Shown one piece after another: positions 1-64,000 of a stretch of DNA of 64,000 nucleotides. The stretch covers positions 416,001-480,000 of the forward strand of contig CBDBLV010000004.1 of the NCBI GenBank assembly GCA_965207225.1, given 5' to 3'. Source of the stretch: Dehalococcoidia bacterium. GTDB taxonomy: Bacteria; Chloroflexota; Dehalococcoidia; Plut-88900. The translations under genes were made by a program, and so were the position numbers. The notes beneath the pieces are model-generated. The model did no database searches. It saw nothing but the letters and a program-made list of their open reading frames with translations, and was not told the DNA's origin. Numbering within the stretch: position 1 is the first letter of the stretch; each line of letters begins with the position of its first letter.

Positions 1-1
1 G

Positions 2-595
2 GGAATCGTTGCCTGGCCCATGATCGAGTTTGAGGCCGACGATGCCCTCGCCACTGCCGCCATACGCTGGCAAGCAGACCCCGAGGTAGAACAGGTCGTC
101 ATCTGCTCGCCGGACAAGGATCTCTGCCAGCTGGTGTCGGGGGACAGGGTTGTGTGCCTGGACAGGAGAAGGGAAATAGTGCTGGACGAGCCAGCCGTGA
201 TCGAGAAGTTCGGGGTGCGGCCCGAATCCATTCCCGACTACCTGGCGTTGGTCGGGGACAACGCCGACGGTATACCGGGGATTCCTCGGTGGGGGGCGGG
301 GGGAACTGCGACGGTCCTGTCCCGATATGGGCGCATCGAAGATATACCCGCGGATGCGGAGCAATGGGACGTAAAGGTGCGCGGGGCCAAAGCCCTTGCC
401 CAGAACCTGAACGATATGCGCTCCGACGCCCTTCTCTACAAGAAGCTTGCAACTCTCCGCACGGACGCCCCGATCTCGGAAAGCCTGGAAGACCTACTCT
501 GGCGGGGCATCCCAACCTCCGACTTCCAGGACTTTTGCGCTGCGCAGGGTTTTACGCGGTTGGCAGAGTCGGGGCTTCCCACACTGTCTTGCTAG
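2..595 (+). CDS. 5'-3' exonuclease / flap endonuclease (Pol I N-terminal-like), 5'-partial
   Basis: EADD, SPDKDLCQL and LVGDNADGIPGIPRWG (helix-hairpin-helix) motifs; frame open to the window edge. Confidence 0.9.
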   Translation, partial: GIVAWPMIEFEADDALATAAIRWQADPEVEQVVICSPDKDLCQLVSGDRVVCLDRRREIVLDEPAVIEKFGVRPESIPDYLALVGDNADGIPGIPRWGAGGTATVLSRYGRIEDIPADAEQWDVKVRGAKALAQNLNDMRSDALLYKKLATLRTDAPISESLEDLLWRGIPTSDFQDFCAAQGFTRLAESGLPTLSC

Positions 596-598
596 GGA

Positions 599-1159
599 CT
601 ATTCGTCCCTGTTAATCCACTTCCAGTCGCCGACACTTCCCCGCTGGTTCAGCCCTTTCTGCAATCCGCGAATATAAGAGATTTGGCCTACGTGCTGAGC
701 GATCTCACAGATGAGATGGCTCCACACTCGGCCTAAGGTGTAGTCGCGTCGTCTCGGGTGGTCACTGGGCGGCACAAAGTCAAAGTCGCTTTCTGAAAGG
801 GTCTTCAGGTACGCCAGGCTCTCGCCGCGCACTTGTTTTCTGTATTCCGCAATCTCGGTAAGCGGGGGACTGGGGTAAGCGTTGATCTCTTCCCGACCGT
901 AGCCGAATCCGGTGTCGTCCACTGCGATGCCCCAGCGGTCGGACCATCCCTTCCGTTCGAAGACCTGGGCCTGACGGAGGGCATAGTCGCTTACAAAAAT
1001 GTCCTCCGCCCGACCAATGTGCCACATCAGGAAGGAAATCGAGTTGGCATCCTGATCGGGTCTCCAGTCCAAGTCCTCGGGGGACAGGCCTTCGAGCATG
1101 TGGGCCAGCTCGGCTTCAAGCTCCTGGAAGGCTTCTTCGACTATGCGGCTGATGTGCAT
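599..1159 (-). CDS. DinB/YfiT-like family protein
   Basis: ANSISFLMWH and HLICEIAQHVGQISYIRG DinB_2-type metal-binding His pattern. Confidence 0.85.
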   Translation of the reverse strand: MHISRIVEEAFQELEAELAHMLEGLSPEDLDWRPDQDANSISFLMWHIGRAEDIFVSDYALRQAQVFERKGWSDRWGIAVDDTGFGYGREEINAYPSPPLTEIAEYRKQVRGESLAYLKTLSESDFDFVPPSDHPRRRDYTLGRVWSHLICEIAQHVGQISYIRGLQKGLNQRGSVGDWKWINRDE

Positions 1160-1208
1160 TCAGGTCCTCCTAATGAGAAGTAGAGATATGGCGAAACGGC
1201 TAATCTAG

Positions 1209-1655
1209 TCAGGCAAGCACGGAGTCTTGCCATTGTGTAACATTTGCTGGGTCCAAACGCTCTAATCCCGGCAACTTGTCGAAATCCGTGTCTGCCGAGA
1301 CTATGCGGTCTATACGGAGCCGTTTCATAACTGCTGCATGGACCAGGTCTCTAGAACTCGCTTCGGGGTGACAGTCCGCGAGGTCACATGCCAACTCGAC
1401 GTCTTCAAGAAAAACAGGCTCTACTCTATCGTGCATCGTCTCGGCAAAGGATTGAAAAATATCTCGGCCCAATACCCATCTACCGGAAGAGCGGTATCGA
1501 TGCAAAATTTCTTGCATCACTTCGCTATCGGTAAAGAATAACCTCGGATGTAGGGCAACTATCCTCAATATCTGCAAGCAGGGCGCCTTGTAAGGATGAT
1601 CTGCTCCGCCCGCATAGATCGGAATGTTTGTGTCAATAAAGGCCGCCGGGCTCAT
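1209..1655 (-). CDS. vapC: VapC PIN-domain toxin
   Basis: FIDTNI, EVMQEI, RDLVHAA and SADTDFD PIN motifs. Confidence 0.9.
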   Translation of the reverse strand: MSPAAFIDTNIPIYAGGADHPYKAPCLQILRIVALHPRLFFTDSEVMQEILHRYRSSGRWVLGRDIFQSFAETMHDRVEPVFLEDVELACDLADCHPEASSRDLVHAAVMKRLRIDRIVSADTDFDKLPGLERLDPANVTQWQDSVLA

Positions 1656-1881
1656 ACTTCGCCTCTAGTTCACGGGACAGCTGCTCGGGGTCGGGGACGT
1701 CCTCTACTTCCAGGCTCGCTATCCTTTCGACAGCGCGTAACCGACGTGCGAGCATTATTTCCTGATAAGCATCGTCTATTAGACGCCTGACAACTTCTGA
1801 AATCGGCTCGCCTTTTTCTTCCACCAATATCTCCAGCCTTCGGCGGTGCTCTGAATCGAGACGCACATCCAATCTGGCCAT
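1633..1881 (-). CDS. Ribbon-helix-helix (CopG-like) antitoxin
   Basis: RLDVRLD...ISEVVRRLID RHH pattern; directly upstream of and overlapping vapC. Confidence 0.85.
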   Translation of the reverse strand: MARLDVRLDSEHRRRLEILVEEKGEPISEVVRRLIDDAYQEIMLARRLRAVERIASLEVEDVPDPEQLSRELEAKYEPGGLY

Positions 1882-1918
1882 TTCACCCTCCGCATACGTA
1901 CTTACTTGTACGGAGCAA

Positions 1919-1947
1919 ATTGTCCGTCATCTGACATGTCCTGTCAA
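1919..1947 (-). promoter_or_regulatory. sigma70-like promoter of the VapBC operon
   Basis: Minus strand TTGACA-17 nt-GACAAT; GACATGTC palindrome in the spacer may be an operator. Confidence 0.55.
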
Positions 1948-2022
1948 TGCTGATATTAAACAGTGCTTTCGAACTTCCTCCAAACGCTATACTACCCCCG
2001 ACACCTGCTAAAGGACATCTTG

Positions 2023-2874
2023 ATGCTGATCTCTGAACGAAGAATGCGCTTCCGCGAATACCTTTCCCGAGAGTCGTGCGTACGGCCCGCTTCCGTTTTT
2101 GATGCCATGTCGGCACGGCTTGCGGAGGCTGCGGGATTCGAGATAGGGATGCTGGCCGGGTCAATCGCCTCTGCGGTGGCTATCGGGGCGCCCGATTGGA
2201 CCCTGATTACGCTCACTGAATTCGCCGAGCAGGCCCGACGGATCACCCGCGCCTCCAATATCAGCCTGCTGGTCGACGCGGACCACGGCTACGGCAATGC
2301 CCTTAACGTGATGAGAACCGTGGAGGAAATGGAGAATTCGGGAGTCTCGGCGCTCACTATCGAGGATGCCGTTTTGCCTACACCCTTCGGCTCGGGACCC
2401 GGGCAAGGACTCATCTCCATAGAAGAGATTGTCGGAAAACTCAAGGCGGCCCTCCGGGCCCGGCAAGACCCGTCCCTCGTGATTGTAGGACGGAGTATCG
2501 CCGGCCCCGATGAGGTGGAAGACCGAGCCCGAGCTTTTGCACAATTGGGCGTCGATGCGCTTTTCTTCACCGGTGTGTCCACCATTGAACAGTTGAGAAG
2601 AATCCGGGAAGCCACCGGCCTTCCTCTTCTCACCGGGTCCCGGGCCCCGGAGCTGGACGATCTGGACCGCATGGCCTCGGTGGGGGTGCGAATTGCGCAG
2701 AAGGGACACCTGCCTATTCGCGCGGCGATGAAGGCGCTATTGGAAACCTACAAGGCTCAAAAGTCGGGGCTGGGGGCGGCGGAACTGAAGGACATGCTGG
2801 CTTCCGAGGAAACTATGGACGTTGCGCTGGGGCAAAGCGCTTACGACGGGTGGAAATCGGAGTTCCTGTGCTAA
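2023..2874 (+). CDS. Isocitrate lyase/PEP mutase family protein, oxaloacetate decarboxylase-like
   Basis: APDWTLITLTEF, VDADHGYGNALNV and IEDAVLP motifs; ATG at 2023 follows AAGGA. Confidence 0.85.
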   Translation: MLISERRMRFREYLSRESCVRPASVFDAMSARLAEAAGFEIGMLAGSIASAVAIGAPDWTLITLTEFAEQARRITRASNISLLVDADHGYGNALNVMRTVEEMENSGVSALTIEDAVLPTPFGSGPGQGLISIEEIVGKLKAALRARQDPSLVIVGRSIAGPDEVEDRARAFAQLGVDALFFTGVSTIEQLRRIREATGLPLLTGSRAPELDDLDRMASVGVRIAQKGHLPIRAAMKALLETYKAQKSGLGAAELKDMLASEETMDVALGQSAYDGWKSEFLC

Positions 2875-2885
2875 CCGGTTCCCGA

Positions 2886-4556
2886 CTACCGGGTAATGTA
2901 TTCAGAAGCCCCCGCCCTCCGGTAGACTTCCCGTCCTCCGAGGAACACGTAGTCCACCTTAACGTCCAGAATCTCGTCACCCGTCATCTCGCTCGGGTCA
3001 CGGTTGAGGACCACGATGTCTGCGAGCTTGCCCCGCTCGAGGCTGCCCTTTACATCGTCTTCGCCCAGTGCGGCGGACGGGTAGATGGTGTGCATTTTCA
3101 AGGCTTCTTGCATCGAAATACGCTGCTCTGGGTCGATTACTTGACCCGTGAAAGTTTGACGTTTGACAGCGCACCAGATGCTGAAGAAGGGGTTGAAGTG
3201 ACGGGCCTCGGAGCCCGAGCCGTCTGAGCTGCACGGCAACTCCCATCCTTCATCAACCATAGTGCGGAAAGAGAACCGGCCCTTGCTGGCGTAATCACCC
3301 ATGTAGACGGGGAAATAGTCCCCGAAGGTGTAAAGAAAGACGGCCTGAGGCGCGGGCATCAAGCCAGCCCTGCGCCAAAGCTCTCGGGTCCCGGGATCTG
3401 ATACGAAGATGCCGGCGTGCTCCATCCGGTTCACCATCCGGCCCGTAGGCGGGTCACCGAGTTCAATGGCTATCTTGCACATCGACTCCTGGGCCCGTTC
3501 CCCATTGCAGTGGATGATCAGTTGCAACTCCGCCTCCCGCGTCCCGACCATCGCATTACGGATTTGCGTCCGGTTCAAGGCCAGCTTGCCTCGAGAGCCG
3601 TTTCGTCCTACGTATGGCAGCTTCACAGCGGCCAGCGCCGCCGAGTAACCACCGTCGGCGAACATTTTGACTCCCTGGATGCGCATGTGCTTGTCGTCCG
3701 AGGAGATGTTGAGGTGGTCCTGCCAGCGGCAGGCATCCTTGATTGACATCAGTCTCGGGACCCAGATGTAGGTCCTGAACCGGACGTTGATGTCTCCGCT
3801 GCCTATCAGGCGGTCGGCCAGCTCTATTCCCTCGGTGCTGTGAGAGATATCGCCTATCGTTGTAACACCGTTGGCGGTCAAGTGCTCGCTGGATATGGCT
3901 TTGAGGGCCCTCTCCTTGGTGGAGAGGTCGGGGCGGGGGATGGGGAGCAGGTGCTCCAGGTCCTTAATTATTCCGTTCGGCTCTCCGGACTCCTCCAACT
4001 CGACCGTGGCTCCCGCCGGGACCCGGAACCCGGGCCCAATGCCGACAAGTTCCAGGGCCCTGGAATTCAGAATCAGGTTGTGGCCCCCGGCCATCATGGC
4101 CACGGGGATATCTGTACTGACTTTGTCCAGGTCCCGACGGTTGGGCAGCCGCTTGTCCTTCAGCTTCTGGTCCTGGAAGAGGCTGCCGTGCCCGAACAGC
4201 CAGCCAGTCTCGTCCGCCATGTCCATGTTCTGGCGGAAGGCCTCTATAACGTCGTCTATCGTCTCCCGGGGCGGCGTGTGTACGTCTACCCGGTTATACA
4301 GAGCGAGGGAGGCCATCTCCGGGTGGACGTGGACGTCCACAAACCCCGGCATGATGGGCCGATCTCCGAAGTCATAAGTCGCAACGCCGTCCCCTAGCGC
4401 CCCCTCCACCCGACCCCGCGGCCCCATTTCCAGTATCGAGTCGCCCTTCACCGCTACGGAGTCGTCATCCCGGCCGGGGTCCCGGGCCATGCTGATTAGC
4501 TTTCTGGACGTGAATAGCGCCTTCTTTTCTTCCATCTCCTTAGCCCTCAACCCCAC
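2886..4556 (-). CDS. Amidohydrolase (Amidohydro_3 / YtcJ-like)
   Basis: MPGFVDVHVH, KMFADG, RMEHA and KGSLERGKLADIVVL motifs. Confidence 0.9.
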   Translation of the reverse strand: MGLRAKEMEEKKALFTSRKLISMARDPGRDDDSVAVKGDSILEMGPRGRVEGALGDGVATYDFGDRPIMPGFVDVHVHPEMASLALYNRVDVHTPPRETIDDVIEAFRQNMDMADETGWLFGHGSLFQDQKLKDKRLPNRRDLDKVSTDIPVAMMAGGHNLILNSRALELVGIGPGFRVPAGATVELEESGEPNGIIKDLEHLLPIPRPDLSTKERALKAISSEHLTANGVTTIGDISHSTEGIELADRLIGSGDINVRFRTYIWVPRLMSIKDACRWQDHLNISSDDKHMRIQGVKMFADGGYSAALAAVKLPYVGRNGSRGKLALNRTQIRNAMVGTREAELQLIIHCNGERAQESMCKIAIELGDPPTGRMVNRMEHAGIFVSDPGTRELWRRAGLMPAPQAVFLYTFGDYFPVYMGDYASKGRFSFRTMVDEGWELPCSSDGSGSEARHFNPFFSIWCAVKRQTFTGQVIDPEQRISMQEALKMHTIYPSAALGEDDVKGSLERGKLADIVVLNRDPSEMTGDEILDVKVDYVFLGGREVYRRAGASEYITR

Positions 4557-5646
4557 GCGCTAAGCCTTTGCCGGCCATGACCGGCTCCCGGCTGTTCGCA
4601 GCAGATTCCTGAGCCCTGTAGGGCTTCATCACTTCCTCTGCGAAGAGTTTGAGAGAGCGTTTGGCATCCTCGTGGCCCGGGCCGAAGTGGGTGAAGAGCG
4701 AAAGGTGGTCGAGGCCGGCCCTATCGAATGCATAGACCTTTTCCAGCACCTCGTCGGGGGTGCCCATGAGCAGGTTGTCGTAGACCTCCTGCTGTGTGGG
4801 GTCGTCATCGTTGGACTCGGGGGCGACGTATGCCCGGGGGTTGGAGTTCTGTGTGTAGTCGTGGAGTCGAGTCCCGATGCGGTGGTTGATTATGACATCC
4901 CGCGTCTTTGCGAAGGCCTCTTCCCTGGTCTCCCCGACGTAGTACATCCTCGACATCCCTATTTTCTGCACGCCACGTGCATTCCCGGCATCTTCCCGAC
5001 CCTCGTGGAAGGCGTCGCACATGCGCTGGATGTGGCTCATCGGTCGGCGGAAGGGAGCATGGAATACGTGGTAGCCTTTGCGGGCGTAGTGACGAATCGT
5101 GGAATCGTGCATGCACCCGACCCACACCGGGGGATGGGGACTCTGGACGGGTCGGGGCCAGACGTAGGTGTTTTCAAAGGACCAGAACCGCCCGGAGTGC
5201 TCGATTCCCTTCTCCTCGCTGTGCCAGATCTTTTCCAGTATCTCCAGGGACTCGTCGAAGCGGGCCCGGCTGTCGCCGAACTCCTGCTCGAAGCGGTCGA
5301 ACTCGTACTTGTAGGCCCCTCGGGCGACTCCTAGCTCGAATTTGCCCTCGAGCATGTTGTCGGTGGCTGCTATGTCGCCAGCTATGGCGAGGGGGTGGTG
5401 GAAGGGCAGAAGGACAACGGCCGTCCCTACGGTCGCTTTCTTGACGTGCTGCCCGACCTGGGTGGCGACCAGCAGGGCGTTGGGGGCGGGGATGTAGTGG
5501 ATTAGGTGGTGCTCCGGCACCCAGATGTTATCGAAGCCCAGGTCGTCGGCGAGGACAGCCAGCTCCAGCATGTTCTTGTACATGTCCAGGCCGCGCTGTT
5601 CTTCGTAAATCTGCATGAAGGAAAGGAATAGGCCGAATGTCATCAT
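4540..5646 (-). CDS. LLM-class flavin-dependent oxidoreductase
   Basis: GFDNIWVPEHH, GTAVVLLPFHHP and PRPVQSPHPPVW motifs. Confidence 0.93.
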   Translation of the reverse strand: MMTFGLFLSFMQIYEEQRGLDMYKNMLELAVLADDLGFDNIWVPEHHLIHYIPAPNALLVATQVGQHVKKATVGTAVVLLPFHHPLAIAGDIAATDNMLEGKFELGVARGAYKYEFDRFEQEFGDSRARFDESLEILEKIWHSEEKGIEHSGRFWSFENTYVWPRPVQSPHPPVWVGCMHDSTIRHYARKGYHVFHAPFRRPMSHIQRMCDAFHEGREDAGNARGVQKIGMSRMYYVGETREEAFAKTRDVIINHRIGTRLHDYTQNSNPRAYVAPESNDDDPTQQEVYDNLLMGTPDEVLEKVYAFDRAGLDHLSLFTHFGPGHEDAKRSLKLFAEEVMKPYRAQESAANSREPVMAGKGLARGVEG

Positions 5647-5746
5647 GGTCTATGCGTCCTTTGGGTTGCGCTCGAGTAGTGGGTACAGGGTCGGGGTCGG
5701 CTCACGATACCTTTGGCTCAACCAGCCTGTCAATTTCACCTATCCC

Positions 5747-6697
5747 CTATGCCAGACACCTAAGCGGCGACCCGCCGTTGTAGTCTTCCATCTCCCTGAC
5801 TATGGGAGGCATGTTCAACTTGGCGCCCCAATTCTCGCCCTTGATTTCCGAAAACGCCCGGTGGATGTTGCCGACAATCCGCTCCGCATCGTGCCACCCC
5901 GCAAATTCGCCCAGGTCCGCGCTCCTGGCGATTTCCAAGGGTTTCATTCCAGCATCGTATCCCTCCCGAGACACCTGTTGAATGAACTTGAGGTACGCCT
6001 CCGTCGGGTCGAACAGCTCAGGGCCGCAGACGGGCCCGTGGCCCGGGACTATGGTCTCGGCGCCCAGGGCTCTCAGCCGTTCAATGGCTACAAGGGAACC
6101 TGCTACCGACCCCATGACTACAAAGGGCGTGCCTTCGTTGAAGATCAGGTCGCCGGAGAATAGGAGCTTGTGGTCGGGGATCCAGACTACGGTGTCGTTG
6201 GTCGTGTGGGCGGGGCCCATGAAGATTAATTCCAGCCTCAGGTCCTCCACGTGCAGAGTCATCCTGTCCTGGTAGGTCATTGTAGGAGCGGCCAGTTCGA
6301 GGTTGCCCCAATCGACGTTAGGGAACAGCATCCCAATAGTGTTGTCGGGCCTGGGGAGGCCCGCTTCAAGCACCGCCTCCCGACAAAGCTCGTGGGCGAC
6401 GATGGTCGAGCCCCGGAACAGGTAGTTGCCGTGGGTGTGATCGCCGTGATGGTGGGTGTTGACCAGCGTGTGCAAGGGTAGCTTGGTAACACTGCGGATA
6501 GAATCCAGGAACGCCCGGGTCCTGCGCTCTGTGAAGCAGGTGTCTATGACCGTCGCACCCCGTCGTCCGACCACGAAACCGGCGTTGTTCAGGCCCCAGC
6601 TGCCGTCCGCCTGCAGATAGCAGAATACCCGGTCGGCGACTTCCTTCACCTCGGGGGGAGAGAGCTCGCTGCTGGTCGTGACCTGGTCGACACTCAT
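5747..6697 (-). CDS. MBL-fold metallo-hydrolase (cyclase-like)
   Basis: NTHHHGDHTHGN, AHT, SGDL and VPGHG motifs. Confidence 0.9.
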   Translation of the reverse strand: MSVDQVTTSSELSPPEVKEVADRVFCYLQADGSWGLNNAGFVVGRRGATVIDTCFTERRTRAFLDSIRSVTKLPLHTLVNTHHHGDHTHGNYLFRGSTIVAHELCREAVLEAGLPRPDNTIGMLFPNVDWGNLELAAPTMTYQDRMTLHVEDLRLELIFMGPAHTTNDTVVWIPDHKLLFSGDLIFNEGTPFVVMGSVAGSLVAIERLRALGAETIVPGHGPVCGPELFDPTEAYLKFIQQVSREGYDAGMKPLEIARSADLGEFAGWHDAERIVGNIHRAFSEIKGENWGAKLNMPPIVREMEDYNGGSPLRCLA

Positions 6698-6828
6698 GGA
6701 GGCTACCTCTTTGGGCCAATGGGTGGAATAACGTCACTTGCCGACAATGGCCTGCATATTATATTGTCTGGCCGGAATTCCCAGTGTCCTTGCTGTTAGG
6801 ACTTCGCGCACGGGTACAAGAGAACAGA

Positions 6829-8040
6829 ATGAGACCTCTCGAAGGAATAAAGGCTATCGAGCTCGGGATCTGGTTTGCCGGGCCGGCCGCGGGAATGCTG
6901 CTGGCCGAGTGCGGCGCCGACGTCATCAAGATCGAGCCCCTCGGAGGCGGGGACCCGATACGTGGCCTGGACCTGGAGGAGCGCTGGGGGGCCGAGACCC
7001 CACCCTTCAACTACATGGCCGAAATGGTCAACCGGGGCAAGCGCAGCGCGGCCATAGATTTGCGCCTGGCCGAGGGTCGGGAACTGGTCTACAAACTCGC
7101 CAAGACCGCCGACATTTTCGTAACCAACGTCAGGCCCCAGGCCCTGGACCACCTGGAGATGACCCCCGAGACCATCACCGCTCTCAACCCGAGACTTGTG
7201 TACGGCCTCCTGACGGGTTTCGGGCCCAAGGGGCCGGACAAGAACAAGCCCGCCTTCGACGAGGTCGGGTTCTGGGCCCGAGGTGGGTTTCTGTCCTTCA
7301 TGGGCGAGCCCGTCGGACCCCCCACCCACCTCCACGGTGCCATGGGAGACCTGACCACTGCCGTTTGCATGACAAATGCCATAGCCCTCGCGCTGTTTAC
7401 CAGGGAGCGCACGGGCAAGGGCCAGGTGGTCGAGTCTTCTCTGCTGTCCAGCGGGATGTGGGTGGCTGGATACGACCTGCACCGGACGCTGTTTTCGGGG
7501 GATGACGTCCTCCGGGAGACCCGTACGTCGGCGCCGAGTCCCCTTTACAACACCTACCGGTGCGGAGATGGTCGATGGATCCAGTTCGCCATGCCCCAGG
7601 GCGACCGGTACTGGCGCCCGACCTGCCTGGCCCTGGAAGTCCCACATCTCGCGGATGACGTCCGCTTCAACAACCACGGAAAGATGATGAAGAACCATCT
7701 GGAGGCCATCAAGCTGCTGGATGAAGCCTTCGCCAAGCGATCCCTTTGCGAATGGGCCCCGAGATTCGACGAGTTTCAGTTGGTCTGGGCCCAGGACGCC
7801 CGACTCTCGGAGGTGGTGGCCGATCCGCAGGTGGAGGCAAACAAGTACCTTGTGGAAGTGGAACACGCGGGCCTCGGTACATACAAGGAGATAGGGCTGC
7901 CCTTCGCCTTGAGGGATACGCCAACGCATCCCTCGGGGCCCGCGCCCGAGTGGGGCCAGCACACCGAGGAGGTCCTTCGAGAACTCGATTATTCCTGGGA
8001 GCAGATCATCGAACTTAAAGACCGGTCCGTCATAGCCTGA
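6829..8040 (+). CDS. Class III CoA-transferase (CaiB/BaiF)
   Basis: PLEGIKAIE, GADVIKIEP, NRGKRS and APEWGQHTEEVL motifs. Confidence 0.93.
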   Translation: MRPLEGIKAIELGIWFAGPAAGMLLAECGADVIKIEPLGGGDPIRGLDLEERWGAETPPFNYMAEMVNRGKRSAAIDLRLAEGRELVYKLAKTADIFVTNVRPQALDHLEMTPETITALNPRLVYGLLTGFGPKGPDKNKPAFDEVGFWARGGFLSFMGEPVGPPTHLHGAMGDLTTAVCMTNAIALALFTRERTGKGQVVESSLLSSGMWVAGYDLHRTLFSGDDVLRETRTSAPSPLYNTYRCGDGRWIQFAMPQGDRYWRPTCLALEVPHLADDVRFNNHGKMMKNHLEAIKLLDEAFAKRSLCEWAPRFDEFQLVWAQDARLSEVVADPQVEANKYLVEVEHAGLGTYKEIGLPFALRDTPTHPSGPAPEWGQHTEEVLRELDYSWEQIIELKDRSVIA

Positions 8041-8057
8041 ATACGGGAGGAACAAAT

Positions 8058-8846
8058 ATGAGCTGGGAAACCCTGATATACGACCTGAAGGACGACGGCA
8101 TCCTATGGATCCGCTTCAACCGTCCGCGTTCTCTCAACGCCGTCAACCGGGTCTTTGCGAGAGAGCTGCGGGAGGCCGTGGAGAAGGCTGAAGCCGACCC
8201 CGAAGTCAAAGTAGTAATCCTCACTGGAGAGGGTCGGGCGTTTTGCGCGGGCGCCGACCTGAAGGAAGCGGCGGCGGGCATCCCGCCGGGACAGGAGAAG
8301 CGCAGCACCCACAACCTGCAAACCGTGGCCCAGGTCCTCCGGGATATGCGAAAGGTCGCCATCGCGGCGGTCAATGGTTACGCCCTCGGGGCGGGGTGTG
8401 AGATATCGTTGGACTGCGACCTTGTCGTTGCATCGGAAGAGGCGAAGTTCGGTTTCCCGGAGACGGGGGTCGGGGCGACGGTGACGGGGGCCGGGACTTA
8501 CCTGCTGCCACAGGGTATCGGGCTCGCCCGGGCCAAGGAACTGATTTTCCTCGGGGAGCACATCCCCGCCGCCGAGGCCAAGGAACTGGGCATGGTCAAC
8601 CGGGTCGTCCCCGCCGACAAGCTGGAAGAAGAGGCCACCGCAGTCGCTCACAAGGTCCTGGAAAAGTCGCCGATGGCCATAGCCCTGGCCAAGGCTGCGT
8701 TGAACGTCGGGGCGGAGGCAACTTTCGGGGCGGCCCTTACCTACGAGCGGGACTCCAGCATAGCCGCCTCGTCCACCGGCGACATGGTGAATGCAGGGCA
8801 GGCCTTTAAGGAGAAACGCCCGCCAAAGTTCGGGTCGGGGAGCTAG
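8058..8846 (+). CDS. Enoyl-CoA hydratase/isomerase
   Basis: AFCAGADL, AVNGYALGAGCE and FGFPE motifs. Confidence 0.93.
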   Translation: MSWETLIYDLKDDGILWIRFNRPRSLNAVNRVFARELREAVEKAEADPEVKVVILTGEGRAFCAGADLKEAAAGIPPGQEKRSTHNLQTVAQVLRDMRKVAIAAVNGYALGAGCEISLDCDLVVASEEAKFGFPETGVGATVTGAGTYLLPQGIGLARAKELIFLGEHIPAAEAKELGMVNRVVPADKLEEEATAVAHKVLEKSPMAIALAKAALNVGAEATFGAALTYERDSSIAASSTGDMVNAGQAFKEKRPPKFGSGS

Positions 8847-8849
8847 GTC

Positions 8850-9644
8850 ATGGACGTGGAGCTTGAGGGCAAAGTTGCCGTGGTCACGGGCGGAAGTCTC
8901 GGGATCGGGAAGGCGATTGCCCGGGAGCTGGCCCTGGAGGGCGCCCGAGTCGTGATCTGCGCCCGCCGCCCCGAGCTATTGCAGGACGCCACCTCCGATA
9001 TCGAACGGGAGACCGGTAACAGGGTCCTTGCCGTCCCGACCGACACCACCCAACCTGACCAGGTAGCCAACCTATTCCAAGCTACTATGGCCGAGTTCGG
9101 CAGGGTAGACATCCTTGTAAACAACGCCGCCGTAGTGGGCGGGCTACTCCAAGGGCCACTGGAGGAGGCTACGGAAGAGCTGCTGACTGAGGACCTGGAC
9201 ACCAAGGTTGTAGGCTATTTCCGCACCGCTCAGGCCGCCGCTCCCCTGATGAAGGAGCAGGGGTGGGGTCGGATAATCAACATAGGCGGCATGTCGGGGC
9301 GGTACTCGGGGGTGATAAGCGGCGTCCGCAATGCTGCTGTTGCCCACCTGACTAAGACGCTGTCGGGCCAGCTAGGGCCGCACGGCATCACCGTCAACAC
9401 CATCCACCCGGGCACAGTCCGCACAGAACGCACCGACGAGATGTACGAAGAAGAGGCCACCGCTCAGGGCATGTCGAAGGAAGAGGTCGCACAGCGGGCT
9501 GCAGAAGTTCAGTCTATTGGCCGCATCGTCGAATCTGCCGAGATAGCTCACCTGGTCTGCTTCCTGGCCTCCCCAAAGGCCGCAGCCATCACCGGGGAGG
9601 TGATAGCCGTGGACGGGGGCCGGGGGTCGGCGGTGTTCTTCTAG
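8850..9644 (+). CDS. SDR family oxidoreductase
   Basis: TGGSLGIG, DILVNNA and ITGEVIAVDGG motifs; lacks the canonical YxxxK. Confidence 0.9.
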   Translation: MDVELEGKVAVVTGGSLGIGKAIARELALEGARVVICARRPELLQDATSDIERETGNRVLAVPTDTTQPDQVANLFQATMAEFGRVDILVNNAAVVGGLLQGPLEEATEELLTEDLDTKVVGYFRTAQAAAPLMKEQGWGRIINIGGMSGRYSGVISGVRNAAVAHLTKTLSGQLGPHGITVNTIHPGTVRTERTDEMYEEEATAQGMSKEEVAQRAAEVQSIGRIVESAEIAHLVCFLASPKAAAITGEVIAVDGGRGSAVFF

Positions 9645-9718
9645 GACGGATCGGGGCAATGGGTGCAGGGACACCGGTATAAACGACAGATCGGATTCCG
9701 ACAGCAAGGCATTCGTGC

Positions 9719-11407
9719 TCAGGAAGTGATCAGGCCCTCCTGCGGCTGCGCCCACGGCAGATTGAAGGCAAAGGACGCCAGCGGGGCCCGAGGTATAGGC
9801 ATCTCCCCGAACGGCACGTCTATGATCACGGGTGCATTGCGCTCAAGCGCCTGAGGCACCATCGACTCCAGCTCCAGCGGGTTCTCCGCCCGCATCCCGA
9901 TCACCCCGAACGACTCGGCGAATTTGACGAAGTCCGGATTGTGCAAATCCGTTTCGTACGCTCCATCAAATCCTTCCTCCAGGTCCCGGGCCACGTTGCC
10001 GTATGAATCGTTTCTGAATATCACGGTTACCAGGTTGATCCCGTACTTGACCGCCGTGGAAAGCTCGGACGCGTTGAACATGAACCCGCCATCCCCTGCC
10101 ACACACACTACTGCCCGGTCGGGCTTGGCCACCTTCACTCCCAAGGCCGTAGGGAATGCGTAGCCCAGGTTGAATGAATAGCCGGAATCTATATACGTCT
10201 TCGGCCGGGTCACCTGCCAGTGGGTGCGTGCATAGAAGCCAAACTGCGATACGTCCCAAACCGTGAAGGCATCCTCGGGAATTCCCTTCTGCAGCGCTTC
10301 CAGCACGGGGTACTGGGGCTCCTTCAGCCTGATATCGTAATAGGCTATGAGGTTGCGGGCCGCCTTGACCGCCTCTACGGGCGACGACCGATCTCCCGCG
10401 CCGACTTCCAACAGGTGAGGAAGCAAGGCCTCGATTGTCGCCCTGGCATCGCCGTGCAGAGGAATTGTGTTGGACTGGACCCTCGTCAACTCAGCGTCAT
10501 CTATGTTTATGTTAATTAACGTTGATGCCTCTCCCGCCGGGTTGCCCAGTGAAAAACGGGCCCCGATTCCTATCACCACATCTGCCGACTGCATCACTTC
10601 GAAGAGCTGGTTCATCTCCCGCCGCTCACCCGACGGACTGAAGCATGACCCGTATGACAGTGGATGGTTGTCCGGTATCGCTCCCTTGCCGCCGCTGGAA
10701 GTGACCACCGGAATACTTGTAGCTTCAGCCAGCCTTACGAGTGCCTCCTCCGCATCCGAACGTGCCACTCCTCCTCCGGCGAATATCAGGGGTCGGGAGG
10801 ACTTTGCAATGATTTCCGCAGCCTCTCTCAAGTCCCCGGAATGAGGCGTAATCCGAGAAATACGCGCCGGATTGCGAAGCGTTACTTCTTCCCGCTCGAC
10901 TCCCACATCGGGGGGCACCTCCATCAGAACGGGTCGTGGTCGGCCCGTACGCATTTGCCTGAATGCTTCGAATACGGCATCCGGCACCTCCCGGGGCCTG
11001 AGCACCTGCTGTTGCCATTTGGTAACCGAGCGCACCGTGCCCGGTTGGTCCGCAACTTCGTGGACGGCGCCCCGATTCTTGCCAATCGCCCCGCGTGGCA
11101 CTTGTCCGGCTATGAGGAGCACCGGAGAAGACCGCGAGAACGCATTTGTCAGGCCGGATGCCGCATTGTAGACGCCTGCACCGGGCACAACTAGGGCGAC
11201 TCCCGGTTTTCCTGATGCCCTTGCATAGCCGTCCGCCATATAGGTGGTGGCCTGTTCATGGCGTGTCGTGATCATTCGGATATCGGGTTCGTCCCGAAGC
11301 CCGGCCACGATCCCGTAGACCTGGATGCCCGGGATGCCAAAAACGACCTTGACTCCCTCCCTGACCAGGGACTTGGCGAGGGCCTCACCGCCGCTCATTA
11401 ACGCCAT
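9719..11407 (-). CDS. Thiamine pyrophosphate-binding enzyme (acetolactate synthase-like)
   Basis: RHEQATTYMADGYAR and GDGGFMFN...N TPP motif. Confidence 0.92.
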   Translation of the reverse strand: MALMSGGEALAKSLVREGVKVVFGIPGIQVYGIVAGLRDEPDIRMITTRHEQATTYMADGYARASGKPGVALVVPGAGVYNAASGLTNAFSRSSPVLLIAGQVPRGAIGKNRGAVHEVADQPGTVRSVTKWQQQVLRPREVPDAVFEAFRQMRTGRPRPVLMEVPPDVGVEREEVTLRNPARISRITPHSGDLREAAEIIAKSSRPLIFAGGGVARSDAEEALVRLAEATSIPVVTSSGGKGAIPDNHPLSYGSCFSPSGERREMNQLFEVMQSADVVIGIGARFSLGNPAGEASTLININIDDAELTRVQSNTIPLHGDARATIEALLPHLLEVGAGDRSSPVEAVKAARNLIAYYDIRLKEPQYPVLEALQKGIPEDAFTVWDVSQFGFYARTHWQVTRPKTYIDSGYSFNLGYAFPTALGVKVAKPDRAVVCVAGDGGFMFNASELSTAVKYGINLVTVIFRNDSYGNVARDLEEGFDGAYETDLHNPDFVKFAESFGVIGMRAENPLELESMVPQALERNAPVIIDVPFGEMPIPRAPLASFAFNLPWAQPQEGLITS

Positions 11408-11485
11408 GATTTATCTACTCCACTCCCTTGGCACGTTCCATGCGGAATGTCACAAATGTGAGACTGAACGAGGGGCAGGATAAGT

Positions 11486-11773
11486 CTAGAGTCCTTCAAC
11501 AACCACCATGTTGATGTTGGAAGACCTGGAGCGAATGTCATCGAGGGCAGTGTATTCGGGAGACCGCAGCCAGGAGTGGACTTGTTCCAGGTCGTCAAAT
11601 TGGAGTATAGCCATCCGCTTCGGTGTCCAGTCCCCCAGCACGACCTCGAACTTGCCGCCCCGGGCCACGAATTTGCCTCCGTGATTCTCGACGGTCTTCG
11701 TCACCTGTTCCATGAACTGCCCATAGAGGCTGGAATCCGTTATCTCGACATCCACTATTACGTATGCTGACAT
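11486..11773 (-). CDS. DUF1330 family protein
   Basis: HGGKFVARGG and W..SPEY...R...VVEG pattern. Confidence 0.9.
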   Translation of the reverse strand: MSAYVIVDVEITDSSLYGQFMEQVTKTVENHGGKFVARGGKFEVVLGDWTPKRMAILQFDDLEQVHSWLRSPEYTALDDIRSRSSNINMVVVEGL

Positions 11774-12060
11774 GTTGCTCCTTTACCCCCGATGCAAAGT
11801 GGTCTGTGGCATTGCCCCGGACCCTCATTGTACCGACCAGACAGTCAATTCGCATGTCGTTTGCTGGATTTTCTACCTAGGCTTCCTTTACTGCTTGCGA
11901 GTAGGCTTCTTTCCTCCCCTCCCCCTGTCCCCAAGAAATGAAACGTCACATTTGGACAGTAAAATGATTGCCTTTATCCCGTGCTATTATTGCGGCCATG
12001 ACCAGCTAGTCGACATACCCATCATAATCCCCAACCCCGACCCGTTAGGAGGCAACCCCA

Positions 12061-12990
12061 ATGGCCCGACCCACCCAGATGAGCGTCCTAGTGCCGACCC
12101 ACTTCCTCGGTGACCTCCCGACACCCGCCGACTTCAAAGACTGGTTCCGCGCTGCAGAGGACCTGGGCTTTGCCTCCGTCTGGATCCTCGACCGCATCTA
12201 CAGCCCATCCAAGGTGCCCGACGCCATGACCATGCTCGCCTGGGCCAGCGCGGTTACTTCCAGAATAAGACTCGGCACCGCCGTCCTACTTCTTCCCCAT
12301 CGCCATCCCATCCTCCTTGCCAAAGAGGTCTCGACCATCGACTGGCTGAGCGGGGGTCGGCTGGATTTGGGGGTCGGTCTCGGGGGGCGGGAGATTGAGT
12401 TTCACTCCCTGGGCATGAAGCTGGAGGAAAGGGTAAAGCGGTTCCGGGAGAATCTCGCATCGATGCGCGCCATTTGGTCAGGGCCCGACGCCGCGTACGA
12501 GGGCCGGTTTGTGAATTTCGATAACGTAAACATTGAGCCTAGACCCCTCCAAAAAGGTGACCTCCCCATCTGGATCGGCGGAGAGGCAGACGGCGTCCTG
12601 AAGCGCACAGCCGCCCTGGCCGACGGCTGGATCGGAGGCGCCCGTAACTCGCCGGAGATTCTCGCCGAGAAGATTGGCAAGATAAAGGGATTTGCGAAGG
12701 AGAGAGGTCGGGACCCGGAATCGCTAGGCTACGCCAGCCTTGAATACATGACGATTGACGAGGACGTGGAGAAGGCTCGGGCGCGGAACCGGGGGCTGGC
12801 GACTTCGGTATACGGCCCCGCCTTTGACTCCGATACTTACACCACCTTTGGAGACCTGGACACCTGCGTGGCCCGGCTTCAGTCGGTGGTAGACGCCGGC
12901 TGCAACGAAGTTATTATCTCCCCGCCCGATTTGGACATCACGCATTTGACCCGGCTGGCGGAGGAAGTGGTTCCGGGCGTGAAGGTGTAG
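12061..12990 (+). CDS. LLM-class (probably F420-dependent) oxidoreductase
   Basis: AEDLGFASVW, IRLGTAVLLLP, SGGRLDLGVG and PIWIGG motifs. Confidence 0.9.
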   Translation: MARPTQMSVLVPTHFLGDLPTPADFKDWFRAAEDLGFASVWILDRIYSPSKVPDAMTMLAWASAVTSRIRLGTAVLLLPHRHPILLAKEVSTIDWLSGGRLDLGVGLGGREIEFHSLGMKLEERVKRFRENLASMRAIWSGPDAAYEGRFVNFDNVNIEPRPLQKGDLPIWIGGEADGVLKRTAALADGWIGGARNSPEILAEKIGKIKGFAKERGRDPESLGYASLEYMTIDEDVEKARARNRGLATSVYGPAFDSDTYTTFGDLDTCVARLQSVVDAGCNEVIISPPDLDITHLTRLAEEVVPGVKV

Positions 12991-13022
12991 CCCTTCCAAA
13001 ATCTTGGCTAAATTGTCGCGTT

Positions 13023-13463
13023 TTGAAAGTATTCACCATAGGATTCACTAAGATATCGGCGGCGCGGTTTTTTGAGTTGTTGCGGGAGTCGGGGGCCGAG
13101 CGGGTGGTCGACATCCGTCTGAACAATGTCAATCAGTTGACAGGATTTACCAAGAAGAGTGACCTGCCATTCTTCCTCCGAGAAATCTGCGGCATGGACT
13201 ACGTCCACCTCCCCTCCCTCGCCCCGAGCAAGGAGGTCTTCGACGGGCTCAAGAAGAACCACAAAGACTGGGACCGCTACGAGCGGGAATTCCTGGCCCT
13301 GATGGGGGAACGCCGTATAGAGGAGACAACGCCCAGAGAGACCCTGGACAACGCCTGCCTCCTATGCACCGAGGACTCCCCCGACCACTGCCACCGACGC
13401 CTCGTCCTTGAATACCTCCAACGCCACTGGGGCGAGATAGAAGTCGTCCACCTCGTCCGCTAG
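13023..13463 (+). CDS. DUF488 family protein
   Basis: FTIGF, VVDIR and CLLCTE...HCHRRLV motifs. Confidence 0.9.
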   Translation: MKVFTIGFTKISAARFFELLRESGAERVVDIRLNNVNQLTGFTKKSDLPFFLREICGMDYVHLPSLAPSKEVFDGLKKNHKDWDRYEREFLALMGERRIEETTPRETLDNACLLCTEDSPDHCHRRLVLEYLQRHWGEIEVVHLVR

Positions 13464-13485
13464 TCCCTTCCCTCCAAGACGGTAT

Positions 13486-13522
13486 AAAGAAGCGGCCCCG
13501 ACTGAGTCGGGGCCGCTCTTTT
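13486..13522. terminator. Bidirectional intrinsic terminator
   Basis: AGCGGCCCCGAC-TGA-GTCGGGGCCGCT stem flanked by A- and T-rich tails, between convergent genes. Confidence 0.85.
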
Positions 13523-13543
13523 GTCAGTCTATTTCGCCGCGGT

Positions 13544-15193
13544 CTAGTGATCGTAGGGCTGGAAGTTCTGGGTCGTCGAGGCGGCCCAGCGGTCGGTGAT
13601 CACGTTGACGATAGCCGGCTTGCCGGAGTCGAAGGCCCGCTGCAGGGCCGGTTTCAACTCTTCCGGCTTCTCAACATACTCGCCGTGCGCCCCGAGGGCC
13701 TCGCCCAGCTTGTCGTACCGCTGCTCAAACCCGAGCTCGATGCCCGTCTTCAGCACATCGTCACCCTGTCTGCCGGAGGCCCATCCACCGTTCACGTTCA
13801 CAACGCAAACCAGCGGTATGTTGTGCCGGACTGCGGTGTCGATGTTGATCGCATTGATTCCGAAGGAGCCGTCGCCGTGGATGACTAGGGTCTTCTTGTC
13901 GGGCTTGGCCAGGGCTGAGGCAAGGCCAAACGGAAGCCCGACACCCATGCAACCCGAGGAGCCGGAGTTGATCCTGTGACCCGGGTAGTAGGTCTGTATC
14001 GACTGTCGGCCGAAATTCAAGGTCTCGTGGCCGTCCACGACCAACATCGCGTCCCTGGGCAGGAATTCCCTGATTTCCTTCATCATACGGAGCGGGTGCA
14101 TCGGGATCTGGTCGGAATTCAGGGTGGGCTGACTTCGCTCGTTATTGCTGGCCTCCTTGGCCCGCAACGAATCGATCCACGCACTCTTGCTCTTATTCTC
14201 GAAGTTCTGTTCCTTGGCCTCTTCCGTCAGCTGTCGCAGCACCATCTTGGCATCTCCGACTATACCGACGTCTGCGGCCTTGTTGTGCCCGATCTCTTCC
14301 CTGTCCGTATTCACCTGGATAGTCTTCAAGTCTGCCCTGAACCTGGGCGCTTGCAGGTATTGCCAGATCCAGTTGATGCGGGTGCCGACCACCAGCGCCA
14401 CGTCGGCCTCCCTGAATGCCATGGACCGGGCTGCGGGGAAGGACATTTCGTGGTCCTCCGGAATTACGCCCCGAGACTGGGGAGTCGTGTAGAACGGGAT
14501 ACCCGTTGCATCGACAAACTCCTGTATCTCTTCGTGGGCCCGAGACCACATAACGCCGGTACCCGACAGGACCAACGGTTTCTCTGCTTTCGCAAGCATT
14601 TCGATGGCTCGCTTGACCTCGTCCGGGTCGCCAAGGATCCGGGCGTCGGTGCGGGAGTTGACCGGGAATTGGACGTTCGCCTCGTCAACGCGCTCGTGGA
14701 GAACGTCGCCGGGAAGGTCGAGGTAGACAGGGCCCGGCCTGTTGCCCCAGGCTTTGCGGAAGGCCACGCTAACCAGCTCGGGCATTCTTTCTGCCCTGTT
14801 GACCTGTCCCGACCACTTCGTTATGGGTCGGAAAACGCTGACTTGGTCGATCTCCTGGAAGTCCTCCCAGCCGGTCAGGCTGGAGTTGCTGGACCCGCCC
14901 AGGGCTACTATCGGGCAAGCGTCTGTGAAAGCCGTTACCACCCCCGTTACAAGGTTGGTAGCGCCCGGCCCCGAGCACGCTGCACACACGCCGGTCTGTC
15001 CGGTTGCCCTGCTCCATGCGTGGGCCATCATCGCCGCGGCCTGCTCATGCCGCGTGTCGTAGAGCTTGATGCCCTCTTTCTCGGCGTCCAGATAGAAGTT
15101 GTCCATCGGCCCGCCCGAAAGGAAGAACAGATGGGTTACGCCTTCGTGCCTTAGTGACTTCGCAAGAAGTCTATTGCCTGTAATCTCGGCCAT
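13544..15193 (-). CDS. TPP-dependent enzyme, 2-hydroxyacyl-CoA lyase / oxalyl-CoA decarboxylase-like
   Basis: RHEQAAAMMA, AARSMAFREADVALVVGTRINW, GCMGVG and GDGSFG motifs. Confidence 0.8.
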   Translation of the reverse strand: MAEITGNRLLAKSLRHEGVTHLFFLSGGPMDNFYLDAEKEGIKLYDTRHEQAAAMMAHAWSRATGQTGVCAACSGPGATNLVTGVVTAFTDACPIVALGGSSNSSLTGWEDFQEIDQVSVFRPITKWSGQVNRAERMPELVSVAFRKAWGNRPGPVYLDLPGDVLHERVDEANVQFPVNSRTDARILGDPDEVKRAIEMLAKAEKPLVLSGTGVMWSRAHEEIQEFVDATGIPFYTTPQSRGVIPEDHEMSFPAARSMAFREADVALVVGTRINWIWQYLQAPRFRADLKTIQVNTDREEIGHNKAADVGIVGDAKMVLRQLTEEAKEQNFENKSKSAWIDSLRAKEASNNERSQPTLNSDQIPMHPLRMMKEIREFLPRDAMLVVDGHETLNFGRQSIQTYYPGHRINSGSSGCMGVGLPFGLASALAKPDKKTLVIHGDGSFGINAINIDTAVRHNIPLVCVVNVNGGWASGRQGDDVLKTGIELGFEQRYDKLGEALGAHGEYVEKPEELKPALQRAFDSGKPAIVNVITDRWAASTTQNFQPYDH

Positions 15194-15332
15194 GTTTTCC
15201 TCCCTGGATTATGCTTCCCGGTCACCGAGGCGTCGCCAGCTCCGATGCCCATGTATTCGAGGTGGAGAAGTCCGCGCGACAATATCTTCTGTTCGCTGTC
15301 GTTCGGAATCGTTCCTCCGCCACGGTGCGCTG

Positions 15333-15361
15333 ATTATAGGCGCGACTATTATTAGCGTCAA
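15333..15361 (-). promoter_or_regulatory. sigma70-like promoter
   Basis: Minus strand TTGACG-17 nt-TATAAT upstream of the TPP enzyme gene. Confidence 0.7.
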
Positions 15362-15372
15362 CGCGGGTCGGG

Positions 15373-16032
15373 CTAGAGCTCCATCTCCCTCAGGTCCGGC
15401 GACACCCGGAGCGGTGCATCCGTCACCGACTGTATATCCTCCACGCTCAGACTTGGCGCGTGTTCTACAAGCGTGAGCCCCTCCCCCCCGACCTCTATCA
15501 CCGCCATGTCAGTGATGATCATGTCCACGCACCCGACGGCCGTCAGCGGAGAAGTGCATTCCCTGACAATCTTTGGAGTGCCCTTCTTGTCGGTGTGCTC
15601 CATTGCCGCTATGACCCGTTTGGCCCCTGCCACGATATCCATCGCCCCGCCGATGCCGCCTATGAGCCGCCCGGGCCTCAGCCAGTTGGCCAGGTCGCCC
15701 TTCTCGGAGACCTGCATGGCCCCGAGCACCGTGATGTCCAGGTAACCGCCCCTCACGATAGTGAAGGCTTCTACCGTATCGAAGATGCTCATGCCGGGAA
15801 GGGCGGTCACGAAACCCCCGCCCGCGTTGGTCATGTGGATGTCTTCCTCGCCCTCGGGTGGGGAGCCCCCAAATCCGACCGCGCCGTTCTCCGTATGGAA
15901 CCATACGGTGCGGCCTTCAGGAATGTAGTTGGCGGCGAGGGTCGGGATCCCGATTCCCAGATTCACCACGTCTCCGTCCCGGAACTCCCTGGCAACTCTG
16001 AGGGCTATGGCTTCCCGGTCGAGCCTGAACAT
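15373..16032 (-). CDS. 3-oxoacid CoA-transferase subunit B (copy 2)
   Basis: VNLGIGIP, TENG (catalytic Glu) and GGAMD motifs. Confidence 0.92.
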   Translation of the reverse strand: MFRLDREAIALRVAREFRDGDVVNLGIGIPTLAANYIPEGRTVWFHTENGAVGFGGSPPEGEEDIHMTNAGGGFVTALPGMSIFDTVEAFTIVRGGYLDITVLGAMQVSEKGDLANWLRPGRLIGGIGGAMDIVAGAKRVIAAMEHTDKKGTPKIVRECTSPLTAVGCVDMIITDMAVIEVGGEGLTLVEHAPSLSVEDIQSVTDAPLRVSPDLREMEL

Positions 16033-16036
16033 CCGA

Positions 16037-16789
16037 CTACTTACCCCTGAACTCTTTGGACCTGCAAACTATCCTGTTCACATATATGCCAGGAGTGATA
16101 ATTTTGTCCGGGTCCAGGTCCCCCATCTCCACGATTTCGTCTACTTCGGCAATCGTGACCCGGGCCGCCGTCGCCGAGGTCACGTTGAAGTGGCGCATGT
16201 TGCCCCGGTACACGAGATTCCCTGCTTTGTCGGCCTTGTGGGCCCGAATGAGAGAGAAATCACCCTTGATAGCGTGTTCAAGGATGTACTCCTTACCGTC
16301 TATAGTCCTCGTCTCCTTGCCCTCCGACACGACAGTCCCAACTCCTACCGGAGACCAGAACGCCGGGATCCCTGCCCCCCCGGCCCGTATCCGCTCGGCT
16401 AGGATGCCCTGGGGGTTCATCTCTATATCTATAGTTCCTGCCTTGAATCCTTCTTCCAGGGGGTTGGGTTGCGGCGCGCCGGGAGCTATGGGGTACGAGA
16501 CAATCGCTTTGGATACCTGCCCGTTCTCCACCAGGACTCCCGGGTCTATCCGGAGAGCATCTCGCTTGGCCCCGAATACCACCCCGATCCCCGCCGTGTT
16601 CCCGACTATCGTCAGGTCTCTGGCTCCGTGGTCCCTCAACGCCCGGAGCAGTAACATCGGCATCCCGCCCGGCCCGCCGAAGTGCCCGATGATGACGGTG
16701 GATCCATCCTGGATATCCGCGACGGCTTCTGCAAAGGTTACGAAGACCTTGTCTGATCGCGCCCGACCCCTGAGCTTGGCGAGCGTCAA
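16037..16789 (-). CDS. 3-oxoacid CoA-transferase subunit A (copy 2)
   Basis: PQGILAERIRAGGAGIPAF, ADKAGNL and TPGIYV motifs. Confidence 0.92.
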   Translation of the reverse strand: MTLAKLRGRARSDKVFVTFAEAVADIQDGSTVIIGHFGGPGGMPMLLLRALRDHGARDLTIVGNTAGIGVVFGAKRDALRIDPGVLVENGQVSKAIVSYPIAPGAPQPNPLEEGFKAGTIDIEMNPQGILAERIRAGGAGIPAFWSPVGVGTVVSEGKETRTIDGKEYILEHAIKGDFSLIRAHKADKAGNLVYRGNMRHFNVTSATAARVTIAEVDEIVEMGDLDPDKIITPGIYVNRIVCRSKEFRGK

Positions 16790-17448
16790 ATCTGGACCTC
16801 TTTCAGTTTCTCACTGACATTGAGTTGTGCTCCTGTCACCGACTGCACCTCCTCGGGGGTGTAGCCGGGTGCTGTTTCCAAAAGCAGGAATCCTTCGTCG
16901 GTGACCTGAATCACGGCCAGATCGGTGACTACGAGGTCGACGCACGCTTTGCCTGTAAGCAGGTAATCGCACTCTTTGACAAGCTTCGGCTCACCACTCC
17001 GAGTCGTGTGTTCCATGGCCACGATCACCTTCTTTGCACCCGTCACCAGTTCCATCGCCCCGCCCACATTGCCCGATCCTCGGCCCGGCAGTATCCAGTT
17101 CGCCAGATCACCCTTCTCAGATACCTGGAACCCACCTAACACCGTAATGTCTACGTGGCCTCCCCGGATCATGTTGAAGGCGTCGGCGGAATTGAAGAAG
17201 GAGATGCCGGGGGTGGAAGTGATGAACTGGGTGCCGGCGTTAATCAGGTTCGGGTCCTGCTGGTCGGGTTCTGCCAGGGGCCCGTAGCCCAGCACACCGT
17301 TCTCTGAATGAAGCCAGACTTTCCGCCCCTCGGGCAGGAAATTGGAGCAGAGGGTCGGGATGCCCGCGCCAAGGTTCACCACGTCCCCGTCGCGGAACTC
17401 TCGGGCCACGCGGAGAGCTATGGTGTTTCTGTCGAGCTTCTGCTTCAC
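16786..17448 (-). CDS. 3-oxoacid CoA-transferase subunit B (copy 1)
   Basis: VNLGAGIP, SENG and GGAMEL motifs. Confidence 0.92.
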   Translation of the reverse strand: MKQKLDRNTIALRVAREFRDGDVVNLGAGIPTLCSNFLPEGRKVWLHSENGVLGYGPLAEPDQQDPNLINAGTQFITSTPGISFFNSADAFNMIRGGHVDITVLGGFQVSEKGDLANWILPGRGSGNVGGAMELVTGAKKVIVAMEHTTRSGEPKLVKECDYLLTGKACVDLVVTDLAVIQVTDEGFLLLETAPGYTPEEVQSVTGAQLNVSEKLKEVQI

Positions 17449-17449
17449 T

Positions 17450-18181
17450 TCACCCGACCCTGATTTTCGATTCCGGGATGTGGACTATCCTCTGGACGTA
17501 AACTCCGGGTGTCACCACCTCCTCGGGGTCCAACTCCCCGATCTCCACCAACTCCTCCGTTTCTACGATGGTGATTCGAGCCGCAGCCGCCATTATCGGA
17601 TTAAAGTTGCGGGACGTGCCCTTATAGACCAGGTTGCCCAGCCTGTCCGCCTTGTAGGCGTGCACCAGTGCAAAATCTCCCCGAAGCGGCGGCTCTAGTA
17701 TGTATTCCTCTCCGTCGAATATCCTCTTCTCCTTCCCCTCTTCCATCAGCGTCCCAACCCCGACTTTCGTGTAAAAACCCCCAAGGCCCGCTGCCGCTAT
17801 CCTCATCCTCTCCGTCATGGTGCCCTGGGGCAGGGCCTCTATCTCCGCTTTTCCTTCGGCTAACAGCAGTTCGAAGGGCGAGGGGTTTGAGGGTCTCGGT
17901 GAGACCGGGAAGGAAGATATGCCCTTTTTGATCTGCCCGTTTTCCGCCAGCGCTGCCACATCGGCGATGCCGCTCGGCCGTCCCGAGCTGGCCGCCCCGC
18001 TGCCCAGCCCCATGCTGTTGCTTACAATGGTCAGGCCTCGCGCCCCGAGGTCTCGGAGGGCCAGAATCAGGTGCCCAGGATGACCCCCGATGCTACTGAA
18101 CCCGCCGATGAAGACGGTGGCGCCGTCCGGGATGTCGGCCACGGCGGATGCTGCGTCTGGATATACCTTGTCTGTGGGCAT
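17450..18181 (-). CDS. 3-oxoacid CoA-transferase subunit A (copy 1)
   Basis: PQGTMTERMR, ADRLGNL and TPGVYV motifs; start placed at MPTDKVY. Confidence 0.9.
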   Translation of the reverse strand: MPTDKVYPDAASAVADIPDGATVFIGGFSSIGGHPGHLILALRDLGARGLTIVSNSMGLGSGAASSGRPSGIADVAALAENGQIKKGISSFPVSPRPSNPSPFELLLAEGKAEIEALPQGTMTERMRIAAAGLGGFYTKVGVGTLMEEGKEKRIFDGEEYILEPPLRGDFALVHAYKADRLGNLVYKGTSRNFNPIMAAAARITIVETEELVEIGELDPEEVVTPGVYVQRIVHIPESKIRVG

Positions 18182-18315
18182 GTCGGCCTGCCGATACGGG
18201 ATTTTATCACGCCTACAATCCGAATCTCCCACGTTGACACAGACCCCCGCCCATCCCTACGATTAACCCCGACCAGACTTTCTTCAAACCCCCTCAAGCA
18301 ACAGGGAAAACATCC

Positions 18316-19452
18316 ATGACGACCAAGATAATCGACGCCGACAGCCACATCCTTGAACCCCCCGACCTCTGGCTCACCTACCTCGAACCCGAACTCAGAG
18401 ACCGAGCCATGTGTGTGAAGACCGATTCCCAGGGGCTGGAATACCTGGAAGTGGACGGCAAACCCGCCTCGGGGGTTAAGGGTGGGATGCTTGCCAACAT
18501 CGCCGGTGCAGGGCGCACCGACCTGGAGCATTTCCTGACTCCCGGCGCAGTGCCCTATGCGCAGGCCCGGGCGGAGGCGCCTCCGTCGGGAGACCCCGAT
18601 GCACGACTCAGGTGGCTCGACGACGAGGGCTCCGACAGCACCTTCCTCTACCCGTCCCTCGGGCTCGACTGGCCCCAGGACTGCCGGGACCCGATCATGG
18701 CCGCCGCCTACACCCGGGCCTACAACAACTGGCTCAATGACTTCTGCTCCACAGACCCCGAACGCCTGCTCCCCATAGCCCACATTTCATTGTTGGACGT
18801 GGAGGAAGGGGTAAAGGAGCTCGAAAGGGCCCACGGCCTGGGAATGAAAGGGGCCTATCCTCCGGTCGTGCCCTTCAACGGCATCCCATACGGAGAGCCC
18901 CACTACGACCGCTTCTGGGCCACCGCCGAGGACCTTGGTGTGCCCATCAGCCTTCACGTAACCGGCAACGTCCACGGTGTCGGGGGCGACCTTTATCCCA
19001 GGGCTTATACAGCCCCCTTCTGGTGGTTCCTTGTGACCGACATGGGCGACGTTCTCATCGCCTTCACCAGCCTCTTTCAGGGCGGGCTCTTCGAAAGGTT
19101 CCCCGCTTTGAAAATCGTCGTGGTGGAGACGGGGTCCGGGTGGCTGCCCTACTGGCTGGAAAGAATGGACGGCTTCTTCGACAAGATAGGCTTCACCACG
19201 CCTCTCAAGATGCGTCCCTCCGAATACTTCAAGCGACAGTGCTGGATCGTCGTAGACCCCGACGAAACAACCGCTCCTTACACCATCAACTTCGTCGGGG
19301 CCGACAGGTTCATGTGGGGCTCCGACTACCCCCACACCGAGGGTGAAGCCGGGGCCCTGGACGAGCTGAAGGAGAACCTGGAGTCCCTTCCCGAGGACGT
19401 CCAGGGGCGGGTGCTCGGGGGCAACGCCGCGGAGCTCTATGGGCTTAGTTAG
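18316..19452 (+). CDS. Amidohydrolase_2 family protein
   Basis: IDADSH, AYNNWL, PSEYFKRQ and WGSDYPH motifs. Confidence 0.92.
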   Translation: MTTKIIDADSHILEPPDLWLTYLEPELRDRAMCVKTDSQGLEYLEVDGKPASGVKGGMLANIAGAGRTDLEHFLTPGAVPYAQARAEAPPSGDPDARLRWLDDEGSDSTFLYPSLGLDWPQDCRDPIMAAAYTRAYNNWLNDFCSTDPERLLPIAHISLLDVEEGVKELERAHGLGMKGAYPPVVPFNGIPYGEPHYDRFWATAEDLGVPISLHVTGNVHGVGGDLYPRAYTAPFWWFLVTDMGDVLIAFTSLFQGGLFERFPALKIVVVETGSGWLPYWLERMDGFFDKIGFTTPLKMRPSEYFKRQCWIVVDPDETTAPYTINFVGADRFMWGSDYPHTEGEAGALDELKENLESLPEDVQGRVLGGNAAELYGLS

Positions 19453-19470
19453 TCTGGACTCGGCCCACCC

Positions 19471-20433
19471 ATGAACATCCTTCTATGCAGCGATGGGTTT
19501 CCTTACGTCGTCAGCGCTCTGCGTAATTACCTGCAGAATGACACCATCATCCCTTCGGCCATCCCTGATCTACCCCAGCATCTGCCTTCATCCGACGTCA
19601 TCATCCCTGCCATGCACTTCATCAGCTCTGAGGTGATGGACGCTTCCGCGGCCCGGATGATTCACCAGTTCGGGGTCGGGCTGGAGGGTGTGGACATAGG
19701 CGCTGCCACGGAACGGGGCATCTACGTTGCCAACGTGCCTGGCTCCATCGCCATGAGCAACGCCATATCCGTCGCCGAGCACGCCATTTTCCTCATGCTA
19801 GCCCTCGCCCGAAACTACCCAAAGGCCCGAGAAAACCTGGCAAGAGGGGTGTGGGGCCAACCCCAGGGGCTCGGGATTAAAGGCAAGACCGTTTGTATAT
19901 TGGGCATGGGCAATATAGGAAAAGCCCTGGCCCGACGCCTCCGCCCCTTCGAGGTTACCCTGCTGGGCATCAAAAGAGACCCGGCCTCCGGCGTCGAGCC
20001 GGATTTGGGTCTCGAATTCCTCGGCAGTCCCGCAGACTTACCGGCCGTGCTGCCCCGTGCAGATTTCGTTGTCCTGGCCCTCCCCCTCACCCCCGAGACC
20101 CGCTCCATCATCGGCGCCCGGGAGCTTGCCGCCATGAAGAACAGTGCCTATCTGGTAAACGTCGGGCGAGGTGCGGTTATCGACCATGACGCCCTGGTCG
20201 AGGCCCTGGCCTCAGGCCAAATCGCAGGAGCAGGCTTGGACGTTTTCTGGGAAGAGCCCGTCGACCCCTCAGACCCGGTCTTCCAGTACAACGTCATCGC
20301 AACCCCCCACGTCGCCGGCGTCACAGACACTTCTTACGACGAAATTGCCAAGGGCCTCGCGGACAACGTGGAGCGGCTGCGCTCCGGTCAGCCTCCCATC
20401 AACTGCGTCAACCTCTCCCAGCTAACCCGCTAG
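19471..20433 (+). CDS. D-2-hydroxyacid dehydrogenase
   Basis: GMGNIG, NVGRG, GAGLDVFWEEP and TPHVAG motifs. Confidence 0.93.
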   Translation: MNILLCSDGFPYVVSALRNYLQNDTIIPSAIPDLPQHLPSSDVIIPAMHFISSEVMDASAARMIHQFGVGLEGVDIGAATERGIYVANVPGSIAMSNAISVAEHAIFLMLALARNYPKARENLARGVWGQPQGLGIKGKTVCILGMGNIGKALARRLRPFEVTLLGIKRDPASGVEPDLGLEFLGSPADLPAVLPRADFVVLALPLTPETRSIIGARELAAMKNSAYLVNVGRGAVIDHDALVEALASGQIAGAGLDVFWEEPVDPSDPVFQYNVIATPHVAGVTDTSYDEIAKGLADNVERLRSGQPPINCVNLSQLTR

Positions 20434-21092
20434 GGCACCAGGATTTCGTCCTTCCAGCCATCTGCGGTCCTGGTGTAGCGATGCCTGTCGTGGAGCCTCC
20501 CCTCCCCCGAGTGCCAGGTCTCGATCTGTTCGGGCACCACGTAGACACCTACTAGGGAGTCCGGCAGGGGTACGTCGTTCTCGTCCGGATACTTCTTTTC
20601 TAATTCTTCTATACCAGCAACAAGTCGATCCCGGGAAGGGACAACTGTGGTCTGTGGCTCGAATGTCGGGTAGTAATGCTCCAGCAGCTTGGACCCGTGG
20701 GTCTTGCGTTCCCAGTACCGACGCCTGTCCTCTTCATCCATCGGAGATAGCCGGCCCCTGATCCTGTACTGCCTCGACACCGTCGGCCAGTACATCAGCA
20801 GCTCAAACCCCCGCCCCGACTGCACCTCCGCCCACTTCACGCTGAGACCGTTGATCAGCACCCCGAAGCCCCGGTGGTCGATATCCCTCAGCGACAGCGC
20901 CCTAACGGTCCCGCCTCCTTCCTTAGTCACCGTAGCCAGAAAACAGACGTTGGCATTCAGGTCACCCTTTTCCCGGGCCTTCTCTCTCTCCGAAATTATC
21001 TCGTCTATCGGGTCCAAAGTTCTCTCCCTATTAAATCCATCAAATTCGGTCTGATTTGAAACTCTGTTGACTAAATTGGACTTCCCATCCAT
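20430..21092 (-). CDS. Pyridoxamine 5'-phosphate oxidase family protein
   Basis: LATV, RQYRI, RLHDR and W...LVP pattern. Confidence 0.8.
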   Translation of the reverse strand: MDGKSNLVNRVSNQTEFDGFNRERTLDPIDEIISEREKAREKGDLNANVCFLATVTKEGGGTVRALSLRDIDHRGFGVLINGLSVKWAEVQSGRGFELLMYWPTVSRQYRIRGRLSPMDEEDRRRYWERKTHGSKLLEHYYPTFEPQTTVVPSRDRLVAGIEELEKKYPDENDVPLPDSLVGVYVVPEQIETWHSGEGRLHDRHRYTRTADGWKDEILVP

Positions 21093-21148
21093 ATCGGTGT
21101 ATCATATGTTCAATATAAACAAATATATCACCCCTAGGACTCCCTGCC

Positions 21149-22396
21149 ATCACTACAACCCGCAATCGCCCCGGCCGTCCCCGACACCGTAAACCCCGCC
21201 CCCGCCCCGACTCCTCCTCATCGAACGGGCATACCGTTACTGCTCTTCCTGCAGCAAGGCCCCGCGTCGAAGGCCCCCCGGGACAATTTGGCAGTATAGC
21301 CGTCTCCGCACCCCTGGCCCGTGCCCTTGCCGACATGGGCTACGAGACCCCCACCCCCATCCAGGAGCAGACCGCGCCCATTCTCTTTGAAGGCAAAGAC
21401 CTGGTTGGGCAGGCGCAGACCGGCAGCGGCAAGACCACCGCCTTCGGACTGCCCATGATCGAGAGGGTAGACCCCGATCAGACCCATATCCAGGGCCTCG
21501 TCCTGGTCCCGACCCGTGAGCTGGCCCTCCAGGTCACGGGCGAACTCAACCGACTCTCCGCCTACGCAGGCATCTCCGTGGTCGCCATTTACGGCGGGGA
21601 GCCCATAGTCAGGCAATTCAAAGCCCTTGACAGGGGAGCCCACGTGATAGTCGGGACTCCGGGTCGGGTCATCGACCACCTCACCCGCGGGACCATCGAT
21701 TTGTCTCAGGTACGCTTTGCCGTCCTTGACGAGGCCGACGAAATGCTGGACATCGGCTTCGCCCAGGACATGATTAAAATCCTCCGCCGCACGCCAAGAA
21801 ACCGCCAGACCGCCCTCTTCTCCGCCACCGTTCCCACCTTCATCCGACGCCTCATCTACTACCACCTCAAAGACCCGGTCTGGGTCCGCATCGGCGAAGC
21901 CATTGAGACCGTCCCCGAGACCGAGCAGCTTTACTGCGAAGTCGCCGAGAGGGACAAGCTGGCCGGTCTCCTCGAAGTTCTCGGGGAGCCCGACACCCAG
22001 GACCACTCGATAATCTTCTGCCGGATGCAGACCCGAGTCGACCGCCTGGCAAGGGAACTCAGCCGGCACGGCTACGACTGCCGTGGCATACACGGCGGCA
22101 TGCGGCAGGGAGAGCGGGACTCGGTGATGCGGGGGTTCAGGCAGGGCAACCCCAAGATACTGGTCGCCACCAATGTCGCCGCCCGTGGCCTCGACGTACC
22201 GACCATCAAGTGCGTAGTCAACTTTGATATGCCCGACAACGTCGAAGACTACGTCCACCGCATTGGCCGCACGAGCAGGATGGGTCGGCCGGGCACCGCC
22301 ATCACCCTGGTCAGCGAATGGAACCTCGAAGCCTTCGACCTGATCAAGGAAAAGATGGGCGATCAGCTGAGTGCACTCAAGCTGAGTCTTTACTAG
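21149..22396 (+). CDS. DEAD-box RNA helicase (probable non-AUG start; first ATG at 21335)
   Basis: Q motif, AQTGSGKT, PTRELA, DEAD, SAT and HRIGRTSR motifs. Confidence 0.92.
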   Translation: MTTTRNRPGRPRHRKPRPRPDSSSSNGHTVTALPAARPRVEGPPGQFGSIAVSAPLARALADMGYETPTPIQEQTAPILFEGKDLVGQAQTGSGKTTAFGLPMIERVDPDQTHIQGLVLVPTRELALQVTGELNRLSAYAGISVVAIYGGEPIVRQFKALDRGAHVIVGTPGRVIDHLTRGTIDLSQVRFAVLDEADEMLDIGFAQDMIKILRRTPRNRQTALFSATVPTFIRRLIYYHLKDPVWVRIGEAIETVPETEQLYCEVAERDKLAGLLEVLGEPDTQDHSIIFCRMQTRVDRLARELSRHGYDCRGIHGGMRQGERDSVMRGFRQGNPKILVATNVAARGLDVPTIKCVVNFDMPDNVEDYVHRIGRTSRMGRPGTAITLVSEWNLEAFDLIKEKMGDQLSALKLSLY

Positions 22397-22417
22397 CCGC
22401 TGCCCGGCGCCCGACCC

Positions 22418-22789
22418 TCAATTCTCGACCTCCCCCTTCACCCGACTCGCGCTTACAATCGCCCCTGCCGTGGCAAGTATGGTGATATAGAAGACCCCAC
22501 CCACCGCCGCCCCGATCACCAGCGCCCCCGTCCCGCCCGATATCACACCTGTCGAGAAGGTCAGAGTTACCATTACCACCACCGCGACCAGTGCCAGCAG
22601 GAGCCAAAGCGCAAACCCGAAGGCCAATCCCGCCCCGAACGCTGACTCTGGTCTGCTCCTCCACCTGCCTATCGCAATAAACCCCCCGACAAACGGCCCG
22701 ATAGGCCCACTTATGAAGTGGACTACAGGAATGATCAGCAACAGTACCGTTACGCCGAGAGCCACGAAAACTGCGCTGACCAGTTGCAT
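22418..22789 (-). CDS. Small membrane protein, hypothetical
   Basis: About 4 hydrophobic Gly-rich segments; lies in a co-directional gene run. Confidence 0.7.
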   Translation of the reverse strand: MQLVSAVFVALGVTVLLLIIPVVHFISGPIGPFVGGFIAIGRWRSRPESAFGAGLAFGFALWLLLALVAVVVMVTLTFSTGVISGGTGALVIGAAVGGVFYITILATAGAIVSASRVKGEVEN

Positions 22790-22807
22790 CCTTTACCTGT
22801 TGCTCCC

Positions 22808-23794
22808 CTAGCCCCCAAGCCCCGTGGCCAGGGCCCCGACCGCAATCGAGTCCAGCCCCGCGTCTATGGTCTCCCAGTGCTCCCCTGCATCCGGGCTGAC
22901 GTAGAGCTTGCCGGAGTCCGTGCCTGCGTAGACCCGGTCTGCATCGTGAGGGTCCCAGGCATAGGCAATGACCATGTCGTCATCCTCCCCGATGTCCAAC
23001 TGCGCCCAGTTTTCACCGGCGTCCGTGGACATATAGGCGTGCGCCCCAGACCTTCGCCCCGGGTTGTCGGACACCGATGCGAACACCCTCCTGTAGTCCG
23101 AGGGAGCCACAGAGACCGGCACCGAGTAGCGTCTCGCCAGCCCGGCATTGATGTGAGTCCATGTGTCGCCGGCGTCATCGCTCCGATACGGGCCGTTGGC
23201 CGTTGCCGCGTAGACGGTCTCGGGACTGCTTTCACTTACGTGAATGGTGTGGATATCGGGGTCGGTGCCGGTTAGTTGCTCCCAGCTGGAACCTCCGTCC
23301 CGGCTCCTCACGATTCCGCCAACCTCAATGCCCGCATACATTAGGTCCCGGGCGCCTGGCCCGAACCTCAGCTCTCGCACATGCGACTTCCTGTTCCCGT
23401 GGAACTCCCACTGAGCAGACCCCGGCACGGCAGTGAAGGCTTTGCATTCCTCCCAGGTCTCCCCACCGTCCGTAGAGCGGTGAAGGGATGCAGGTTCCGC
23501 ACCGGCGTAGACCATGTCCCCGTCCCCAGAGTCAACGGCTACGCTATGAGCATAGGGTTCGGGGTAGGACTTCAGCCCGTGCCACGTGGCCCCACCGTCA
23601 TCGCTCCTCCATAGCCCCGACTCGTAGGCCGCCAGGTACACCCGGCCCGCCTTTGCTCCTGAGACGGCAATCCTCGCCGCGGCGTGCTCCAGCTTGAGTT
23701 CCCCGACCTGTTCCACCCCTCCTCCATTCCTGTCCACGTCGATCGTCCGTATCCCGTCAACGGTCCCTATGTAGAGTCTCGTCGAGTCTGTCAT
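22808..23794 (-). CDS. BNR/Asp-box beta-propeller protein
   Basis: Repeated S-x-D-x-G-x-(T/S)W motifs. Confidence 0.88.
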   Translation of the reverse strand: MTDSTRLYIGTVDGIRTIDVDRNGGGVEQVGELKLEHAAARIAVSGAKAGRVYLAAYESGLWRSDDGGATWHGLKSYPEPYAHSVAVDSGDGDMVYAGAEPASLHRSTDGGETWEECKAFTAVPGSAQWEFHGNRKSHVRELRFGPGARDLMYAGIEVGGIVRSRDGGSSWEQLTGTDPDIHTIHVSESSPETVYAATANGPYRSDDAGDTWTHINAGLARRYSVPVSVAPSDYRRVFASVSDNPGRRSGAHAYMSTDAGENWAQLDIGEDDDMVIAYAWDPHDADRVYAGTDSGKLYVSPDAGEHWETIDAGLDSIAVGALATGLGG

Positions 23795-23815
23795 CTGCTC
23801 TCCTCCTCTATTCCG

Positions 23816-25108
23816 TCAGGCTGCTCTGGCGGGCGCATTGGCCTGGGGCATAGGTCGCGCCGCCTGCAGGGTCAAGATTCCCAGCCCGAATATCGCTATC
23901 ACCACTATGAAACCGATGTCGTAACTTCCCCAGAGGTCGAAAGAACCGCCCATCAGCAGCGGCCCGAGCAAGGATGAGGATACCGTAGCCAGCGTCACCA
24001 GGCCATATATCGTCCCGAAGTTTTTCAGCCCGACCGTGTCCTGTGTCAGTATCGGCATCGCCGTGCCCATCCCCCCGAAACCCACCCCCAGCACCGGCGC
24101 AAAGACGTACAGCGACGGCGACCCGGGCAGCATAATAAGTGCAACGAGGGCAACGCACTGTATGAACAGCGACAGCCCAAGCACCTTGCGAGAGGCAAAG
24201 CGCTCCGTAAGGAAGCCGAAAGAGACCTTCCCTCCCATCCCGAATATCGCCATGATGCTTAGGAACAGGGTTGCGCGTTCCTGGCTCAGCCCCTCGGCCT
24301 CAAGGTGGGGAATGATCTGGCTCAGCACCGAAGAGTAGGCGAAGTTGGCGGCGATTATCCCGAAAGTCATTGCGTAGAAGGTATGGCTTCGGAATGCCTC
24401 ACTGACCGTGGCTCCTCTGTCGATAGCCAGGACCGGGCCCCGTGCCTTGGATTCCCCTGGCGGCGAGTCATTCCCTCCCCGATTGTCCCGCACGAACATC
24501 ACGGCCAGCACCCCCACCAGCCCCGACAGCGCCCCCAGGGCTATGAACCCCGAACGCCACGTCGTCGCCATTATCAGGGCGCCCAGGGAGGGCGGCAGGA
24601 TTATCCCACCGAAGTTGGCGCCCATGGACGCGATACCCATCATCCGCCCCCGGGTCCTCGGGAACCAGTTCCCGACCAGTTTCGGGCCCGCCAGCATCGA
24701 CGCCCCGGGAAACGCTACGAAATGGACGAAGCTCAGCAGGTACCAGTGCCAGACGTTCTCCATCAACGGCCGCAGCCCGAATGTCAGGGCCAGGGTCAGG
24801 ATGCAGATGGTCATTACGGGTCGGGCCCCGTACCTGTCCAGCGCCCGACCTATGAACGGCGCCACCAGCGCCGAAACTGCGGAAAACGACAGGGAAGCCG
24901 TCACCTCCGTCCGGCTCCACCCGAATTCCTTTTCCAGAGGCTCGACGAAGACACCGAAGGCGTAGTGAGTGCCGCCAATGGCTGCGGCCATCCCCAGGAA
25001 CACCACCCCGATGACCACCCAACCCTGGTCGGGCCGGACAGACCTGAGCCCCGACAACAACCCTCCTTCGCCCAACGACTCCTGTGACAGGCTGCTCTTT
25101 GTGCTCAC
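23816..25108 (-). CDS. MFS transporter
   Basis: GRALDRYGARP motif A, WFPRTRG and about 12 TM segments. Confidence 0.92.
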   Translation of the reverse strand: MSTKSSLSQESLGEGGLLSGLRSVRPDQGWVVIGVVFLGMAAAIGGTHYAFGVFVEPLEKEFGWSRTEVTASLSFSAVSALVAPFIGRALDRYGARPVMTICILTLALTFGLRPLMENVWHWYLLSFVHFVAFPGASMLAGPKLVGNWFPRTRGRMMGIASMGANFGGIILPPSLGALIMATTWRSGFIALGALSGLVGVLAVMFVRDNRGGNDSPPGESKARGPVLAIDRGATVSEAFRSHTFYAMTFGIIAANFAYSSVLSQIIPHLEAEGLSQERATLFLSIMAIFGMGGKVSFGFLTERFASRKVLGLSLFIQCVALVALIMLPGSPSLYVFAPVLGVGFGGMGTAMPILTQDTVGLKNFGTIYGLVTLATVSSSLLGPLLMGGSFDLWGSYDIGFIVVIAIFGLGILTLQAARPMPQANAPARAA

Positions 25109-25157
25109 GTTGGGGTTGCTAGCGTTGAATTGGAGGGCCGTCGTCCGGTTCCCGACA

Positions 25158-26108
25158 TCAATTCTTCACCGGGACCCGAGGCAGACTCTCGTTAAGAAGT
25201 CGGATATGTTCGGGTCCGAGGCCGCAGCACCCCCCGATGAGCCGGGCCCCGGCCTCCACCCAGCCCCTCGCCGCCTCCAGGTAGTCATCCGGCGAGATTA
25301 TGGAGTCGAAGTTCCACTTGGGTCGGTCCCAGCTCCCGGAATGGGCATAGGCGCCAACGGACCCGTTCCACTTCTTTTTCATCACTTCCAGCGTGGGCCC
25401 TATGTGCTCAACCTCCGAGTGCATCACGATGGCCATGTCCCCGCCCAGCGCCATGACACTTTCCAGCATCTCCTCGAAGACTATTGCATCTCCTGTCGTA
25501 TATTCGCCCAGGGCCATGACGGGCTTGCCCGCCACCACCATACTGCTGAACCCCGACCATACGGGTATCCCGGTCTCCAAAGCCGCCTCGACTATCACGC
25601 TTGCCCGCTCCACGTCCCTGAGCATCTCCAGCAGGATCAGGTCCACCCCTTCCTCCGCCAATATCTGCGCCTGTTCCCGGTAGCTGTCCCTTAGCATGTC
25701 TAATGGTGGAGTCTCAAAGCCCGCAATCTCCGTATAGGCCCCGAAGGGTGATATCGACCCCGCCACCAGCACTGTCCTGCCTTCTGATGCCTCTTCAATG
25801 GCTTGCCTTGCCACCGACACGGCCATCGCATTTATCTCACGGGTAGCTTCCTCTTGCCCCGCGGTCTTCAGGCTGTGTCTTGCCGATGAGAAAGTGTTGG
25901 TCGTTATCACATCGGCCCCGGCGCGGATGTAGTCCTTGTGAACTTCCAGTAGGGTGTCGCTTCCGATCTTGCTCCCCAGCCCCGACCACACCAACTGGTC
26001 CATCACCACCCCACGCTTCTCGATCTCCGTGCTGATGGCGCCGTCCAGCAGTACCAGTTCACCCCCATCCATCCGCTCTTTCACAATGTCGTAAGCCGCA
26101 CTGGCCAT
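25158..26108 (-). CDS. Homocysteine S-methyltransferase family protein
   Basis: LLDGA, AGADVITTNTF and IGGCCG motifs; start placed at MASAAY. Confidence 0.9.
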   Translation of the reverse strand: MASAAYDIVKERMDGGELVLLDGAISTEIEKRGVVMDQLVWSGLGSKIGSDTLLEVHKDYIRAGADVITTNTFSSARHSLKTAGQEEATREINAMAVSVARQAIEEASEGRTVLVAGSISPFGAYTEIAGFETPPLDMLRDSYREQAQILAEEGVDLILLEMLRDVERASVIVEAALETGIPVWSGFSSMVVAGKPVMALGEYTTGDAIVFEEMLESVMALGGDMAIVMHSEVEHIGPTLEVMKKKWNGSVGAYAHSGSWDRPKWNFDSIISPDDYLEAARGWVEAGARLIGGCCGLGPEHIRLLNESLPRVPVKN

Positions 26109-26218
26109 TTGGCAATTCCCTCTCCGCAGAAAGATCCCACCCACGTACCACCCCTCAGCCCCGACAGTATATCCCACCCCCTCTCCTCCCACTCCGTCCA
26201 TAGCCCCCCGACCACTCC

Positions 26219-27090
26219 GTCATTCCCGACCCCGATCGGGAATCCATCCCCGGCGGGGCGGGGCCGAGTCCCCCTCCCTCGTAGGGGCAATCCCTCGTGG
26301 TCGCCCTGGGGTGGGGCCGCTCACCCTGAGCGACGAGTCGAAGAGCCTGCCCCTGCGAAGGCAGGGGGTTGAGCGGGGGTGGCCCGCGCCCCGCCAATAC
26401 GCCACCTCAGTGTTCGACCAGTCCACGCTCCTCACTGTCATTCCGATGCCCCGCGAGGAATTTAAGGCGTCTTTCCCTAAATCCACCTTGCCCCCTGAAA
26501 CCCGCCCGCCCCCGACCCCGATCAGGAAACCATCCCTTGGGGCGGGGCCGCTCATGCTGAGGCCCTCTTAAGCATGCCCCGAGTCCCTCGAGGGGTATGA
26601 GCGGGGGGAGGTCCACGTCTTGCCAAACCGTCGCGTCACCCTACATCCCACCCCGCAAAGAATCTACCGCCCCCTCCCCAAACCCACCCTTTCCTTGCCA
26701 CTCTCACCTCTTACTGGCATCCCCCCTTGGTAAGGAATTATCAGAAATGCTGCCAAGCAGCATTTCTGATAATTCCATAAAACAGGGCGGGTGGGTGGGA
26801 ACCGATTAAATCCTGGGGTGTGGGGAGGTGTACCCTTTCTTCCTCCCCCCAGTATTGAACTAGGGGGAGAGAGTGACCCTTCCCAGGCGGAGGGGCCGCT
26901 CATGCTGAGGCCCTCTTAAGCATGCCCCGAGTCCCTCCAGGGGTATGAGCCGGGGGAGGCCCACGCCTTGCCACTCCGTCGCATCCCTCCATAACCAACC
27001 ACCACCTTCTCCCCTGTCACCCCGAGGCCTCGCACGGAACCTGGGGTGGGGGCCGTCCCCTTCCGTCATTCCTGCGGAGGCAGGAATCCA
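26219..27090. repeat. Cluster of modular REP-like palindromic repeats
   Basis: GTCATTCC...GGAATCCA units at 26219 and 27065; GTAG-type unit at 26281; CCGCTCA...TGAGC units near 26317, 26548 and 26896; approx. 80-bp direct repeat 26544-26624 / 26892-26973. Confidence 0.8.
26734..26776. repeat. Perfect 20-bp inverted repeat
   Basis: GGAATTATCAGAAATGCTGC-CAA-GCAGCATTTCTGATAATTCC. Confidence 0.9.
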
Positions 27091-27165
27091 TTCCTCCTAA
27101 ATAGTCGCTTGCATCCCAGCAATCCCCCTCCATTCCTGTCCCCCCAAAACCACTCCAAATCACCC

Positions 27166-27193
27166 TTGACATCTATGACAATCGTGCTAAACT
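27166..27193 (+). promoter_or_regulatory. sigma70-like promoter with extended -10, upstream of the candidate ncRNA
   Basis: TTGACA-16 nt-TAAACT, with TG one base before the -10. Confidence 0.65.
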
Positions 27194-27320
27194 GTTTCGC
27201 AGTTCGAACTAATAATCTCGTTATCCAAGGAGGAACCAAAAACCCCAGGGAAGCCCCCGAGACGTCCGGGACGCCATCTCCTCACCTTCACGGATCCCGT
27301 GCCCCTTCCCTATCCATCCA

Positions 27321-27650
27321 GGCGATGGAAGGTCCACAACACTCTTACGGTGCACTCTCTTTGAAAGAGCATGCCGTCTGTGCGGATACCGCAAGAACCG
27401 CATCTACGCCACCGGCATTGACCTTGCCGGCGCGTCTGAAGGCCGCAACAGGCCTTGTTGGGAATCCCGTCCATAAGTCGGATTCCTCTGGCGTCTACCA
27501 CGACGACTCTGGCGGGCTTTGCCCGCTCTTTCGGTGGTTCAACCTCTATGGTGGACTGCCTGACCCGTTCACATACCCATAGACCCACCGAATATCCGCA
27601 GGGCAGGCATACCCGCCCCCTGAAAACCGAGTCCCGGACCTTCCATCGCC
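27321..27650 (+). ncRNA. Candidate large multi-hairpin structured RNA (family unknown)
   Basis: Perfect 15-bp closing stem enclosing about 9 hairpins; G-U pairs favour the + strand; no credible ORF; upstream promoter. Confidence 0.65.
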
Positions 27651-27711
27651 GACCCCCTCAAAAACAGACAAAACGAAACCCGAGACCCCACAACTCAATA
27701 AAGGCCCCTCG

Positions 27712-27740
27712 TTGACAACCGACCCTCCAAAAAGCATACT
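27712..27740 (+). promoter_or_regulatory. sigma70-like promoter of the LLM-comDE operon
   Basis: TTGACA-17 nt-CATACT. Confidence 0.65.
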
Positions 27741-27776
27741 CGCCGATGCACCCGGCCCCAGGGAAAGGAGAGAGTC

Positions 27777-28955
27777 ATGACGCTGCCCGCCCGCATGAGA
27801 TTCGGCATTTTCATGGCCCCCTTCCACTGGGCCGCCGAGAACCCGACCCTCTCCCTTGAGCGCGACATGGAGCTCCTCGAATGGCTCGACCAGCTGGGCT
27901 ATGACGAAGCCTGGATCGGCGAGCACCACAGTGGAGGTTGGGAAACCATCGCCTCCCCGGAGGTATTCATAGCCGCAGCGGCGCAGCGCACCAAGCACAT
28001 CAAGCTCGGGACCGGTGTCCTCAGCCTGCCCTACCACCACCCGCTTATGGTCGCCAACCGGATGATCCTGCTCGACCACATGACCCGAGGCCGTGTGATG
28101 ATGGGTGTCGGGCCCGGGGCCCTGGTCGGCGACGCCTTCATGCTCGGCATCGATCCGCCCCTCCAGCGCCAGCGCATGGACGAGGCCCTCAACATCATCC
28201 TGCGCCTCTGGACCGAGACCGAACCCATCACCTACGAAGCCGACTGGTTCACCCTCAAAGAGGCCACCGTTCACCTCCGCCCCTACACCCTCCCCCACAT
28301 CCCCATCGCCGTTGCCGCTTCTTACTCCCCGGCGGGAATGGTGTGCGCTGGGAAATACGGGCTTTCCGTGTTGTCGCTCAACACCATATCCGTCCCGGGC
28401 GCTGCCGCCCCCGATCTGGCCAAGTTCTGGGACATCGCCGAGGAGACCGCCGACAAGTACGGACAGACCGTCAGCCGGGACGACTGGGGCATCGTCATCC
28501 ACGTCCACCTCGCCGAGAGCCGCAAGGAGGCCATAGAGCAGGCCCGAGAAGCCTCAGGGCGGTACCAGAAGGAGTATTTCGAGGACACCCTTGGCCTCCC
28601 CAGGGCCTACGATGGCCCACAGGACAAGATCATCGACCACATGGTAGCAACCAACAACTGGTGTGTCGGCACCCCCGACGACCTGGTCGACACCATCCTC
28701 CGCCTCGAAGAGGAGTCTGGCGGCTTCGGCCGGCTCCTGATCCAGGCCACCGAGTGGGGAACCCGGGAGCAGGTCCTCCACAGCTACGAGCTCCTCGCCC
28801 GCTACGTCATGCCCCGCTTCCAGGGCTCAGTGACCAGCCTCCACGAGTCCCGGGAGTGGTCCGTAAAGAAGCGTGAAGAGCTCGTCGCCATGAATACCAA
28901 GGCCATGGACAAGGCCAAGGCCGACTACGTCAAGAGCGTAGCCTCGGGCCCCTAG
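27777..28955 (+). CDS. LLM-class flavin-dependent oxidoreductase
   Basis: GYDEAWIGEHHS and LGTGVLSLPYHHP motifs. Confidence 0.93.
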   Translation: MTLPARMRFGIFMAPFHWAAENPTLSLERDMELLEWLDQLGYDEAWIGEHHSGGWETIASPEVFIAAAAQRTKHIKLGTGVLSLPYHHPLMVANRMILLDHMTRGRVMMGVGPGALVGDAFMLGIDPPLQRQRMDEALNIILRLWTETEPITYEADWFTLKEATVHLRPYTLPHIPIAVAASYSPAGMVCAGKYGLSVLSLNTISVPGAAAPDLAKFWDIAEETADKYGQTVSRDDWGIVIHVHLAESRKEAIEQAREASGRYQKEYFEDTLGLPRAYDGPQDKIIDHMVATNNWCVGTPDDLVDTILRLEEESGGFGRLLIQATEWGTREQVLHSYELLARYVMPRFQGSVTSLHESREWSVKKREELVAMNTKAMDKAKADYVKSVASGP

Positions 28956-28994
28956 CCCCGACCCAACACCCAAGATTTCGGAGAATATACAAAC

Positions 28995-29504
28995 ATGCCT
29001 AACTGGGCCGAGACCATACTTGAAGAGCTAAAGAAGAAAGAGATATCCCTCATAGCCTTCGTCCCCGACATCAGCATAGACAGGGTCACCTCCTTGCTGG
29101 AGAACGACCCCTATTTCCACGTTATAGCTGCGACCAGGGAGGAAGAGGCCATCGGCATAGCCTGCGGCGCCTTTGCCGCGGGCCGCAACGCCGCCGTTTT
29201 CATGCAGTCCAGCGGATTCGGCAACTCCATCAACGCCATCACCAGCCTGTGCACCACCTGCCGGTTCCCCGTACCTATCTTCATAAACCTGCGGGGCGAG
29301 GTCGGGGAGTTCAACATCGCGCAGGTCCCCATGGGCCGGGCCACGAGGCCCATCCTGGATGTCCTGAACATCCCCTTCTATACCCTGGACACCGACCATA
29401 ATCTCGACAAGACGGTCGGCGGGGCCCTTAAGCTGTGCTACAGCAGCCGGGAGCCCGTGGCCCTCTGCATGACCCCCCTGCTCCACGGAGGAAAACTTGC
29501 TTAG
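28995..29504 (+). CDS. comD: Sulfopyruvate/phosphonopyruvate decarboxylase alpha subunit-like
   Basis: VPD, TREEEAIGIACG and MQSSGFGNSINA motifs. Confidence 0.8.
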   Translation: MPNWAETILEELKKKEISLIAFVPDISIDRVTSLLENDPYFHVIAATREEEAIGIACGAFAAGRNAAVFMQSSGFGNSINAITSLCTTCRFPVPIFINLRGEVGEFNIAQVPMGRATRPILDVLNIPFYTLDTDHNLDKTVGGALKLCYSSREPVALCMTPLLHGGKLA

Positions 29505-30093
29505 ACTCGACGCTACCAAGATGATCCTGTCCCACCTCAAGGACGAGGTTGTGATCTCGAACCTCGGCCCCACCACCGACGAACTGTGGATGGCCGGGCA
29601 TCGGGACCGCAACTTCTACACTTACGGCTCCATGGGCCTCTGTTCCTCCATGGCCCTCGGCATGGCCCTCTCCACCGACGAAAAGATAATCTCCTTGGAC
29701 GGGGACGGCTCCCTGCTGATGAACATGGGTGCTTTGGCCACGATAGCCCGTGAGAAGCCCAAAAACCTCATAGTCATCTGCTGGGACAACGAGGAGTGGG
29801 CCCAGACCGGTCACCAGAAGACCCACACCGCCTTTTCCACCGACCTCGAGAAGGTTGCGATAGGCTGTGGCATCGACAAGACCGCAACCGTCCGGGACAT
29901 CGAGTCCCTTGAAGGCGCCCTGCTTCGCGCCCTCTCCGAGGACGGGCCCTGGTACATCAACGCCAAGATCGAGGCCAGCGAAGAATACCCCGTGATGCCC
30001 ATAGAGCCGGAGGTCACCCTCTGGCGCTTCCGCCGCACCTTCACGGACATCCCCACCGGCCACCTCACCGCAATGCCCGAGGCCAGGCCCTAG
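29497..30093 (+). CDS. comE: Sulfopyruvate/phosphonopyruvate decarboxylase beta subunit-like
   Basis: NFYTYGSMG and DGDGSLLMN TPP motif; coupled to the alpha subunit gene. Confidence 0.8.
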   Translation: MLRLDATKMILSHLKDEVVISNLGPTTDELWMAGHRDRNFYTYGSMGLCSSMALGMALSTDEKIISLDGDGSLLMNMGALATIAREKPKNLIVICWDNEEWAQTGHQKTHTAFSTDLEKVAIGCGIDKTATVRDIESLEGALLRALSEDGPWYINAKIEASEEYPVMPIEPEVTLWRFRRTFTDIPTGHLTAMPEARP

Positions 30094-31292
30094 ACCCGTA
30101 CCACGTACAGGTCCCGCTCCTGCTCGGTCAGCACCTCGCAGCCGTCTTCGGTGATGGCGATTGTTTCGCTCATCCCCACCCCGAACCGCCCCGGGGCCCG
30201 GTACGTGATGGGCATGTGGAAGGTCATACCCGGCAGCAACTCCTGCTCGACTCCCTCGGCAAACCAGGTCAGGGCTTCCGACCAGGTCGGCGGGAAGCCG
30301 ATGCCCACGTTGTACCCGTAAGTCCCCCCGAAGTGGGTCATATCATCAACTCGGGCGTAGACCTTCTTCGCCGCCATCGCAACCTCGTGGCCCGTGCGGC
30401 CGGGCCTCGCCTCCTGGATGATGGTCGACACCGTGTCCTTGACGGCATCAGCGACACGGAGCACATCTTCGGAGGGCTCCCCAATAACTGCCGTGCGCAT
30501 CATCGGCGCCGTGTATCGCTGGTGTGCGCCGCCATACTCCAGGAACACGTTGTCTCCAAATTCCAGGGGTATACGTCGATAGGTCGTATGCCCATAGCTT
30601 GTTCTGATGCCCGACGACACGATAGGTTGCACGGACATGAACTCGCTTCCCGCTGCAATCATGGCGTCGTACCCGACCCTCGCCACGTCGTTGTCGAGAA
30701 TCCCCGGCCTGATAGCCTCCAACGAGGCGTTGATTGCAGCCCTGGTGTAGCCGGCCGCCTTTCGCAGGAAGTCCAGTTCCAGGGGTGATTTCACCAACCG
30801 CACCCGACCCACGAGGTCCGAGGCATCCGCCAATGAAGCCAGTGGCAGCGACGACTCCAACGATTGCAAAACCGGCGGCATGAGCCCGGGCCTCGAGGGC
30901 TCGATGCCCAGCCGCCCCGACTCCAGGCCCATCTCCCGGACCAGTTCTGCAAGTTGCTCTCCGGCGCTCTCCTGCCCCCGCCATTCCGCAATGACAAAGC
31001 TCTTCACCCACGAATTCACGACACCCGCGGGAATTTCCATGGAAGTCAACTGCAGTGCCGCGTCCCCATTCAACGGCAGGACCAGGCACGCATGGTTCCC
31101 GACCCCGAAAGTGTAGTACCCGCTCACGTAGTACAGGTTGCACGGGTAGGTCACCAGAAGGGCGTCGAGGCCTTCCGCCTCCATTTCCTTCCGCACTTTC
31201 CTGACCCGCTCGTGGTACTCCTCTTCGGGGAACGGGACCCCACTCCTATGAGAGGTTGCCATTAGTCCTGCCAGGTACTGGTCTGCGTCCAT
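30090..31292 (-). CDS. M24 Xaa-Pro peptidase / creatinase-like hydrolase
   Basis: VRLVKSPLE, GYNVGIGFPPTW and SETIAITEDGCEVLT motifs. Confidence 0.88.
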   Translation of the reverse strand: MDADQYLAGLMATSHRSGVPFPEEEYHERVRKVRKEMEAEGLDALLVTYPCNLYYVSGYYTFGVGNHACLVLPLNGDAALQLTSMEIPAGVVNSWVKSFVIAEWRGQESAGEQLAELVREMGLESGRLGIEPSRPGLMPPVLQSLESSLPLASLADASDLVGRVRLVKSPLELDFLRKAAGYTRAAINASLEAIRPGILDNDVARVGYDAMIAAGSEFMSVQPIVSSGIRTSYGHTTYRRIPLEFGDNVFLEYGGAHQRYTAPMMRTAVIGEPSEDVLRVADAVKDTVSTIIQEARPGRTGHEVAMAAKKVYARVDDMTHFGGTYGYNVGIGFPPTWSEALTWFAEGVEQELLPGMTFHMPITYRAPGRFGVGMSETIAITEDGCEVLTEQERDLYVVRV

Positions 31293-31350
31293 ATATCTCT
31301 CCTGTTTGGATATATCCTCCGTTCCCGCAACTATTCTACGCTGTCTCTAT

Positions 31351-31400
31351 GTCATCCCGAACGCCCTCCTCATGTCATCCTGAACGGCAGTGAGGGATCT
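31351..31400. repeat. REP-like GTCATCC...GGATCT units
   Basis: GTCATCCCGAAC and GTCATCCTGAACGGCAGTGAGGGATCT; a related copy sits at 41178. Confidence 0.6.
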
Positions 31401-31522
31401 GGGGTTGGGTGGTGCAGGTCCTGTGTTGAACCTGCGGTCTCGGAATCGCATAGTAGCGTCCATGTAGTCGGCGGACCATCTTCGCTCAACACGACCCCCG
31501 GCTATCCCGCTATAATCACCCT

Positions 31523-32275
31523 ATGCCAGACTCAACCCACAGTATCTCCGATACAGCCTGGCAGGAGGACGACTCCCAGGTCTTCCTCCGCTACGGCCCC
31601 CTTTTCATCCCCCGGCGGGAGGAGCAGATCGAGACTGTCTGCCGGCTGGTCCCGGCAGAGCCGGAAGAGGAATTTAACGCAGTGGAACTCGGCGCGGGAG
31701 ACGGGGCCCTTGCCACTGCCATGCTTTCTTTCTTCCCCAACTGTAATTACCTGGCCCTGGACGGCTCCGATCTCATGCGAGAACGCCTGGAGGCTTTGCC
31801 CGAGTCCCGCGCAGGCCGCCTACGGGTCTCCGACTTTGACCTTGCCGATGCCCGGTGGCCCGCTCTTCTACCCTCCCCACTCCGCTGCATCCTCGCATCC
31901 CTCATCGTCCATCATCTGGACGGCGATCAAGCCAAGAGGGACCTCTTCTCAAAGGTCGCCTCCGGCCTGGAACCCGGCGGCGCGTTCATAATCGTAGACC
32001 TCGTCGAACCTGCTTCCCCCCACGCCCGGGACACCTACGTCCGACAGTGGGATGAGGGAGTCCGCGCCCGCATCGAACAGTCGGGCGAAGGAACTGAACC
32101 GTACGAAATCTTCCGCGAGCACCGATGGAATTTCTACGAAGACCCGGACCCCGACCCCTACGACCAACCCTCCCCCCTCCCCGACCAGCTAAATTGGCTT
32201 CGAGAGTCGGGCTTCAGCAAAGTGGACTGCTTCTGGATGTACGCAGGCCACGCAATCTTCGGCGGATACAAATGA
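31523..32275 (+). CDS. Class I SAM-dependent methyltransferase
   Basis: VELGAGDG, LDGS, IVHHL and LEPGG motifs. Confidence 0.9.
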   Translation: MPDSTHSISDTAWQEDDSQVFLRYGPLFIPRREEQIETVCRLVPAEPEEEFNAVELGAGDGALATAMLSFFPNCNYLALDGSDLMRERLEALPESRAGRLRVSDFDLADARWPALLPSPLRCILASLIVHHLDGDQAKRDLFSKVASGLEPGGAFIIVDLVEPASPHARDTYVRQWDEGVRARIEQSGEGTEPYEIFREHRWNFYEDPDPDPYDQPSPLPDQLNWLRESGFSKVDCFWMYAGHAIFGGYK

Positions 32276-32997
32276 CATCAACTACATTCAACCTCAGCTG
32301 GATTCATGACCTCATGGACGAATTGGCTTGCCGACGCCCTCCCATTTTCCATTCAGAAGCGGACTTTCAACACGAATTAGCATGGCTGCTACGAAAGGAA
32401 ACACATATAAAGCCGCGTCTAGAATATCCATACCCGCCTAAACCCCGGAAAGACAAGAAAGATACAAAGGGCGAGAATGCAAAAATCCGCAAGCGAGAGT
32501 ACATGGACATTTGGCTTCCAGGCAAAGGTGTTGCCATTGAACTGAAATACCAAACCAATGAACTGGGAAGCTCTTTGTCTGGTGAGTCTTTCCAACTCAC
32601 TCAGCAGAGTCGCGGCCCCCAAGTCAGATATGATTTCCTTAAGGACGTTCAGAGACTGGAAGACCTAGACTTACCCGGCTACAAAGTTGGATTTGCGATT
32701 TTATTGACCAACAGTCGCTCCCTCTGGAACGCTCCTGCAAAAAACAGGAAAGAACCAATTGTTGATCCTGAATTTAGGCTCCACGAATACGATGAGGATG
32801 GCAACCGCCGAGTAATTTCAGGATGCTTAGAATGGGCAGATCACTCTAAGCAAAAATGTGAAGGCCCCCGAACACACCCTATATGCCTTAATGGTTCGTA
32901 CCGTCCGTGTTGGAAGAAATACTATGATCTGAAATTTGATAAAGAGCCTGGTCTGTTCAAATACCTCGCCTTCCAAGTCCCTGGCCCCGAGTTCTAA
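32272..32997 (+). CDS. Hypothetical protein, possible PD-(D/E)xK nuclease fold, lower GC
   Basis: SEADFQ, DIW...AIELKY and KDVQRLE; ATGA overlap with the upstream gene. Confidence 0.7.
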   Translation: MTSTTFNLSWIHDLMDELACRRPPIFHSEADFQHELAWLLRKETHIKPRLEYPYPPKPRKDKKDTKGENAKIRKREYMDIWLPGKGVAIELKYQTNELGSSLSGESFQLTQQSRGPQVRYDFLKDVQRLEDLDLPGYKVGFAILLTNSRSLWNAPAKNRKEPIVDPEFRLHEYDEDGNRRVISGCLEWADHSKQKCEGPRTHPICLNGSYRPCWKKYYDLKFDKEPGLFKYLAFQVPGPEF

Positions 32998-33008
32998 GGA
33001 GCATTGAC

Positions 33009-34208
33009 ATGATCACTAGATTCGGCACCCTTTTCGCCGGCCATGTAGACATGGAACCCGTCGGCCTCTCAGCGCCCGCGGTCAACGACAGGCTCTACCC
33101 CAACGATCACCTCATCACCGCCTTTGACCGCTCGGCGGACATGGCAAAGCTCATGGACGACCTCGGCTACGACACCCTCTGGCTCGCCGAGCACCACTTC
33201 CAGAGAGAGGGCTACGAGTGCATCCCCAACATCCTCATGCTGGCCATGCACCTGACCAGCATCACAAAGAAGTTGAAGATAGGGTCGGGATTCAACATCA
33301 CCACCATGTGGCATCCCCTGCGCCTCGCCGAGGACTACGCCACCGCCGACGTGCTGACCGGGGGTCGGGTGGTCTTTGGGGTGGGTAGGGGTTACCACAC
33401 CCGGGAAGTTGAGGTATTCGGAAACCCGCTCCTTGACCAGGAAGCCAACCGGGACCTCTTCGAAGAGCAGGTCGACATCATCTTCAAGGCCTTCAACGAA
33501 GAGTCCTTCTCCCACCACGGCAAGTACTACGACATCCCCGTCAAGGTGCCCTATCGGGGCTACGACCTGGAGGACATCACCCTGGTCCCCCGACCGGTCA
33601 ACCTCCCCGTCGAGTGCTGGCAGCCGATAGTCAGCGGCGGCGCCAGGGGTCTGAACTTCATGGCCAAACACGGGATCAAGGGAGTCATAGGGGGTGGGGT
33701 GGCCCAGGGCGGCGCTTCCAGCAAGGTAGTAAAGACGTGGCAGGACACTCTGGCCGCCCACGGCAGGCAGACCGAGCTCGGGGGAGACCTCCTCATGGGA
33801 TTCTCCCTTCACATCGCCGAGACCCCCGAAAAAGCCATCAACGAAGCCCGTGACTACTACTACGAGGACATGAAGATGTTCGCCCCCCTCAACATGCGCC
33901 GTGGCATCACACCCGAGCAGATCGAGCTTATGGGCGATCCCGCTAAGGCCCCGCTAATCCCCGACCTCCCCAGGATCGAAGACGACGCGGCGAGGGGCGG
34001 CTGGCTCTGCGGCCCGCCCGATTTCATCATTGAGCAGCTCAAGAAGGTGCAGGAGATGTATCCAGGCCTGGAGCACGTCAACGTCGGGAGCGCAATCGGC
34101 ACGCCTCACTCCGTAGTCATGGAGCAACTGGAAATGTTCGGCAAGGAAGTCATGCCCACATTCACTAAGCAGGCCGAAGAATCCAAGGCAAAGGTAGCAG
34201 CATCATGA
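33009..34208 (+). CDS. LLM-class flavin-dependent oxidoreductase
   Basis: GYDTLWLAEHHF, HPLRLAED and GVGRGY motifs. Confidence 0.93.
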   Translation: MITRFGTLFAGHVDMEPVGLSAPAVNDRLYPNDHLITAFDRSADMAKLMDDLGYDTLWLAEHHFQREGYECIPNILMLAMHLTSITKKLKIGSGFNITTMWHPLRLAEDYATADVLTGGRVVFGVGRGYHTREVEVFGNPLLDQEANRDLFEEQVDIIFKAFNEESFSHHGKYYDIPVKVPYRGYDLEDITLVPRPVNLPVECWQPIVSGGARGLNFMAKHGIKGVIGGGVAQGGASSKVVKTWQDTLAAHGRQTELGGDLLMGFSLHIAETPEKAINEARDYYYEDMKMFAPLNMRRGITPEQIELMGDPAKAPLIPDLPRIEDDAARGGWLCGPPDFIIEQLKKVQEMYPGLEHVNVGSAIGTPHSVVMEQLEMFGKEVMPTFTKQAEESKAKVAAS

Positions 34209-35986
34209 TCGACCCCATCACCCTCGAAGTAATCCGTCACCGCCTGAAGTCCATCGCCGACGAGATGGAGATGACCCTCCTGAAGAGCTCCTACTCCAGC
34301 GTCATCAAAGAGGGCCTCGACGCCTCAACCGCCATCTTCGACGTAGAGGGCAACACCATTGCCCAGGGCAACTCGATCCCCATTCACCTCGGGAGCCTGA
34401 TCCCGGCCGTCAAGTCCATCACCGAGACCTATCCTCCCGACACCATGCAGGACGGCGACGCCTACATCCTCAACAACCCCTACAGGGGTGGCACCCACCT
34501 CCCCGACGTGACCATCATCACGCCGGTCTTCCACAACGGAAAGCCCATAGTCTTCGGTTGCACCATCGCTCACCACCAGGACCTCGGGGGGAAGACCCCG
34601 GGCAGCATCCCTCCCGACGCCACGGAAATATTCCAGGAAGGCATCATCATGCCCCCCCTGAAGCTCTACGAGGCCGGCGTCCCCAATCACACCCTCCACG
34701 AAATCCTCCGCAACAACATCCGCATCCCTGACATGGTAATCGGCGATATGCGTGCTCAGCTTGCCGCCTGCCACGTGGCCAAAAACCAGATCGCCTCCCT
34801 GCTCACGGAATACTCAGAGGAGACCCTGAAGGAGGCCATGTCGGCCCTGTTGGACAACTCCGAGAAGGCCACCCGGCAGGTCCTTGAGCAGATCCCCGAC
34901 GGCACCTACACCTTCGAGGACTACCTTGATAACGACGGCATAGAGATGGACGTCCGACGCCTGATCAAGGTGACCATCACCATCGAGGGCTCGGACATCA
35001 CCTTCGACTTCACGGGCTCCAGCCCCCAGGTCAAGGGGCCTTTCAACTCGCCCGTCGCCTCCACCATGTCCACTCTTTACTACATAGTCCGTGCCGTCAC
35101 CGGCGCCGACATCATGAGCAACGCCGGCTGTTTCCGCCCCGTCAAAGCGATTCTTCCTAAGGGAAGCATCGTGAATCCCATCTCCCCTGCGCCCGTGAAC
35201 TCCCGCACGGCCACCGTCAAGCGCATCAACGACGTTCTAAACGGCGCCCTGGTGCAGGCCGTCCCCGACCGCCTCCCCGCCGCCTCCTCCGGCCAGCTTC
35301 TCGTCCTGGCCCTGGGGGGAATAGACCCGCAGGGCAACGTCCCCTACGTGGCCAGCGAGCTCGGGGCGGGGGGCATGGGCGCCCGGCCCAACGCCGACGG
35401 CATCGACGCCGTGGAGACCGACGTCTCCAACTGCATGAACGTCCCCGCCGAAGCCCTGGAGATGGACCACCCCATCCGCATCATCAAGTCCAACCTCTGG
35501 AACGACTCCGGCGGCGCTGGCGAATTTCGCGGAGGCCTCGGCCTCGAGAAGGTCTTCGAGATCGCCCGCGGCGAGGCTACCATCACCTACCGCGGCGAGC
35601 GCCACACCCTACCCCCCTGGGGCCTGTTCGGCGGCCTCCCGGGCGAAAAGACTAACGCCCAGATTCACCGCAAAGATGGAAGGGTCGAGATAGTGCCGCC
35701 CAAGGCGACCCTCCGCCTCAAGCAAGGGGACCAACTACACGTCTTCACGTCCGGAGGCGCGGGTTTCGGCGATCCCCTGGACCGCCCTGCCGACAGGGTC
35801 CTCCAGGACTACCTGGACAGCCGGGTCTCCCTGGAGTCCGCCCGTGCCGACTACGGTGTCGTCATCGATCCCGTTGCCAAGACCCTTGACCTCCCCGCCA
35901 CCGACGCCCTTCGGGAAGAAATGCGCTCCGATCGCGGCCCCGTAGCCTGGACCTACGACCTCGGGCTGGAGTTGGGCAGGGTCTAG
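34205..35986 (+). CDS. Hydantoinase B / oxoprolinase family protein
   Basis: DPITLEV, NNPYRGGTHLPD, EIFQEG and DSGGAGEFRGG motifs. Confidence 0.93.
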   Translation: MIDPITLEVIRHRLKSIADEMEMTLLKSSYSSVIKEGLDASTAIFDVEGNTIAQGNSIPIHLGSLIPAVKSITETYPPDTMQDGDAYILNNPYRGGTHLPDVTIITPVFHNGKPIVFGCTIAHHQDLGGKTPGSIPPDATEIFQEGIIMPPLKLYEAGVPNHTLHEILRNNIRIPDMVIGDMRAQLAACHVAKNQIASLLTEYSEETLKEAMSALLDNSEKATRQVLEQIPDGTYTFEDYLDNDGIEMDVRRLIKVTITIEGSDITFDFTGSSPQVKGPFNSPVASTMSTLYYIVRAVTGADIMSNAGCFRPVKAILPKGSIVNPISPAPVNSRTATVKRINDVLNGALVQAVPDRLPAASSGQLLVLALGGIDPQGNVPYVASELGAGGMGARPNADGIDAVETDVSNCMNVPAEALEMDHPIRIIKSNLWNDSGGAGEFRGGLGLEKVFEIARGEATITYRGERHTLPPWGLFGGLPGEKTNAQIHRKDGRVEIVPPKATLRLKQGDQLHVFTSGGAGFGDPLDRPADRVLQDYLDSRVSLESARADYGVVIDPVAKTLDLPATDALREEMRSDRGPVAWTYDLGLELGRV

Positions 35987-36051
35987 CAGCTTCTTCGCCG
36001 CGGGCAGTAGAGGAGCGGGGCCTGGTTGCGGGTCTCAGACTTGGTTGCTGC

Positions 36052-39000
36052 CTATTCGTAGCGCAAGGCTTCGGAAGGGGCCACGTTGCCTGCGCTCCTG
36101 GCCGGCAGGAACGTCATCAGAAGGGACAGGATGTAGGCCACCACGGCAATGCCCAAGACCTGAGTCCACGGCACAACTAGACTGTAAGCAGCCTCTTCGT
36201 GCCGTATCGAGCTCACCACGTTCACCGAGGTCAACAGGCCCAGCCCCAGCCCCATCACAATCCCGAGTACCGCAATGAACGACGACTCCAACAGGAATGA
36301 AAGCTGCACCATCCCCCGGGAGTAGCCAATGGCCCGCAGCACGCCTATCTGGTGCCGACGCTCCACCACCGCCCTGGCGCTCACCACCCCCAGCGCCGCT
36401 ATGCCCACAACTAGCCCCAGGGACATGAACGCCAGAAGCAAGTTGGTAAAGGCTCGGTTGGAACTCTGCAGGCCGTCCATGACCTCGTTGATATCCAGCG
36501 TTTCCATGCCGTTGGCAAAGAATGCGGCCTCTATCTTGAGCGCGGCATCCTCCGTCCCCGGTTCTACGTGGAAGAAGAACTGGTTGGCATCGACATCCCG
36601 GGGCAGCTCGGCCGTCAGCAGGTTGGTGGAGGTATAAACGCCAATCGGCAGCAGACCCTGGGATGCGAAGTCGTCAAACACCCCGATAACGGTGAGGTCC
36701 AGCGTCGTGTTGCTCTTCAGGTCCCGCACCTGGATCGGCACGGGCTCCATGTAGTCGTTCTCCTGGTATAGCTCCTCCACCCCTCCCAGCGTGAAATTAT
36801 CCCCTTGCACGTCGAACTGGAAGTCATTCCTGCTCGGCACCAGGAAGGAGTTCACCACTGCCAGGCCCGGGTTTTCCCTGACATCTCTCCACAACCTCTC
36901 CGTATCTACCTCTCCATCTTCAGTGTATTCGGCCGTGGACAGCATGATTTCATAGCGATTGGAGTCCACGAAGTCATCGTCCACGCCCGTTAGGATGGTA
37001 TCGTCGAAATCTTCACCGGGGACATTCGACAACCGTGCACTTGCATCGAATATGTTTCTCAGTATTCCAACCGAAGGGTCTCCCTCCACCCGACTCACGA
37101 ACTCAAGGTCGGGGTTGACTTCGATGGCGGCGCGAAGGTCGGTTACCGGGTTGGTGTCGTTCAGCGAAAAGGCCATCACCTCGTATCCGCCGCCGATCCT
37201 GTCTTGGTCACCCAACAGCTCGTTGAACCCCTGGATTACCACGCTCATCACGGTCACCGAATAGATGACAACCGCAAACATCGCCACGGATATCCCGGTC
37301 CGGAACCCGAATCTGAGCGGATAGGCAATAGATGACTTGATTATCGGCGCGAGGCCCTTGATCCGCCCGACCGTCCTCGATACCAGCCCCAACACGAAGT
37401 CGGCGTTGTTTATGGTGAACAGCACGGCGCCCAGTACGACCATCGTTCCCGTTACGAAGAACACGGTGAAATCGCTGCTCCAGTCGTCCTTTATCGCCCG
37501 TTCCACCGACGGGGGAAGCAGCCACCAGATGACCAGCAGGAGACCTGCGCCCGACAGCGCCCACCGTCGCGCAACCCCGAGATATCGCAGCACTATCGCC
37601 GCACCTAGGACGGATAAAGACGGGCCCAGCCAGAACCAGACCAGGTTGCTGTTGCTGTAACCCGAGAACATCAGCAGCAGGCCAAGAACTATCAGCAGGA
37701 TGCCGCCGGCCAGGGCCTTCTTGGTGGCCCTGGAGCGTCGGGGCTCCGGTATGTCCCGTATCGCCCTTACAATGTTGATGCGGCTGATCCGCCAGGAGGC
37801 GAATGCCACGGTCACCAGCGTAATAACCGCGCCCAGGAAGAATGAGACCAGGACGCTGACCAGCTGAACGTGAGCGCTCAGGGCGAATTCTGAGGTGACG
37901 TCTGCGCTGATGGCACCGGCGGTGGCCTTGACCAGTATGTAGCCCAGGCCCAGCCCGATCACCACCCCCACCACCGAGGACCCCAGCCCGTATATCGCGC
38001 CTTCGGCCAGGAACATCCTTATCAGATGCCCGCGCTTCATCCCTATCGCCCGGGACATCCCCAGTTCCGCTTTCCGCTCCGCCGCCAGCATGGAGAAGAT
38101 CAGGAAAATAAGCAGCAGGCCGACGCCAATGGAAAAGAGCCCGAACACGGTAAAGAAGCTCAGGAACAGGTTCCCCCATTCATTGGCGAAATCTATGCCC
38201 GACTGCTTTATGTCGTGGAGCTCCAGCCCGTTCTCCACCAGGACAGGCAAGTCCCCGTGCCTCCCCACCACCGACTCCGTCAAGTCCACCCCGCTTTCCT
38301 GGTCCCCCAAGTTCGAGACCAGGATGTTCGATAGCCTGCCTTCCTTGCCCAACAGCTCCTGCGCCCGGTCCAGCGACATGCTGACAACGACCTCGTACTG
38401 TTCGCTCTTGAAGAACCAGCCGTCCATGATTGCGCTGACGGTCATTTCCCGGAAGCTGCCGGGCCCCAGGAACAGCTGCAAAGAGTCCCCGACTTCCGCG
38501 TCCAACTCCTCCGCCCCTTCAAGGTCTATTAACAGCTCGTTTTCGCCCAGGTTGTTCAAGTCAATGGGATTCCCATCAGTGTCGAATACCTCGTCGAAGG
38601 TCGCTGCCCGGTAGGGGTCCAGGCCCGTGATTAGGGCGTTGGCTTCGAACTGCTGAGACCCCAGGTTCACCACGGCCACGGTGTCTGCGATGACCGGCAG
38701 TACCCCGTCGATCTCGGGGTCCGGGTCAAGGGCTGCCGCCACGTCTGCAAATATCTCCTCCGGGAAGTCCTCGGGGACAGCCCTGTTCTCCCACAGGTCG
38801 GAGTCCTCGTCCACCCGTATCAGCTCGTCCATTGTCCGGAGATTGTCGGTGACGCTGGTCTTGATACTGTAGGTCATCGAGTCGCCGGTCAGGAAGGCGC
38901 TCATGATGATCGCCGTCGCAAGCATCAGGCCCACCACAACCAGTATCCCCCGGGACGGCCTCCTCAGAACCTGCCTGAGCGCCATCTTCACCAGGATCAT

Positions 39001-39102
39001 GTTGCGGACGGTGATGAATATCAACGCTGAGGCGAATAGAAGGAAAATGACGCCGAGCACTACGGCGTATTGCTCTATCGGGGCGCCAAACAGTTCGTCC
39101 AT
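36052..39102 (-). CDS. ABC transporter permease with two FtsX-like domains
   Basis: ERKAELGMSRAIG, ERRHQIGVLRAIG and EALRYE motifs. Confidence 0.92.
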   Translation of the reverse strand: MDELFGAPIEQYAVVLGVIFLLFASALIFITVRNMILVKMALRQVLRRPSRGILVVVGLMLATAIIMSAFLTGDSMTYSIKTSVTDNLRTMDELIRVDEDSDLWENRAVPEDFPEEIFADVAAALDPDPEIDGVLPVIADTVAVVNLGSQQFEANALITGLDPYRAATFDEVFDTDGNPIDLNNLGENELLIDLEGAEELDAEVGDSLQLFLGPGSFREMTVSAIMDGWFFKSEQYEVVVSMSLDRAQELLGKEGRLSNILVSNLGDQESGVDLTESVVGRHGDLPVLVENGLELHDIKQSGIDFANEWGNLFLSFFTVFGLFSIGVGLLLIFLIFSMLAAERKAELGMSRAIGMKRGHLIRMFLAEGAIYGLGSSVVGVVIGLGLGYILVKATAGAISADVTSEFALSAHVQLVSVLVSFFLGAVITLVTVAFASWRISRINIVRAIRDIPEPRRSRATKKALAGGILLIVLGLLLMFSGYSNSNLVWFWLGPSLSVLGAAIVLRYLGVARRWALSGAGLLLVIWWLLPPSVERAIKDDWSSDFTVFFVTGTMVVLGAVLFTINNADFVLGLVSRTVGRIKGLAPIIKSSIAYPLRFGFRTGISVAMFAVVIYSVTVMSVVIQGFNELLGDQDRIGGGYEVMAFSLNDTNPVTDLRAAIEVNPDLEFVSRVEGDPSVGILRNIFDASARLSNVPGEDFDDTILTGVDDDFVDSNRYEIMLSTAEYTEDGEVDTERLWRDVRENPGLAVVNSFLVPSRNDFQFDVQGDNFTLGGVEELYQENDYMEPVPIQVRDLKSNTTLDLTVIGVFDDFASQGLLPIGVYTSTNLLTAELPRDVDANQFFFHVEPGTEDAALKIEAAFFANGMETLDINEVMDGLQSSNRAFTNLLLAFMSLGLVVGIAALGVVSARAVVERRHQIGVLRAIGYSRGMVQLSFLLESSFIAVLGIVMGLGLGLLTSVNVVSSIRHEEAAYSLVVPWTQVLGIAVVAYILSLLMTFLPARSAGNVAPSEALRYE

Positions 39103-39121
39103 CAGTCAGCCAGCGCGTGAG

Positions 39122-39859
39122 CTAGTTGGATGCTCCGTACCCGTAGTCCTCTATCTGACCGTCCCTCATCCGGATGGTGCGATGGGTCAGTGCGGCCAGG
39201 GCCTCGGAGTGCGTCACCAGTACGAAGGTCTGCCGGTTCTGCTTGTTCAGGGAGAGAAGGAGGTCCATGATCTCGTCGGAGTTCTCCGAGTCCAGGTTCC
39301 CCGTGGGCTCGTCCCCCCACACTATCTCGGGCTGGTTTACCAGTGAACGGGCTATGGCAACTCTCTGCTGCTGTCCGCCGGAAAGCTCCGTCGGGTAGTG
39401 ATCGGTCCACTCCTGCAGGTTGACCAGGCCCAACGCCTCCCTCGCCCTCTCACGGGCCTCCCTGGCTTTCGTACCGGACACCAGCAGTGGCATCTCTACG
39501 TTTTCCAACGCGTTCAGCACCGGCAGCAGGTTGAAGGCCTGGAAAACGTAGCCCATCTTGGTGGCCCGGTAGCGGGTCTTCTGGTTATCGGACATCTTCG
39601 CCAGGTCCCGACCCGCAATCTTGATTACGCCGCCGTTGATCGAGTCCAGCCCCGACAGGCAGTTGAGCAGAGTTGTCTTCCCGCATCCGCTCGGGCCCAT
39701 TATCGCCACCATCTCTCCCCGCTCCACCTTCAGGTCCACCCCGTGCAGGGCATTCACCTTAACCCTTCCGGTATCGTAAATTTTGACTACTTCGGAGGCC
39801 TCTATAATCGGTCCGGAATCGGAGCTGTTGTCAGAATGCTGCATGGGTAACTGAGCCAT
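39122..39859 (-). CDS. ABC transporter ATP-binding protein (LolD/MacB-like)
   Basis: GPSGCGKT, LSGGQQQR and DEPTGNLD motifs. Confidence 0.95.
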   Translation of the reverse strand: MAQLPMQHSDNSSDSGPIIEASEVVKIYDTGRVKVNALHGVDLKVERGEMVAIMGPSGCGKTTLLNCLSGLDSINGGVIKIAGRDLAKMSDNQKTRYRATKMGYVFQAFNLLPVLNALENVEMPLLVSGTKAREARERAREALGLVNLQEWTDHYPTELSGGQQQRVAIARSLVNQPEIVWGDEPTGNLDSENSDEIMDLLLSLNKQNRQTFVLVTHSEALAALTHRTIRMRDGQIEDYGYGASN

Positions 39860-40050
39860 TTTCTCCCCGCCGATTCAGTCGGCGATTGTGCGCCTTCCTC
39901 TTGGTGAATTATATCACGTATATGAGTCATGAATTCTAATTATCGTCTCTTCACAACAGTTTCCCCCCCAAAGGTGAGACCTTTGCATAACCGTCATCCC
40001 CAACTCCACCCCGCCCCCGAGAAGTGGGGAGAATCATTCCCCTTTCTCCC

Positions 40051-40192
40051 CAGTATTGAACTAGAGGCAGAGGTTGGAGCTTCTGCTCCAACCTCTGCCT
40101 CTGTTCATCTTTCCCCCTCTCCCTTAAAGGCCCTAAGAGCCTGCCCCGAGTCCCTCGAGGGGGAGAGGGGGATCAAGGGGGTGAGGGTTCCC
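40051..40192. repeat. Composite palindromic repeat, copy A
   Basis: CAGTATTGAACT, 18-bp perfect hairpin (40063-40102), then CCCCCTCTCCC...GGGAGAGGGGG; homologous to 41334-41414 plus 42684-42725. Confidence 0.75.
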
Positions 40193-40559
40193 CTATGGGG
40201 TCGAGGGGCATCCCTCCAAAATTGTACATTTGCACTACCTGAACCCGCGTGCTATACTACACCCCAGGCCACCGACCCCATACCTCGGCGCCCATCACAA
40301 TGCAGGATCAAAGGAGTACCATGAGCCGCATAAGCCTTCACAGGCCCCGTCTCAGCCGAGCGGCATCCCGCCGCCCGGCCCCCGGCACGCGCCTCTTCCT
40401 TGGCTCCTTTCCCCACCCCGTCCTGCACCTCAACACCCACAACAAGCGCTGCCCAAAGGACCAACGCCTTGGCCTTCGCAGCGATCAATCACCGCCCCGC
40501 CCTCAATACTGCCTGGTCCCCGTGACCGGTAACGGAAGGTTCCTAAACTCAAATCGGCT

Positions 40560-40965
40560 AGCTCTACTTCGTGGCCAACACCGTAGAATCAGCGCCCCCG
40601 TTCCAGGTCGAATCTACGTAGCCGGCATAGACCTCGCCGGCGAATCGGAACAACCCGGAGAAGTCCGTCTCCAGGGCTTTAAGCCCACCCAAGACTCCAC
40701 CGTCGTAACTATCGGCGAACTCCAAATGCTTGATGACGGCTTCGGCTCCAAACTGCCCTCCCTCACCGTCGTCGAGCGCCATTGGTGGACGGGGAAGCCC
40801 CACACCGAGACCTTCTCGGGCCTCGTCCACCTTCTCAAAAACGTCTGGGGCTGCCGCAGGGTGGTCGTCGACGCCATTGGCACTGGCGTAGGCGTAGCCG
40901 CCTTCCTGCCTAAGACCATAGGACCTTCCATCGTAGTTCCCTTCACCTTCACAGCCCAGACCATT
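40560..40965 (+). pseudogene. Phage terminase large subunit C-terminal nuclease fragment
   Basis: YVAGIDLAG, DSTVVTI, VVVDAIGTG and VVPFTFT RNase H-like pattern; no ATPase domain; frame runs into repeats. Confidence 0.65.
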
Positions 40966-41414
40966 TGCCCCCCCACCCCAATCGGGAATCCATCCCGAGG
41001 GGTGGAGCGGCCGGCCTCCGTAAGGACTACCGGCGGGTCGCCCACCCCAGGGGCGGGGCCGCTCACCCTGAAGCCCCTCGAAGAGCCTGCCCCGAGTCCC
41101 TCGAGGGGGTCGAGCGGGGGGGTGGCCCACACCCGGCTGTCACGTCTCGCCAGTCACCCCCTCCCCCGACTTGCCATGTCATCCCGAGGCCCCGCGAGGG
41201 ATCTCAAGGGCCCGTCTCAAGACATGGCATTCACCTCCGTTCACCCCCATCCAACTTCAGGGAGTGTAAGGGGTACAGCCTCCCGTTCCCTGAAAGAATG
41301 GGCCAGGATGAGGCTGATCCCCTCCCATCCTGCCAGTACCAAACTAGAGGGAGCAGTTGGCGCAGGCGCGCCAACTGCTCCCTCTGTTTTTATCTCCCCC
41401 TCTCCCTCAATGGC

Positions 41415-42683
41415 TGTATAGACCGGGGAGAAGGGTAACAGTTGTTCGGGGAGATAGGTAACACATTTCCTACTTACTTAGATCTATGGTAGCAATGGGT
41501 TGTACGGAGAAGAAGACTTTCCACGTGCCGTCTTTGGACCCGGGTCTAAGGGCGACACACTTTCTTCGGAAGGCTTTCCCCACCTTAAAGGTTCTGCCCT
41601 TGAACCATATGCGGCCGTTGACGTCGACCTTGCGCACCTGGTCATTGGTGTCGTACTCGATGGCAGGCAGGACCTCGGGGAAGGGCCGGGGGCTGGGGGT
41701 GTATCGGCTGGAGGGGGTATTGAGGTCCAGGGCATGGTGAGGACGCTGGAGGTTGTAGAAGTCTCTCCAGGTGTCGAAGCTGCCCTGGCAGTGGTGCAGG
41801 TCTGTGTAGATGCTTCCCTGGAGCAGTTCGCTCTTGAGGGACTTGTGGAAGCGTTCAAGCTTGCCGAGAGTCTGGGGGTGGTGGGGTCTGCTGTGGATCA
41901 CCCTGACTCCCAGTTGCAGCAACCAGACGGTCAAGGGCGTGAAGGGATGGTAGAGGTCGTGGCCCCAGGGGGCGCCGTTGTCTACCAGCATAGTGACGGG
42001 CATGCCGTAACGGCGGAATACAGAGGTGAGGTGGCCACGGACCGTGGGAGTCTTCTCATCTGGGCAAGCCCTTACAGCCAGGGAGAACCTGGAGTGATCA
42101 TCGAGGATCGTCAGAGGGTGACATCTTCCACCACTGGACATGGGTATATGTCCCTTGAAGTCCATCTGCCAAAGGTCGTTGGGCCGGGGGTGCTCAAAGC
42201 GGCGGTAGGGCTTGTGCTTGAGGCTCTGGGCCGGCTCTATAAGTCCATGTCGACTGAGGATGGCTGTGACGGTGCTCTTGGCCGGTACACCGCCGTACCC
42301 TCTGTCCTTGAGCATCTTGGCCAGCACATGACCCCCCTTGGTGGGGAACTCCCTTCGAAGGTCTATTACCAGTTGCTCCATATCGGCGCTGGTGCGGTTC
42401 GGCGAGTGATGGGGACACTTGGAAAGGTCTTCCAGACTCCCCTTACCCCCTTCCAGGTATCGTCTCAGCCACTTGTAGCCGGTCTTACGGCTGATCCCGC
42501 TGCGCAGACACAGCTCACTCATGTTCACACCCTCGGACTGGGCCAGGACCACAAACTCTTCCCGTTGAGACATGACCGTTCCAACCTTCCATGGCATAGA
42601 AACCCTCCTCTTACAGAATCGCTATGCCTAATGGTGTAACCTATGTCTCCGAACATGTGTAACCTATGTCCCCGGTCTATACA
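41415..42683 (-). mobile_element. IS481-family insertion sequence
   Basis: Terminal IRs TGTATAGACCGGGGA / TCCCCGGTCTATACA; 5-bp target duplication ATGGC at 41410-41414 and 42684-42688. Confidence 0.93.
41470..42597 (-). CDS. IS481-family DDE transposase
   Basis: HTH GISRKTGYKW; WQMDFKG, DDHSRF, DNG and GKLERFH motifs. Confidence 0.95.
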   Translation of the reverse strand: MPWKVGTVMSQREEFVVLAQSEGVNMSELCLRSGISRKTGYKWLRRYLEGGKGSLEDLSKCPHHSPNRTSADMEQLVIDLRREFPTKGGHVLAKMLKDRGYGGVPAKSTVTAILSRHGLIEPAQSLKHKPYRRFEHPRPNDLWQMDFKGHIPMSSGGRCHPLTILDDHSRFSLAVRACPDEKTPTVRGHLTSVFRRYGMPVTMLVDNGAPWGHDLYHPFTPLTVWLLQLGVRVIHSRPHHPQTLGKLERFHKSLKSELLQGSIYTDLHHCQGSFDTWRDFYNLQRPHHALDLNTPSSRYTPSPRPFPEVLPAIEYDTNDQVRKVDVNGRIWFKGRTFKVGKAFRRKCVALRPGSKDGTWKVFFSVQPIATIDLSK

Positions 42684-42773
42684 ATGGCCCTGAGGGAGAG
42701 GGGGATAAAGGGGGAGAGGGTTCCCCTCCGTCCCCTGCGACACGCGAAATCCCCAGAAATCCCTTTAGGCGTC

Positions 42774-42827
42774 GTTCAATCAAACCAGCTACGAGTTCAA
42801 TCAACGTTTAATCAAAGTTCAATCAAA
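42774..42827. repeat. Phased GTTCAATCAA direct repeats
   Basis: Copies start at 42774, 42795, 42806 (one mismatch) and 42817. Confidence 0.75.
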
Positions 42828-42984
42828 ACCCCACCCCCACAATTGAACAAAAATCCGGTGTTCCATCATCCCATCGGACCGGGACCGCACCTTGTGCAAA
42901 CTTCCGCCTCCTCCGTAAAATCTCCCAAACCTAGTGAGGTGCAGGTCTCCGTCTATTGGCCCTGCACCCGAGTCGGAGGACGGA

Positions 42985-44199
42985 ATGGCTGGCCCCCTCA
43001 CCGGAATCAAGGTCGTCGAAGTCGCCAATTTCCTCGCGGTACCCTGCTGTGCCGCCCTGATGGCAGACATGGGCGCCGACGTCATAAAGGTCGAACCCCT
43101 CGGCGGCGACCCCTACAGGTGGCTGTCCTCCGACGGCACCTACGGATTCGATTTCCCAATCAACTACGCCTTCGAAATGGACAACCGGGGTAAGCGGTCT
43201 ATCTCCGTAGACCTCAACAAACCTCAGGCCTCCGAAATCGTACAGAGTTTGGCCGGGGAGGCCGATGTCTTCTTAACCAACCTTCTTCCCAGGCGCATGC
43301 AAAAGTTCGGCCTCACCTACGAACAGCTCTCCTCCGAAAACCCCCGGCTCATCTACCTCGCGCTGAGCGGATTTGGACCCAGGGGACCCATGAAGGACAA
43401 GCTCGGATTCGATCACACCACTTTCTGGGCCAGTTCCGGCCTGATGCACCTTTACAGCCAGCTCGCCCCCGAACCCATCGACATCCTGAACGGCATGGGC
43501 GACCACACCACCGCCCCCACTCTATTGGCTGGCGTTCTGGCGGCCATCCTTGAACGCCAGCGTACCGGCAAAGGCCGACTGGTCACCACATCCCTGATGA
43601 ACATGGGGCTGTGGGTTATCGGCGCCGACGTTCAGGAGGCCCTTGCCTCCAACAAGCCCCTTCTTCGCCGCTCACGCGTTGACGCAATAGACTCCCTCAT
43701 CAACACCTACTGCGCTTCCGACGGCAAGTGGTTCCTCATGGTCATGCCCGACAACGGGACCAACTGGGACAAGCTCTGCCGGGCCATCGGACACCCGGAA
43801 TTGATCGCCGACCCCCGGTTCGCCTCCATCGAGGACCGGAAGGCCAACGCCACCCAGGCCATCGCCACTCTCGACTCCATATTTGCTGAGAAGACTATGG
43901 AGGAATGGACACCGATCCTCGAAGCCAGCGATGTCATATTCGCACCCGTGAGATCAATGCTCGATGCCCTCGACGACCCCCAGGTGGAGCTCAACGATAT
44001 GCTCCGCACCCTCGATCATCCGGAGCATGGGCCCTACCAGGTGCTGAACACGCCCATTCACCTGGAAGATACGGACATCGGGCCCAAGTCCCCCTCCCCC
44101 GAACTCGGCCAGCACACGGAAGAGGTGCTGCTGGAGATGGGCTATTCCTGGGACGACATCACCAGTCTACAGGACTCGGGGGCCATTACGGGGGGGTAA
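42985..44199 (+). CDS. Class III CoA-transferase (CaiB/BaiF)
   Basis: PLTGIKVVE, GADVIKVEP, NRGKRS and PELGQHTEEVL motifs; GGAGG RBS. Confidence 0.93.
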   Translation: MAGPLTGIKVVEVANFLAVPCCAALMADMGADVIKVEPLGGDPYRWLSSDGTYGFDFPINYAFEMDNRGKRSISVDLNKPQASEIVQSLAGEADVFLTNLLPRRMQKFGLTYEQLSSENPRLIYLALSGFGPRGPMKDKLGFDHTTFWASSGLMHLYSQLAPEPIDILNGMGDHTTAPTLLAGVLAAILERQRTGKGRLVTTSLMNMGLWVIGADVQEALASNKPLLRRSRVDAIDSLINTYCASDGKWFLMVMPDNGTNWDKLCRAIGHPELIADPRFASIEDRKANATQAIATLDSIFAEKTMEEWTPILEASDVIFAPVRSMLDALDDPQVELNDMLRTLDHPEHGPYQVLNTPIHLEDTDIGPKSPSPELGQHTEEVLLEMGYSWDDITSLQDSGAITGG

Positions 44200-44227
44200 G
44201 AGGTCAATGCACAACGAGAAGCAATCT

Positions 44228-44563
44228 TCAATCGATGACTAGAGTGTCTATAGTGGTGTCAAAAGCTTTCGCAAGTCGAGCGAGGGCACTGAGCGAACCT
44301 CTCTTACGTCCCCTTTCTATCTCCGACAAATAGCTGGCGGAAATGCCCGTTTCTTCGGCCAGGTCACGTAACGATACTCCACGGTGCGCCCGAAATGCGG
44401 CAACCGGATTATCCCCCCGGATAATGGCTACGGCGATTTGGTGGGGGATTCGGCTGCCATCATCTGCATCCCTGGCGGCCAGAATATCTTCAAGGTCGGT
44501 ATTCCGGCTGACTAAAGATTCGTACTCAGACCGACTCAGGACAATGGTATCCTCACTAATCAT
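44228..44563 (-). CDS. XRE-family HTH antitoxin
   Basis: LRDLAEETGISASYLSEIERG HTH; downstream of the toxin gene. Confidence 0.9.
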   Translation of the reverse strand: MISEDTIVLSRSEYESLVSRNTDLEDILAARDADDGSRIPHQIAVAIIRGDNPVAAFRAHRGVSLRDLAEETGISASYLSEIERGRKRGSLSALARLAKAFDTTIDTLVID

Positions 44564-44861
44564 ACGCTTCTCTCCTGTGTCGAACTCGCATCACCAGCAT
44601 GACAGATGACTTTTCTCGTTTAATGTCAAATATGACCCGTTTATTGCCTACTCGCAACCGTTTGAATTCGCTGCCCACCAACGTGATCACCTGATTTGCG
44701 AGTGATTCGGGATCGGTGGCATATTGCTCGACCTTCGATATTACTTGATTCCGATCCCTTGCCGTGAGGCGCCGCATATCTTTGATTGCCCGAGTGCTCC
44801 ACTCGATCTCAAGTCCCTGCTTCACACTTTTGATGTTCGCATTTCGCGAACATAGTGTCAA
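44556..44861 (-). CDS. RelE/ParE-family toxin (toxin-first, HigBA-like order)
   Basis: KRLRVGNKRVIF and VRHRREAY motifs; start uncertain. Confidence 0.88.
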   Translation of the reverse strand: MTLCSRNANIKSVKQGLEIEWSTRAIKDMRRLTARDRNQVISKVEQYATDPESLANQVITLVGSEFKRLRVGNKRVIFDIKREKSSVMLVMRVRHRREAYD

Positions 44862-44876
44862 ACGTCATGAGCTACC

Positions 44877-46370
44877 TTATCCAGAATTCTCTCCCCTCCC
44901 CACCCGACCCTGCACCACTGATATGGTAAATGCGAATCCCGTCATTGCCAGCGAGACAAGGAAACTCATAGACAACCCCGAGACAAACGCTTCCTTGACC
45001 CCCTCGCCCGAGGTCTCCGTAACTGCGGACAGGCTCGGCTCATACCCCGCAGAGGCCATAAACACCGCCACCACCGTCGTCGAGATAGCAATGCCAGTTA
45101 CGTTGCCCGTGGTCCGGGTCAGGTTCAGCAGCGCAGCGATAATCCCGTAGTTCCTGCCCGACTGTGTGCTCAAAATATCGCTGGTGTTAGGCGCATAGAA
45201 CGTCCCCATCCCCGCCCCCGATAGCGCAAGGGCTATCACCGCGTGCAACGGCGACGAGTTTACATCCAGCGTTGAAAACGTATACATCGCCGAGGCTGCC
45301 ATGACCAGCCCTGCCAGCATCAGCCATCTTGCACCCAGCCTCTCCGAAAGCACACCGCTCACGGCCCCCCAGACCGCCATGGACAACGAGGCGGACGCCG
45401 TGATCAGCCCCGCAATATGCGGGTCGTAGCCCAGCACCTGTATCAGGTAGAAGGGCATGAGTATCACGCGGGGAGAGCTGGATAGGAATAACAGGAACCT
45501 TGCCGCTACTCCCAGGGAGAAATAGCGGCTGGCGAAATATCGGAGGTCGATCATCGGGTGGGAACTGCGCAGCTCCCACCACACGAAGAATATGAACAGG
45601 CCCCCGGCAATCGCCAGACCGCCAGCTACCGGCCCCGACCCCCAACCGAGACTGTGAGAGTTCGAAAGGGCCAGGAGCAGGACCACCAGCGTTCCGGATG
45701 ACGCTCCCGCCCCGACCCAGTCGAAGCGGCCGCGGGACTCGCCGGAGGGGACATGGCTAGGCCAGCCCCTCAGCGCCCATACCGCCGCTATGATGGCGGC
45801 AAGGCCCAGGGGCACGCTGGCGTAGAACAGCCACCTCCAGCCGAACTCGTTGACCAGCAGTCCACCCAGGAAGGGTCCTCCCGTGGCCCCCACCCCAACC
45901 ATGGTAGTGTAGAGCCCGATGGCTCTGCCGCGTTCTCTTTTGGGGAAGGCCTCGGTCATTATGGCCATGGCGTTGGCCTGCACCCCCGCCGAGAACACCC
46001 CCTGCACCACCTTCGCCCCAAGTAACACCCAGTAGGTCGGGGACAGGCCCGCCACCACGGCCATACCTATAAACCCCACGAAGCCCAGGGTATATACCCT
46101 GTGTCGTCCCACCATGTCGGCCAGCCTGCCCAGCGGCATGAAGGCCACGCTGGTGCTGAGAACATATCCCAGCGTCACCCATTGGACCACCGGGATATTC
46201 ACGTCGAAATCTTCGGCGATCTCGGGGAGGGCAATGGCTACGCCGGTCTGCTCGGCTACCGACAGGAACATCCCTATGGCAATGGCAACAAAGGCCTGCC
46301 ATTTCCTGAACCCAACATCCGCGGACGCCGCCCCCTGCCCCGGTTGCTCGCTTGCCATGCCCACCATCAT
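44877..46370 (-). CDS. MFS transporter, DHA2/EmrB-like
   Basis: GRLADMVGRHR, GPFLGGLL and GWRWLF motifs; about 14 TM segments. Confidence 0.92.
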   Translation of the reverse strand: MMVGMASEQPGQGAASADVGFRKWQAFVAIAIGMFLSVAEQTGVAIALPEIAEDFDVNIPVVQWVTLGYVLSTSVAFMPLGRLADMVGRHRVYTLGFVGFIGMAVVAGLSPTYWVLLGAKVVQGVFSAGVQANAMAIMTEAFPKRERGRAIGLYTTMVGVGATGGPFLGGLLVNEFGWRWLFYASVPLGLAAIIAAVWALRGWPSHVPSGESRGRFDWVGAGASSGTLVVLLLALSNSHSLGWGSGPVAGGLAIAGGLFIFFVWWELRSSHPMIDLRYFASRYFSLGVAARFLLFLSSSPRVILMPFYLIQVLGYDPHIAGLITASASLSMAVWGAVSGVLSERLGARWLMLAGLVMAASAMYTFSTLDVNSSPLHAVIALALSGAGMGTFYAPNTSDILSTQSGRNYGIIAALLNLTRTTGNVTGIAISTTVVAVFMASAGYEPSLSAVTETSGEGVKEAFVSGLSMSFLVSLAMTGFAFTISVVQGRVGRGENSG

Positions 46371-46454
46371 ACCCCACCCCCCTCAACCCTCATCGACCCG
46401 GCATGGCTTCTGTGATATCGTCCCTCCTACATCTGTCAGGATTGGGGACAAAGC

Positions 46455-47408
46455 ATGCAGTACAGGCTCCTTGGAAATACGGGGGTCAAGGTTTCAGTGG
46501 TCGGGCTCGGGGCCAACAATTTTGGGGATCCCAATGACGAGGCAAGCTCGCATCGAGTGATGGACCAAGCCTTGGACCTGGGTGTGAACTTCATCGACAC
46601 GGCCAACTTCTACAATATGGGCAAGTCCGAGGAGATTATCGGCAAGTGGCTGAAGGGCCGAAGGGACCGGGTTGTCCTGGCCACCAAGTTCGAAATGGAC
46701 ATGGACGAGGGCCCCAACAGCGGGGGCGCCTCCCGTTATCACATGTTCAACGCCGTTGAGGACAGCCTCAGACGTCTCCAGACCGACCACATTGACCTTT
46801 ACCAGGTCCACTGGCACGACCCCAACACCCCCATCGAAGAGACGTTGCGGGGCCTGGACGACCTGGTGAAGCAGGGAAAGGTCCGCTACTTCGGGACTTC
46901 AAACTTCTCGGCTATGCTGCTCTCCGAGACCCTTTGGACTTCCAGGTTTCATAACCTCAACAGGTCGGTCTCCGAGCAATGCTATTACAACCTGCTCCAC
47001 AGGAGAGTAGAGCTTGAAGTTGTGCCCTACTGCGCAGCCAATGGGTTGAGCGTAATCCCGTACTTCCCGTTGGAGTCTGGGCTACTGACGGGCAAATACA
47101 GCCGCAACGCACCGATTCCCGAGGGCACCCGCATGGCCTCGGGTGAGTTCTACCGCCGCTCTTTGACCGACGAGAATTTCGACAAAGTGGACAAGCTGTC
47201 AGCCTTTGCTGGGGAAAGAGGCCATACAGTGGGCGAATTGGCTATCGCCTGGCTTCTGGCCAACCCGGCTGTCTGCAGCGTAATATCCGGGGCCACGAGA
47301 CCCGAGCAGGTCGTCAAGAACGTCAAGGCCGCAGACTGGGTGCTTACACCTGAAGATTTGAAGGCAGTGGACGAGATCGTTCCCCCGCCCCAACCCCCCG
47401 AGCGTTAG
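46455..47408 (+). CDS. Aldo/keto reductase
   Basis: FIDTANFY, SLRRLQTDHIDLYQVH and GKVRYFGTSN motifs. Confidence 0.95.
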   Translation: MQYRLLGNTGVKVSVVGLGANNFGDPNDEASSHRVMDQALDLGVNFIDTANFYNMGKSEEIIGKWLKGRRDRVVLATKFEMDMDEGPNSGGASRYHMFNAVEDSLRRLQTDHIDLYQVHWHDPNTPIEETLRGLDDLVKQGKVRYFGTSNFSAMLLSETLWTSRFHNLNRSVSEQCYYNLLHRRVELEVVPYCAANGLSVIPYFPLESGLLTGKYSRNAPIPEGTRMASGEFYRRSLTDENFDKVDKLSAFAGERGHTVGELAIAWLLANPAVCSVISGATRPEQVVKNVKAADWVLTPEDLKAVDEIVPPPQPPER

Positions 47409-47545
47409 GCCCCCTGCTTGGGCAGAGCCTTCTCCTTGGCCCGCCTCCCGAGCTCCTGCACCAGCCTCTTCAACCCCCTCCCTGATACCCGCATCTTCCG
47501 CCGGTTACGCCGCCTCTCTTCCCGTCTTTCCTGCTTCGTGTCCAT
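47405..47545 (-). CDS. Small highly basic hypothetical protein (46 aa)
   Basis: MDTKQERREERRRNRRKMRVSGRGLK...; SD-like GGGGTGA just upstream; follows the LLM stop. Confidence 0.5.
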   Translation of the reverse strand: MDTKQERREERRRNRRKMRVSGRGLKRLVQELGRRAKEKALPKQGA

Positions 47546-47549
47546 ACCA

Positions 47550-48611
47550 TCACCCCGCCGGGGTAAGGGTTTCCGTTTTTGGTGCATCCTGGAATTTCGG
47601 CATAACGTACCTGGCAAACAACTCCATCGAACGGAGCACTTTGTCGTGGGGCATGTCCCCCAGCCAGAAATCGCAGTTCAGGTGATCGAGTTGCAGCTTT
47701 TCTTGAAGACGGATCAGTTTTTCAGAGACCGTGTCCGGCGTGCCGAACAGGAAATGCCGGGCCACCAGCTCCTGGATCGACGGCTCATTCTCGATGGGTA
47801 CGTCCGTGACCCGACCCTTCTCCACCTGCTCCCGCCCCAGCCGCAGGCTAAGTGAGACCCGCATGTTCCACAGACCATGCTCCGCCATCTTCTCCGCCTC
47901 GTCCTCCGACTCCGTCACGTAGATCTTCTGCTGAATCCCGAACTGCAATTGTCCCCCTCGCCCATGACGGAGAACCGCATCTTCGAATTGCTCCCGACGC
48001 TCCTCTATCCTGCCGATGGGAAAAGCCGCCCCTCCCGTCACTACGTTGAAGCCCCGGCGCACCGCTCCATCGATGGACTCGGGGCTTTGGCCGACTACCC
48101 AGATCGGGGGGTGGGGTTTTTGGTAGGGCTTGGGTAGGACGGTAGTCTCCGGGAAGCTGAAATGTTCGCCCTGGAAGCTGAAAGAGTCTTCGGTGAAGGC
48201 CCTGGTGACGATCTCTATGGCCTCTTCCCAGCGGGCCCGGCTGTCCTTCAGGTCGAGCCCCAGCCTTTGGAATTCGTACTGCTGGTACCCCCGCCCGAGA
48301 CCGAGGTCAAACCTGCCTTCGCTCAGCAGGTCTATGGTTGCCGCTTCCTCCGCCACCATCAGCGGATTGTGTAATGGCAGCACCACTACCGCAGTACCAA
48401 TGCGTATGCGGCTGGTCCTGGCCGCGAGATGGGTGGCCATGATGAGGGGGCAGGAGAGGTAGCCGTAGTTGGAGAAATGGTGCTCGGCAAGCCAGATACC
48501 GTCGTAGCCTAGGGCTTCTGCAGCCTGCGCTACCTCCAGACCGCGGGCATAAATCTCCGCGTGGGGCAATGCCCGAGGTGAGGGCATCAGGAGAAAGGCG
48601 CCGAAATTCAA
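47550..48611 (-). CDS. LLM-class flavin-dependent oxidoreductase
   Basis: GYDGIWLAEHHF and IGTAVVVLPLHNP motifs; TTG start at 48611. Confidence 0.92.
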   Translation of the reverse strand: MNFGAFLLMPSPRALPHAEIYARGLEVAQAAEALGYDGIWLAEHHFSNYGYLSCPLIMATHLAARTSRIRIGTAVVVLPLHNPLMVAEEAATIDLLSEGRFDLGLGRGYQQYEFQRLGLDLKDSRARWEEAIEIVTRAFTEDSFSFQGEHFSFPETTVLPKPYQKPHPPIWVVGQSPESIDGAVRRGFNVVTGGAAFPIGRIEERREQFEDAVLRHGRGGQLQFGIQQKIYVTESEDEAEKMAEHGLWNMRVSLSLRLGREQVEKGRVTDVPIENEPSIQELVARHFLFGTPDTVSEKLIRLQEKLQLDHLNCDFWLGDMPHDKVLRSMELFARYVMPKFQDAPKTETLTPAG

Positions 48612-48615
48612 GTCG

Positions 48616-49724
48616 CTATCCCCCGTTTCCGCCAAACCCGTACAAAGACGCCGCATTCCCGTACACGATCTTCCTCTTATCCTCCTCCGACAAACCTGCG
48701 AAAGTCTTCTCTATCACTTCCTGGGAGTGAGGGAAGGTACCTTCGTCGTGGGGGTAGTCGCTGCCCCACAGCAGAGCCTCGGGGCCGATGAAGTCCAGCA
48801 TCCGAAGCGCTGCCAGGTCGTCGCTGAAAGTCGTGTGGCCCTGGCGCTTGAAATACTCGCTGGGCTTCATGTCCAGCTTGGGCTCTATCCACATGTGCTT
48901 GCGTTCGTACTGGTCGTCCATCGTGTAGAGGACCCACGGCAGCCACCCTGCCCACACTCCACGATGACCGTATGCAGGCTCGGGTGACGGTCCAAAACCC
49001 CCGAGCTAACGAAGACCGTGGCCGGGACTATGCCCTCGGCCATGGCCGTCACCATGTAGGTCAGGAATCCACCCTCCTTTTCCTCCCCCATACCCTCGGG
49101 TGAATGGTCTTCGCTGCCCGTGACGAAATGCAGATTAATGGGGAGGCCGGTCTCTTCCAGGACATTCCAAAGGGGTTCGTAAATCGGGAGGCTGTATGGC
49201 TGGTATTTCAGGTGTATGGGAGCGCTAATTAGCTTGTACCCCAAGCCCGCTACACGTCTTACCTCTTCCACCGCCGTATCGACATCTATCACCGGGACTA
49301 TCGACGCCGGAGCAAACCTGTCCGGGTGTTCGCCGAACAGCTCGATCGCCCAGTCATTGTAGGCCCGGGCCACGCCTATCTGGAACTCCGGGTCAGGGGA
49401 AGCGAACAGCGTGAGCAGCGAATTCGGGTACAGCACTTCCTCGGCAATCCCGTCCCGGTCCTGGTCCTTGAGCCTATAAGGGATGTCAGTACCTCCCGAC
49501 GGGTCCGACCTGAACTCCCTGTTCAAATCGTCTTCGCCAATGTTCGCCTCCGCGAGGTCGAACCGTCTCTTGTTCCTTCCTTCGGCAATGAAGTATTGGG
49601 CGCCGTCTTCCTCTTCCACAATACGAGGCAGCCGCGCCCGGAACTCCTCCGGGACCCGGGTCTCGAACAGCTCGGGGGACTCCTGTACGTGAGAGTCAGC
49701 CGATATCGCTTTTAGTCCTGCCAT
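48616..49724 (-). pseudogene. Amidohydrolase_2 paralog with a 1-nt frameshift (or sequencing indel)
   Basis: Split into ORFs 48885-49724 and 48616-48957; one G missing near 48951 relative to the adjacent intact paralog. Confidence 0.85.
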
Positions 49725-49753
49725 TGTCTGTTCCTCCGTTTTCCCACTGGAAT

Positions 49754-50863
49754 TTACGCGCCATTCCCTCCGATACCGTACAGCGAGGCCGCATTCCCAT
49801 ACACTATCTTTTTCTTGTCCTCTTCCGAGACGTCCACGAATGTCCTGTCGATCACTTCCTGTGAATGGGGGAACGTGCCCTCGTCGTGGGGGTAGTCGCT
49901 GCCCCAGAGCAGGGCCTCGGGCCCGATAAAGTCCAGCATCCGAAGTGCCGCAAGGTCGTCGCTGAAGGTCGTATGGCCCTGCCGTTTGAAGTATTCGCTG
50001 GGTTTCATGTCCAGCTTGGGCTCAATCCACATGTGCTTCCGATCGTACTGGTCGTCCATAGTGTAGAGCACCCAGGGCAGCCACCCCGCCCCACACTCCA
50101 CGATGACGGTGTGCAGACTAGGGTGACGGGCGAACACACCCGAGCTTACGAACACGGTGGCCGGGACTATACCCTCCGCCATTGCGGTGACCATGTACGT
50201 GAGGAAACCGCCGTACTGCTCTTCGCCGGCATCTTCCGGCAGGTGGTCCTCGCTGCCCGAGATGAAGTGGAGACTTATCGGGAGGCCCGTTTCCTCCAGA
50301 GCATCCCATAGCGGCTCGTACACGGGCAGACTATAGGGCTGGTGCTTCAGGTGGATCGGGGCGCTTATCAGCTTGTACCCGAGTCCCGCAACGCGCTTTA
50401 CCTCCCCGACCGCCGCTTCCACGTCGACCACGGGCACGAGCCCCGCGGGCGCAAACCTGTCCGGATGGCTTCCGAACAGCTCTATCGCCCAGTCGTTATA
50501 GGCTTTTGCTACCCCCATCTGGTATTTCGGATCAGGCGAAGCATACAAAGCCAACAGCGAGTTCGGGTACAACACCTCCGCCACAACACCGTCCCGGTCC
50601 TGGTCCTTCAGCCTGTACGGGATGTCCCTTCCCCCCGACGGGTCTTGCCTGAACTCCCTTTCCAGGTCGTCCTCGTTAATGTTCTCTGCCGCAATGTCGA
50701 AGCGCCTCTTTTTCCTTCCCTCCACCACCCTGTATACCGCTCCGTCTTCCCCTTCCTCCGTGTGCGGCAGTCTCGCCCTGAACTCCTCCGGGACCCGACT
50801 CTCGAACAGTTCCGGCGCTTCCTGCACGTGTGAGTCCGCAGATATCGCTTTGATTCCGGCCAT
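49754..50863 (-). CDS. Amidohydrolase_2 family protein
   Basis: ISADSHV, AYNDW, PSEYFKRQ and WGSDYPH motifs. Confidence 0.93.
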   Translation of the reverse strand: MAGIKAISADSHVQEAPELFESRVPEEFRARLPHTEEGEDGAVYRVVEGRKKRRFDIAAENINEDDLEREFRQDPSGGRDIPYRLKDQDRDGVVAEVLYPNSLLALYASPDPKYQMGVAKAYNDWAIELFGSHPDRFAPAGLVPVVDVEAAVGEVKRVAGLGYKLISAPIHLKHQPYSLPVYEPLWDALEETGLPISLHFISGSEDHLPEDAGEEQYGGFLTYMVTAMAEGIVPATVFVSSGVFARHPSLHTVIVECGAGWLPWVLYTMDDQYDRKHMWIEPKLDMKPSEYFKRQGHTTFSDDLAALRMLDFIGPEALLWGSDYPHDEGTFPHSQEVIDRTFVDVSEEDKKKIVYGNAASLYGIGGNGA

Positions 50864-51007
50864 CGTTTTTCTCCTCCGTAGCTAAGCGACCCCTCGCAAA
50901 GGGCTTCTACCCCCGACGTCTACGCCCTGATTATATGGCCTAACTTCATCGTATACACTACCCCACGTATTCGGGGGCCGAGGTTACTATCGACGAGGAG
51001 GCAATTC

Positions 51008-51757
51008 ATGGGCAGGCTGGCAGGGAAAGTCGCAATGATCACCGGCGCAGCCCACGGAATGGGCGCGGTAGACGCCCGACTCTTCTCTCAAGAGGGCGCC
51101 CGACTCGTCCTGTGCGACATCCTCGAGGAGGAAGGCGCTCGGGTGGAGGCCCGAATCAACGAATCTGGTGGCGAGGCCGTCTTTGTCCGCATGGACGTGA
51201 CCCTCGACGAAGACTGGCAGAGGGCCGTTCACGCCACCGTGGCCCGCTTCGGTCGTATCGACATCCTGGTCAACAACGCCGGCATCACCAGCACACCAAC
51301 CTCCGCCGGCAGCGAGAGTGAAAAATGGGACCGACTCCTGGACGTCAACGCCAAGGGCGCCTTTCTCGGGGCACAATACGTGGTGCCGGAGATGAAGAAG
51401 GTTGGAGGGGGATCCATAGTGAATATATCCTCCATCATGGGGATTGTGGGGTTGGGGGTGGGGCACTCCGGCTATGCAGCTTCCAAAGGGGCTGTCCGGC
51501 TCCTTACCAAGGACTTGGCCCTCCGTCACGGCCCCGACAACATTCGGGTTAACTCCGTACACCCGGGCTTTGCTCCGCCAATGTTGGGGTCGACTCGGGG
51601 CAAGGAGGAAGACGCCAAGCGTATCGCCGAGACCCCTCTAGGCAGGCTCACCAGCTACGAGGATGTCGCTAACGCCGTCCTTTTTCTTGCCTCCGACGAC
51701 GCCTCGTTCGTTACGGGCGCCGAACTGGTGGTAGACGGTGGCTTCACTGCCCGATGA
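51008..51757 (+). CDS. SDR family oxidoreductase
   Basis: TGAAHGMG, NNAG and YAASK motifs. Confidence 0.95.
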   Translation: MGRLAGKVAMITGAAHGMGAVDARLFSQEGARLVLCDILEEEGARVEARINESGGEAVFVRMDVTLDEDWQRAVHATVARFGRIDILVNNAGITSTPTSAGSESEKWDRLLDVNAKGAFLGAQYVVPEMKKVGGGSIVNISSIMGIVGLGVGHSGYAASKGAVRLLTKDLALRHGPDNIRVNSVHPGFAPPMLGSTRGKEEDAKRIAETPLGRLTSYEDVANAVLFLASDDASFVTGAELVVDGGFTAR

Positions 51758-51841
51758 ACTCTTCTCCTCCGATTAGCGAGGGCTAAAGCTAGTGCCAAGG
51801 GGTTTGAGGCGTAAAGGGTGAGCCCATTTCCCTAAAGCGCC

Positions 51842-52591
51842 TCACTGCTCCAACTCCAACATCCGCCGTTCCGCCGCCTTCAATCTCCGCCTGTTCGCCA
51901 GCTTCGAAAGCCAGATCCCGATCTCGTACAAAACTATTATCGGGCTGGCAAGCAAAGTCTGGTTTACGGGATCAAAGGTCGGGGTGAAAATCGCTGCGGC
52001 TATGAAGGCCCCCAGCACCGCCAGCTTTCTCCGTTTCGCAAAACTGGCCGGTTTCACCACGCCCAACCTGGCCAATAATGTCATTACAAGCGGAGTCTGG
52101 AATGAAAGCCCGACCCACAAGGACAAGGCAAGGATCAAGTTGATGTATCGCCCGATTCTTATCTGAGGCTCCGCTACGTCTCCCCCGAAGTTGAACAGGA
52201 AGTTTATTGCCGGTGGCAAGAGTATGAACCAGGCGAACACTACCCCCGCAGCGAACGACAGGACAATGCCGGGAAGGGATACCAGCAGGTATCGCTTCTC
52301 CCGGGGCGTGAGGCCCGGGGCGGCAAACATGATCATCTGGTAGAGAATCACGGGCATTGCCAGAATGAGACCGCCGAGGAGCGCAACCTTAAAGTAAGTG
52401 GTGATGAACTCCGTGGGATCTATATAGACCAGGGGGGTGTCACCCGCAGGCCGTTTGAGAAATTCCAGGACGCGGAAGGTGAATACCGCCGCTATCCCAG
52501 TCCCGACCACCAGCGCCAAAAGTGACTTTATGAATCGATTCCTGAGCTCCCGCAGGTGCTCCAGCACCGATATCTTTTGGGGCGCGCTCAT
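51842..52591 (-). CDS. tatC: Twin-arginine translocase subunit TatC
   Basis: EHLRELRNR, PGLTPREK, TPTFDP and LYEIG motifs. Confidence 0.95.
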   Translation of the reverse strand: MSAPQKISVLEHLRELRNRFIKSLLALVVGTGIAAVFTFRVLEFLKRPAGDTPLVYIDPTEFITTYFKVALLGGLILAMPVILYQMIMFAAPGLTPREKRYLLVSLPGIVLSFAAGVVFAWFILLPPAINFLFNFGGDVAEPQIRIGRYINLILALSLWVGLSFQTPLVMTLLARLGVVKPASFAKRRKLAVLGAFIAAAIFTPTFDPVNQTLLASPIIVLYEIGIWLSKLANRRRLKAAERRMLELEQ

Positions 52592-52881
52592 TACTCCACG
52601 GGCCCCGAGCGGTTGTGGGGTTCGGCGGACGCAACGTTGGAACTTGAGGCCCCTTGCTCCTCCTCCGCCCGGAAGTCCACCGGTTGTTCGACAGGCGATT
52701 CCGTCTCCGCCTTGGCTTCCTCGACTGCCGAAGATGCCATCCCCTGCGCAGTTCGCTGAAACTCCTGTAAAGCACCCCGGAGCGAGCTCACCACGGAAAT
52801 CAGCTTAGAGGGCCCAAACAGCACCAAGGCAAGGGCCAGGATGACCAGGATTTCCAGGATTCCTACGTTGAGCGGGTTCAA
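52591..52881 (-). CDS. tatA: Twin-arginine translocase TatA/TatB subunit
   Basis: EILVIL...LFGPSKL; directly upstream of tatC. Confidence 0.9.
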   Translation of the reverse strand: MNPLNVGILEILVILALALVLFGPSKLISVVSSLRGALQEFQRTAQGMASSAVEEAKAETESPVEQPVDFRAEEEQGASSSNVASAEPHNRSGPVE

Positions 52882-52985
52882 ACTTCACTCTTGAAAGTCG
52901 GGTATGTAAGCGTCTCAGCCCGGTAGTGAAGTATAGCACCCTGACGGCTCCCCACCCCTTCCCCCTCCCCCGAGACCCTGCTAAC

Positions 52986-53291
52986 ATGCCCCCGACCATG
53001 GAGCGGGAACAGTTGCAGCAGTTGATCCTGGATTCCGTCGAGGACTCCGACATAGCTCCCTTCAGAGGCAGGGTTCCCTTTGGTCTCGGCAGGTCTACAG
53101 CCCGGGCCTTGATGTTCAAGATAACCTGTCATTGCGGCGTCACCGCCATGCTTTCCGTCGATACCCCTGAGGACGCCACTGAAGAACGCATCCTCGAAAT
53201 GGTCCCCCATCTTGCCAAGGCCCTCGATAATCAGGCCGATCAGTTCAGGCGCTTCCCTTGCGAGGCCCATTCACGCATGTCGATGGGTTAG
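52986..53291 (+). CDS. Hypothetical protein with CxC and CxxH motifs
   Basis: Protein-like ORF filling the gap between tatA and the oxidase gene; start may be 52998. Confidence 0.7.
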   Translation: MPPTMEREQLQQLILDSVEDSDIAPFRGRVPFGLGRSTARALMFKITCHCGVTAMLSVDTPEDATEERILEMVPHLAKALDNQADQFRRFPCEAHSRMSMG

Positions 53292-53314
53292 GCATCCCAT
53301 ACTTGGAGAAAATC

Positions 53315-54430
53315 ATGCAATCATCAGACGTAGTCATAGTCGGTGGAGGCATTGCCGGCTGTCTCACAGCATATTACCTTGGCAAAAAGGGGGTGAAGGC
53401 CACTGTTGTAGAGCGAGAGGCCATTGGGAGTCACGCCTCGGGGTACGCCTTCGGCGGACTGAGCTACCATAGCGGCTCGGGCATCCCCGGCCCGGTTTTT
53501 CCATTGGCCAAGGCTGGTTACTTTCTCCATCGGGACCTCTACGACGAATTACTTGAAGCTACGGGCGTCGATACCCATTACCGCAAGGGCGCCAACGTCA
53601 AGATGGCCTTCACCAACGATGAGGCCCGAGAACTCGATGAAGAGGTCGCCTGGCAGACCGAGCTTGGCATCGACTCCCGTATCCTTGACCTTGCTCAGGT
53701 GCAGGAAATTGAGCCCCGCGTTAACCCGGAAGGCATACGATTTCGATATATCGAAGAGTCAGCCGCCGTAGAGGCCTACCGACTCTCCGTAGCCGTCATG
53801 CAGGCCGCCGAGAAACTGGGCGCAGTCCTCAGGCACGGCAACGTTGTAGGCATAAAACGAGATGGCACCCGACCCAAATCCGTCGTCACCGAGAGCGGCG
53901 ACGAAATCCCCTGCGACACCGTAGTTGTGGCCATGGGCCCCTGGAGCACCGAAGCCGCGTCTTGGCTCGACTTTCCAGTACCGATCTGGCCTCTTAAGGG
54001 TCAGATAGTTCGGCTAGAGATGTCCGGGGATCCCTTGCGGTGCTGGTTCGGGTACCACGACAGCTACTGCGGCACCAAGGCCGATGGCCTCACCTGGTGC
54101 GGCACCACCGAGGAGGAAGCCGGTTTCGACGTGTCCACAAATGTCGCGGCCATGAACAGCGTCATGTCCGATGCGGTCAAGATGATCCCCTCTCTCGCCG
54201 ATGCCCGCGTCGCCCTTCAAACCGCCTGCCTGCGTCCCATGGCCTCGGACCTGATTCCGATAATCGGACAGGTCCCGGGTTGGGAGGGCGCCTACCTCTG
54301 CATTGGGGGAGGCCGCAAGGGCATCTTGCTCGGGCCTGGGATGGGCAAGGTCATCGCCGACCTGATAACCGACGGCTACTCAGGTATCAACCATTCCGGC
54401 CTCCTACCCTCCCGCTTCTCCAAAGACTAG
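53315..54430 (+). CDS. FAD-dependent oxidoreductase (glycine oxidase / D-amino acid oxidase family)
   Basis: VGGGIAG, PLKGQ, LRP and GILLGP motifs. Confidence 0.9.
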   Translation: MQSSDVVIVGGGIAGCLTAYYLGKKGVKATVVEREAIGSHASGYAFGGLSYHSGSGIPGPVFPLAKAGYFLHRDLYDELLEATGVDTHYRKGANVKMAFTNDEARELDEEVAWQTELGIDSRILDLAQVQEIEPRVNPEGIRFRYIEESAAVEAYRLSVAVMQAAEKLGAVLRHGNVVGIKRDGTRPKSVVTESGDEIPCDTVVVAMGPWSTEAASWLDFPVPIWPLKGQIVRLEMSGDPLRCWFGYHDSYCGTKADGLTWCGTTEEEAGFDVSTNVAAMNSVMSDAVKMIPSLADARVALQTACLRPMASDLIPIIGQVPGWEGAYLCIGGGRKGILLGPGMGKVIADLITDGYSGINHSGLLPSRFSKD

Positions 54431-54557
54431 CCCCACCCTTTTTCGGTTGGTTTTTCCTGTAGAGGCAATCCCCTCTGGTTTCCCAAGCCCGATGAGTCGG
54501 CTGATCCTGAGGTCTCCGAAGTGTTCGCAGGAGGGGATTCACCCATTGATCCTCCTC

Positions 54558-54595
54558 AAAAGAAAAACCGGGCTGTCAGCTAAGCCAACAACCCG
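54558..54595 (-). terminator. Intrinsic terminator downstream of rpsT
   Basis: Minus strand CGGGTTGTTGGC-TTA-GCTGACAGCCCG (with G-U pairs) followed by GTTTTTCTTTT. Confidence 0.75.
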
Positions 54596-54635
54596 ACCAA
54601 TCCACTGGCTCTTGGGGTTATAAGTCGAGGTAGTC

Positions 54636-54965
54636 CTACTTCTTCTTCGAACTGCTCCGTCTCTGGGACCCGGCTCTCGGCTTGGCTGCCGGCGTCGGGT
54701 CGCTCATCATCTTGTTGAGCCCGCGCGTAAGCCTGGATGCCAGCCTGGACGCCTTGTTCCGGTGGATATACCCCCGGGATCCGGCCCTGTCCAGTAACGA
54801 CACTGCCGTCCGCGTCGACTTCTGTGCCGCTGCGATGTCTCCGCTCTCCGTAGATTTCCTGGCCGTCTTGATATGCGTCCTGAGCGGACTTACCACCCGA
54901 CGGTTGATTGCTGCCTTACGAGCCGAAACTCTCGCCGATTTTTCTGCTGATTTTGAATTGGCCAA
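54636..54965 (-). CDS. rpsT: 30S ribosomal protein S20
   Basis: MANSKSAEK and IHRNKASR motifs; TTG start. Confidence 0.95.
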   Translation of the reverse strand: MANSKSAEKSARVSARKAAINRRVVSPLRTHIKTARKSTESGDIAAAQKSTRTAVSLLDRAGSRGYIHRNKASRLASRLTRGLNKMMSDPTPAAKPRAGSQRRSSSKKK

Positions 54966-54992
54966 CTTTCTGTCTTCCTTCCGGGACCCGTA

Positions 54993-57176
54993 CTAACTTC
55001 CCGTCACGACGGCCTGTGCATTTTGATCGCTTCTCCTGACCCTTAGCACTCCCGGCACTTTCTCCAGCCTGTTGAAAATCCTGCTCAACTGGCTGATGCC
55101 GTTAGTTCCAAGGCTCAGGTACTCCGTCACCGTGCCGTCTTGATGTGTCTCCGTTATTACTCCCGATATGTTTACTTTCTCTGCCGAAACTACAGTGGTT
55201 ATGTCTCTCAACAACCCCACCCTGTCGTTGCCTTCTATTTCGATTCTAACAGGATACAGTCTTGCAGTCGAACCCCAGCCCACTTCGATAAGCCTCTCAG
55301 GTTCCGTCACGTTCGTTATATTATGGCACGACTTCCGATGTACGCTGACACCCTGCGCCCGAGTGATGAACCCCATGATTTCGTTGCCGGGTAGGGGTTG
55401 GCAGCACTTTGCCAATCGGGTGAGGACGTCATCCACGCCCAGAACAGTCACCCCCGTATCGAACCCCGATTGCATCTGTATCCCGGAACCGGTGTCGGGG
55501 GTCTGCTTCTCTGTCCCGGACAAGCGCGTCGTGATCTGGTGGATGCTGATGGCGCCCGAGCCAACCGCCGCATACAGGTCTTCTCTGGTGGTAAAGCTGA
55601 GCTTATCCGCAATCTCATCCACCGTGTGGTCCAGGGCTAGTCGCCTCCGTTCTTTTTCGATCAGCTCCTGTCCTCGCTGGATGTTCTCAGCCCGCTCCTG
55701 CTTCCTGAACCACAAGCGGATGGCCTGTCGGGCCCCGGCGGTTTGCACGTACCCCAGGTCGGGGTTCAGCCAGTCGAGCCTCGGGCCCGGAACCTTATTG
55801 CTGGTCAGTATCTGGACGGTGTCCCCATTCTCCAGTTGGTGGTCCAGCGCCGTGAGCTTTCCATTTACCTTGGCCCCGCTGCACTTGTGTCCGATATCCG
55901 TGTGAATCCGATATGCGAAGTCGATAGGCGTTGCCCCTGCGGGCAGTTCTTTAACCTCACCTTTAGGGGTGTATACAAACACCTGGTTTGGCAGTAGATC
56001 GGTCTTGACAGATTCCAGGAATTCCTCCGCACCCGACACCTCTCTCTGCCATTCCAGCAACTGCCGCACCCAAGTCATTCTGTCCTCGAAGTGGCTGGTG
56101 CCCTTGGCGCCTTCTTTGTACCGCCAGTGTGCCGCAATCCCGAACTCCGAGACCTGGTGCATCTCGTGAGTGCGGATCTGGATCTCCATCGGGACTCCGC
56201 CCTCGGCGATTACGCTGGTGTGCAGGGACTGGTAACTGTTCTCCCGAGGGTTGGCAATGTAGTCGTCAAACTGGCCCGGTATCGGATGCCAGAGCCCGTG
56301 GGTAATCCCCAGTGTGGCATAGCAGTCCACCACCTTGTCCACCAGCACCCGCAATGCGAAAAGGTCGTGGATCTGGTCGAATTCCTTGCCCTGCGCTGCA
56401 TACTTCGCCATCTTCCGGTGAATGCTGTAAATGTGCTTCGGCCTCCCAGTAACGTCGGCCTCTATGCCCGCATCGTCCAAGGCTGCCTTCAGTAAATGGG
56501 TCACCTGCGATACGTATCGTTCTCGCTTTTCCCTCTTCTGCGTCAGCAACCGGGAGATCTCGCGGTACCTGTCGGGTTGAAGGACGCGGAAAGCCAGGTC
56601 CTCCAGCTTCCACTTCAGGTCCGCCATCCCGAGCCTGTGGGCCAGGGGGGCATAGATGTCCAGGGTCTCCCGGGCAATGTTCAGCTGTCTCTGCCGCGGT
56701 AGTGCCCTTAGTGTGCTCATGTTGTGTAGCCGGTCGGCCAGCTTTATGAGCACCACCCGGATGTCCTGGGCCATGGCGACCAGCATCTTCCGGAGGTTCT
56801 CGGCCTGGGTCGCCGAGTCGTCCATACCGTGTCCGTTGTCCCGACGAATCGCCAGCAGTTCCAGCCTAGTCAGCTTGGAAACCCCGTCTACAAGCCGCGT
56901 CACCTCGGGTCCGAACTTCTCGTCCAGCTCATCGGGAGAGACATCACAGTCCTCCAGCACGTCGTGGAGCAGGGCAGCCGCTATGCAATTCGCGTCCAGC
57001 TTCAGGTCAGCCAGGTGGAGCGCTGTTGAGAGCGGATGATGGATGTACGGCTCGCCGGACCTGCGTACCTGCCCCTCGTGACTGAGCTCGGCAAAGTCGT
57101 ATGCTTCTCCCACAAACCCGACCCGGTCCTCCGGCAGGTATCTTTCCAGACTGGTCAGCAGCTTCTCTTTAGTCAT
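54993..57176 (-). CDS. relA: Bifunctional (p)ppGpp synthetase/hydrolase (long RSH)
   Basis: HD hydrolase motif LHDVLED, synthetase YQSLHT/EIQIRT, plus TGS and ACT domains. Confidence 0.96.
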   Translation of the reverse strand: MTKEKLLTSLERYLPEDRVGFVGEAYDFAELSHEGQVRRSGEPYIHHPLSTALHLADLKLDANCIAAALLHDVLEDCDVSPDELDEKFGPEVTRLVDGVSKLTRLELLAIRRDNGHGMDDSATQAENLRKMLVAMAQDIRVVLIKLADRLHNMSTLRALPRQRQLNIARETLDIYAPLAHRLGMADLKWKLEDLAFRVLQPDRYREISRLLTQKREKRERYVSQVTHLLKAALDDAGIEADVTGRPKHIYSIHRKMAKYAAQGKEFDQIHDLFALRVLVDKVVDCYATLGITHGLWHPIPGQFDDYIANPRENSYQSLHTSVIAEGGVPMEIQIRTHEMHQVSEFGIAAHWRYKEGAKGTSHFEDRMTWVRQLLEWQREVSGAEEFLESVKTDLLPNQVFVYTPKGEVKELPAGATPIDFAYRIHTDIGHKCSGAKVNGKLTALDHQLENGDTVQILTSNKVPGPRLDWLNPDLGYVQTAGARQAIRLWFRKQERAENIQRGQELIEKERRRLALDHTVDEIADKLSFTTREDLYAAVGSGAISIHQITTRLSGTEKQTPDTGSGIQMQSGFDTGVTVLGVDDVLTRLAKCCQPLPGNEIMGFITRAQGVSVHRKSCHNITNVTEPERLIEVGWGSTARLYPVRIEIEGNDRVGLLRDITTVVSAEKVNISGVITETHQDGTVTEYLSLGTNGISQLSRIFNRLEKVPGVLRVRRSDQNAQAVVTGS

Positions 57177-57372
57177 CTCTTACACTCAGGCAAATCGGCA
57201 TGAATCAGTATAGTACGGCCAGGCTAAACCCTTCAATTCAATCTCCTAGTATCATACCGGAATTACGTTCGGCGACCTTTCCCGGTATAAGGGTCAATCC
57301 CCCGTCGAACAATTCTCCTGCCCAATGAAAACGCGGTGTTATCCGAAGATGTAGTTTCGAATATTTAGATAG

Positions 57373-58236
57373 CTATTGCAGTCCATTAGATAAAGGAATC
57401 CTTACCATCATTCGCTCAACATTCCTACGGGCGGCAATCGCGTCTATCTGTGCCTTAACTAGCTTGTCTAGTTCACTATCGGCCTGATAATCGGCTGGAG
57501 CGATAGAGTGGACTCGCCCGTCGGCAAGGAATCTCTCGGCTTTCTCACGAGCAAACTTCGTCTTGGGCTTGTAAACTGCAATGGAGAAACCTCCTAGTTC
57601 CTTGACTAACCTGAAGCAAGGAATATCAGTTACTCCATCCCCTATGTAGATCATATTCTCAAACGGAACCGGACGGCCTTTCATCGCTACGAAATTGTTG
57701 ATCTTGTTATCATCAGTCAGTTCATGCGCACACTTATTGATTCTAAACAGAAACTGCGTTTTGGTTGTGTAATTCACTGCTTGAGCCGGCCAAATCGCAA
57801 CTTTGTTGTGATTAAACATGAACCGAGATGCGTAAATGGCTTTCAATTTCTTGGCGATTGGTGTTCCTTCGATAATTTCAGCATTGCCCGATGAGACAAT
57901 ATAGTGCTCCCCGATAACGTCCCTGGACTCACTGTAGGCATTGATACGGTCAAACCAATCCTTGACGCCGTCAAACAAAACAACACTACGACCACGTTCA
58001 CGAAAGTCCTGAAGATGAACACGGACTTCTTTTTCGTCCGCCTTTCTTAGCATAAGGTGCATATACATTAGGATCTTGTCAGCCTTATGCATCTCGCAAA
58101 GGTGGTTGACTTCGGCCCAAAAGTCTTTCGGGCTCATCCCGATGGCAGGAATGAACTGTGGTTCTTGCATGTTGCCAGGGGCAAGTGTCCCATCAAAGTC
58201 GTAGATTATTGCTAATCGAGTATTCTGCTTAGGCAT
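57373..58236 (-). CDS. HAD-like hydrolase, lower GC
   Basis: YDFDGTL, VSSG and YIGDGVTD motifs. Confidence 0.88.
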   Translation of the reverse strand: MPKQNTRLAIIYDFDGTLAPGNMQEPQFIPAIGMSPKDFWAEVNHLCEMHKADKILMYMHLMLRKADEKEVRVHLQDFRERGRSVVLFDGVKDWFDRINAYSESRDVIGEHYIVSSGNAEIIEGTPIAKKLKAIYASRFMFNHNKVAIWPAQAVNYTTKTQFLFRINKCAHELTDDNKINNFVAMKGRPVPFENMIYIGDGVTDIPCFRLVKELGGFSIAVYKPKTKFAREKAERFLADGRVHSIAPADYQADSELDKLVKAQIDAIAARRNVERMMVRIPLSNGLQ

Positions 58237-58505
58237 TACGTTTCCTAACTGCCTGTAACTACCATCAGTGCCTTCGGTTTGCCCTGACGCCTTATATGAT
58301 CGGCGCTAAGTCGCAGATGATCAGGTAGACCAATCATCGGGCCTCCCCATACACACTATTTTAGAGTGTTCCCGCAACGTTTGCAGTCAATATGCCTGAT
58401 TATTTGACTTGTGAGTTTTGAGCCACTTTGCTTCCTTGATGAGAGAGTTCAGCTTTAGGCCCTGATACAAGAATCCCCATCCTGCCAATCCGCTAAAATC
58501 CACCC

Positions 58506-59594
58506 ATGGCTCCCGACTCCTGGCGCTACATCCTTCACGCAGACCTCGACGCCTTTTACGCTTCCGTCGAGCAAATGGACAACCCCGAATACAAGGGAAA
58601 GCCCTTGGTGGTCGGCGGCTCACCCACTGTTCGCGGTGTTGTGGCTGCAGCCTCCTACGAGGCCCGTGAATTCGGCATCCGATCCGCCATGCCCATGCGT
58701 ACCGCCGTGCGTCTTCACCCTCCCGTCATACGCGTCTCACCCCGTTTCGACCGCTACCGGGAGCTCTCCGAACAAGTCATGGCCGTCTACCGGGCTCTGA
58801 CTCCCCTCGTAGAGCCCCTCTCCCTTGACGAGGCCTACCTGGACATCAGCCAGAAGGCGCCCCGAGGTTTTGTCCAGCGTACGGCGGCCAAGCTGAAGAC
58901 GGACGTCCGAAATACTACTGGCCTCCCCGTCACCGTTGGGGGCGGAATCTCCAAGACCGTGGCAAAGATAGCTTCCCAGCTCGGCAAGCCCGATGGCCTC
59001 CTCTTGGTCAGGCCCGGCGAAGAGCAGGACTTCCTCAGACCCCTTGATGTGGGTCTGCTCTGGGGTGTCGGAGAAAAGTCCGCTGAGCTGCTGCGCCGCT
59101 ACGGAATCGACACCATTGGTGACCTTGCCGACCGCAAGGCAGCCTGGCTGAGCCATACTTTTGGCAAGCGCGGCCCCGAGCTCAAGGCCCGGGCGCTGGG
59201 CATCGACCACGAACCCGTCGTTCCTTCCAGAGAGACCAAGTCGGTCAGTTCGGAGACTACTTTTCCCAACGATGTGGGCGACCTTGATCATTTGGAAGGC
59301 ATCCTGCTGGACCTATCGCAGGAAGTAAGTGACAGGCTTAGAAAGGATGGACTGCGGGGACGGACCGTATCAATCAAGCTCCGTCTAGCCGACTTCACCA
59401 CTTTCACCCGACAGCAGACCCTACAGGCAACCGTAGACGATACTGACGATATTTTTCGCGCCGCCCGGGTCCTCCTCCGCCGAGAAATGAAACCGGGCCT
59501 CGAGTTCAGGCTCCTAGGGGTAGGGGTCTCGGGATTCCAGGATTTTGGCCAGCTTCCATTATTTCCGATCGGCGAAGGCGAAGTCGATCCCTGA
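58506..59594 (+). CDS. dinB: DNA polymerase IV
   Basis: HADLDAFYASVE, SYEAR, SLDEAYLD and KPDG motifs. Confidence 0.96.
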   Translation: MAPDSWRYILHADLDAFYASVEQMDNPEYKGKPLVVGGSPTVRGVVAAASYEAREFGIRSAMPMRTAVRLHPPVIRVSPRFDRYRELSEQVMAVYRALTPLVEPLSLDEAYLDISQKAPRGFVQRTAAKLKTDVRNTTGLPVTVGGGISKTVAKIASQLGKPDGLLLVRPGEEQDFLRPLDVGLLWGVGEKSAELLRRYGIDTIGDLADRKAAWLSHTFGKRGPELKARALGIDHEPVVPSRETKSVSSETTFPNDVGDLDHLEGILLDLSQEVSDRLRKDGLRGRTVSIKLRLADFTTFTRQQTLQATVDDTDDIFRAARVLLRREMKPGLEFRLLGVGVSGFQDFGQLPLFPIGEGEVDP

Positions 59595-59661
59595 TCTCTG
59601 TTACCCTTCCTTCTACGATATAATCATTTCGTTCCTGGACCTCGTCACGGAGGATACTTTT

Positions 59662-60606
59662 ATGCAGTTCGGATGCACCCTTCCCAATCGTGGTGAACTT
59701 ACGTCTGCCGAGAATCTGAAGCTCATGGCCCAGACCGCCGAAAAAAACGGCTACGATTCCGTGTGGGTCAGCGACCATATTGTCATCCCCACCAACATCG
59801 CTCCCCTCTACCCTTATAGTGATTCCGGTGAAATGCCCTTTGAGGGCGACACCCCTTACTGTGAACCCCTTACGACGCTCGCATATCTTGGTGGCGTAAC
59901 CAACTCTGTCCGGCTGGGAACCCATGTCCTTGTCCTTCCTTACCGCAACCCCGTTCTGGCGGCCAAAATGGTCTCGACATTGGACTTCCTGACCGGCGGA
60001 CGGATGATCCTCGGCATCGGCGCAGGTTGGATGGAGGAGGAGTTTGAAGCCCTTGACTCCCCTCCCTTCGAAGAACGAGGTCGCGTGACGGATGAATATA
60101 TTGCCCTCTTCCGCGAGCTCTGGACTAACCCCTTCCCCGAGTTCAAGGGCCGGTTCGCTCACGCTTCCGGATACAACTTCTCTCCCAGACCCGTTCAACA
60201 TGACGGCATCCCTATATGGGTCGGGGGGCACAGCGGCCCGGCCATAAGACGTACCGCCAAACTGGGCGACGCCTGGCTGCCCATAGGCCTTCGCGGCACC
60301 GCGGGCCTTGAACCCGATGAACTGAAGGGGAAAATCCATCTTCTCGGCTCCCTAGCGGAGAAGGCAGGTCGGAACCCAGCTTCCATATCCGTCTGCTTCA
60401 GCACCGACCTCGGTTTTGACTATGGCGGAGGCGATGCCGGACGCCGCACCCTTTCCGGGTCCGACGAGCAAATCGCCGAGGACATTCGCCGCTACGCCGA
60501 TGTGGGCGTTGACTATTTCCTCTTCTCCTACAGGTCGGGTTCCATAAGCGAAGCCCTGGAATCCATGGAACGGTTCGCCTCCGATATCAAACCCCTGGTC
60601 GCATGA
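59662..60606 (+). CDS. LLM-class F420-dependent oxidoreductase
   Basis: GYDSVWVSDH and LPYRNPVLAAK motifs; GGAGG RBS before ATG 59662. Confidence 0.92.
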   Translation: MQFGCTLPNRGELTSAENLKLMAQTAEKNGYDSVWVSDHIVIPTNIAPLYPYSDSGEMPFEGDTPYCEPLTTLAYLGGVTNSVRLGTHVLVLPYRNPVLAAKMVSTLDFLTGGRMILGIGAGWMEEEFEALDSPPFEERGRVTDEYIALFRELWTNPFPEFKGRFAHASGYNFSPRPVQHDGIPIWVGGHSGPAIRRTAKLGDAWLPIGLRGTAGLEPDELKGKIHLLGSLAEKAGRNPASISVCFSTDLGFDYGGGDAGRRTLSGSDEQIAEDIRRYADVGVDYFLFSYRSGSISEALESMERFASDIKPLVA

Positions 60607-60634
60607 TCTTTCCCCTTCCCATTCAGGGTCTCCC

Positions 60635-61273
60635 GTGAGCGTGGACCCGACCCGATTCGACCTCCAGCGCATCCACACCGCCCGAGACGTCAATGAGCTC
60701 TCCGAGCGCTACGATCAAATGGCGGAGAAGTATGACGAGTCCCTCGGAGGTGAATGGGGCTGGACATCCCCCGAATACACTGCCGAAGTCCTCTCTCGGT
60801 ACGCCACACCCGACGCCCGAGTCCTCGACGCGGGCGCAGGCACCGGCCTCGTCGGGGAATGTCTCTTCAGACGCGGCTACCGGGACCTTTTCGGTATTGA
60901 CATGGCCCACCAGATGATGAAGCAAGCCATCCCCAAGAATGTATACCGGGGCCTCTACCGCGTCGAGCTGGGAAACCCTCTGCCATTCCACTCCAACCAG
61001 TTCGACGCCGTAATCTCCGTCGGCACCATGGCCATGGGTCACGCTCCCGCCAGCTGTCTCGAAGAGCTGGTCCGCGTCACCCGGCCTGGTGGTCACATCG
61101 CCTACACCCTAAGGCCAGTCGTCTACGCTCACATGGGATTCAAGGACGTTCAGGACATCCTGGTGGCCCGAGGCGAGTGGAAGTTCCTTGATAAGACTCT
61201 ACCCTTTGCCCCCATGCCCAAGAAAGCCCCAGACTTCTATTACGAAGTCTGGGTCTTCCAGGTCACCGGATAG
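60635..61273 (+). CDS. Class I SAM-dependent methyltransferase
   Basis: VLDAGAGTGLVG, FDAVISVG and RPGG motifs. Confidence 0.92.
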   Translation: MSVDPTRFDLQRIHTARDVNELSERYDQMAEKYDESLGGEWGWTSPEYTAEVLSRYATPDARVLDAGAGTGLVGECLFRRGYRDLFGIDMAHQMMKQAIPKNVYRGLYRVELGNPLPFHSNQFDAVISVGTMAMGHAPASCLEELVRVTRPGGHIAYTLRPVVYAHMGFKDVQDILVARGEWKFLDKTLPFAPMPKKAPDFYYEVWVFQVTG

Positions 61274-61279
61274 TTTCCG

Positions 61280-62959
61280 CTACCCGGTAATGCGAAGAGT
61301 CCTTAGCCTGTTAATCGCCGCCGCCAACTCCTGGGGACGAAAGTATGCCAGGTTCCCCGGATGGGGCCTCGACGCCAGTGCGTCCAGCCCCGACTCCCCG
61401 ATCACCCTCTCCACCTCATCGATAATCACCTTGATATCCCCACCCCCCACCCTCACCCGCGCCGCCATCGCCTGTCCGATCGCCTCCACTTGCCCGTGCT
61501 CCACCAGCTGCTCAACCGCCGTCAGATCGATGTCATTCTCTCCGTAGGTCAGGGTCTTCAACCCCCGAGGCCGCGTGTAAGAAGGCCGACGACCCTTTGC
61601 CGGGTCCAGGGACCCGGACACCGGCCTCCTCCTCAACGACGGCGAAAAACCCCCTACCCGCGCCCCTTGTCTACCCGTCGGATAAGACCGGGCCACCTCC
61701 CTGGCCTCCTCCGTTGAGTCCACCGGGACGTATTCCACCATCGATATCACCGTGTCCGCCACGTCGAAATAGTCCCCGGCCCCTCCCATCACCAGCACCG
61801 TCGATACTCCATGCTCCTCGTACATCTGCCGAACCCTGTCCAGGAAAGGCGTAATCGGCTCATGCTGCCTGGCAATCAGGGCCTCCATTCGCCGGTCCCG
61901 GATCATGAAGTTCGTCGCCGAGGAGTCCTCGTCCAGCAACAGGGTTCTACACCCCGACTCCAGCGCTTCGATGATGTTTGCCGCCTGGGATGTGGCGCCA
62001 CTCGCGTTTGGTGTACTGAACGCCCTAGTGTCCAGGCCTCCCGGCAGCCCCGAGATGAAGGGTGAAATATCCACACCAGCCACGCCCCTCCCATCTTCTG
62101 CCCTTATCTTCACCGCCGTCGGGTCCGTTACAACCAGTTCCCGACCGTCTCCAGGCACGTGGTTGTATACACCTCTTTCCAGCGCCCTCAAGAGCGTCGA
62201 CTTGCCGTGAAACCCACCCCCGACTATCAGGGTCACACCTTTCGGGACCCCCATTCCCGTCACCCGGCCTCTGTTCGGAATCGTGAACTCCGTCCGTAAA
62301 CTCTCCGGAGACTCGAACGGTATCCCCCCAACCAGGGGCCCGGGCTCCACACCGCTCTTTCTAGGTAAGATGCTCTCGTCTGCCACGAACGCTACTAACC
62401 CAGCCTCATCCAGCATCCCTCTCAACTCATCTGCGTCCTCTGCAGCCAGCACGTGGCTTGCCACTGCATTACCATCGACTCTCTCAAATAGGAGCGACGC
62501 GTGCACTGCCGCCGTTAGACGTCTGACCAGGATATCCTCCGCCTCCCGACCCAAGACCCGCCTCCCGGCCGCCGGCAATTGCACAAGGAACCGTATTTCA
62601 ACCGACTCCTCGTCCACCAGCACGGCGCTGCGCTCCAGCATCTCCTGCCCTGGCAGTGTTGCAGGTCTCATCCCCCCGTCCCGAGTCGCCACCTTCCTCA
62701 AGACCTCTATCCAGGACCTCAGCATCCAATCCCTCAATGCTATTTCTCGAGAACGGTTCTGGAAAAGTTGTTTAGGAAACCGAGCTGTTCTCTGGGGGAT
62801 CCTGACGTGCACCCGACTCGGGGATGCGTAGGGGTCCCCTTGTACGTGGTCGATGTTCAATGTGAACACGTCGAACGCGAACCGTTGGCCGCTTAACTCC
62901 TTGTAAGCGCCATAGCCCCGCCCGTCGATCTGCCTCAGTATTGCCCTGAGTCTCTCCAT
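61280..62959 (-). CDS. Predicted ABC-class ATPase (ABC_ATPase family)
   Basis: VQGDPYASPS, GGGFHGKST, ASGATSQAA and DEDSSATNFMIRD motifs. Confidence 0.9.
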   Translation of the reverse strand: MERLRAILRQIDGRGYGAYKELSGQRFAFDVFTLNIDHVQGDPYASPSRVHVRIPQRTARFPKQLFQNRSREIALRDWMLRSWIEVLRKVATRDGGMRPATLPGQEMLERSAVLVDEESVEIRFLVQLPAAGRRVLGREAEDILVRRLTAAVHASLLFERVDGNAVASHVLAAEDADELRGMLDEAGLVAFVADESILPRKSGVEPGPLVGGIPFESPESLRTEFTIPNRGRVTGMGVPKGVTLIVGGGFHGKSTLLRALERGVYNHVPGDGRELVVTDPTAVKIRAEDGRGVAGVDISPFISGLPGGLDTRAFSTPNASGATSQAANIIEALESGCRTLLLDEDSSATNFMIRDRRMEALIARQHEPITPFLDRVRQMYEEHGVSTVLVMGGAGDYFDVADTVISMVEYVPVDSTEEAREVARSYPTGRQGARVGGFSPSLRRRPVSGSLDPAKGRRPSYTRPRGLKTLTYGENDIDLTAVEQLVEHGQVEAIGQAMAARVRVGGGDIKVIIDEVERVIGESGLDALASRPHPGNLAYFRPQELAAAINRLRTLRITG

Positions 62960-63077
62960 CTCTACACAATCACCCGTCTTTCATTTCCACCTAAAATGTG
63001 AGAAAACTATATCAGCCACTGAGGCGACTCCGAAAGACTGCCCCCTCCCACCAATCATCCCCCATCAAGGAGCCAAC

Positions 63078-64000
63078 ATGGAAACCGGCCCCGCCCGACA
63101 ACTCCCCAACACCGTCATCCCAGAAAAATACCGCCTTTTCCTCACCCCCGACCTTCAAGACTTCACCTTCGAGGGACATGTCGAAATTGATGTAAATGTC
63201 AATTCTGCCACCACTGAAATAGTCCTCAACGCCGCCGAACTCACCCTCCATGAGGCCTCTATCACCCAGGGCGACACCCGAATACCCGCCTCATCTATTG
63301 CCACCGACGAGGATGCCGAGACCGCTACCATCAACCTCTCATCGGAGGCCGTACCGGGCCCCGCCAACCTCACCATCTCATACCAAGGCATCCTCAACGA
63401 CCAGCTCAAGGGCTTCTATCGCAGCCGCTACCAGGATACTGAAGGCAACGAGCAGTACCTGGCCACCACTCAGTTCGAATCCACCGACGCCCGTCGGGCC
63501 CTCCCTTGCTGGGACGAGCCTGCCCTTAAGGCAACATTCCAGGTCTCTATGACCGTTCCTTCCCACCTCACCGCCGTCTCCAACACCCCGGTTATCGACG
63601 AGTCCGACGCCGGCAATGACCTCAAGACCATCCATTTCGCCGAGACGCCTCGCATGTCCACCTATCTCCTCGCCTTCGTCGTCGGGGACCTGGCCTGCGT
63701 CGAAGAGACGGCGCCCAACGGCACCCTGATGCGTGTCTTCGCCACCCGGGGCAACGAGCACCTCGGCCGGTTCGCCCTAGACACCGCTCTCCGGCTCCTT
63801 GAGTACTACAACGACTACTTCGGCATCCCCTATCCCCTCGAAAAGCTCGACCACTTCGCCATCCCCGACTTCGCAGCCGGCGCTATGGAGAACTGGGGTG
63901 CCATCACCTACCGGGAGGTGGCCCTGCTATTCGATCCCGAAAACTCCGCCGCCCCGACCCGGCAGCGCATCGTCGAGATTATCGCCCACGAAATGGCCCA
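63078..64000 (+). CDS. pepN: M1 family aminopeptidase, 3'-partial
   Basis: ATG 63078 after AAGGAG; TQFESTDARRALPCWDEP, GAMENWG and HEMAH at the window edge; absent from the ORF track because it has no stop. Confidence 0.92.
   Translation, partial: METGPARQLPNTVIPEKYRLFLTPDLQDFTFEGHVEIDVNVNSATTEIVLNAAELTLHEASITQGDTRIPASSIATDEDAETATINLSSEAVPGPANLTISYQGILNDQLKGFYRSRYQDTEGNEQYLATTQFESTDARRALPCWDEPALKATFQVSMTVPSHLTAVSNTPVIDESDAGNDLKTIHFAETPRMSTYLLAFVVGDLACVEETAPNGTLMRVFATRGNEHLGRFALDTALRLLEYYNDYFGIPYPLEKLDHFAIPDFAAGAMENWGAITYREVALLFDPENSAAPTRQRIVEIIAHEMA

Follow-up and report, generated by a model that had tools for sequence, protein, structure and literature searches.

What is the large, wheel-shaped fold that lies between two genes of a sponge-associated Dehalococcoidia genome? 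Read from its letters, the region at 27200-27660 of the window (the whole 64,000-nucleotide stretch of DNA analysed here) had been taken for an undescribed stand-alone RNA gene: about nine hairpins inside a perfect 15-bp closing stem, with a promoter of their own. We found that the wheel belongs to a repeat family with about 43 members in this genome, of which it is a worn example. The locus being one of 43 dispersed copies, the idea of a stand-alone RNA gene does not hold. We consider it probable that what lies here is the decayed remnant of a mobile element, from a non-autonomous and genus-specific family that is MITE-like, carries a promoter and targets promoters.

The window locus and its copies

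The closing stem is as perfect as the sequence-only reading had claimed: its 5′ arm, GGCGATGGAAGGTCC (27321-27335, + strand), is fully complementary to the 3′ arm (27636-27650, + strand), the two lying 300 nt apart. Between them lies a variable interior of type S4 (27336-27635, + strand) with eight conserved hairpins and one optional hairpin. The consensus fold of 10 S4 copies (RNAalifold) contains helices at approximately 27347-27377, 27380-27403, 27406-27435, 27439-27456, 27461-27486, 27490-27507, 27511-27527 and 27530-27592, so that eight of the nine hairpins originally counted stand; the ninth (27599-27622) is present in the single-sequence fold but deleted in 6 of the 10 S4 copies. The short (U)CU linkers noticed between hairpins are likewise conserved, as TCT, within the S4 interior type but not family-wide. 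Upstream, the smaller GGGAAG...CTTCCC domain does fold (27247-27311, + strand; −19.6 kcal/mol, z −1.37). It is closed by AGGGAAG/CUUCCCU, contains an inner hairpin, CACGG-AUC-CCGUG, and is conserved in module B of 43 copies; other copies have an insertion of variable length in this domain.

Taken as a whole, 27195-27665 folds on the + strand at −166.7 kcal/mol. In the comparison with dinucleotide shuffles that the sequence-only reading had proposed, this corresponds to z −4.48, with 0 of 100 shuffles as low, compared to z −2.31 on the − strand. The fold also proved absent from Rfam, as that reading expected. Rfam 15 gave no match at gathering score in the whole 64-kb window, nothing but sub-threshold noise at the locus with E up to 10, and only noise below the gathering threshold for 8 other copies; for the window, the locus and these copies, a known RNA family is thus ruled out. 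One contig of run X1 spans 27312-27641 with 0 differences, and in four runs (contigs of unknown kind) contig depth is single-copy-like over the interior and at repeat level over the modules.

A blast search with the 551-nt locus gave 97 matches in the window genome. Counted by module, there are 38 matches to module A (promoter and leader), 43 to module B (5′ domain and 5′ arm), 34 to module C (3′ arm and tail) and only 2 to the interior. Both arms are found in order in 43 elements, with 199-539 nt between them. The interiors of 32 of these 43 belong to four types, S1 (14), S2 (11), S3 (5) and S4 (2, the type of the window copy); with the further types S5 and S6 there are at least six in all. 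Full copies of S4 number only 10, in 3 genomes. The outer 9-10 bp of the closing stem are invariant in all 43 copies, 22 of which have 15 uninterrupted pairs, and the inner part of the stem varies by interior type on both arms (GGTCC/GGACC vs GACGC/GCGTC). The closing stem was considered as the terminal repeat of a mobile unit and rejected, because conservation continues past it for about 170 nt on the upstream side and about 50-90 nt on the downstream side, and the true ends are found beyond it. The window copy measures about 0.55 kb (551-560 nt) and is G+C-rich like the genome; intact copies measure 736-882 bp.

A promoter of the form TTGACA (≤1 mismatch)-N16-18-TAnnnT is found at the same place in 36 of the 43 copies, the strict pattern having a background of 641 matches genome-wide. 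Three types of promoter module combine mosaically with the interiors, and a second consensus promoter lies between element and gene in 12 of the 43 copies. As judged with a crude, purpose-made gene caller, 39 of 42 copies are followed by a gene that reads in their own direction; on the upstream side, the neighbouring gene reads against the copy in 25 cases and with it in 18. Modules A, B and C recur with 77-97% identity (over 36-109 nt) in front of different genes, which look unrelated in function (by eye from their N-termini, with Pfam used only for the window's gene). Given downstream genes of unrelated function and interiors that replace one another at a single locus (see below), a metabolite riboswitch or T-box-like leader was ruled out.

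Only two promoter-like sites lie within 26000-29200, and a promoter scan confirmed both of those reported from the sequence. The element promoter, TTGACA-16-TAAACT (27166-27193, + strand), is of sigma-70 type, scores 10/12, has a TG before the −10 box and belongs to module type Pb. The other, TTGACA-17-CATACT (27712-27740, + strand), is a host promoter outside the element; it belongs to a luciferase-like monooxygenase gene (27777-28955; Pfam PF00296, 165.5 bits), and the divergent upstream gene encodes a homocysteine S-methyltransferase. Just 5′ of the element's −35 box is a degenerate left-end region (GTCCCCCCAAAACC...ATCACCC; 27137-27165, + strand) where conservation among copies begins; it is homologous to the stretch between left terminal repeat and −35 box in intact copies of sister genomes. 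Downstream of the promoter follows the most conserved block, the module A core (27227-27263, + strand; 95-97% identical in many copies), which consists of AAGGAGGAA, then a C/A-rich run, then the 5′ strand of the first domain. No ATG, GTG or TTG start codon follows AAGGAGGAA within normal spacing.

Beyond the closing stem, module C ends in a C/A-rich, G-poor, unstructured tail (27651-27700, + strand; fold −1.0 kcal/mol, z +1.2), which is truncated in the window copy and abuts the −35 box of the monooxygenase promoter at 27712. Over the 43 copies, 60-nt tails are composed of C 40%, A 39%, G 13% and T 8%, compared to 30/20/30/20 in the genome. No intrinsic terminator was found 3′ of the window element. 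A terminator flagged by the scan on the − strand of module A was dismissed, being no better than shuffles (z −0.12), and terminator-like sites show no enrichment (2 vs 2.4).

While the sequence-only reading saw no credible ORF, an open frame does exist in the window copy (27046-27582, or 85 aa from an ATG at 27325). This frame is not conserved among copies: in the commonest interior type a TAA comes only 6 codons after the stem ATG, and 1-nt and 4-nt indels separate aligned S4 copies. The early TAA and the indels also rule out a protein gene or a leader peptide starting at the stem ATG. With no conserved open frame, the element has no transposase gene and is non-autonomous, as MITEs are. Six copies with S6 interiors have no module A (G000, the window genome: C3:167682, C3:256155, C5:1331072, C5:1737118, C5:1005079 and C5:1190352). 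They carry AAGGAG, a 6-nt spacer and an ATG that opens an Arg-rich frame into the 5′ arm, and this frame is broken by a 1-nt indel between the two S6 subtypes.

By blast, the family is found in all 8 sister genomes of the genus (G001 to G008) and in none of 3 other genera of the same taxonomic family or 29 other families. Thus the homologs anticipated in Dehalococcoidia do exist, but none was found outside the genus. A 22-nt pattern scan (one genome per species) returned at least 80 loci; among the 80 listed, 78 are in records named 'MAG: Dehalococcoidia bacterium' and 2 are chance matches. When 151 genomes of the class were searched with a covariance model of 125 conserved positions, every match fell within the genus. 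The family is therefore modular, noncoding, genus-restricted and hairpin-rich.

Other repeats are also found in the window. One of them, the small hairpin repeat GTCATTCC...GGAATC, is found 146 times in the genome and occurs in the window at 26219 and 27065 (27064-27092); in each of the four runs, summed contig depth peaks by a wide margin in the bin 27007-27107. The repeats CCCAGTAYTGAACTAGAGG (window 40049; 45 genome copies), GGGGGTGAGGGTTCC (window 40177; 75 genome copies) and TTCAATCAA (runs at window 42775-42818; 150 in the genome) are often located just upstream or downstream of elements.

Element ends and host −35 boxes

The junctions of the element were read by eye from filled and empty sites and then tested by counts. 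Comparison of filled with empty sites revealed conserved outer ends and flanking direct repeats. Intact copies in five sister genomes (G001, G002, G003, G004 and G006) start with TGATCCCGTTCACATAGAGGAGTGACA and finish with TGTCACTAA.CTACCGAACGAGTACA. The ends are thus TG...CA and form imperfect inverted repeats with the blocks CGTTC and AGTGACA; when aligned by eye, the terminal repeats are alike at only about 15 of 25 positions.

We counted matches to a right-end pattern (GTGTCACTAA.CTACCGAACGAGTACA) and a left-end pattern (TCCCGTTCACATAGAGGAGTGACAT) in each genome. Right and left ends number 22 and 16 in G002, 22 and 7 in G006, 22 and 15 in G003, 12 and 1 in G001, and 4 and 3 in G004. Counts fall to 2 and 1 in G008, 2 and 0 in G007, 1 and 0 in the window genome and 0 and 0 in G005; the reversed control pattern gave 0 matches per genome for either end. 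Paired left and right ends are separated by 736-882 nt. Of 20 intact elements, 13 are flanked by an exact repeat of 5 nt or more and 10 by one of 6 nt or more, compared to 15% and 3.7%, respectively, of mismatched left/right pairs.

Intact copies therefore have the terminal repeats of a MITE, while the window copy has lost its right end and keeps a degenerate left one. Its orthologs in G003, G006 and G002 show the missing right terminal repeat, ...GGTGTGTCACTAA.CTACCGAACGAGTACA, and the canonical left end, TGATCCCGTTCAC..., has 0 matches in the window's own genome. The window copy is decayed and probably immobile. As intact ends are nearly absent from the window genome and its closest kin, such as G005, the evidence for mobility comes from sister genomes and not from the window's lineage, in which occupancy is stable at 22 of 29 syntenic sites. 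The sequence-only reading had itself held that scattered copies with target duplications, as in a MITE, would speak against an RNA gene, and this is what we observe: the copies are scattered over this genome, and intact ones in its relatives have terminal inverted repeats and 5-bp duplications.

We looked for an autonomous partner at 30 rve loci (out of about 90 matches listed across 5 genomes) and found no matching ends nearby. A single long copy, of 2.07 kb, contains a nested, unrelated IS. A 4.2-kb stretch between facing ends in G002 was rejected as a candidate: it holds host genes (CoA-transferases and a hydrolase) and no transposase.

Next to the right end, a target emerges. In 27 non-redundant right flanks, the first five bases past the end vary, and positions +6 to +10 read TTGAC (T in 25, T in 19, G in 20, A in 15 and C in 16). 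A full promoter pattern begins exactly at +6 in 14 of the 27 flanks, and in several more by eye. The flank past TTGAC differs at each locus and empty sites keep the promoter, so the targeted promoter is the host's and not the element's. In the window genome, the two copies that retain a right end follow the same spacing. Intact copies thus have their right end 5 bp upstream of a host TTGAC (−35) box, in the same orientation as the host promoter. That 39 of 42 copies point in the direction of the downstream gene is explained by insertion beside −35 boxes in this one orientation.

A separate IS of 1311 bp was observed in the sister genomes (L220:138-1450 in G002; L223-L235). It encodes an rve (integrase core) transposase of 423-438 aa and has inverted ends of its own, unlike the element's ends. 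Near-identical full copies number 11 in G006, 1 in G002 and 1 in G001; G006 has a further copy with a frameshift, and G001 a fragment. Of 12 copies examined, 11 have a 5-bp duplication and are located exactly 5 bp upstream of a TTGAC, which in most cases is the −35 box of the elements' own promoters.

Orthologous loci reveal gain, loss and swapping of interiors. The monooxygenase gene is present in all 9 genomes of the genus; an element is found at the locus in 7 and the site is empty in 2. The interior is S4 in the window genome, S1 in G008 and G007, S5-like in G005 and S3-like in G003, G006 and G002. In G004 and G001 the element is absent and the divergent methyltransferase gene, which is orthologous (77% identity over 323 aa), lies directly upstream. 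The spacer between the two genes is about 1668 nt here (26108-27776) and about 143 nt in G004, the difference being the element plus other repeats. The proximal promoter of the monooxygenase gene, TTGACAACCG...GCATACTCGCC, is kept in all 9 genomes, including the two that are element-free. In 29 syntenic comparisons, 22 sites filled in this genome are accompanied by 7 (6 loci) that are empty, and elements of relatives map to sites with another element type in this genome.

Two further rearrangements were noticed. X8 and X9 contigs join 26980 to 27164 with 34 other letters, and the G008 ortholog has the identical 34; the 183-nt stretch 26981-27163, which includes the small hairpin repeat GTCATTCC...GGAATC, is thus an insertion or replacement specific to this lineage. 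For one G008 copy (L018/L034), the upstream flank corresponds to window 41501-42300 (80%) and the downstream flank to contig C5 by another copy. This break in synteny suggests rearrangement through recombination between copies.

Constraint on the structure and its strand

Next, we considered whether the fold is maintained. The S4 set consists of 10 copies in two clades, and its covariation rests mostly on one inter-clade split. The S4 consensus has 87 pairs, with 99.2% of cells paired compared to 98.3 ± 0.2 in shuffles (0 of 500 as high). Cells with a double change number 14 compared to 6.0 ± 1.8 (again 0 of 500 as high), while the number of pairs with a double change (4) is equalled by 263 of 500 shuffles. 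Covariation in this set thus exceeds the shuffles by cells but not by pairs. When partners are slid, pairing falls to 29-50% and the double changes vanish. In a comparison of the window copy with G007b, differences affect 14 of 174 paired columns and 26 of 130 unpaired ones, and all 10 changed pairs stay paired, 4 by double change and 6 via G-U, with the structure here derived from the same alignment.

In the S1 set (36 of 39 unique copies; the partial copies L081, L079 and L086 were left out), loops are conserved as well as stems, and 3 pairs show a double change. By eye, the first two-tier hairpin (CGGCA...UGCCG round a small variable hairpin) recurs across interior types with its sequence changed. 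Given that hairpins are kept by compensatory changes, with cells and not pairs exceeding shuffles, the structure is probably under selection.

G-U pairs had been thought to set the orientation of the structure, a claim that our strand tests do not bear out, being equivocal. Of the 87 S4 consensus pairs, 63 lie in helices predicted on both strands. In such helices, G-U pairs outnumber A-C pairs slightly (5 vs 2 in S4; 9 vs 6 in S1). In single-sequence folds, one-sided changes are kept:broken at 11:11 and 10:10 on the + strand and at 15:24 and 8:19 on the − strand, and the S1 alignment folds slightly better on the − strand (−98.5 vs −92.6). Based on these counts and folds, the strand of the selected structure is ambiguous.

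Interpretation of the element family

According to the reading that we consider probable, an intact element would run from the left terminal repeat, TGATCCCGTTCAC..., through an inward sigma-70 promoter and a 5′ domain with the Shine-Dalgarno-like AAGGAGGAA, to the closing stem round its variable interior, the C/A-rich tail and the right terminal repeat ...CCGAACGAGTACA-3′. A putative trans-acting transposase would insert it with a 5-bp duplication, the right end 5 bp from TTGAC, and the inserted element would then read in the same direction as the targeted host promoter. After insertion, modules are exchanged by recombination between copies, as the differing interiors at orthologous loci and the mosaic promoter modules show, and ends are lost, those of the window copy included.

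The element promoter (27166-27193) would transcribe the + strand into a structured, untranslated RNA whose hairpins are under selection. The tail, unstructured and composed of 40% C but only 13% G, is a candidate loading site for Rho, a factor that this genome encodes, and may end the transcript before the host promoter. The RNA body would thereby act as a built-in insulator or as a leader, rather than in trans, and AAGGAGGAA would by analogy be a candidate stabiliser through ribosome binding. Between these two roles, a leader may be favoured over insulation because 31 of the 43 copies have no other consensus promoter, so that the element's may be the main promoter of the gene.

One extension of this reading, which we offer as a tentative possibility, is promoter-homing transposition, a mode of movement not described before, in this genus. 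Both the 0.8-kb element and the 1311-bp rve IS would insert in one orientation, with 5-bp duplications, 5 bp upstream of −35 hexamers, and the choice of target might read the −35 box itself, or else a sigma factor or RNA polymerase that occupies it. In this scenario the structured RNA that the element transcribes from itself, together with its Rho-loading-like tail, would serve as an insulator or a transposition cofactor that makes it tolerable to stack a second promoter on that of the host.

The same observations can be arranged differently. The element could be a domesticated, cis-acting leader cassette whose promoter and structured 5′ leader drive or tune the downstream gene, with positions kept at 22 of 29 syntenic loci, promoter and modules conserved despite lost transposon ends, and no intrinsic terminator found 3′ of the element. 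The 39 of 42 co-oriented copies and the 31 of 43 without another consensus promoter before the gene would fit as well, but co-orientation is already accounted for by oriented insertion adjacent to −35 boxes. Moreover, the downstream genes are unrelated in function (from N-termini, and Pfam for the window's gene only), the interior is not bound to its gene (S4, S1, S5-like and S3-like at one locus), and all 9 genomes retain the promoter that belongs to the monooxygenase gene itself, 2 of them without an element. We therefore think domestication rather unlikely, and hold with similar reserve its more specific form, in which AAGGAGGAA would stabilise through ribosome binding and the structure would guard against decay from the 5′ end.

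The hairpins might instead matter at the level of DNA only, in transposition, for a DNA-binding protein or as nested palindromic repeats, with the RNA a by-product. That 63 of 87 pairs are predicted on both strands, that the strand tests are equivocal and that the genome is full of other small hairpin repeats (such as the 146 copies of GTCATTCC...GGAATC) would agree with this. Against it, the + strand beats the − strand when compared with shuffles (z −4.48 vs −2.31), the conserved promoter reads the + strand, and six one-sided changes between S4 clades are kept as G-U on the + strand (with the structure taken from the same alignment); we judge a purely DNA-level role improbable. Stand-alone RNAs acting in trans as scaffold, sponge or precursor of small hairpins, encoded in many gene copies, are in our estimate very improbable. 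They would account for an own promoter, the z-score of −4.48, pairing conserved with compensatory changes, S1 loops conserved as well as stems and the lack of an Rfam match. However, terminal repeats, target duplications and empty sites are marks of a mobile element, interiors of very different sequence and length (199-539 nt) are interchangeable, no terminator or defined 3′ end was found, and the family is confined to one genus with its last hairpin dispensable.

A mobile, MITE-like element, the reading we prefer, has relatives among known systems. Mu, Tn7-like and Tn5053-like transposons make 5-bp duplications, have TG...CA termini and insert at a fixed distance and orientation from a recognised feature. 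The family is alike in duplication, termini and oriented targeting, a likeness that may serve as a lead, but no such transposase or target-selector gene is tied to it. BOX and BIME are mosaic intergenic repeats of interchangeable modules, rich in hairpins and evolving in concert. While these measure tens to about 200 bp and do not have the promoter-plus-tail layout, the present family swaps interiors of 200-540 nt between conserved ends. REPINs, named in PMC3575422, are repeats of the same kind.

The MITE sections of a review of such elements (PMC10969869) describe them as typically <500 bp and AT-rich (204 bp for the Correia element), with terminal inverted repeats of about 4-30 bp and target duplications in young copies. 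Like the Correia elements of Neisseria (CREE/NEMIS), MITEAba12, BrickBuilt and QMITE1 as presented in those sections (PMC10969869), the family is multi-copy, intergenic and non-autonomous and has terminal inverted repeats and target duplications. The same sections ascribe sigma-70-like promoters, often just upstream of genes, and transcripts with stable stem-loops to Correia-type MITEs (PMC10969869), which our family resembles in this respect, with stem-loops that are predicted. It differs from them in being 736-882 bp when intact, G+C-rich and modular, with interchangeable multi-hairpin interiors (PMC10969869, same sections). The main difference is in the choice of target: instead of a simple short motif, the family takes sites with a constant spacing of 5 bp to the −35 hexamer and a single orientation. 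As its size and G+C content go beyond the MITE norm given there (PMC10969869), we describe the family as MITE-like, oversized.

Putative mobile promoters, the class of Matus-Garcia, Nijveen and van Passel (commentary PMC3575422), are recognised by an identity of at least 80% across 50 nt or more between positions −150 and −50; most have no Rfam match and their means of movement is unknown. Similar promoter-bearing sequences upstream of unrelated genes in one genome are found in our family too (PMC3575422). Its modules reach that identity, whereas their positions relative to start codons differ from −150 to −50. Putative mobile promoters are defined by similarity only (PMC3575422), while the family has ends, a 5-bp duplication, a target and a large structured body. 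In the parts of the literature consulted we found no description of this element or of such repeats in Dehalococcoidia, nor any case of insertion at a set distance from −35 boxes.

For annotation, this means that the approximately 43 loci per genome are not to be called independent ncRNA genes. A supposed orphan RNA gene becomes a family of elements whose insertion follows a rule that can be tested, namely co-oriented placement 5 bp upstream of TTGAC and duplication of 5 bp. MITEs that carry promoters are already known; that this family and a separate IS both land at a fixed distance from the −35 box would be unusual. The family also provides a natural case of a large, conserved (predicted) RNA fold riding on mobile DNA, and it accounts for much of the repeat-rich, expanded intergenic DNA of these sponge-associated Dehalococcoidia. 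If true, insertion directed to −35 boxes would show a route to the stacking of promoters and to genome-wide rewiring.
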